The notes under the pieces: generated by a model
What the model saw: only the letters and a program-made list of their open reading frames with translations
What the model was told of the DNA's origin: nothing
The model's database searches: none
NCBI RefSeq assembly: GCF_009914755.1
Contig: NC_060930.1
Length of the DNA stretch: 64,000 nucleotides
Source: the human T2T-CHM13v2.0 reference genome, Homo sapiens
Direction: 5' to 3' (one strand)
Translations under genes and position numbers: made by a program
Part shown: in pieces, positions 1-64,000 of the stretch
How positions within the stretch are numbered: position 1 is the stretch's first letter
How the letters are laid out: each line of letters starts with the position of its first letter

Positions 1-988
<988 letters not shown>

Positions 989-1059
989 TCAAAAAATAAA
1001 TAAATAAATAAATAATAATAACAATTCCTTGCTTCTGTTCCTCCCACTCCACATCCTCA

Positions 1060-1590
1060 AATAGCCACTAATCTGTTTCCTGTCACTATATATTAGTTTG
1101 CATTTCTAGAGTTTTATGTAAATGGAATCATGCACTTTTTTTGTCTGACTTCTTTCACTCAGCATATTTTAAGATTAATCAATGTTGTTGCATATAATAG
1201 TAGTTCATTCCTTTTATTGCTAAGTAGCATCCCAAATATGCCATATTATCCATTTACCTACTAAAAGATATTTGAGTTGATTCCCTTTTTTTTTTTTTTT
1301 TTTTTTGGCTATTACAAGTAAAGCTGCTATGAACATTCATGTACAAGTCTTTGTGTGGACATATGCTTTAATTTCTCTTGAGCAAATATCAAGAAGTAGA
1401 ATGCCTGGGTCACAAAGTAAGTGTATGTTTAACTTTTTAAGAAATTGCCAAACTGTTTCCCAATGTGGCTGTACCATTTTACATTTATACCAGCAATGCT
1501 TGAGGGTTTCATTTCATCCATATCCTCACCAACACTTAGTATGGTCAGGCTTTCAAATTTTAATTTGACCTAATAGGTAGGTCACCTCAT
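1060..1590 (-). mobile_element. Old L1M (L1MB/MC-like) 3' fragment
   Basis: Antisense L1M 3' motifs: aaatggaatcat, tttcactcagcat, gctgctatgaacattcatgtacaagtctttgtgtggacatatg, ccaaactgtttccca. Confidence 0.75.
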
Positions 1591-1894
1591 GATTTAAAAA
1601 CCTATGGACAATCCTTGCTTGAAGGTTTGCAAAATGCTTGCAAAAAGCTTACAAAATGCTGATATTATATTTCTAACATTATTTCTATATTGATTACCTG
1701 GCATTCTTTGATAAAATAGAGCCTTATCTTATCCACTGACATGATATAGTTACCCTAAATATATTTCCCACTGTAAAGGAAGGTAAAATGTCTAATTCTT
1801 TCTTTTCTAATTACCAGTTTTCAAAATAAAGAGTTGTTTTAATCTTCACACACCTTTTTGATTCAGGTGGGTCATTCTTTTTCTCCCTCTCTCT

Positions 1895-3870
<1,976 letters not shown>

Positions 3871-4286
3871 GCAAGTGGCAGAAAAGCAAGGAATCTGAGA
3901 GAGGGACTAGATGGTGGAGTCAGCAAGGGACTCAGAATCTAAGTGGGAGGGAGTTTCTGAGCCTGCCCTGGCTCAGAAGGCTGTCCATGGGAAAAAAAAA
4001 AAAAAAAAGAAGAAGAAGCTAAAGGGTGGACAGGGTGATGGGAAGGCTCTGGAACAGAGGTAGCAATTATTAAAATATTTAAATAGTTGTGTGTTCATTG
4101 GTAGACAGCAGCTGCTCTGAGACCTCAAGCCAGTGCTTATCTTCCACCCACCCCCGGCACCCAGTCTCTTCTCTTGCCACCCTCTGATGACTGTTTTGAT
4201 TAGTTAGGATCCAGGCTGAACTGTGGTTAAATATTTTGAATAACTTCCCTGGGTGTGGACACAAACCAGACTGGAATTCTAACTAG

Positions 4287-4611
<325 letters not shown>

Positions 4612-5309
4612 TGGCAACGGTATTCTAACTTGAACACAGTGTCACCAACCACTGTTTGCGAACATTCAGACAGCATCAACTCTGTCTACCCTTGGGTCAT
4701 AGACTTTTAGGTACTGGTGATATCATATGTCTTTCCTACTGTTGTGATCAAAAGTTTGAAAAATCCAGATTAGAGCATTCCAGGTAGAGGGGACTGAATG
4801 CAGGGATACACAGCTTGTTTCTGGAGAGGAAATACGAGATGCCTTGGAGGTAGGCGGGGGCCAGGTATGAAGGCCATGAGGCCCATGGTCAGTCGAGAGT
4901 GACCAGGAGGCAGTGACACTCTGATATGGGACACAGAATGGAAAGATAGTGAATTGGAGGTCTGAAGCACGTTGGGGACATGAGAAAGAAGCATGTGTGT
5001 TGGATATATGGCTCAGGGGTCGGGGAGAGCCCCCACTCCTCCAAAGATAAAGCAGAGAACAGAGGTCCTGAAAGCAGATGAAGTCCCTCATGGAGAGAGC
5101 ACACGGGGAGCTGGGAAGGGGCACGGGAGGGAATCCCGCGGGCCCCCTGCATTAGCAGGCAGAGGAGGAAGAGCACTCTGGAGGGCACTAAGGAAGAGGA
5201 GCCAGAGAGATGGGAATGTGGAAACTGGGAGGGAGAATTAACAGGCTGAGATGCTGTGAGTCCAGTAAGATAAGGACTCAGACATCTGCTGGGCCCCAGA
5301 GGCAGTATG

Positions 5310-6269
<960 letters not shown>

Positions 6270-6889
6270 TTATGACAGCTATCACTTGCTGGGCCTGAGT
6301 TTTCTTGGCTACAAACTAAATTAGTGTGTAAACTCTAGAAACTCAGGAAAAAAAGAAAGCCATACTGGAGCTAAACAGACAAATATCTTTCAAAACACAG
6401 AATTAAGCACACACTAAAGATTGTGACATCCTGACATCTCCACTCTGCCCTCTTCAGTTGCTTCTTGTTGTTGCTTTTGAGGCTAAACTTACTTCCCTGT
6501 ATTTGTGAGTTCCAGAGTGCAAGCTAGGGTCACCGAAACAAAGGTTTCTCATCTTCCAGCTGCACAAGCAATCCTTTTATTCTAGCCTGGATCCTTTGCC
6601 AGACCTCTCTGTAGGTCTGAGAACCAAATAAGGTAACACACACGAGGCAGGCATTGAAGTCCAGGCACCACTGAGTGGGAAGGGAGGGTGGGGCTGAAAT
6701 CAAAACGGGGAAGAGTCTTGGAGCTCAGGAACTGTGCTGCCTCAGGGGGCCCAGCATGCGAGGAAGGACGTCTGTCCATGTAACATGGTGTTCCTTAGGG
6801 CTCTCTGGAGGAAAGGGGGGGCTGAAAAAGCAAACACACACCCCCAGAGACACCAAACGCAGGCAATTTCCAAGCATTGTTGCTTTCTT

Positions 6890-11770
<4,881 letters not shown>

Positions 11771-11916
11771 CAAAGCAATTAAGTTTTAAAAAGCTTAAAA
11801 CTATGTAATTTGTAAAAACACTCTTTTCACATAGTTGTCCAGGATACAGAACTAAAATGACCTTTTAAATGACTATCTATTGTAATTGTGTGTGCTTATT
11901 TTCTATTTGTCCCTGT

Positions 11917-13242
<1,326 letters not shown>

Positions 13243-13244
13243 TC

Positions 13245-13650
13245 AGTTCTCTAGCCTTCTCAGCCCTGCTCTGTGCCCTGGCCAACCAACCTCTAGACTT
13301 GTATCACCCAGCTCTCTTGCCCTCAGGCTTCCAGTTGGTTTTGAGCAAAAGATGTCACCATTAAAAGATGGGACAATGGAGAGAGTGGTTCTAGCCCCAC
13401 ACCCCCAAAACTGGGCTGCCACAGTTCCTCTATCTAAAGCTATAATAGCTCATCTCCCACAGCAACAGCAGCTGGCTGTTTTTGGTAACCCTGCTCCCTT
13501 CCTTGCCCCATTGGGCCTACGAGCTGCCTTTGGGATTGCCCTTACCCACTATGGGTTTCCTTAACTCTGCCCACACCCCTGTACATAATTCCCTATGTGG
13601 TTAACTCTTTAAGTGTGCCATCTGGTTTCTGCCAGGATCTTGACTGAACC
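13245..13650. mobile_element. Old ERVL-type LTR (LTR33-like)
   Basis: ccctgctctgtgccc..ctcttgccctcaggcttccagttggtttt and end tgccatctggtttctgccaggatcttgactga. Confidence 0.5.
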
Positions 13651-13656
13651 ATGTAG

Positions 13657-16215
<2,559 letters not shown>

Positions 16216-16317
16216 AAGAATATTTGTATTTAGAATCTTTCTGATGTCTAATGACAGGAAAAAATCTAACTCAAAGTGGCTTAAGCCACTTTGAGGAAAG
16301 TGTAGGAACTTGTATGG

Positions 16318-16580
16318 TGATCTCTTTGTGGTGGGTGTTCTGGTTCCAGGACCCCTGAGGATACCAAAATCCAAGGATGCTCAAGTCCCTTATATAAAAT
16401 GTAGTATTTGCATATAATCTATGCACATCCTCCCCTATAATTTAAATCAACTCTACATTAATTATACCTAACACAATATAAGTAAATGGTTGTTATGCTG
16501 TATTATGTTTTATTCTTTTAAAAAATATTTTTGATCTGCAGTTGGTTGCAGGAACCTGAAGATACAGAGGGCTGACTGTA
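16318..16580. mobile_element. MER2 (TcMar-Tigger) element
   Basis: ggttccaggacccc..gataccaaaatccaaggatgctcaagtcccttatataaaatg..gatacagagggctgactgta. Confidence 0.75.
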
Positions 16581-16586
16581 TGTTCA

Positions 16587-20225
<3,639 letters not shown>

Positions 20226-20910
20226 TAATTACTCTTGCGGCTCTGTCTTCGTAAGGGAAGTGGCCCGGACAAAATACATGCCAGGCAGTGCAACGGCTGC
20301 TAGGAGAAAGGCTCGAGATACCCCTCCTGGCATTTGCTTGGGGGCCAGAATTTACATTCAATCTTCTTCAGAAACTTCCCTTTCCGGGTGTTTGCTAAAG
20401 GTGATAGTTTCCAGGTCACCTGACCGGTCTCCTTTGCTGTCGGCGCCAAGTCCTGCAAGTTTGCTTGAGAGACGAGAAACCAGCAAGAGTTGGGCAAACT
20501 TTCCAAACCAGGCTTTTCCTTCAGTGTGGAATCTAGGCGGCCACAGTCTGGTGCCAGCTGGGTCACAAACAGCTCCGTGACCTGTTTGTAAACGCGATGC
20601 TCTTAGTTCCAGACTAACCGCTCACAAGGGTGAAGCACTTAATTAATTCATCTCTTAATCTTGTTAGGGGCCAACGGCTCCTATTAGTGTTTGAGCGTGA
20701 CGGCGACGGTGCTGTTTATGAAGCCCTAGCCTATTTGGAGGTGAGGAAGAGGAGTCTGTGGGTAACCTGGAGGTCGACAGACCGGGAGGAACGCTCGAGG
20801 GAGCACCAGGCCTGTTACAACGAGCGCGCGCCGACGCACGTCTCCACCCACCCGGCGCAACCGCCAGAGCGCGCTCCCAGCAACCGCGGCTCTCGCTGCG
20901 TTTGTAGCCA

Positions 20911-21014
20911 TACGTCACGGCCTCTTCTGCTTCTCATTGGGGGAGCCCGTCCAATCATGTGATTCCAGTATGGCGTATAAATAAAGGCGAGGAGAAGGCG
21001 GTGGTCCGCCATTT
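20911..21014 (+). promoter_or_regulatory. SRSF3: Core promoter: CRE-like TACGTCA (20911), inverted CCAAT (20936), CCAAT (20951), E/M-box TCATGTGA (20955), TATAAA (20976), YY1/Inr CCGCCATTT (21006)
   Basis: Motifs read directly; TATA lies ~30-35 nt upstream of the CCATTT initiator-like site. Confidence 0.75.
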
Positions 21015-21125
21015 CGTGGACGCCGGGTGAGTGAGAGAGTTGGTTGGTGTTGGGCCGGAGGAAAGCGGGAAGACTCATCGGAGCGTGTGGATTTGAGCCG
21101 CCGCATTTTTTAACCCTAGATCTCG
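21008..21125 (+). other. SRSF3: SRSF3 exon 1 (5' UTR; start approximate)
   Basis: Ends ctcg|gtaaga donor; no ATG; downstream of TATA. Confidence 0.85.
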
Positions 21126-22009
21126 GTAAGAGACCAGCGAAAGAGGGAATGAGGTGGAAATGGAATTTAACAGTACCAAGGAGCCAGGCCCAATGGCGGC
21201 GCCAGATTGAGACAAAGAGGCGCCGCCGCCATTTTGTGACGTTCAGCACGGGGCGGTGGCGGGGGCTCCCGGCCCATCGGAGGGTTTCCTAGTCTTGGAG
21301 TGGAAGTCTTTATATTCCTCATTGGGGCATGAGCCAGGATGGGGGTTACCTGGGAGTTGGGAACCACAAAGGGGAGCCGATAGCCGAGTTGTATTCCAGG
21401 TCACGGCCTTTTTATTTTTATGGCGCCTTTTTTTTTTTTGGCCCCTCATTTAATTGGGAAGCTTCTCAGAATGTTTTTGTAAAGTCACTAACCAAGACCG
21501 GACCTTTCAGTTCATATTAAATGGCCCCCGTAGTCACCTTACTTTCATGTAGTTTCAGATTTTGCAGCCTGAATCTAATCACCTTTTTCTAAGACCGAAA
21601 GATCTTCCTTGAACTTAAGATTCGTTCTTTCATCGCTTCCCATTAAAATGGAGGCTTAAGACAGGTGCCAGCAGTGTTTTTAAAAATTTTCACCAGTGGT
21701 TTGGTCTTAGAACTTACTCCTGGGCACAGGGTGTGGTCACGGCAAATAGGATGTGTCTGGACTGGATATTTTAATTAGACAAGCCCAGAGTAAGAAGAAC
21801 GTGGTGTTTATGGAAAGCACTTCAGCTGAATTATTGAGTAGATGGTTTTTATGTAATTGAAACTGGTCTACAAGTTTATCAGATTCATCGTCGAAGTGAC
21901 TCAGTAATAAAGCTTTATCAAATACAAGTCCGCCAAGGAAGAACAAAAAAATAAGTCCCCAAAGTGCAGTAAATTTTTTAGTAGCAAATATCTCTTTGTA
22001 ATTTTTTAT

Positions 22010-22425
22010 TAAAGTGAAATTATCTTTAAGTGGTATTTAGTATATTCAGTGTTGTGTAATCATCACTTACACGTAGTTCCAAAACATTTCCGTCACCTCC
22101 CCCCGCAGGAGACTACTACCCATTGAGCACTTACTCCCAGATTCCCTGTCCCCCTTCCTCTAGTCCCTAGCAACCACTAATCTTCCTGTCTCTCTGAACT
22201 TAGCTATTTTAGATATTTAGTATTTATGGAATCGTGTACTTTTATGTCTGGCTTCTTTAACTTAGCGTAATGTTTTCAAGATTTTCCAACGTTGGAGGAT
22301 TTGTCAGTACATCATTCTGAATAATACTCATTTTATGTCTATACCACATTTTGCTTATCCGTTTCTGTTGATGGACATTTGGGTTAACATCTTTGGGCTA
22401 CTGTGAATAAGTGCTACTATGAGTT
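22010..22425 (-). mobile_element. L1M fragment in intron 1
   Basis: ttccaaaacatttccgtcacc, ccctagcaaccactaatct, tgtctggcttctttaacttagc, gttgatggacatttgggtt. Confidence 0.7.
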
Positions 22426-22437
22426 TACATTTTTTAA

Positions 22438-22865
<428 letters not shown>

Positions 22866-23405
22866 CCATGGGCATTTTTTTAAAAGTGAAAATCGTTGGC
22901 CTTATTTTTATTAAAGCTGGTAAGTTTTGGCTTATGTAGGTACTTTGAATCGCTTGCCTGGTAGTATAACCTTAAGGACTAGCTTTCTTCATCATTGTTT
23001 TATTTAGTTTTGAGTCCCCAACAGAATTCTCTTCTGTTTTTCTAGAAATGCTTTATTTTGGGGATTAAATGAAATAACAGGTTAAGTCTCTTAACTCACG
23101 GCCCAGATGGTGGTAAATGCTCCTCCAGTTGTTCTCAACGTTCCAAGGAAGCTGTTTTTTTCTTCACTAATTGCTGGCTTCCTGAGGGTTAGGAGTAAAG
23201 ATAATGGGGCGGGGTGGCGGGGGGGGGAAATGGGTGCTTAGCAGTAACATTTCTTGTTTGGTTTCTAGCATTTTTGTAATTTTTTTTTCTTTACGTGCTA
23301 CCTTAAACTCTCTTGTCCTCTCTAATGGAGTTCTTTCTAAGGATCTGTGGTTTTAACTGTAGATGTTTAGATGAATGAATATTTTTGGTATTTTTCATTA
23401 CAGAA

Positions 23406-23611
23406 ATGCATCGTGATTCCTGTCCATTGGACTGTAAGGTTTATGTAGGCAATCTTGGAAACAATGGCAACAAGACGGAATTGGAACGGGCTTTTGGCTA
23501 CTATGGACCACTCCGAAGTGTGTGGGTTGCTAGAAACCCACCCGGCTTTGCTTTTGTTGAATTTGAAGATCCCCGAGATGCAGCTGATGCAGTCCGAGAG
23601 CTAGATGGAAG
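23406..23611 (+). CDS. SRSF3: SRSF3 exon 2 coding part (exon starts 23404); RRM N-terminal part
   Basis: [68 protein letters not shown], with RNP2 and RNP1; ttacag acceptor, AG|gtgatt donor. Confidence 0.99.
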
Positions 23612-23739
23612 GTGATTTAATGATTACGCTGATAAAAATGTGTTGCTTGTGTTTTTCATATTTAAAATCTACAGGATATGTGGCTCTTAGATGGCTTTCC
23701 CAATCACTGGCCAATTGTATCTTTAGATACAATTGGGAT

Positions 23740-25325
23740 CTTTTTTTTTTTTTTTTTTTTTGGTGGGGAGACGAGTCTTGCACTGTCACTGGGCTGGAGT
23801 GCAGTGGTACAGTCTCCCGCTCCCCGCAACCTCGGCCTCCGGGGTTCAAGTGATTCTCCTGCCTCAGCCTTCTGAGTAACTGGGACTACAGGCGTGTGCC
23901 ATCATGCGGGGCTGATTTTTGTATTTCTAGCAGAGATGGGGTTTCACCATGTTGGCCAGGCTGGTCTCGAACTCCTGACCCCAGGTGATCTGACCGCCTT
24001 GACCTCCCAAAGTGCTGGAATTACAGGTGGGAGCCACTGTGCCCAGCCAGGATCAAATATTTTTAAGAGTAGTTGTGAACTGATCCTTGTTTAAAAAATT
24101 GTTTACAAAATGGTTACATGGGTTGGTTGTACCTTTACTTTTATGTGTTTGAAATACTCCAGAAAGTGAATCAGTTACTATTTCCCTTTGTGTTAATAGT
24201 GTCCTGTTAGCTGGCTGAGTAAGGCCTGAGTATTGACCTCCATGCCCCCACCCCCCTTTCCTCATATTTGGAAGTATAATGGGAAAAAGGAGCTGAGTGT
24301 TCACTGTAAAGCTGCATGAAAGGTTGGTCAATTCAAGCAGGTTGTAGTAAAGTTTTCCAGGGCCCACCTCTTCCCAGTCACTCTTCAAATATGATAGCTT
24401 ATCTAAATTTAATGACTGGTTGTATTAAGGGTGAGGAATAATGGTCTTTTTTTTTTTTTTTTACTACTGTGAGCTATAATTTCTTTTTTTAAAAAAATGT
24501 ATATTTATTATTTAAAAAATAATACAGACGACAGTCTGTGTTGCCCAGGCTGGCCTCAAGCTCCTGGGCTCAAGCCATCCTCCTGCCTCAGCCTCTCTGA
24601 GTGCTGGGATTACAGGCATGAGCCACCTCACCTGGCCACAGCTATAATTTCTTCTGTGCTGACTGTTGAGGGGAGAGGGTGCTGTAAAATGGCCAAAATG
24701 GTTCTGTCTTGTCTTGAACTGATTTTTTACTTGGAGTGGGGCAGGGGGAGACCAATAAATACAGCCTGGTAAATAACTGAAATAAGTGCAGGGACTTCAA
24801 GGGAAGAAATCATAATGAAGATACAGGAGAACTTGTTTTTCAAGGATAAATGGATCTTCACACTTAAATTGCAACTGTTAACAAATTAACATTGAGCTCA
24901 GTAATCAGACTGGCTCTAACAATTAGGTGATAAAATAGAATTTGACTTCCTTGTGAATTGGTACTTTAGAAAATCCTATTTGTTTAATTTGAAATTAATT
25001 GAAATTTTAATTTGAAACTGGGAAACAAGCTTATTTTATTTTTCAAGACAGAGTCTTGCTCTGTCCCCCAGGCTGGAGTGCAATGGTGTGATCTTGGCTC
25101 GTTGTAACCTCTGCCTACTGGGTTCAAGTGATTCTCCTGCCTCAGCCGCCTGAGTAGCTGGGATTACAGGCATGTACCACCACACCTGGCTATTTTTTGT
25201 ATTTTTAGTAGAGCGAGGGTTTCACCACGTTGGCCAAGATAGTGTCGAACTCTTGACCTTGTGATCCGCCTGCCTCGGCCTCATAAAGTGTTGGGATTAC
25301 AGGCGTGTACCACCGTGCCTGGCCA
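23740..25325 (-). mobile_element. Three antisense Alus in intron 2 (~23740-24050, ~24525-24640 partial, ~25035-25325)
   Basis: Antisense Alu consensus. Confidence 0.9.
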
Positions 25326-25491
25326 AAGCTCATTTTATATTAGTAAAAATAAGGGAGCTAGAAATTTGATGTTAAATTGCACAGACACTTAGGTGTGTTC
25401 TTTGCAGAATAGCCAACTGAGAGTACTTTTGGCTTTAATACGCATGTCAGAAAGTCAGGCTGTTTTAAGTTTAATATCTTTGCCCCCTCAG

Positions 25492-25626
25492 AACACTATG
25501 TGGCTGCCGTGTAAGAGTGGAACTGTCGAATGGTGAAAAAAGAAGTAGAAATCGTGGCCCACCTCCCTCTTGGGGTCGTCGCCCTCGAGATGATTATCGT
25601 AGGAGGAGTCCTCCACCTCGTCGCAG
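25492..25626 (+). CDS. SRSF3: SRSF3 exon 3 (135 nt)
   Basis: (R)[44 protein letters not shown]; cctcag acceptor, AG|gtactt donor, phase 2-2. Confidence 0.98.
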
Positions 25627-26463
25627 GTACTTGAGAGAAAGCTTGTTAAGAGGTATTGGTGTAATGGAGTAGCTAGTAGGAGCAGGTATTTCTCTTAAGT
25701 TTGTTGGTGGGTTTTAAACTTTGGAAGAATCGGAGGTTTCTGTGAAACATTTGTTGGGTGTAATTTGGGGTATGTGAGTTGTGCTGAGTGTTGGCTTTTG
25801 TCTTTAGGTCACTGTTCATGTTGGTAGTCAGTAACTTCTATCTTGGATCTGTCTTCTAGTTCATCTTTCTAGTTGCATCTTTCCAAATCTTCCCTTATAC
25901 TTCAGTTTAGGCCTTTTTCCATTTCTTGGCTCCATAATGACAAACATTACATTCAACTCTAGCTCTTCACAAATTTGTGTTTTCTACTATTAGCACAATT
26001 GTAATATTTATCAAACAGGCAGCTGTTTTAATGTTACAACTGGTAAAGTAGAAATCATTCTGAGACTAACTTAAGTCACTGACCAATAAAGGGGGCTAAA
26101 AAAGAAGTAATCCCAGTCATCTGTTCTTCAATCCCAAATAGGAGAAAATTCAGTTTTTTTATAATTGAAAATGGCATCATTCTTGGACCAGGCAGTATTG
26201 TCTGGGTGCTAACTCCACATCTCCTCAGACCTCCAAAATAGTTTCTATAGGACTAAATTTACCTCTTACAGGTGAGTGGAGTCCTTCTAGGAGACAGGAG
26301 TTCAAAATCTTGCCCCTTTTGCTATTTTGAAAAACAACAGCACACTGTTGCCCATCATAATAAAGAGTATTTGTTAGCTAATAGATGGTTGTACTGATGG
26401 CTTGTTTTTCATTTTTTTTGTGCTTTTTGGTCCATCTATTAATAAAAATGAACCCCGTTACAG

Positions 26464-26919
26464 AGTCACCATCATGTCTCTTCTCACCACCCTCTGAATC
26501 TGCATTAGCCAGTCAACTAGCCCTTTCAGCGTCATGTGACCAGCGCGCCCCATTCAGCTTGGCTGGTGTCGTTTCACATGACCCAGGCTGGCCAGTCGTC
26601 AGGTTGCACCGCCCTTTGGTTCCCGAGCATGCTGTTTTCTCTCAGCCTTCTCTCCAACCTTAACCAAATCGGCAGCAGCCACCTCGACCGCCCACACATT
26701 CCTGGCCAATCAGCTCAGCTGTTTATTTACCAAATGTCTTCACAACAACTACAGCAGCAGCCTTCGGCTAACAAAAAAGCAGGAAAAATCCACAACACCC
26801 CCTTCGCCAACCAACTAAATCCAACGCAACATCTGGCAAAACCTTTTCAGCAAATTCTTCCTGGCCGTCAGTCCGGCAGCCTCACCTCACCATTTCTAGC
26901 TTGTTGAAACCCAAAACTA
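26464..26919 (+). other. SRSF3: SRSF3 alternative poison exon 4 (456 nt); in-frame TGA at 26495-26497 gives an NMD isoform / 124-aa RS-truncated protein
   Basis: ttacag|agtcacc acceptor, cta|gtaagt donor; reads RVTIMSLLTTL*; matches the known autoregulatory exon. Confidence 0.93.
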
Positions 26920-27794
26920 GTAAGTTTTTCCTGCTTATACAGTTTACTGCTGGTTAAAATAAGGAGTAAGCGGCTTAAAGTAATTCTTTTTTCTGGATCA
27001 AAGGCTGGCTGTGCATAATTGAATGGTAACGTACATATATATTGCTTGAAAAACTTTTAAGGGTGATAGGGAACTCGTAATGTAACTAGGCCTTCAAGTG
27101 AAACTTATTTGCATGTGCAAGATGCCAAACTAAAAATTTTAATATCTCTAACAGATTAGCTTTTCTGGCAAAAATTTGTTGAATCCTATCACCTTTAAAT
27201 GGTTTTACTAACAGTTTCAAAATTTAAAATTTTGGGGTTGAAGTGTGGGCCAAGCTAAGGTAATTTTGGTAAGCCTAAACACACTCTTAAATGTGACGAT
27301 CACAAATGCAGTTCTAATGTAGCACTTAATGGCATCAATATTTACACCTACCGCGTTTTCACAAAATTACACTATCCACCTGGTACCTAAGTCTTGTCAT
27401 GGACTTACAGGTTTGCATGGGTTCCAAATACTGGTTTATGGTACTGTTTTTGGAACTACTTGTGGGACTATATTTTGGTGTGGTGTTTGGGTAGTGAAGT
27501 TAGTTTGACATGAAGTTTTGCATTGGACAGATCTGCTGTGAAGCATTCTTTGTTAAAGTGAATCCATGGTTGGAATACCTGCTTTTCACTTGAGCTTTTT
27601 GTTTCTTAATCCTTCTGTGCCTTTTTTTTCTTTTCTTTTTTTTCTTTTTTTTTTTTTTTTTTTTTTTTTGGACGATGGGTGCCAGTTCTTCGGCACATTC
27701 ACTGGGCCCAACAGTGAGATTGAAAAGTTGGGAAATGCCTCACGCCATAAATACTAATTGATGATGAGCCTAATTTTCCTGTTTCTGCTTTTAG

Positions 27795-27833
27795 ATCTCC
27801 AAGAAGGAGAAGCTTCTCTCGCAGCCGGAGCAG
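27795..27833 (+). CDS. SRSF3: SRSF3 exon 5 (39 nt), RS domain
   Basis: (R)SPRRRSFSRSRS; ttttag acceptor, AG|gtaaat donor. Confidence 0.97.
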
Positions 27834-28019
27834 GTAAATGACTACCTTTTTTGGCTACGTTCTTAGAAATGGCAGTGTTTCTGCTATTCCTAAACTTTTC
27901 CAGGTGGCTTAGTTAATGGGAATAAACCTTGGCTTTAATAGTGAATCAAGTTGTAAGGATGAGTCAGCTTTCTTTGAGTTTTCAAAGGCTTTTTAGAAAG
28001 TATTTAATTTTTTAAAAAA

Positions 28020-28282
28020 GGATCTGTCACCCAGGCTGGAGTGCAGTGGTGTGATTATAGCTCACTGTAGCCTTTAACTCCTGGCCTTGGAGTGATCCTC
28101 CCTCTTCAGCCTCCTGAGTAGCTTGGACTACAGGCAAGTACTGCCATACCTGGCTAATTTATTTTTTGTGGAGATGGGATCTCACTTTGTTGTCCAATCT
28201 GTTCTCAAACTCTTGGCTTCAAGTGAGCCTCCTGCCTCTGCCTCCCAAAATATTGGAATTATTGGCATGAGTCACCATGCCA
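28020..28282 (-). mobile_element. Diverged Alu (AluJ-like) in intron 5
   Basis: Antisense Alu consensus with many substitutions. Confidence 0.85.
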
Positions 28283-28350
28283 GATCAAGAAAATATTTAT
28301 GTATAATTTTATCATACCTCATTGGTCCTAATGTTTTTTTGCTTGTTTAG

Positions 28351-28437
28351 GTCCCTTTCTAGAGATAGGAGAAGAGAGAGATCGCTGTCTCGGGAGAGAA
28401 ATCACAAGCCGTCCCGATCCTTCTCTAGGTCTCGTAG
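28351..28437 (+). CDS. SRSF3: SRSF3 exon 6 (87 nt), RS domain
   Basis: (R)[28 protein letters not shown]; gtttag acceptor, AG|gtaaga donor. Confidence 0.97.
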
Positions 28438-28604
28438 GTAAGATCTTTGATAACTTGTATTTAAGACTTTGCATACATAGTATGCTAAGGCCTGTCTTCT
28501 AAGCCATAAATTTTTTACCTTAAAGTTCTATTTCGATATGTCACTAAAGTGTCACCAAGTTACAGATGTAATGTTTTGTTTTCTTTTTTTTTTTTTTTTT
28601 TTAG

Positions 28605-28632
28605 TCGATCTAGGTCAAATGAAAGGAAATAG
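28605..28632 (+). CDS. SRSF3: SRSF3 last exon coding part; total CDS 206+135+39+87+28=495 nt, 164 aa
   Basis: (S)RSRSNERK* ending TAG 28630-28632; long poly-T acceptor. Confidence 0.97.
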
Positions 28633-28914
28633 AAGACAGTTTGCAAGAGAAGTGGTGTACAGGAAATTACTTCATTTGACAGGAGTATGTACAGAAAATT
28701 CAAGTTTTGTTTGAGACTTCATAAGCTTGGTGCATTTTTAAGATGTTTTAGCTGTTCAAATCTGTTTGTCTCTTGAAACAGTGACACAAAGGTGTAATTC
28801 TCTATGGTTTGAAATGGATCATACGAGGCATGTAATACCAAGAATTGTTACTTTACAATGTTCCCTTAAGCAAAATTGAATTTGCTTTGAACTTTTAGTT
28901 ATGCACAGACTGAT

Positions 28915-28920
28915 AATAAA
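28915..28920 (+). terminator. SRSF3: Candidate poly(A) signal AATAAA (most proximal)
   Basis: AATAAA followed ~23 nt later by gtgtgttttttt. Confidence 0.6.
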
Positions 28921-29541
28921 CCTCTAAACCTGCCCAGCGGAAGTGTGTTTTTTTTTAAATTTAAATACAGAAACAACTGGCAAAAATTGAACTAAGATTT
29001 ACTTTTTTTTCCATAGCTGGGATATAGGCTGCAGCTATAGTTGAACAAGCAGTCTTTAAAAACTGCTGTGAAACACAGGCCATCAGGGAAAACGAAATGC
29101 TGCACTATTAAATTAGAGGTTTTTGAAAAATCCAACTCTCATCCTGGGCAGAGGTTGCCTAGTTGGTATAGAATGTTAAGTTTCAAGAAAGTTTACCTTT
29201 GCTTTAGGTCATAAGTTCCTTATTTGATTGCTGTATATGGATACATGGCTGTTCGTGACATTCTTTATGTGCAAATTTGTGATTTCAAAAATGTCCTGCC
29301 AGTTTAAGGGTACATTGTAGAGCCGAACTTTGAGTTACTGTGCAAGATTTTTTTTTCATGCTGTCATTTGTAATATGTTTTGTGAGAATCCTTGGGATTA
29401 AAGTTTTGGTTACAAATTGTTCTTTAACTTGAAAGCCTGTTTTTCCTTGCAAACTCAAATCTGTGAGCTTGGTACCAAGTCCAGGTATAACATTCCTATT
29501 GGAAGCCATACTTATATTTTCTTGTAAAGTGCTTTTGAATT

Positions 29542-29547
29542 AATAAA
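29542..29547 (+). terminator. SRSF3: Poly(A) signal AATAAA
   Basis: AATAAA with upstream TGTA/U-rich sequence and downstream tgtgt. Confidence 0.75.
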
Positions 29548-30585
29548 ATATTAGCATAATTGTGTATAGTCAGTTGAACCCACTGTTACCATTGTTCTTA
29601 TCCCATGGGAAGCAGTTGGTTACACGATTCTTATTTTATAAGAAACAGCTGAGAGGCACTATGGATTAGTCTTCTGAAGTGAAGGAAATATAGATGTCAC
29701 CTAAGTGATAGTTAACCCATTTTTTTTTTTTTAGGCATAGAAGCCAGTTCAGGGTCCATAATATTTAGTGACCAACATTTTAAAGTATAGCAGCAACCTG
29801 GTTCTTAAACACAAAGTAAGTTGCCCATTAACAAATGGCTTTTATCTTTAGCATGAAAACTTTCCACAGGTCTAAAAATTGCTTCCATTTTATAATTTGA
29901 GGTGTTGCATGGGAATTCTAAGCTGATCCATCATGATGTAAAAGTTCACAATATGGTTCAAATGTAACAGTGCAGAATTGAATATGGAGGCATGCATAAC
30001 CTTCCTCTTAGAAAATGGCAGGTGTTGTAATTTCAAATTTTTGTGCAATTAGATTAAATCATAATGCAACAGTCTTGTGGCTTAGTTTCCTTAAATATGC
30101 TCTTAAGATAGTTTTGGATTATGCGGTATTGACTGTCTTAAATATGAAAGATAAGTCATTGCATTAAGAGTTCAAGCTAAATGGATACATTAAGATACAG
30201 TTCCTAAACAAATTATTTATTTCCACCTTTTACACAAATCTTGGGAGAATTGGTGTCAGGAAGGTTCAGCCTTAAAGTTAAGCATGTTCAAGAAAGACAC
30301 TTTTCAGACAGCCTGTTTATTTACTGAGAGCTCTGGCATTGGGCATTTTGTCTTTAGTATTCTCACATAGCCTACAACCTGTTCCTGTTAGGAACAAGCC
30401 AAGATAGCTAAGAAGTTACGGAAGCCATGCAATATGTCAATTACATTGCTTTTTATAAATGGACAACTTATGTGGGCATTTTTGGGCAGTATATGACTTC
30501 CTTGCAGGCTCTTAAGTTGGAAGGGTTTCTGTAAAAAGGACAGTTACGGGTATAATATGGCTAAGAGAAATAATACAGAACCTGA

Positions 30586-30591
30586 AATAAA
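30586..30591 (+). terminator. SRSF3: Candidate distal poly(A) signal
   Basis: AATAAA hexamer only. Confidence 0.35.
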
Positions 30592-30963
30592 AGTAACTTC
30601 ACCAGGGAGTTATCCTGACTTAGGTGACATACAGTCCCAGTTGGCAGTTACTTTAACCAGGAGCCCTAGCATAACCTCAAGACTCTTAGAAACTTTAGAA
30701 CATGGAAATTGTTAAAAGCTTTGAATTGCACATTTAGATTGTGGCTATTAGGAATTTTTAAAGTTGTAATTCCTAAAATAACAGGTCACACTAACCGGTC
30801 TTGTCCATATTCAGGGTTGAGTGTAAAAATGAAAGGAATCACAAAACTGAACTTAGACCTGTGGTTTAAGGATCAAGGTGTTCACTAGAAGTCACTGTTA
30901 CTAATACTTGATGACAATGTAAAGAAACATTAAGGATTATATTTGATTGTTTTCAAAGACACT

Positions 30964-35610
<4,647 letters not shown>

Positions 35611-35829
35611 AAGCTCTCTACAGCAGCTGGCAGTCTATTGACCTGGAAGAAAGCTCCATTCCTTTCCTCAAGTAATTTTGATTAATTCTCAACAGAAGTG
35701 GGTGGAAGGAAAGGTTTTTACTTACTCTGTCATCCAAGACTGGTACCTGAGCCACTGCCAGCTCTTGGGTATGACAGCAGTTGACAGGAATAAAATGATT
35801 CAAAAGGGTGTTAGTAGTAAGGTTAATGT

Positions 35830-36330
35830 GATCATCTCCATTTATTGAGGAAGAGATTTAAGTTCGGAGGGGCTTGGCAAGTTGTCTAACTTCGCAGCCC
35901 AGTGGTAATGGAGCTGAAACTATAAACTTGGTTACAGGACCAGGTGTAGATAAACTGGAAAGGGCTTCAGAGTCGATAGTCCAAATTCTTATTAGTTTAG
36001 AGATAAGAAAGTGGATTTGTTCAAGGTCACACAGGGACACAGTGGCAGAGCAGGGCTCTGGTGCCTCAACAGCAAATCCAGGGCTTGTTATAGGGAGCAG
36101 TGTAACGTTAAGGCCGTCAGGCTTGGAAATAGCAGCCCAGATTTGAATCCTTGCTTCCTTACAGCTCTGTGGCTTTGGGCCAATTGTGTAATGTCTGGGA
36201 TTTCATTTTTTTCATCTTTAAAATGGTGATAATAGGAAGCACCTATCCCCTATTGTTAATATCAAGAATATAGTGTAATGCAAGTAAAGCACTCAGCACA
36301 GAGCATAGCACACTGCTCAGTAAATAATAG
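35830..36330. mobile_element. MIR fragments
   Basis: gtggatttgttcaaggtcacacag; ttgaatcct..tgtggctttgggc..catctttaaaatggtgataata. Confidence 0.6.
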
Positions 36331-36836
36331 GTGTTCTGTGCAGGCTTGTGTTGGCATGCAGTAAGCACTCAGGTAATGGCTTAAGAAAGGCCCCTTTGGG
36401 TGCTGGGCAGGCAGAAATTACCCTAATTTGCCTGCTGTGAGTGTGCTTCCGCTGACCTTGCTCCTCCTCAACCACTTTTGAATCTGTCCAATTTCGAAGA
36501 GTGCGGAAGGGGGACTACTGAGTTGAATGGTCCAAGGTCAAGAGGGACATTTGTGGATAAGGGAGTATGGGCATATGTTAAGAAAGGGGATTCTGAAGGG
36601 ATAGGTAGGTAGGAAAGATGGTGTGGGTTAAAACTGCTAGATAGCTGTTTTAAAATAGGTTTTCAAATTAGGCTTTCTTGAGTTCAAATTTTTTTTTTTT
36701 TTTTGGCTGTGTGCTGAGGGCAAGTCACTTTCTTAGTTCCCTTGTTTGAAAAGTTGGGGGATAACAATATACTTCACAGGGTATTCATGGTGTTTTCTCT
36801 CCCCTTTGCTGCACATTGGAATCACGGGGAGCTTTA

Positions 36837-37049
<213 letters not shown>

Positions 37050-37194
37050 CTAAGGCAGGAGAATTACTTAAACCTGGGAGGCAGAGGTTGCAGTGAGCTG
37101 AGATCGCGCCACTGCACTACGGCCTGGGCAGTCAAGATTAAAGTCTGTTTCTGATACCACAGAAGTGCAGTTTGTCACTTTGACCCAGTATGTC

Positions 37195-37585
37195 TTAAGG
37201 AAGAAAAACACCTTTTAATCTGAGGAATGTGATTCCTTTTAAATTATTAGGGCCAGAGAGGCATTTAACAGCAGTCCTGTCTTCACTCCCTCCTTGAGCT
37301 AAATAATTACCTCTTGAAGTCACTTGCCATGTGGGTTCTAGACTGTGATGCCAAGTAGCCATAAAATGCCATTGTCCTGTAATTCAACAGTGGATAGCCA
37401 ATCACTAACCAGTGTTATTTCTGTAAACCAATGAGAATTCCTGACGAACAACTTTTGTAATCACCCGTCTTCTGATTCATCCTTTTTTCTGTAAAAAGTT
37501 GAGCCTGTCCTTTGGAATACTCTCCAAGGCAACCTGGAAGTGTCTCAGGCTGCAGTCTTCAACCTTGGCCCAAATAAGCTACCTT
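37195..37585 (+). mobile_element. ERV1-type solo LTR (MER4/MER34 group; subfamily uncertain)
   Basis: aatctgaggaatgtgattccttttaaattat, tagccaatcactaacc, tgtaaaccaatgagaattcctgac, tcttcaaccttggcccaaataa. Confidence 0.55.
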
Positions 37586-38599
37586 GACCTGCTGTTTGCC
37601 TTTTTACCCTAATTCCCCCCAGGCATCCCTAGATAGGGAAACAAGCCACATCTCTGCCCTCAGCCTGGGACCCTGCTTCCTGATGATACCTGCCCATCCC
37701 TGTTTTTTCTCCATAAACTTGCTGGGAAAGGTGCCCTGGTTCTGTTTCTCTAGAGGCTGTGGTGCCAGACTGGAAACTACCAGTTTCCTGGGCATGTGCC
37801 TTGGTGTCACCGAACAGCCAGATGAGACTTGTCACCAGAAAATGCTTTCCTTTGCTCCTTTATTAAACACACTCATATTGCCAGTACTGGGGATATCCCC
37901 TGAGCAAGGTGTAGGAGAGCAAAAGTAGACAACCAGATAGGAAGAAAACTGAAGTGGAATAAATAGATGCCAGGCACATGAATGGTGCTTTTTTTCATCA
38001 ACCTTGTGACGTTGGAATTATCTCCCATTACTCAAGAAGCTCAGAGAGGACAAGTGGTCTTGACTTATCAGACATGGGCCCCTTTTTTGTTAAAAAAAAA
38101 AAAAAAAATTGGTAATGACCCTTGACTCTTCTGAAGTGAGATCCATTTTCTATATGGATTATAGAAATGCAAAGCCTTAACAATAATATAAAAATACAAG
38201 AAAAGCAGTTTATAAAATAAACGTTCTGTATGTAAATATCAGATATGAGTGTGCTATAAGATGTAAGTCAGGTTGGGCATGGTGGCTCAGGCCTGTAATC
38301 CTAGCACTTTGGGAGGCCGAGGTGGGCGGATCATCTGAGGTCAGTAGTTTGAGATCAGCCTAGCCAACATGGCAAAACACCGTCTCTACTAAAAATACAA
38401 AAATTAGCCGGACATGATGGTGGACACCTGTAATCCCAGCTACTTGGGAGGCCAAGGCAGGAGAGAATTGCTTGAAGCCAGGAGGCACAGGTTGCAGTGA
38501 ACCAAGATCACACCATTACACTCCAGTCTGGGTGACAGAGCAGGACTCTGTCTCAAAAACAAAAACAAAAACAAAGACCAACAGCAACAACAAAAAAAC

Positions 38600-41147
<2,548 letters not shown>

Positions 41148-41199
41148 TATGTGAAATGTGCACATAATGTTTTCTTGTGCTAAGTTCCCCAGCTTTTGA

Positions 41200-47241
<6,042 letters not shown>

Positions 47242-48562
47242 TCACGTAGATTTTGGGCAAATTGTTTTCCAAAATCTGTTAGCATAATTCTACAGAATGT
47301 CAAAAAGATAAAGACATCCACCAGTAAACCCTAATTGTTTGATGGTTGTAAGTAGTCACTTGAGATGTGACCGCAATAGGGGCCTGCCCATGGGGAAGGT
47401 GGCATACCCACCCATCTCCTGTGCCAACATGGCGTCCCTATCTCCTGGTAGCCCTGAGGCGAGGGTCAGGTGAAGGAAGTTGGGATCATCATTTACTCAG
47501 TTTGCCTATCTGTAGAAAGGGGGTATTTGGGCTGAAGGTGGCCTGTAACTCACAGGATGATCTGTCCCCTCTTCACACTGCACCCTGCAGTGAGGGGAGC
47601 AATGACTGAGTCAACCACTGCTTTAGGCAGCGGGGGTCCTTGATAAGGAGATAAGTTTGCCACACTGGGACTGATGGTCCTCAAGTTCTTTTCCAGCACC
47701 GATATTCTAAGATTCGGTGACTCCAGAAAAGCAATAAGGCCGTTGTGAGGAGGGCAGATCCAGAGGATGATCTTCCTGGAGGGGAGGGGAAAATGTTCAG
47801 TGCATACAGTGGGTAATGGTTCATCTGAGGTGGCATCAGACTGTACAACAAGCAGGGATTGTTCTGCAGGGTTCAGGCGACTGTTAGTATTTGATCAAGA
47901 TTGGAATAGTCTCCTAAAACCTACTTGATCCTCACAGAAAAGTTCCTATCCCCATTGTGCAGATGTGGAAACTGAAGGTTAGAGATAGAAAGTTAGACCC
48001 TAGGGTGAGGCAATGGATGGCTAGGACTAGAACCCAAGGCAGGCTCCTAGGGCTCCTGCTTTTCCAGCACGCATCTACCATGCATATGTGCTACTACCAG
48101 GCCTGGCGCTAGGATTCACATCACTTTAGAGGCTGCTTGGTGAACATGGGCACCCACAAAAGCCCTGGAGAAGGCAGGTTCTTTCTCAGGAATGGCCAGT
48201 GGGTGTGAAGATCACAGTGTGGGAGAAAGATCAAGGAGGACTGAGGGCCACCCGACCAGGAATCATCTCCAGCAGCCTGTGGGTGACCGCTCGTCATCCA
48301 GATCAGCATCAGGAAGGTTCTGCACAACACCTCTAGGGAACACATGGGGATCGAGGTCCTGTGGCCGTCTTGGGGTCTGAAGATCTAGATTTAGCTTCTG
48401 GCAGTATCATGATGCAAACCTGGGCAAGTTGTTTTGTTCCCTGGACCTTGGTCTCTTCATCAGTGAAATGGAACTAATTATATTACCTCATAGGGCTATT
48501 ATAAGGCCTAATAAAAAAAAAAAAGAAAGCATCCATAAACAATGTTTACTGAGCACTAGTAG

Positions 48563-48814
<252 letters not shown>

Positions 48815-49004
48815 TAGCTAGGATGGTCTCGATCTCCTGATTTCATGATCTGCCTGCCTCGGCCTCCCAAAGTGCTGGGATTACAGGCGTGAGCCACCGC
48901 ACCTAGCCCACAACAAATTTTAGAGAGTAGGTACTATTGCTGTCCCCATTTTAGGAAACACAGAAGTTGGTTCCAGCCACAAGGAAGTGGCTTCATCCAT
49001 CATC

Positions 49005-49123
49005 AAGAAGTTGATTCCAGCCCACGTGGATGGCTTTGAGGAGTTCAAGACTTTAGTGGAGGAAGTGATGAAAGATGTGGTGGAAATAGCAAGAGAACTA
49101 AAACTGGAGTCTGGAGATGTGAC
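49005..49123 (+). mobile_element. Isolated Tigger1 internal fragment
   Basis: Aligns to 39938-40057; translates KKLIPAHVDGFEEFKTLVEEVMKDVVEIAREL. Confidence 0.85.
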
Positions 49124-49156
49124 AGGCTCCACTTTCAGTTCTCTTGCTATTCCCAC
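49080..49156 (-). ncRNA. MIR3925: microRNA precursor mir-3925 (77-nt hairpin; 5p ~49145-49124, 3p ~49110-49090)
   Basis: gtggaaatagcaagagaactaaaactggag pairs with ctccactttcagttctcttgctattcccac; the - strand reads AAGAGAACUGAAAGUGGAGCCU, which I recall as miR-3925-5p; position downstream of SRSF3 fits. Confidence 0.85.
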
Positions 49157-50401
49157 ATGACCATGGTCCAGGATCCTGAGTTTATGTTCAGGAAATAAGA
49201 CTCAGCGAAAACTTGCAGTCACTTTCATAATCATTAATGCAGAGATTCTCAATAAATTCTTAAGGCTCCACCACGCTCCAACATAAAGTAACACATTCAG
49301 TTTGTTACAGAAATGGTAATAAGGCAACACTATGCAATACTATGTGTACAATGCAGCACTTTGCAGTACCAAAATCCATGCCTACAAAGCACTGCACAAG
49401 AACACATACAAATAAAGGATATAGTAGAATGGCTGCCTGTGGGGTGGGGGCATGGAAATGACAATGGAGTGAGGGGGGAATACATGAAGCAAGAGGTGAC
49501 TAGTCAGGACCAATGATGACAGCCAGCCATCACCTGGGGAATAGGAGGGACTCATCCCACTGCACCTGAGGACTAAAAATAAAATGGAATGGAAACAAGA
49601 CCCTGGGTGAAATCACTCGGCCTGAAATACACTGGCCCTGGGCTCAAAGAGGAAAGGTGGGGACACATCCTGGGCTGCCTCATCAAACCAGGAGCCTGCA
49701 AGAGCATCCCTGTGTGTGTGTGGAGGGGGTGAGGACAAAGGGAGGGTCAACCACACCCAGTTCTGTGAGCTCAAACACCAGACTAAAGGCCACAGGCAGA
49801 CCCTCCAAGGCCTCAGGGAAGGAGTGAAGAGAAAGGCCTGGGTGGTCAGTGTCAGAGGCGGCACAGTCACATGCTGTCATGCCTATTTCACCAAGGTTTA
49901 GCCAAATGCACTATTAGGGTGTCAAGAAAATATGGATATAGGGCAACAATCCTGTGATTGTATGATGACTGTAGGCTTGATCATCATAAGGGTCCTGCCA
50001 TATGCTGGTCCAGTTGGCACACCCACCCATCTCCTGTGCCAGTGGAGTGTGCCTGTGAAACAGCAGTCAGCTCTTCTGGTGGCCCTGAGGATCGGGGTGA
50101 AGGAAGAGTGGATCTTCATTTAGTTAGTTTGCCCCTCTGCAGGAGGAGGGGAGTTGGATACAGACCTCTCCTAACAACCCGCCTGGCTACTGGAACCTTC
50201 CTGAGAAATGTGGTTAACCTCTGGGCGCAGAGCCAGCAGTTCTAGGCTCCCGTCACAAGGGGGCAGGATGGGGAAGAAAACAGGTTCTCAATTCCAGGCC
50301 TTGGACCTGTCAGGTTTGCTGGCAGGGGCAGGAAGGAGGGTGGGGTCGGGAGTGTGTGGTGGTTGATGAGGGATCCAACCATCGTTCCGCAAGAGCGGCT
50401 T

Positions 50402-51590
50402 GTTTATTAAACATGAAATGAGGGAAAAGCCTAGTAGCTCCATTGGATTGGGAAGAATGGCAAAGAGAGACAGGCGTCATTTTCTAGAAAGCAATCTTCA
50501 CACCTGTTGGTCCTCACCCATTGAATGTCCTCACCCAATCTCCAACACAGAAATGAGTGACTGTGTGTGCACATGCGTGTGCATGTGTGAAAGTATGAGT
50601 GTGAATGTGTCTATATGGGAACATATATGTGATTGTATGTGTGTAACTATGTGTGACTGGCAGCGTGGGGAGTGCTGGTTGGAGTGTGGTGTGATGTGAG
50701 TATGCATGAGTGGCTGTGTGTATGACTGTGGCGGGAGGCGGAAGGGGAGAAGCAGCAGGCTCAGGTGTCGCCAGAGAGGCTGGGAGGAAACTATAAACCT
50801 GGGCAATTTCCTCCTCATCAGCGAGCCTTTCTTGGGCAATAGGGGCAGAGCTCAAAGTTCACAGAGATAGTGCCTGGGAGGCATGAGGCAAGGCGGAAGT
50901 ACTGCGAGGAGGGGCAGAGGGTCTGACACTTGAGGGGTTCTAATGGGAAAGGAAAGACCCACACTGAATTCCACTTAGCCCCAGACCCTGGGCCCAGCGG
51001 TGCCGGCTTCCAACCATACCAACCATTTCCAAGTGTTGCCGGCAGAAGTTAACCTCTCTTAGCCTCAGTTTCCCCACCTGTAAAATGGCAGAAGTAACCA
51101 AGCTTACCTTCCCGGCAGTGTGTGAGGATGAAAAGAGCTATGTACGTGATGCACTTAGAAGAAGGTCTAGGGTGTGAGTGGTACTCGTCTGGTGGGTGTG
51201 GAGAAGACATTCTAGGCAATGAGGACTGGGGAGAGCCTGGCCCATGGCTTCCACTCAGCAAGGTCAGTCTCTTGTCCTCTGCACTCCCAGCCTTCCAGAG
51301 AGGACCTTCCCAACCAGCACTCCCCACGCTGCCAGTCACACATAGTTACACACATACAATCACATATATGTTCCCATATAGACACATTCACACTCATACC
51401 TTCACACATGCACACGCATGTGCACACACAGTCACTCATTTCTGTGTTGGAGATTGGGTGAGGACATTCAATGGGTGAGGACCAACAGGTGTGAAGATTG
51501 CTTTCTAGAAAATGACTCCTGTCTCTCTTTGCCATTCTTCCCAATCCGATGGAGCTACTAGGCTTTTCCCTCATTTCATGTTTAATAAAC
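50402..51590. repeat. Long inverted repeat: arms 50402-50682 and 51310-51590 (281 bp, 3 mismatches seen), spacer 627 bp
   Basis: Manual alignment; mirrored ORFs 50400-50699(+)/51212-51856(-) and 50514-50855(-)/51122-51478(+). Confidence 0.97.
51048..51185 (+). mobile_element. MIR fragment within the spacer
   Basis: ttaacctctcttagcctcagtttccccacctgtaaaatgg..gtgtgaggatgaaa..gcacttagaa. Confidence 0.75.
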
Positions 51591-52605
51591 CTTCCCAATG
51601 GCGAAATGGGCTTTCTCAAGAAGTGGTGAGTGTCCCATCCCTGCGGTGGGGACAGGGGTGGCAGCGGACAAGCCTGCCTGGAGGGAACTGTCAGGCTGAT
51701 TCCCAGTCCAACTCCAGCTTCCAACACCTCATCCTCCAGGCAGTCTTCATTCTTGGCTCTAATTTCGCTCTTGTTTTCTTTTTTATTTTTATCGAGAACT
51801 GGGTGGAGAGCTTTTGGTGTCATTGGGGATTGCTTTGAAACCCTTCTCTGCCTCACACTGGGAGCTGGCTTGAGTCAACTGGTCTCCATGGAATTTCTTT
51901 TTTTAGTGTGTAAACAGCTAAGTTTTAGGCAGCTGTTGTGCCGTCCAGGGTGGAAAGCAGCCTGTTGATGTGGAACTGCTTGGCTCAGATTTCTTGGGCA
52001 AACAGATGCCGTGTCTCTCAACTCACCAATTAAGAAGCCCAGAAAATGTGGCTTGGAGACCACATGTCTGGTTATGTCTAGTAATTCAGATGGCTTCACC
52101 TGGGAAGCCCTTTCTGAATGTCAAAGCCATGAGATAAAGGACATATATATAGTAGCTAGGGTGGTCCACTTCTTAGGGGCCATCTCCGGAGGTGGTGAGC
52201 ACTAAGTGCCAGGAAGAGAGGAAACTCTGTTTTGGAGCCAAAGCATAAAAAAACCTTAGCCACAAACCACTGAACATTTGTTTTGTGCAGGTTCTGAGTC
52301 CAGGGAGGGCTTCTGAGGAGAGGGGCAGCTGGAGCTGGTAGGAGTTATGTGAGATGGAGCAAGGGCCCTTTAAGAGGTGGGAGCAGCATGAGCAAAGGCA
52401 GAGAGGTGGTAATGTATAAGGTATGTCATGGGAAAGAGTTTGGCTGGAACAGAGTTTACAGAATAGAAAAATTCAACACTATTAATTGAGCCTCTACTAC
52501 GTGCTCGACATTGTTCTAGTCACTGAGATAGGTTTGGTATACAAAACAAAATCCATCCTCTATGGACATTTTAGTGACTAACAACAATATAAATAATAAA
52601 AGTGA

Positions 52606-52890
<285 letters not shown>

Positions 52891-55047
52891 TGATCCACCT
52901 GCCTCGGCCTCCCAAAGTGCTGGGATTACCGGCGTGAGCCACCGCCCCCGGCTCCAGGCACTATTTTGAGTATATATTTATTCATTTAATCCTCAAAGCA
53001 CCCGCATGAAGTAGTAGCATTGTTATTCCCATTTCATGGATGAGGAAGTAAAGGCATTGAATGGTGGAGGCAGAATTCAAACCCAGAGCCCATGTGGTGA
53101 CCATGATGCTCCCCTACTCCACGAGAATAAGAAAGTAGCCAAAAGTCCAGTCAACCAGGGAACAAGGGCACGTCTGGAGAGTGGTGAATACTGGGCAGGG
53201 GGAGTGGGGAGCTGGTGGTTTTGGAAGATTAATCTGGAAATGTGTGGAGTTGATGGGAGGACAGGTAGCTGGAGGGATATGGGGCCTCACTCGGGAGGAG
53301 AAAAAGAGTGAAGACAGAGAAGAATCAGTATAGGGCTTGGAACATTTCTCAGGTCATATCTTAACAGGAATTAGTGAACTTGGCAGAAATCATTTCCTCC
53401 CTGGTCAAAGTGGACTGATTACCAGTTCACCATGGGTTAGGCTTTTTGTTTTTATTCACTGAAATTCATGAGGAGTGAGAGGGCCTTTCTGGGGCTCACA
53501 GGCTCAGCCAGATGATGTGATGATGCTTTGCATAGTGCTCAGGCCTTCTGTCCAGATTCCCTCAGCCGATCCCCAAACTTGGTGTTTAGATGAGTTGTAC
53601 ACCCACTCCCATCCGCCACTCTAACCCACACCTGTCCCCTCTTCCCTTCTCTTCATGGCAGGGCCCTTCACATTTCTTTTTTCTTTGAGATGGAGTCTCA
53701 CTCTGTCACCCAGGCTGGAGCGCAGTGGTACAATCTCGGTTCACTGCAACCTCCGCCTCCTGGTTTCAAGTGATTCTCCTGCCTCAGCCTCCCAAGTGGC
53801 TGGGATTACAGGTGCACCACCACACCTGGCTAATTTTGTATTTTTGGTGGACACAGGGTTTCATCACGTTGGCCAGGCTGGTCTCGAACTCCTGACCTCA
53901 AGTGATCTGCCTGCCTTGGCTTCCGAAGGTGCTGGGATTACAGGCGTGAGCCACTGTGCCTGGCCCACATTTCTTTTTGAGAAATTCCGACACCAGCCCC
54001 TTGGTGGCCAGTCTGCAGACCCCTTGCATGGCCAGAGCCACACTTTTACACAGGTGACACCACTGCTCTTGTCTCCCTGTCTGCCCATCACTGCCACACC
54101 TGATCCAGACTCCCACAAGCACAAGCCAGACCTCTGTTCCAGCCTCTTCCAGTTTTCCTCCATGTTTCCTGAATGGATATAGGATCTCACCGTGCCTTAG
54201 GTAAGAGTAGCCAACTTTATTTTTTGGCTGCTGTCAGTTCAGCCTCTTAGAGTGCCCCTCCCCACACCTTCACACATACCATTGGGCACATGGCTTTGCC
54301 AAGCCTCCTTTTCACTGTGCACTGCCTTGGGGGGAAAGGCCTTGTCCCCTGGAAGCCCAGAAGGGCCTGGACCCTCAGGCACCTTGTGACCCTACCCACC
54401 AGGGTCCATTCTTCCCCAGAGTACCCCCTGCCCTACCCTCTCCCTCCCACCCTAGCTCTGCTCTGTCCCTCAAAATTCAACTCCAACTTCAGGCACATAC
54501 CTCCCTCCGGGCCAAGGCAGGGACAAGGGGTTAGGTGCTCCCATGAGCTGGGAACGATGTCAAGAGCTGATTTCAAGATTGCTCTTCAAGAACTTCCTCA
54601 GCCTGGCTGACATAGGCCTTGAGGGCTGGGAATTCCCACCTGGGAATCTTTCCAATATTCTGCCAGCTGTTTCTTCTCTTTCAGTGGTTTTATTATTTTT
54701 TTCTTTCTGTTCCACCGCCTCCTTTCGCTTTCAGTATGGGAGCTCAGGCAGAATGGTGGAGGAGGGTGGGGACCTGGCATTTGCTGAGTTAGGAGCTGTG
54801 GCCAAGGCCAGCTATGCCAAGGGAGAGGACAGGATACAGGAGGAAACAGGGCTGGGCACAGTGGCTCATGCCTGTAATCTCAGCACTTTGGGAGGCCGAG
54901 GCGGGTGGATCACCTGAGGTCGGGAGTTTGAGACCAGCCTGACCAACATGGAGAAACCCCGTCTCTACTAAAAGTACAAAATTAGGCCGGGCATGGTGGC
55001 TCACGCCTGTAATCCCAGCACTTTGGGAGGCCAAGGCGGGCAGATCA

Positions 55048-55447
<400 letters not shown>

Positions 55448-55455
55448 TCATCTCA

Positions 55456-55752
<297 letters not shown>

Positions 55753-55761
55753 TCATTCAGC

Positions 55762-55899
55762 TCTGGGCATAAGGCCTTATTTCCAGAAGGGCCCTGTCAA
55801 AAATACACATCTATTACTCGGGAGGGTGAATTCTGGGCATAAGGCCTTGTTTCCAGAAAGGCCCTGTCAAAAATACACATCTATTACTTGGGAGGGTGA
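55762..55899. repeat. Tandem duplication, 70-bp period, 2 copies
   Basis: tctgggcataaggcctt(a/g)tttccagaa(g/a)ggccctgtcaaaaatacacatctattact(c/t)gggagggtga twice. Confidence 0.95.
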
Positions 55900-56789
55900 C
55901 ACATTAACCCAGTAACTCCAATTCACATATCAGATGCGCTATCTGTTGCCTACGAGCAGAGACCAAAGAGAAGGGCACAGGGAACAGCTACATTTCGAGG
56001 GAGCGTGTGGAAAGGGTTGGGGGCGTGGAGTACTTGCTTGGAGTGGTACCACAGAGCTCTGAGCGGCTAGAGGACAGTGAGGAGGTAACAGACACCTGGG
56101 GATTTGGGCCAAAAGTATGAACCCCTGCCTAGGAAGCCTTTTTTTTCACTGCATCATAAGGCTCCAAGAGGGAGTAGGGTCTCTTGGTGAGATCATCTCC
56201 TTGGTGTGATATTGGCACCATAGCACCTGACCATGACACTGGGTCTCCAAGGTGGGTGAGTCCCTTGGACAACTTCCTGGTGAGACAGCCACTGGTCTCC
56301 AGCATCAGATAAAGATTGAATTCAGCCACATATAACAGAAAAGGCAAGTCAGTCACTTAAACCAGAGAAAGTTTGATTTTTCTTTTACATAAAATAATTA
56401 TGGAGGCAGACAAAACTAAGACTTATGCCAGGGTGTGGTGGCTCACACCTGTAATCCTGGCATTTGGGGAGGCCAAGGAGGGAGGATCGCTTGAGCCCAG
56501 GAGTTTGAGACCAGTCTGGGCAACAAAGCGACACCCATATCTACAAAAAGTAAAAACAAAAAATTAGCTAAGGCCTGGTCACATGCACTTGTAATCCCAG
56601 CTACTCCAGAGGCGGAGGTGGGAGGAAGTCTTAAGCCCACGAGGTCAAGGCTCCGGTGAGTGGAGATCCCGCCACAGCACTCCGGCCTGGGCAACAGAGC
56701 AAGACCTTGTCTCAAAAAACAAAACAAGTCAAACTCAGTGGCTCACGCCTGTAATCCTAGTACTTTGGGACGCCGAGGCAGGTGGATCA

Positions 56790-57088
<299 letters not shown>

Positions 57089-57094
57089 TCACCT

Positions 57095-57282
57095 TTTTGA
57101 CTCCACTTCCAGGCATTTTTTGCAAGCAGGTGGCTGGCTCCGGGTGGAGCTTGATAAATGCACCTTCCCTGGGCTTCCTTTCCTCCCAGTCTTACTTCCC
57201 CACATTACCACTTGTGCTTCCTGGGCTTACCTCCAAAATCCTTGTCTTGGGGTCAGCCTCTGGAGGATCCCAAACCAAGATG
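57095..57282 (+). mobile_element. LTR16-like ERVL LTR fragment
   Basis: End aaatccttgtcttggggtcagcctctggaggatcccaaaccaaga. Confidence 0.55.
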
Positions 57283-57295
57283 CTTATATTATTGA

Positions 57296-57601
<306 letters not shown>

Positions 57602-58462
57602 TAATTTTTTAATTTTTAGTAGAGACCGGGTTTCACCATGTTGGCCAGGCTGGTCTCGAACTCCTGACCTCAGGTGATCTGCCTGCCTCGGCCTCCCAAA
57701 GTGTTGGGATTACAGGCGTGAGCCGCCGTGCCCGGCAGACTGATCATTTTGTGATATCTCCTTAGAGCAGATTCCTAGACCTGGATCCCTGGGTCATAGC
57801 ATGCACATTTCCAGGCTTTTGACCTGTTCTGCCAAACTGCCCCTGAATTAAGTCAAACCCACTTGTCCCCCTGTCCCCACTGGCAGTGTGGGGGCCCCTC
57901 ACTTCTCATGTCCTTACAGCCAAGGGCTCTCAGCTCTTTCCAACTCAGGCCCTGTGAGGACATTCCTCTGGAATACCTCTTTTAAAAAATACAGAGCATT
58001 AATATTAACTAGCTGTATACTAGCAGACGTGCAATATGTGTCTGCAAGTTGAACTGAAAGGGTGTGAAACCAAGTGGACGAGCTCCTGACCTGAGAAGAA
58101 CAGTTGTCTCCTTGCTGCCCTCCTGGCTTGGCTGGGGGGTGCAGCTACTGCCCATCTTCCCTCCCTGGAGCCAGGTGGACGGAGGGGCATGGGTGGGCAG
58201 ATGGAAAGGGAGATGAAGGGTCGCAGGGATGGCAACTGTGTGGTGCGGGCCTGTGGAGGGAATCTTTGATTGGACAGCTTTGATCCCTTCCGCCACATTC
58301 CCTTTCCTGGCAGAAATACGGCTGGGGTGGGGGGTGGGCTGGGAGTGTGACAACGCCCCCATCTCTTCCCCTTAGATGTCTGAAGAGCCAACCTGCCACT
58401 CCTGCATTCCAGGCATGTCAAGTTGGCATTCCAAATGCTAGGGGTGGCAGGGAGGCATGTGA

Positions 58463-61830
<3,368 letters not shown>

Positions 61831-62039
61831 GTTTCTAGGGTAGCGGCATGTCGGGGCAGTTGGGTTTCCGGTTAATTCCTCCCTGTTCTTAGGGTCTATC
61901 CCTCTTCACCTGCAGGCTCACACTCCCCTCTCAGTATTCTTTTTTCCAGGAACAACCCCATACTTTGCTGGCTCAATCAATAATGTGCTTTGCTGAACAC
62001 CTATTAGGCTGCACCCGCCCTGGGGTCTGGGTGCCACAG

Positions 62040-62255
62040 ATATAGATATGGTAACAGCATCCACATTCATTGGCAAACGTAGTGCCCGACCCTGCTCTAA
62101 GCATGTCATATGCATTAATACATTAACTATTACCCTCATTTTACAGATGGGGAGCCTGAGGCACAGAGACGTTTAGCAGCTTGCCCAAGGCTATTCTTTA
62201 GCTAGTAATTGGCAGAGCCTGACTATGAACCCAGGCAGAGTGGCTCCACGACCTA
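62040..62255 (-). mobile_element. MIR SINE
   Basis: ctcattttacagatggggagcctgaggcacagaga..cttgcccaagg..tgaacccaggcag. Confidence 0.8.
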
Positions 62256-62401
62256 CATTCTTCATGAAGCCCCCTCACTGCCTCAAGTCCTGGAAAGGCA
62301 GAACTGTACACAGCTGACCACAGCACAGGGTGGAGAATGCCACCGGGAATGGGTGGGAGGCCTCACAGAAGTGGTAGTTCATTCATGCATTCATTCAATA
62401 A

Positions 62402-63060
<659 letters not shown>

Positions 63061-64000
63061 TCGGGGTCATGGTAAGTGTGAGGACTGCTAGTCCTGCTCC
63101 TGAACTCTGGCCAGCCCTCCCTGGCATGCAGCCCACCCATCAAGACTCCCACCACTCCGGTTTGGAGCCGTCTAGCCAGCCCTTCCTGCATCATGCTGGA
63201 GGCCAGCCATCACCTTCTAATTGGGTCCCAGCCTCCCACAGCTCCAAGGAACAGGGCGGGCTCAGGGGACTCTTGAGGGAGGCCTGAAAAAGCCCCAAAG
63301 CTGAAAGCTGCTCTGGGGACCAATGGGGGCAGTCCTGTGGGAGAGAAAGTGGGGTAAGTTCCCAGTGAGTCTTTGGAGAGTAACTGAGTGCACCATGTAA
63401 ATGAAGCCTCGAGGGAGAGGGGGGCTTGAATAGTCACCCCACCCCACCACGAGGGCTCTGACTAGGAGACTTGCAGTACTGAAGCCACACGAATTAACTC
63501 CCACTCCTTGACTGCTTGGGAGGGCAATGATGAACGCAGGCCAAGGACGAGGCTGGAGAAGAACATTGCTGTTTGGGGCAGCTTCTCAGCCTGACCCTTT
63601 CAGGAGGCCGCTGGGCGTTTGGAGAATGAGGTTCTGAGGAGTCTCACCGTGTCTTTGTGTGGGATCCAGAGAGCTTTTGGGATCAGTGGACAAGATAGTA
63701 GACTCCTAATGGCTCAAAGAGGGGAGAGGCAGAGAGCAGAAGGAAGAAAGGGAACCGCCTCTTCATTGGTTCCCCATGCCTCCTCTCTGCCCTGTTTACA
63801 GAAAACAAAGTGCCTTTGGTTGACTCTGGACCGATTCCCCCAAAGCAATTAGAGCAACCACTGTCAGTGCTCCAGGAAGAACAGCTTCCCCCTCCCCCAT
63901 CACGCCCCCTCCCTCCAGGCAGCAGCTGAAGGCCCAACTGGGGGCCCCATGTTGTGTCTGTTGGGATCTGCATGCCTGGCCTGTCCCCAAGCCCCCTCCT

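What the first reader, a model, noticed from the sequence alone, without database searches (positions are those of the whole stretch)
48961..49156. MIR3925 appears to be a fold-back, locally templated copy of the Tigger1 9 kb upstream
Seen: 49005-49123 aligns with 39938-40057 and is directly followed by an inverted copy of its own end (49124-49156), forming the hairpin. A further partial copy (agaagttggttccagcc) sits at 48962. The fragment has no TIRs and interrupts MIR-like sequence. From memory of the consensus (agaactagaattagaagtggag; ccctcatgg), both local copies share a ~6-nt deletion and cccac. Inference: template-switch repair copied the neighbouring element and created a miRNA, rather than independent transposition.
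Basis: partly seen in the sequence, partly recalled or inferred. Interest (0 to 1): 0.7.

Follow-up and report, generated by a model that had tools for sequence, protein, structure and literature searches.

The report
MicroRNA hairpin copied from neighbouring transposon
The hairpin annotated as human microRNA MIR3925 is a short piece of a dead Tigger1 transposon followed by its own mirror image; rare mutations it shares with the Tigger1 copy 9 kb away indicate it was likely pasted in by DNA repair rather than by transposition.

Summary
Observation mostly confirmed. 49005-49123 aligns to the Tigger1 at 39938-40057 (83%), and 49123-49156 is an inverted copy of its own end (34-bp stem, 9-nt loop). 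The neighbour is not the best BLAST match (17th of 39 non-self hits scored), but bit score favours little-diverged copies. The two local copies share 7 derived states; 68 other copies share at most 4, and two copies hand-picked for one marker share 5. Two marker sites occur together in no other Tigger1 matched by a genome-wide pattern. Chance per independent copy is about 1e-6 to 2e-5. The 6-nt deletion alone is weak (4 of 100 listed copies). Against: one copy 12.9 Mb away shares a 5-base cluster and is the fragment's sister in a substitution-only tree; a match of that level is expected among about 2,200 candidates. There are no terminal repeats, and the donor keeps the segment. Best reading: a repair-type templated copy plus fold-back, roughly 22-57 million years old (inferred; no primate genomes available). 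The Tigger1 origin of MIR3925 is published; I found no paper on the local donor or the fold-back. miRNA function untested. New variant of known mechanisms.

The parts
38601..41147 (+). Donor Tigger1: lacks its 5' part, broken by Alu-like insertions, ends in a 3' terminal repeat followed by TA (41148-41149)
   Evidence: family name from Qin 2015 S1 and Tempel 2012 supplement rows for the homologous fragment
39938..40057 (+). Inferred template segment inside the donor; still present, so the fragment is a copy and not a moved piece
48926..48960 (+). Left flank: piece of a high-copy interspersed repeat (MIR by recall)
48962..48993 (+). Partial direct copy of the start of the fragment (16 of 17 identical over 48962-48978, looser to 48993)
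48994..49004 (.). Short filler between the partial and the main copy; only 8-10-nt inverse matches to the donor, at chance level
49005..49123 (+). 119-bp Tigger1 fragment (consensus positions 1634-1758 in Qin 2015 S1); 16 derived states, 7 shared with the donor
49123..49156 (+). Fold-back arm: inverted copy of 49080-49113; carries the same deletion and G>A change and keeps two ancestral bases that the first arm later lost
49080..49156 (-). MIR3925 precursor hairpin, 34-bp stem, 9-nt loop; annotated 5p (49124-49145) lies wholly in the fold-back arm, 3p at 49090-49110
   Evidence: annotation supplied with the finding
49159..49178 (.). Two back-to-back perfect 10-bp palindromes just after the junction; possible further snap-back filler (noticed post hoc, suggestive only)

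Best explanation
MIR3925 is a 119-bp internal Tigger1 piece followed by an inverted copy of its own end, and it likely arose when a broken or stalled DNA end at this spot copied the already inserted Tigger1 9 kb upstream and then folded back on the new strand. Steps. (1) The donor inserted by normal transposition and gathered mutations (3' terminal repeat and TA shown; history inferred). (2) A DNA end at about 48961 used the donor as template, with a short false start (48962-48993), and copied 119 bp (common descent strongly supported by shared derived states; the repair route is inferred). (3) The new 3' end looped back over 9 nt, primed on one C:G pair and copied about 33 nt of itself (inverted copy shown; priming inferred). 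(4) The result has near-canonical pri-miRNA geometry on the minus strand (shown by folding), giving the annotated 5p from the new arm; real processing and targets are untested. Both copies then drifted about 8% each, roughly 36 (22-57) million years at the neutral rate used by Pace 2009 (inferred).
For: 7 of the fragment's 16 derived states are among the donor's 17; at most 4 are shared with any of 68 other de-duplicated copies, most of them picked for similarity to one of the two local copies, and at most 4 in 2,278 pairs among them. Exact patterns genome-wide: derived 3-base cluster 2 matches (both local) vs 346 ancestral; derived T>A 5 matches (2 local) vs 301; both together 6 matches, the 2 local copies and 4 whose printed letters are not Tigger1-like, control 2. 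Tail probability per independent copy 5e-6 and 2e-5, 9e-7 to 5e-6. Chance of a second such segment within 10 kb about 1.4%. Private changes are balanced, 9 vs 10. No terminal repeats; no exact match of 7 nt or more between the two flanks. Two Tigger1 copies 19 kb apart on contig C1 share only 3 rare states over 920 bp, so proximity alone gave no excess in that one control. Arm divergence 6.1% per arm (CI 1.7-15.5) fits 8.0% (4.8-12.5) since copying.
Against: Not reciprocal best hits: donor 17th of 39 non-self hits scored, fragment tied 2nd in reverse; only 40 of about 2,200 candidates were scored each time. L087 (C6:49.3 Mb) shares 5 substitutions in one 6-base cluster and L088 shares 5; FastTree, ignoring indels, makes L087 the sister (0.76) inside a 4-copy group with the donor (0.87). 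Without the 3-base cluster the per-copy probability is only 3e-4, 0.6 expected among 2,228. The fragment has G at one site where the donor has the majority A (G in 16 of 100 listed copies). Frequencies were set by hand and assume independent sites; patterns were designed after seeing the two copies and exact patterns see only part of the family. The right flank does not resume the left repeat, so there is no empty site and junction microhomology is not shown.
Confidence: 0.8

Rival explanations
1. An independent Tigger1 insertion (or a copy of a distant element such as L087) was eroded to 119 bp; the states shared with the neighbour are recurrent mutations; the hairpin came from a later template switch.
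For: Donor is not the best hit; the deletion and the 3-base cluster recur; L087 is sister in the substitution-only tree.
Against: L087 lacks the T>A and A>G markers and has a 9-nt rather than 6-nt deletion; a match of its level is expected about 1-4 times among 2,228 candidates (0.1-0.5 if its deletion is counted), the donor's level 0.002-0.05 times, and the donor is next door.
Confidence: 0.05
2. The donor hopped locally by transposase after gathering mutations, leaving two full copies, and one later lost more than 90% of its length.
For: Explains shared states and proximity; local hopping of Tc1/mariner-type elements is recalled knowledge.
Against: No terminal repeat, TA duplication or other Tigger1 remnant near 49 kb; needs deletions at both ends; about 35-40% of the donor's changes in this segment predate the split.
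Confidence: 0.06
3. A pre-existing independent Tigger1 fragment was homogenised with the neighbour by non-allelic gene conversion.
For: Same orientation, 9 kb apart; would give shared states plus some discordant sites such as the A/G site.
Against: Needs an independent copy within 10 kb (about 1.4%) and a tract covering nearly the whole fragment (shared states span alignment positions 80-176 of 61-186).
Confidence: 0.04
4. The piece was copied from a transcript of the donor by reverse transcription (L1-type or RNA-templated repair).
For: Also yields a dispersed copy with the donor's states; inversions are known in L1 insertions (recalled).
Against: No poly(A) tract visible, no target duplication of 7 nt or more, landing 9 kb from the donor, and the inversion duplicates rather than flips sequence.
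Confidence: 0.05

Closest known systems
Repair-mediated duplications (Pace, Sen, Batzer, Feschotte 2009, PMC2671141; read parts 1-3 of 8 and the methods section on identification; searched supplements)
   Same: Short copy (their mean 162 bp) of nearby DNA, donor retained, filler, no poly(A) tail.
   Different: Distance 9,067 bp is beyond their 5-kb cut-off; the copied DNA is itself a transposon piece, a class their pipeline removed (nested TE insertions; more than two BLAST hits); it carries a fold-back arm. Four coordinate prefixes (hg18 offset recalled) gave 0 hits in their Table S1; 'miRNA' does not occur in their main text.
Template-switch-generated miRNA hairpins (Monttinen, Frilander, Loytynoja 2023, PMC10710096; read parts 1-2 of 6, part 1 of Dataset S1, searched 3 held supplements)
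   Same: One-step inverted copy (34 bp) that makes a whole miRNA-sized stem.
   Different: Here the template for the stem is itself a likely long-range copy. '3925' is absent from the appendix, Dataset S1 and Dataset S3; Dataset S2 could not be read. The paper says multi-switch cases are not captured by its algorithm.
Transposon-derived miRNAs (Qin 2015 PMC4482582, passages and supplement rows; Tempel 2012 PMC3495686, supplement row; review PMC10136691, table row)
   Same: hsa-mir-3925 is already listed as Tigger1-derived, 56% covered.
   Different: Qin files it as Type II pattern I (the rest has lost its TE features); here the uncovered arm is an inverted copy of the covered arm, and a specific donor is identified.

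Membership tests
Repair-mediated duplication (Pace 2009) | Copied segment of at least 50 bp with donor retained | tested here: met
   119 bp; donor segment intact
Repair-mediated duplication (Pace 2009) | Donor within 5 kb | tested here: not met
   9,067 bp apart
Repair-mediated duplication (Pace 2009) | Unique donor by reciprocal BLAST | tested here: not met
   donor singled out only by shared derived states
Repair-mediated duplication (Pace 2009) | Insertion splits an annotated repeat whose halves continue | tested here: inconclusive
   left flank is a repeat; right flank does not resume it with a 6-copy profile
Repair-mediated duplication (Pace 2009) | Filler, microhomology or deletion at junctions; no poly(A) | tested here: inconclusive
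   filler-like pieces and no poly(A); no empty site to define junctions
Template-switch-generated hairpin (Monttinen 2023) | Inverted fragment of 15 nt or more forming the stem | tested here: met
   34 bp, 30 matching
Template-switch-generated hairpin (Monttinen 2023) | Unstructured parent sequence | tested here: met
   proxy only: donor segment folds at -11.0/-22.5 vs -55.6/-53.2 kcal/mol
Template-switch-generated hairpin (Monttinen 2023) | Placement on a parent-child branch by ancestral reconstruction | not testable with these tools
   no primate relatives held
Tigger1 transposition product | Terminal inverted repeats and TA duplication around the fragment | tested here: not met
Canonical miRNA gene | Stem about 35 bp, loop 10 nt or more | tested here: inconclusive
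   34-bp stem, 9-nt loop, 11-bp lower stem below the annotated 5p (preference stated in PMC10710096)
Canonical miRNA gene | 2-nt 3' overhangs of the 5p/3p duplex | tested here: inconclusive
   annotated ends give 2 nt at the loop side and 1 nt at the base
Canonical miRNA gene | Drosha/Dicer-dependent, precisely processed reads; curated status | not testable with these tools
   0 hits for Mir-3925 in the held, truncated ncOrtho table that does list Mir-3909 and Mir-3934; no Rfam family at gathering score

The most novel reading that the evidence does not exclude
One germline repair event in an early anthropoid both captured a transposon piece from 9 kb away and folded it back, building a Microprocessor-sized hairpin from scratch; and many short 'orphan' transposon fragments in the human genome are such repair copies of a neighbour, a class that earlier screens filtered out and that can be counted by shared derived mutations.
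Probability: 0.35. Interest if true: 0.65.

Novelty: new variant of a known kind. Interest (0 to 1): 0.42.

Why it matters
It gives a concrete, traceable birth record for an annotated human miRNA locus: neither the transposon's own palindromes nor two inverted insertions, but capture of a nearby template plus fold-back. It joins two separately described mechanisms (repair-mediated duplication and template-switch hairpins) at a locus I did not find in either screen's held tables. It also shows that best-BLAST-hit logic misassigns donors inside old repeat families, and that some annotated transposon fragments may not be transposition events. The weight is limited: one locus, both mechanisms known, and the miRNA's biological reality is uncertain.

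Tried and rejected
Reciprocal best hit as the test: rejected, because top hits are simply the least diverged copies (8.3 changes vs 12.2 in the unbiased set and 17 in the donor; the fragment scores 153 against the majority sequence and 138 against the donor). The 6-nt deletion as sole marker: recurrent. A subfamily behind the shared states: no strong linkage among common variant sites apart from one neighbouring pair, the donor has no close relative over 920 bp, and the 3 other T>A copies lack the 3-base cluster. Trees: IQ-TREE did not finish; FastTree on 125 columns is weak and gives high support to arbitrary groups. Larger duplication including flanks: only the 119-bp match exists. Right-flank continuation of the left repeat: best 24 of 500 shuffles in 1 of 6 copies; a DNA search with the left flank found only itself. 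Filler origin: chance-level matches. Seed sites in the SRSF3 3' UTR: none for either arm. Rfam: only generic hairpin matches below gathering scores. Transposase homology of the donor was not tested. Rows dropped: of 86 loci, 6 window-derived, 2 partial and 10 duplicates were left out, giving 68. Literature searches (listings seen, 8-40 rows each) showed no paper on a local donor or fold-back for MIR3925; subscription papers, including the primate DNA-transposon dating paper I wanted, are not held.

Full report
Observation. The stretch 49005-49123 aligns with 39938-40057 at 82.8% over 122 columns. Directly after it, 49124-49156 is the reverse complement of 49080-49112 at 29 of 33 positions. Including one closing C:G pair this is a 34-bp stem with a 9-nt loop, exactly the annotated 77-nt precursor and the only hairpin above the scan threshold in the window; z-score -7.0, 0 of 200 shuffles. 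A partial direct copy of the fragment's start sits at 48962 (16 of 17 identical; 0 of 10,000 shuffles and 1 of 1,738 real windows reach its score). The upstream element spans 38601-41147, lacks its 5' part, and ends in a terminal repeat plus TA. The fragment has no terminal repeat and no other Tigger1 remnant nearby. The family name comes from published rows: Qin 2015 lists hsa-mir-3925 with Tigger1 1634-1758 over 119 bases, which itself implies the 6-nt deletion, and Tempel 2012 lists Tigger1. The left flank is part of a high-copy repeat (171 matches vs 0 control; MIR by recall); the right flank was not shown to continue it.

With the fragment as query the neighbour ranks 17th of 39 non-self hits scored (122 bits vs 135 best; 40 of 2,228 candidates scored). 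In reverse the fragment ties for 2nd (40 of 2,167 scored). This test is uninformative in an old family: top hits average 8.3 changes from the majority sequence, unbiased copies 12.2, the donor 17, and the fragment scores higher against the majority (153) than against the donor (138).

Shared derived states. Against the majority of 68 de-duplicated copies (86 loci minus 6 window-derived, 2 partial, 10 duplicates) the fragment has 16 derived states and the donor 17. Seven are shared: a T>A, a three-base cluster, the 6-nt deletion, a G>A and an A>G. No other of the 68 shares more than 4 with the fragment, and none of 2,278 pairs among them shares more than 4; one copy picked as a best hit to the donor shares 5 with the donor. 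Genome-wide exact patterns: derived cluster 2 (both local) vs 346 ancestral; derived T>A 5 (2 local) vs 301; both together 6 matches, the two local copies and four whose printed letters are unlike Tigger1 (control 2). The deletion in the same register is 4 of the first 100 of 439 matches. Treating the cluster as one event, the chance that one independent copy shares as much is 5e-6, or 2e-5 with generous frequencies, and 9e-7 to 5e-6 with frequencies I set by hand. These assume independent sites, and the patterns were designed after seeing the pair.

Results against. A relaxed pattern (60 matches) found two more copies with the full cluster; I read those two, not the other 56 non-local matches. 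L087 (C6:49.3 Mb) shares five substitutions with the fragment within six bases, two of them absent from the donor, and has an overlapping 9-nt deletion; L088 also shares five. A FastTree tree of 72 sequences that ignores indels makes L087 the sister (0.76) within a group of fragment, donor, L087 and L088 (0.87). Matches of L087's level are expected 1-4 times among 2,228 candidates (0.1-0.5 if its deletion is counted), the donor's level 0.002-0.05 times, and only the donor is adjacent (chance of a neighbour within 10 kb about 1.4%). The cluster probably recurs because a T>G change makes a CpG that then decays (inference from the variants listed). Without the cluster the donor's probability is 3e-4, still low for a copy chosen in advance by position. 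I found no subfamily explanation, and one control pair 19 kb apart shows no excess sharing.

Mechanism. Shown: common markers, donor intact, balanced private changes (9 and 10), no transposition hallmarks, no flank-to-flank exact match of 7 nt or more, a partial restart copy, and an inverted arm that carries the deletion and G>A and keeps two ancestral bases lost from the first arm. Inferred: a DNA end invaded the neighbour, restarted once, copied 119 bp, then snapped back over 9 nt and copied about 33 nt of itself. Two adjacent 10-bp palindromes follow the junction; 4 other such pairs occur in 311 kb scanned, so this is suggestive only. The enzyme route (synthesis-dependent annealing, polymerase theta or break-induced template switching) cannot be told apart here. 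Divergence since copying is 8.0% per lineage (CI 4.8-12.5), since fold-back 6.1% per arm (1.7-15.5): compatible with one event, not proof. At 2.2e-9 per year (rate used in PMC2671141) that is about 36 (22-57) million years, uncorrected.

The miRNA. On the minus strand the hairpin has an 11-bp lower stem under the annotated 5p, which lies wholly in the fold-back arm; its seed is unchanged Tigger1 sequence found in 37 of 68 copies, so antisense Tigger1 pieces in transcripts would be natural targets (inferred). Loop length (9) and the basal overhang (1 nt as annotated) are slightly off the ideal. The plus strand folds almost as well. Mir-3925 is absent from the held, truncated part of the ncOrtho ortholog table, so curated status is unresolved. 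The 40 listed of 76 papers naming it are mostly expression or prediction studies by title (listings only).

Comparison. It works like a repair-mediated duplication (PMC2671141) but fails two of that study's operational criteria (5-kb limit, reciprocal BLAST), and transposon-sequence insertions were removed from that screen, so I do not file it as a member. The stem matches the template-switch hairpins of PMC10710096, whose held supplements do not list it (Dataset S2 unreadable) and whose method misses multi-switch cases. Qin 2015 explains the second arm as decayed transposon sequence, which the inverted-copy structure contradicts. Ten literature searches showed nothing on a local donor; subscription papers and unread supplements may.

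Verdict. Real feature; local templated origin about 0.85-0.9 likely, the full repair plus fold-back account 0.8, single event about even, functional miRNA uncertain. New variant of known kinds; interest 0.42.

Noticed in passing
window 39802-40002: The RefSeq silencer in the supplied annotation lies inside the donor Tigger1 and overlaps the first 65 bp of the copied segment.
   Followed up: no
window 38267-38601: The donor's 5' part is missing: homology stops at 38601 at the tail of an Alu-like repeat, and no 5' terminal repeat is found in the window; an Alu-associated deletion is possible.
   Followed up: partly
L010, L020-L024; L066-L068, L078; L032, L034: Groups of Tigger1 copies 96-100% identical on different contigs or places, consistent with segmental duplications.
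   Followed up: no
L028, L063, L010, L035: These copies share 7-15 rare states over 920 bp, and L028 and L010 show a break in alignment at a similar place: likely a Tigger1 subfamily.
   Followed up: no
L087 (G000:C6:49306740-49306940): Tigger1 copy with a 12-nt insertion that partly repeats adjacent sequence and a 5-base cluster identical to the MIR3925 fragment.
   Followed up: partly
window 49263-49274: A 9-nt exact repeat of the start of the fold-back arm about 140 bp downstream; chance level by count.
   Followed up: partly
G000:C1:212.24-212.34 Mb (L002, L019, L080): Three Tigger1 copies within 95 kb that share no excess of rare states; used as a control.
   Followed up: yes

What the first reader, a model, noticed from the sequence alone, without database searches (positions are those of the whole stretch)
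50402..51590. 281-bp, ~99% identical inverted repeat around a 627-bp spacer
Seen: the arms differ at only 3 positions by my manual alignment and do not resemble Alu, L1 or any family I recognise. Established: near-identical close inverted repeats mediate recurrent inversions, arm-to-arm gene conversion and cruciform instability. Inference: either a very recent duplication or an older one kept homogeneous by conversion, with a spacer that may flip between haplotypes.
Basis: partly seen in the sequence, partly recalled or inferred. Interest (0 to 1): 0.8.

Follow-up and report, generated by a model that had tools for sequence, protein, structure and literature searches.

The report
Small local inverted duplication near SRSF3
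A 281-base stretch of unique human DNA was copied once, backwards, into a spot about 630 bases away, leaving a clean insertion scar; this is an ordinary kind of small human structural change, not a mobile element or a shown flip-switch.

Summary
Arms 50402-50682 and 51310-51590 are 281 nt, differ at 3 positions (98.9%) and enclose a 627-nt spacer. The arm has only these two copies in the CHM13 genome. Both flanks and the spacer are single-copy, apart from a short old dispersed-repeat core in the spacer.

New here: a 10-bp direct repeat straddles both ends of the right arm only. A TG-rich tract runs unbroken from the left arm into the spacer but stops at the right arm's edge. Nothing is alike beyond the arm ends.

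So the right arm is a single 285-bp insertion. It is an inverted copy of the left arm, with 4- and 2-nt junction microhomology and a 4-10-bp target duplication. This fits the commonest class of non-mobile-element inversion calls in a long-read survey of 1,019 people: 277 inverted duplications, median 284 bp, mostly 1-15 bp microhomology (PMC12350158).

Arm divergence gives a rough age of 1-31 My. CHM13 still has the original spacer orientation. The locus is absent from a 612-region catalogue of inverted-repeat-mediated inversion candidates. Gene conversion, spacer flipping and presence in apes could not be tested. Interest is low.

The parts
50402..50682 (+). Left arm: the inferred source (parental) copy of the 281-nt repeat.
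   Evidence: It sits seamlessly in its context: the TG-rich tract continues across its inner end into the spacer (TG/GT dinucleotide fraction 0.43 inside, 0.44 in the next 60 nt). No direct repeat longer than 3 nt lies at its two ends.
50683..51309 (.). 627-nt spacer: original single-copy sequence lying between the source and the insertion site.
   Evidence: one full-length match in the genome (itself). The other 39 listed matches cover only spacer positions about 350-458.
51032..51140 (.). Short core of an old dispersed repeat inside the spacer. From memory it resembles the core of the MIR SINE; no tool named it.
   Evidence: 39 other genomic places match spacer positions about 350-458 at 77-95% identity over about 35-90 nt.
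51310..51590 (-). Right arm: the inferred derived, inserted inverted copy of the left arm.
   Evidence: It is flanked by a 10-bp direct repeat. TG-richness stops at its inner end (0.17 in the next 60 nt).
51304..51313 (+). First copy of the 10-bp direct repeat ACCTTCCCAA. Its last 4 nt (CCAA) overlap the arm and form the junction-1 microhomology.
51589..51598 (+). Second copy of the 10-bp direct repeat. Its first 2 nt (AC) overlap the arm and form the junction-2 microhomology. The start-to-start distance of 285 bp is the size of the insertion.
50555..50731 (+). Imperfect TG-rich tract that spans the left arm / spacer boundary, with a short non-TG stretch at about 50655-50682.
   Evidence: Read; quantified. 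Tandem Repeats Finder reports only two tiny arrays here, so it is degenerate, not a clean microsatellite.

Best explanation
This is a one-off, locus-specific inverted duplication. A 275-281-nt piece of unique intergenic DNA (now the left arm) was copied in reverse orientation into a site 628 bp to its right.

The ancestral site held one copy of a 10-mer. The present sequence reads: 10-mer, inverted copy, 10-mer. The junctions show 4 nt (CCAA) and 2 nt (AC) of microhomology, and 4 to 10 nt of the target are duplicated.

The most likely mechanism is a replication error (inferred, not shown). The nascent rightward strand left its template, annealed through CCAA to the opposite strand about 630 nt behind, and copied 281 nt leftwards. 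It then returned to its own template a few bases upstream of where it had left. This would be a template switch within the replication fork, or microhomology-mediated repair. A near-equivalent alternative is capture of a local fragment in a staggered double-strand break.

The event is millions of years old rather than brand new, and the element is probably neutral. What it leaves behind is a substrate: two 281-bp inverted homologies that could occasionally recombine (flipping the spacer) or convert each other, and that would give a 281-bp RNA stem if transcribed through.
For: The structure is shown.

Direction of copying:
- A 10-bp direct repeat straddles both ends of the right arm, and no such repeat occurs in the other five junction pairings tested (longest 3-6 nt).
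- At random places in this window with the same spacing, a 10-mer straddling both junctions occurs in 630 of 200,000 trials (0.3%). That is about 2% after allowing for the six pairings tried.
- The TG-rich tract is continuous across the left arm's inner end (0.43 then 0.44) but not across the right arm's (0.17; window mean 0.134).

Other support:
- The event is discrete: flank-against-flank local alignments score no better than shuffles (252, 126, 89 and 29 of 300 shuffles reach the observed score).
- It is not a repeat family: only two copies exist in CHM13, and the 1-kb flanks are single-copy.
- Junction microhomologies of 4 and 2 nt are read.
- The class is known. PMC12350158 (passages) reports 277 inverted duplications with a median length of 284 bp. 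Most have 1-15 bp of microhomology, and the authors take this as a replicative origin.
- PMC9435742 (passages) reports template-switch patterns up to 318 bp.
Against: There is no outgroup and no second human haplotype, so the empty ancestral site is inferred, not seen. The 10-mer could still be chance (about 0.3-2%). The three arm differences allow an age of 1-31 My, so later gene conversion between the arms cannot be excluded. The template-switch model and the break-capture model predict the same sequence and are not separated here. The source-to-copy distance (628 bp) and the length are at or beyond the range handled by the short-range template-switch studies; one of their filters discards events with a point distance above 250 bp.
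Confidence: 0.75

Rival explanations
1. An old inverted repeat whose arms are kept nearly identical by arm-to-arm gene conversion, with a spacer that flips between haplotypes by recombination between the arms.
For: The geometry is permissive. In the part of Table S1 of PMC13629690 that I read, 6 candidate inversions have repeats of 320 bp or less around 0.6-1.6 kb. Four of the 6 are marked polymorphic (HsInv0031, 0045, 0098, 0147). Identity of 98.9% is higher than usual for old repeats.
Against: The arm ends are sharp, with no decayed similarity beyond them. An intact 10-bp target duplication and the TG-tract continuity show that CHM13 is in the original post-insertion orientation. The longest uninterrupted identity is only 116 nt. 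No coordinate beginning 3660-3663 occurs in the catalogue of 612 candidate regions merged from calls on 195 individuals. The hg38 position I searched for (about chr6:36,623,7xx-36,624,9xx) rests on recalled gene coordinates.
Confidence: 0.1
2. A functional hairpin-RNA locus. The minus-strand primary transcript of MIR3925 or another transcript would read through the repeat and form a 281-bp double-stranded RNA, which is processed or edited.
For: The RNA fold gives an almost uninterrupted 281-bp stem, -746.7 kcal/mol. MIR3925 lies 1.25 kb away on the minus strand, downstream of the repeat in that direction of transcription (hub annotation). PMC5398296 (abstract) reports that 7.8% of intergenic human inverted duplicates are expressed.
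Against: No transcript is annotated over 50402-51590 (hub table). No Rfam family matches inside it at E up to 1. No expression data were available. This reading concerns use, not origin, and is compatible with the best explanation.
Confidence: 0.06
3. A non-autonomous DNA transposon or foldback element with 281-bp terminal inverted repeats.
For: The overall shape is terminal inverted repeats around a core. A 3-nt CTT abuts both outer ends (read by eye).
Against: The arm has only two copies in the genome. The ends of the whole element share no direct repeat outside the arms (the 6-mers found lie inside the arms or are offset). The left arm and spacer share a continuous TG tract. The scar flanks one arm, not the element.
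Confidence: 0.02
4. An assembly artefact in T2T-CHM13, such as a fold-back chimera.
Against: The arms differ at 3 sites, are separated by 627 nt of unique sequence, and carry a target-site duplication. None of this is expected of a fold-back artefact. I could not compare with a second assembly.
Confidence: 0.02

Closest known systems
Small inverted duplications in long-read human structural-variant surveys (PMC12350158, 1,019 genomes)
   Same: A nearby segment is inserted in reverse orientation. The 285-bp size matches their median of 284 bp. The junctions carry short microhomology (4 and 2 nt here; 1-15 bp in most of theirs), which the authors read as a replicative origin.
   Different: Theirs are polymorphic calls against the reference. 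This one is in the reference-grade assembly itself, is about 1% diverged and so probably old and perhaps fixed. Its population status is unknown. My search of their held supplementary tables for this position found nothing relevant (the files were cut when stored).
Short-range template-switch mutations (four-point model; PMC9435742, PMC10710096)
   Same: Reverse-complement copying of adjacent sequence creates a perfect hairpin in one step. The longest pattern they report is 318 bp.
   Different: Typical events are tens of bases (miRNA-like stems of 30-55) and replace sequence close to the source. Here 281 nt are inserted 628 bp away with a target duplication, outside the distance filter of that work.
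Polymorphic inversions mediated by inverted repeats (InvFEST HsInv0031, HsInv0045, HsInv0098)
   Same: Repeats of about 250-300 bp around 0.6-1.1 kb, the same geometry as here.
   Different: Those repeats are pairs of SINEs that inserted independently, and both orientations have been observed. Here the repeat is a local duplication, only one orientation is seen, and the locus is not in the catalogue.
Large sex-chromosome palindromes kept alike by gene conversion (recalled, not looked up here)
   Same: Near-identical inverted arms around a unique spacer.
   Different: Those arms run from kilobases to megabases, at more than 99.9% identity, and are conserved across primates. Here the arms are 281 bp at 98.9%, with an insertion scar that points to a single event.

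Membership tests
Small replicative inverted duplication (structural-variant class) | A copy of nearby sequence present in reverse orientation | tested here: met
   281 nt, 278 of 281 identical, source 628 bp away.
Small replicative inverted duplication (structural-variant class) | Short microhomology (1-15 bp) at the junctions, not long homology | tested here: met
   CCAA (4 nt) at the inner junction and AC (2 nt) at the outer junction. Criterion taken from PMC12350158.
Small replicative inverted duplication (structural-variant class) | Size of a few hundred bp (median 284 bp in the survey) | tested here: met
   Insertion of 285 bp (spacing of the two 10-mers).
Small replicative inverted duplication (structural-variant class) | An empty (pre-insertion) allele seen in another haplotype or species | not testable with these tools
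   No second human or ape genome was available. The scan of prokaryote genome contigs for stray copies found 0.
Inverted-repeat-mediated (NAHR) polymorphic inversion | Inverted homologous repeats at both breakpoints | tested here: met
Inverted-repeat-mediated (NAHR) polymorphic inversion | Both orientations observed among individuals | tested here: inconclusive
   Only CHM13 was seen, in the original orientation. The locus is absent from the 612-region catalogue, which is not a test of this locus.
Palindrome maintained by gene conversion | Arms more alike within a species than orthologous arms are between species | not testable with these tools
   No orthologues were available.
Palindrome maintained by gene conversion | Old duplication with eroded edges or similarity extending beyond the converted core | tested here: not met
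   flank alignments are no better than shuffles.
Short-range template-switch mutation (four-point model) | Reverse-complement copy of adjacent sequence explains the change | tested here: met
Short-range template-switch mutation (four-point model) | Short range and length as handled by the published screens | tested here: inconclusive
   The length of 281 is under the longest reported (318), but the 628-bp distance exceeds a 250-bp filter quoted in PMC9435742 (the symbols naming the distance were lost in the text).
DNA transposon with long terminal inverted repeats | Multiple dispersed copies | tested here: not met
   only the two arms; the spacer is unique.
DNA transposon with long terminal inverted repeats | Target-site duplication flanking the whole element | tested here: not met
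   no direct repeat lies outside the arms at the element's two ends. The 10-mer flanks the right arm alone.
L1-mediated retrocopy (target-primed reverse transcription) | Poly(A) tail next to the target-site duplication | tested here: not met
   the arm ends in bases templated by the source and abuts the 10-mer directly, with no A tract.

The most novel reading that the evidence does not exclude
The repeat is more than a scar in one of two ways.

(a) It is a hominid-lineage long-hairpin RNA locus. It would be read through by the minus-strand primary transcript of MIR3925, whose own hairpin is a miniature inverted duplication 1.25 kb away. It would yield a 281-bp non-Alu double-stranded RNA, a rare kind of substrate for editing, dicing or innate sensing.

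(b) It is an as yet uncatalogued micro-inversion that flips recurrently between human haplotypes while the arms convert each other.

A local proneness to template switching, seeded by the TG-rich tract, would link the two inverted duplications.
Probability: 0.07. Interest if true: 0.55.

Novelty: new member of a known kind. Interest (0 to 1): 0.2.

Why it matters
On its own it matters little. It is a clean, datable example of how a single replication or repair error creates a long perfect hairpin or inverted repeat from unique DNA. The direction of copying and the junction microhomology can be read straight from one haplotype.

It could serve as a worked case for annotating the many small inverted duplications in human genomes. 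It is also a simple test locus: a 281-bp, 99% identical repeat around 627 bp can be checked for flipping or conversion in pangenome data. If it were transcribed with MIR3925, it would be one of the few long non-Alu double-stranded RNAs in the human genome.

Tried and rejected
- **Repeat family:** whole-genome searches with the arm, the spacer and both 1-kb flanks found no family.
- **Known RNA:** the Rfam search of 48000-53000 at E up to 1 gave 13 matches, none inside 50402-51590.
- **Coding:** 11 ORFs of 50 aa or more overlap the region. The longest (203 aa, 51212-51823, minus strand) is Cys/Met/Val-rich read-through of the TG tract and was dropped without a family search.
- **Residual homology beyond the arms:** none.
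- **Retrocopy:** no poly(A) tail.
- **Other haplotypes:** a scan of prokaryote genome contigs for stray human copies of a 33-nt spacer word found 0.
- **Inversion catalogues:**
  - PMC6748972 and PMC3961182 main texts have no chr6, 6p21, SRSF3 (or SFRS3) or CDKN1A mention.
  - PMC6748972 supplements show chr6 only for HsInv0058 at 31.0 Mb; 6 of its 18 files were not searched.
  - PMC13629690 tables have no matching coordinate.
  - PMC12350158 supplements gave only chance number matches.
  - The PMC5398296 supplement was unreadable.
- **Papers not held:** the Cell 2022 inversion paper by DOI, and a PMC id I recalled for a great-ape genome paper.
- **Full-text searches for this locus:** 'SRSF3' + 'CDKN1A' + 'inverted repeat' + 'inversion' gave 0 papers, and 'miR-3925' + 'SRSF3' gave 0. 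I found nothing in print on this particular repeat. These searches do not cover subscription journals or unread supplements.

Full report
**Observation**

The repeat finder on 49500-52500 gives arms 50402-50682 and 51310-51590, 281 nt, 99% complementary, 627 nt apart. Aligning the left arm against the reverse complement of the right arm, with 20-30 nt of flank on each side, shows 278 of 281 identical positions and no gaps. Similarity is lost abruptly at both ends.

The three differences are:

| Arm position | Left arm | Right arm | Bases (left / reverse complement of right) |
|---|---|---|---|
| 43 | 50444 | 51548 | T / C |
| 74 | 50475 | 51517 | C / A |
| 191 | 50592 | 51400 | A / G |

The first two sit in CpG contexts. 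The identical tracts between differences are 42, 30, 116 and 90 nt.

Of the 347 inverted pairs of at least 100 nt within 10 kb in the whole window, I saw the 25 longest. This pair is the only one of those above 86% complementarity; the others are 74-86% pairs of about 220-330 nt.

**Is it a repeat family?**

A search of the whole CHM13 genome (3.1 Gb, 24 contigs) with the left arm found five places. Two are the arms themselves (100% and 99%). Three are weak matches of 62-105 nt at 74-83% that cover only the TG-rich part of the arm, query positions about 152-258.

The 627-nt spacer has one full-length match, itself. A further 39 listed matches all cover spacer positions about 350-458 at 77-95% identity. 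That is a short core of an old dispersed repeat, at window positions about 51032-51140. From memory it resembles the MIR SINE core; no tool named it.

The 1-kb flanks on either side are single-copy. The tool warns that it scores only the best candidates and skips very common words, so very old, diverged relatives could be missed. A young repeat family would not be. Rfam has no match inside the element at E up to 1.

Three features fix which arm is the copy.

1. *A direct repeat around the right arm.* A 10-bp direct repeat, ACCTTCCCAA, lies at 51304-51313 and again at 51589-51598, so it straddles both ends of the right arm.
   - I tested six junction pairings: right arm, left arm, whole element, spacer, left arm plus spacer, spacer plus right arm. 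Only the right arm has such a repeat; the others share at most 3-6 nt.
   - As a control I took random places in this same repeat-rich window at the same spacing. An identical 10-mer touching both junctions occurred in 630 of 200,000 trials (0.3%). That is roughly 2% after allowing for the six pairings.
2. *The TG-rich tract.* It runs on without a break from the left arm into the neighbouring spacer. The TG/GT dinucleotide fraction is 0.43 in the last 120 nt of the arm and 0.44 in the next 60 nt. Next to the right arm's inner end the fraction is 0.17, and the window mean is 0.134.
3. *Nothing alike outside the arms.* Local alignments of outer flank against outer flank, and inner against inner, at 100 and 300 nt, score no better than shuffled controls. 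The numbers of shuffles reaching the observed score were 252, 126, 89 and 29 of 300.

**Reading**

These three points say that the left arm is in its native context and the right arm is a discrete 285-bp insertion (285 bp is the spacing of the two 10-mers).

The reconstructed ancestral site carried the 10-mer once. The present sequence runs through the 10-mer. Its last four bases, CCAA, are also the first four of the inverted copy, which gives a 4-nt microhomology. The sequence then carries the reverse complement of 50682 down to 50402. Its last two bases, AC, are also the first two of the second 10-mer, which gives a 2-nt microhomology. It then resumes the original sequence. Depending on how the ambiguous bases are assigned, 4 to 10 nt of target are duplicated.

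There is no poly(A) tract. The A-rich end of the arm is templated by the source. An L1-mediated retrocopy is therefore not supported.

**Mechanism (inferred)**

The simplest path is a template switch during replication. A nascent strand growing rightwards disengages at CCAA and pairs with the TTGG of the other parental strand 628 nt behind. It copies 281 nt leftwards, then returns with 2 nt of pairing to its own template a few bases upstream of its point of departure. Capture of a local fragment in a staggered break followed by fill-in would leave the same sequence. I cannot separate the two models.

Three papers give the context:
- A survey of 1,019 human genomes by long reads found that inverted duplications are the commonest class among 733 inversion-type calls outside mobile elements. 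It reports 277 events with a median length of 284 bp, mostly with 1-15 bp of microhomology, and the authors take this to suggest a replicative origin (PMC12350158, passages seen).
- Work on template-switch mutations reports patterns up to 318 bp, though most are far shorter and closer to their source (PMC9435742, passages).
- The miRNA study from the same school looked for stems of 30-55 nt (PMC10710096, passages).

The present event is thus a typical member of a known class by size and junctions, and sits at the long end of the 'template switch' range.

**Age**

Three differences in 281 nt is 1.07% (Poisson 95% range 0.22-3.1%). I used recalled substitution rates of 0.5-1.0 x 10^-9 per site per year, with both arms diverging. 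This gives a point estimate of 5-11 My and an outer range of 1-31 My.

Two of the three differences are at CpG sites, which mutate faster (established knowledge), so a younger age is likely. One non-CpG difference in 275 sites is 0.36%. 'Very recent' is therefore not the best description. The event may be human-specific or shared with African apes, and this needs orthologues that the tools here do not provide.

**Gene conversion and flipping**

Nothing in one haplotype can show conversion.

For flipping there is one positive statement. In CHM13 the 10-mer copies are in direct orientation around the right arm, and the TG tract is continuous at the left arm. So this haplotype is in the original orientation, or has flipped an even number of times.

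The geometry would allow flipping. In the part of Table S1 of PMC13629690 that I read (part 1 of 43), six candidate inversions have repeats of 320 bp or less around 0.6-1.6 kb: HsInv0021, 0031, 0045, 0049, 0098 and 0147. Four of the six are marked polymorphic. That table is biased towards places where someone had already called an inversion.

That catalogue has 612 regions. They were merged from five long-read, Strand-seq and optical-mapping studies of 195 individuals, from paired-end predictions, and from inverted segmental duplications of 1-50 kb (sections read). It holds no coordinate beginning 36623 or 36624 anywhere, and none beginning 3660-3663. The hg38 position I looked for, about chr6:36,623,7xx-36,624,9xx, is derived from recalled hg38 positions of MIR3925 and SRSF3, hence the wider second search. 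Absence from the list is weak evidence against a common inversion. It is not a genotype.

**Instability**

As single-stranded DNA the element folds with an energy of -445.8 kcal/mol, against -88.0 for the spacer alone. As RNA it folds into an almost unbroken 281-bp stem at -746.7 kcal/mol.

Cruciform-driven fragility drops steeply with spacer length. In yeast, lengthening the spacer from 12 to 100 bp lowers repeat-induced recombination 300-fold. Lengthening it from 12 to 200 bp lowers gross rearrangements about 20-fold, and a 1.5-kb spacer lowers them 31-fold. Widely spaced repeats interact readily only in long single-stranded regions (PMC10164571, passages).

**Function**

I see no evidence of one.
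- No gene is annotated over the element (hub table).
- No known RNA family matches it.
- The ORFs are short or low-complexity.

Inverted duplicates with 10-10,000-nt arms and 0-1,000-nt spacers number 4.3 million in the human genome by one count, and 7.8% of the intergenic ones are expressed (PMC5398296, abstract and section 12). So this element meets a very common definition, although its length and identity are unusual locally.

The one intriguing neighbour is MIR3925, 1.25 kb to the left on the minus strand. Its hairpin is itself a tight inverted duplication: 34-nt arms, 88% complementary as DNA, with a 9-nt gap. Folded as RNA it has 24 contiguous pairs, with z = -10.2. A minus-strand primary transcript starting to the right of 51590 would read through the large repeat before reaching the miRNA. 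This is speculation and is scored as the novel case.

**Verdict**

This is a real feature, correctly described. It is a single, locus-specific inverted duplication with a readable insertion scar, of the commonest size class of such events in humans. It is probably millions of years old and probably neutral.

Novelty: a new member of a known kind. Interest: low (0.2).

Noticed in passing
window 49080-49156 (minus strand, MIR3925): The annotated miRNA hairpin is itself a miniature inverted duplication: 34-nt arms 49080-49113 / 49123-49156, 88% complementary as DNA, with a 9-nt gap. Its RNA fold has 24 contiguous pairs (-50.8 kcal/mol, z = -10.2). It weakly matches several unrelated miRNA families on both strands, all below gathering score. 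So two inverted duplications of very different size lie within 2.5 kb.
   Followed up: partly
window 48626-48773 and 52669-52952: Matches to the signal-recognition-particle RNA model below its gathering score (63.8, 42.9 and 41.3 bits against 70), with overlapping weak mir-1268 and mir-3135 matches. This is the usual signature of Alu elements, which bracket the unique block that holds the repeat.
   Followed up: no
window 51212-51823 (minus strand): A 203-codon ATG-to-stop ORF runs through the right arm. Its translation is Cys/Met/Val-rich where it crosses the TG/CA tract and looks like chance read-through. It was not searched against any library.
   Followed up: no
window 49929-49964 versus 50604-50639 and 51353-51388: A 36-nt stretch 440 bp left of the left arm is 75% like part of the arm's TG-rich section, in direct orientation to the left arm and inverted to the right. 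This is probably low-complexity resemblance rather than an older duplication.
   Followed up: no
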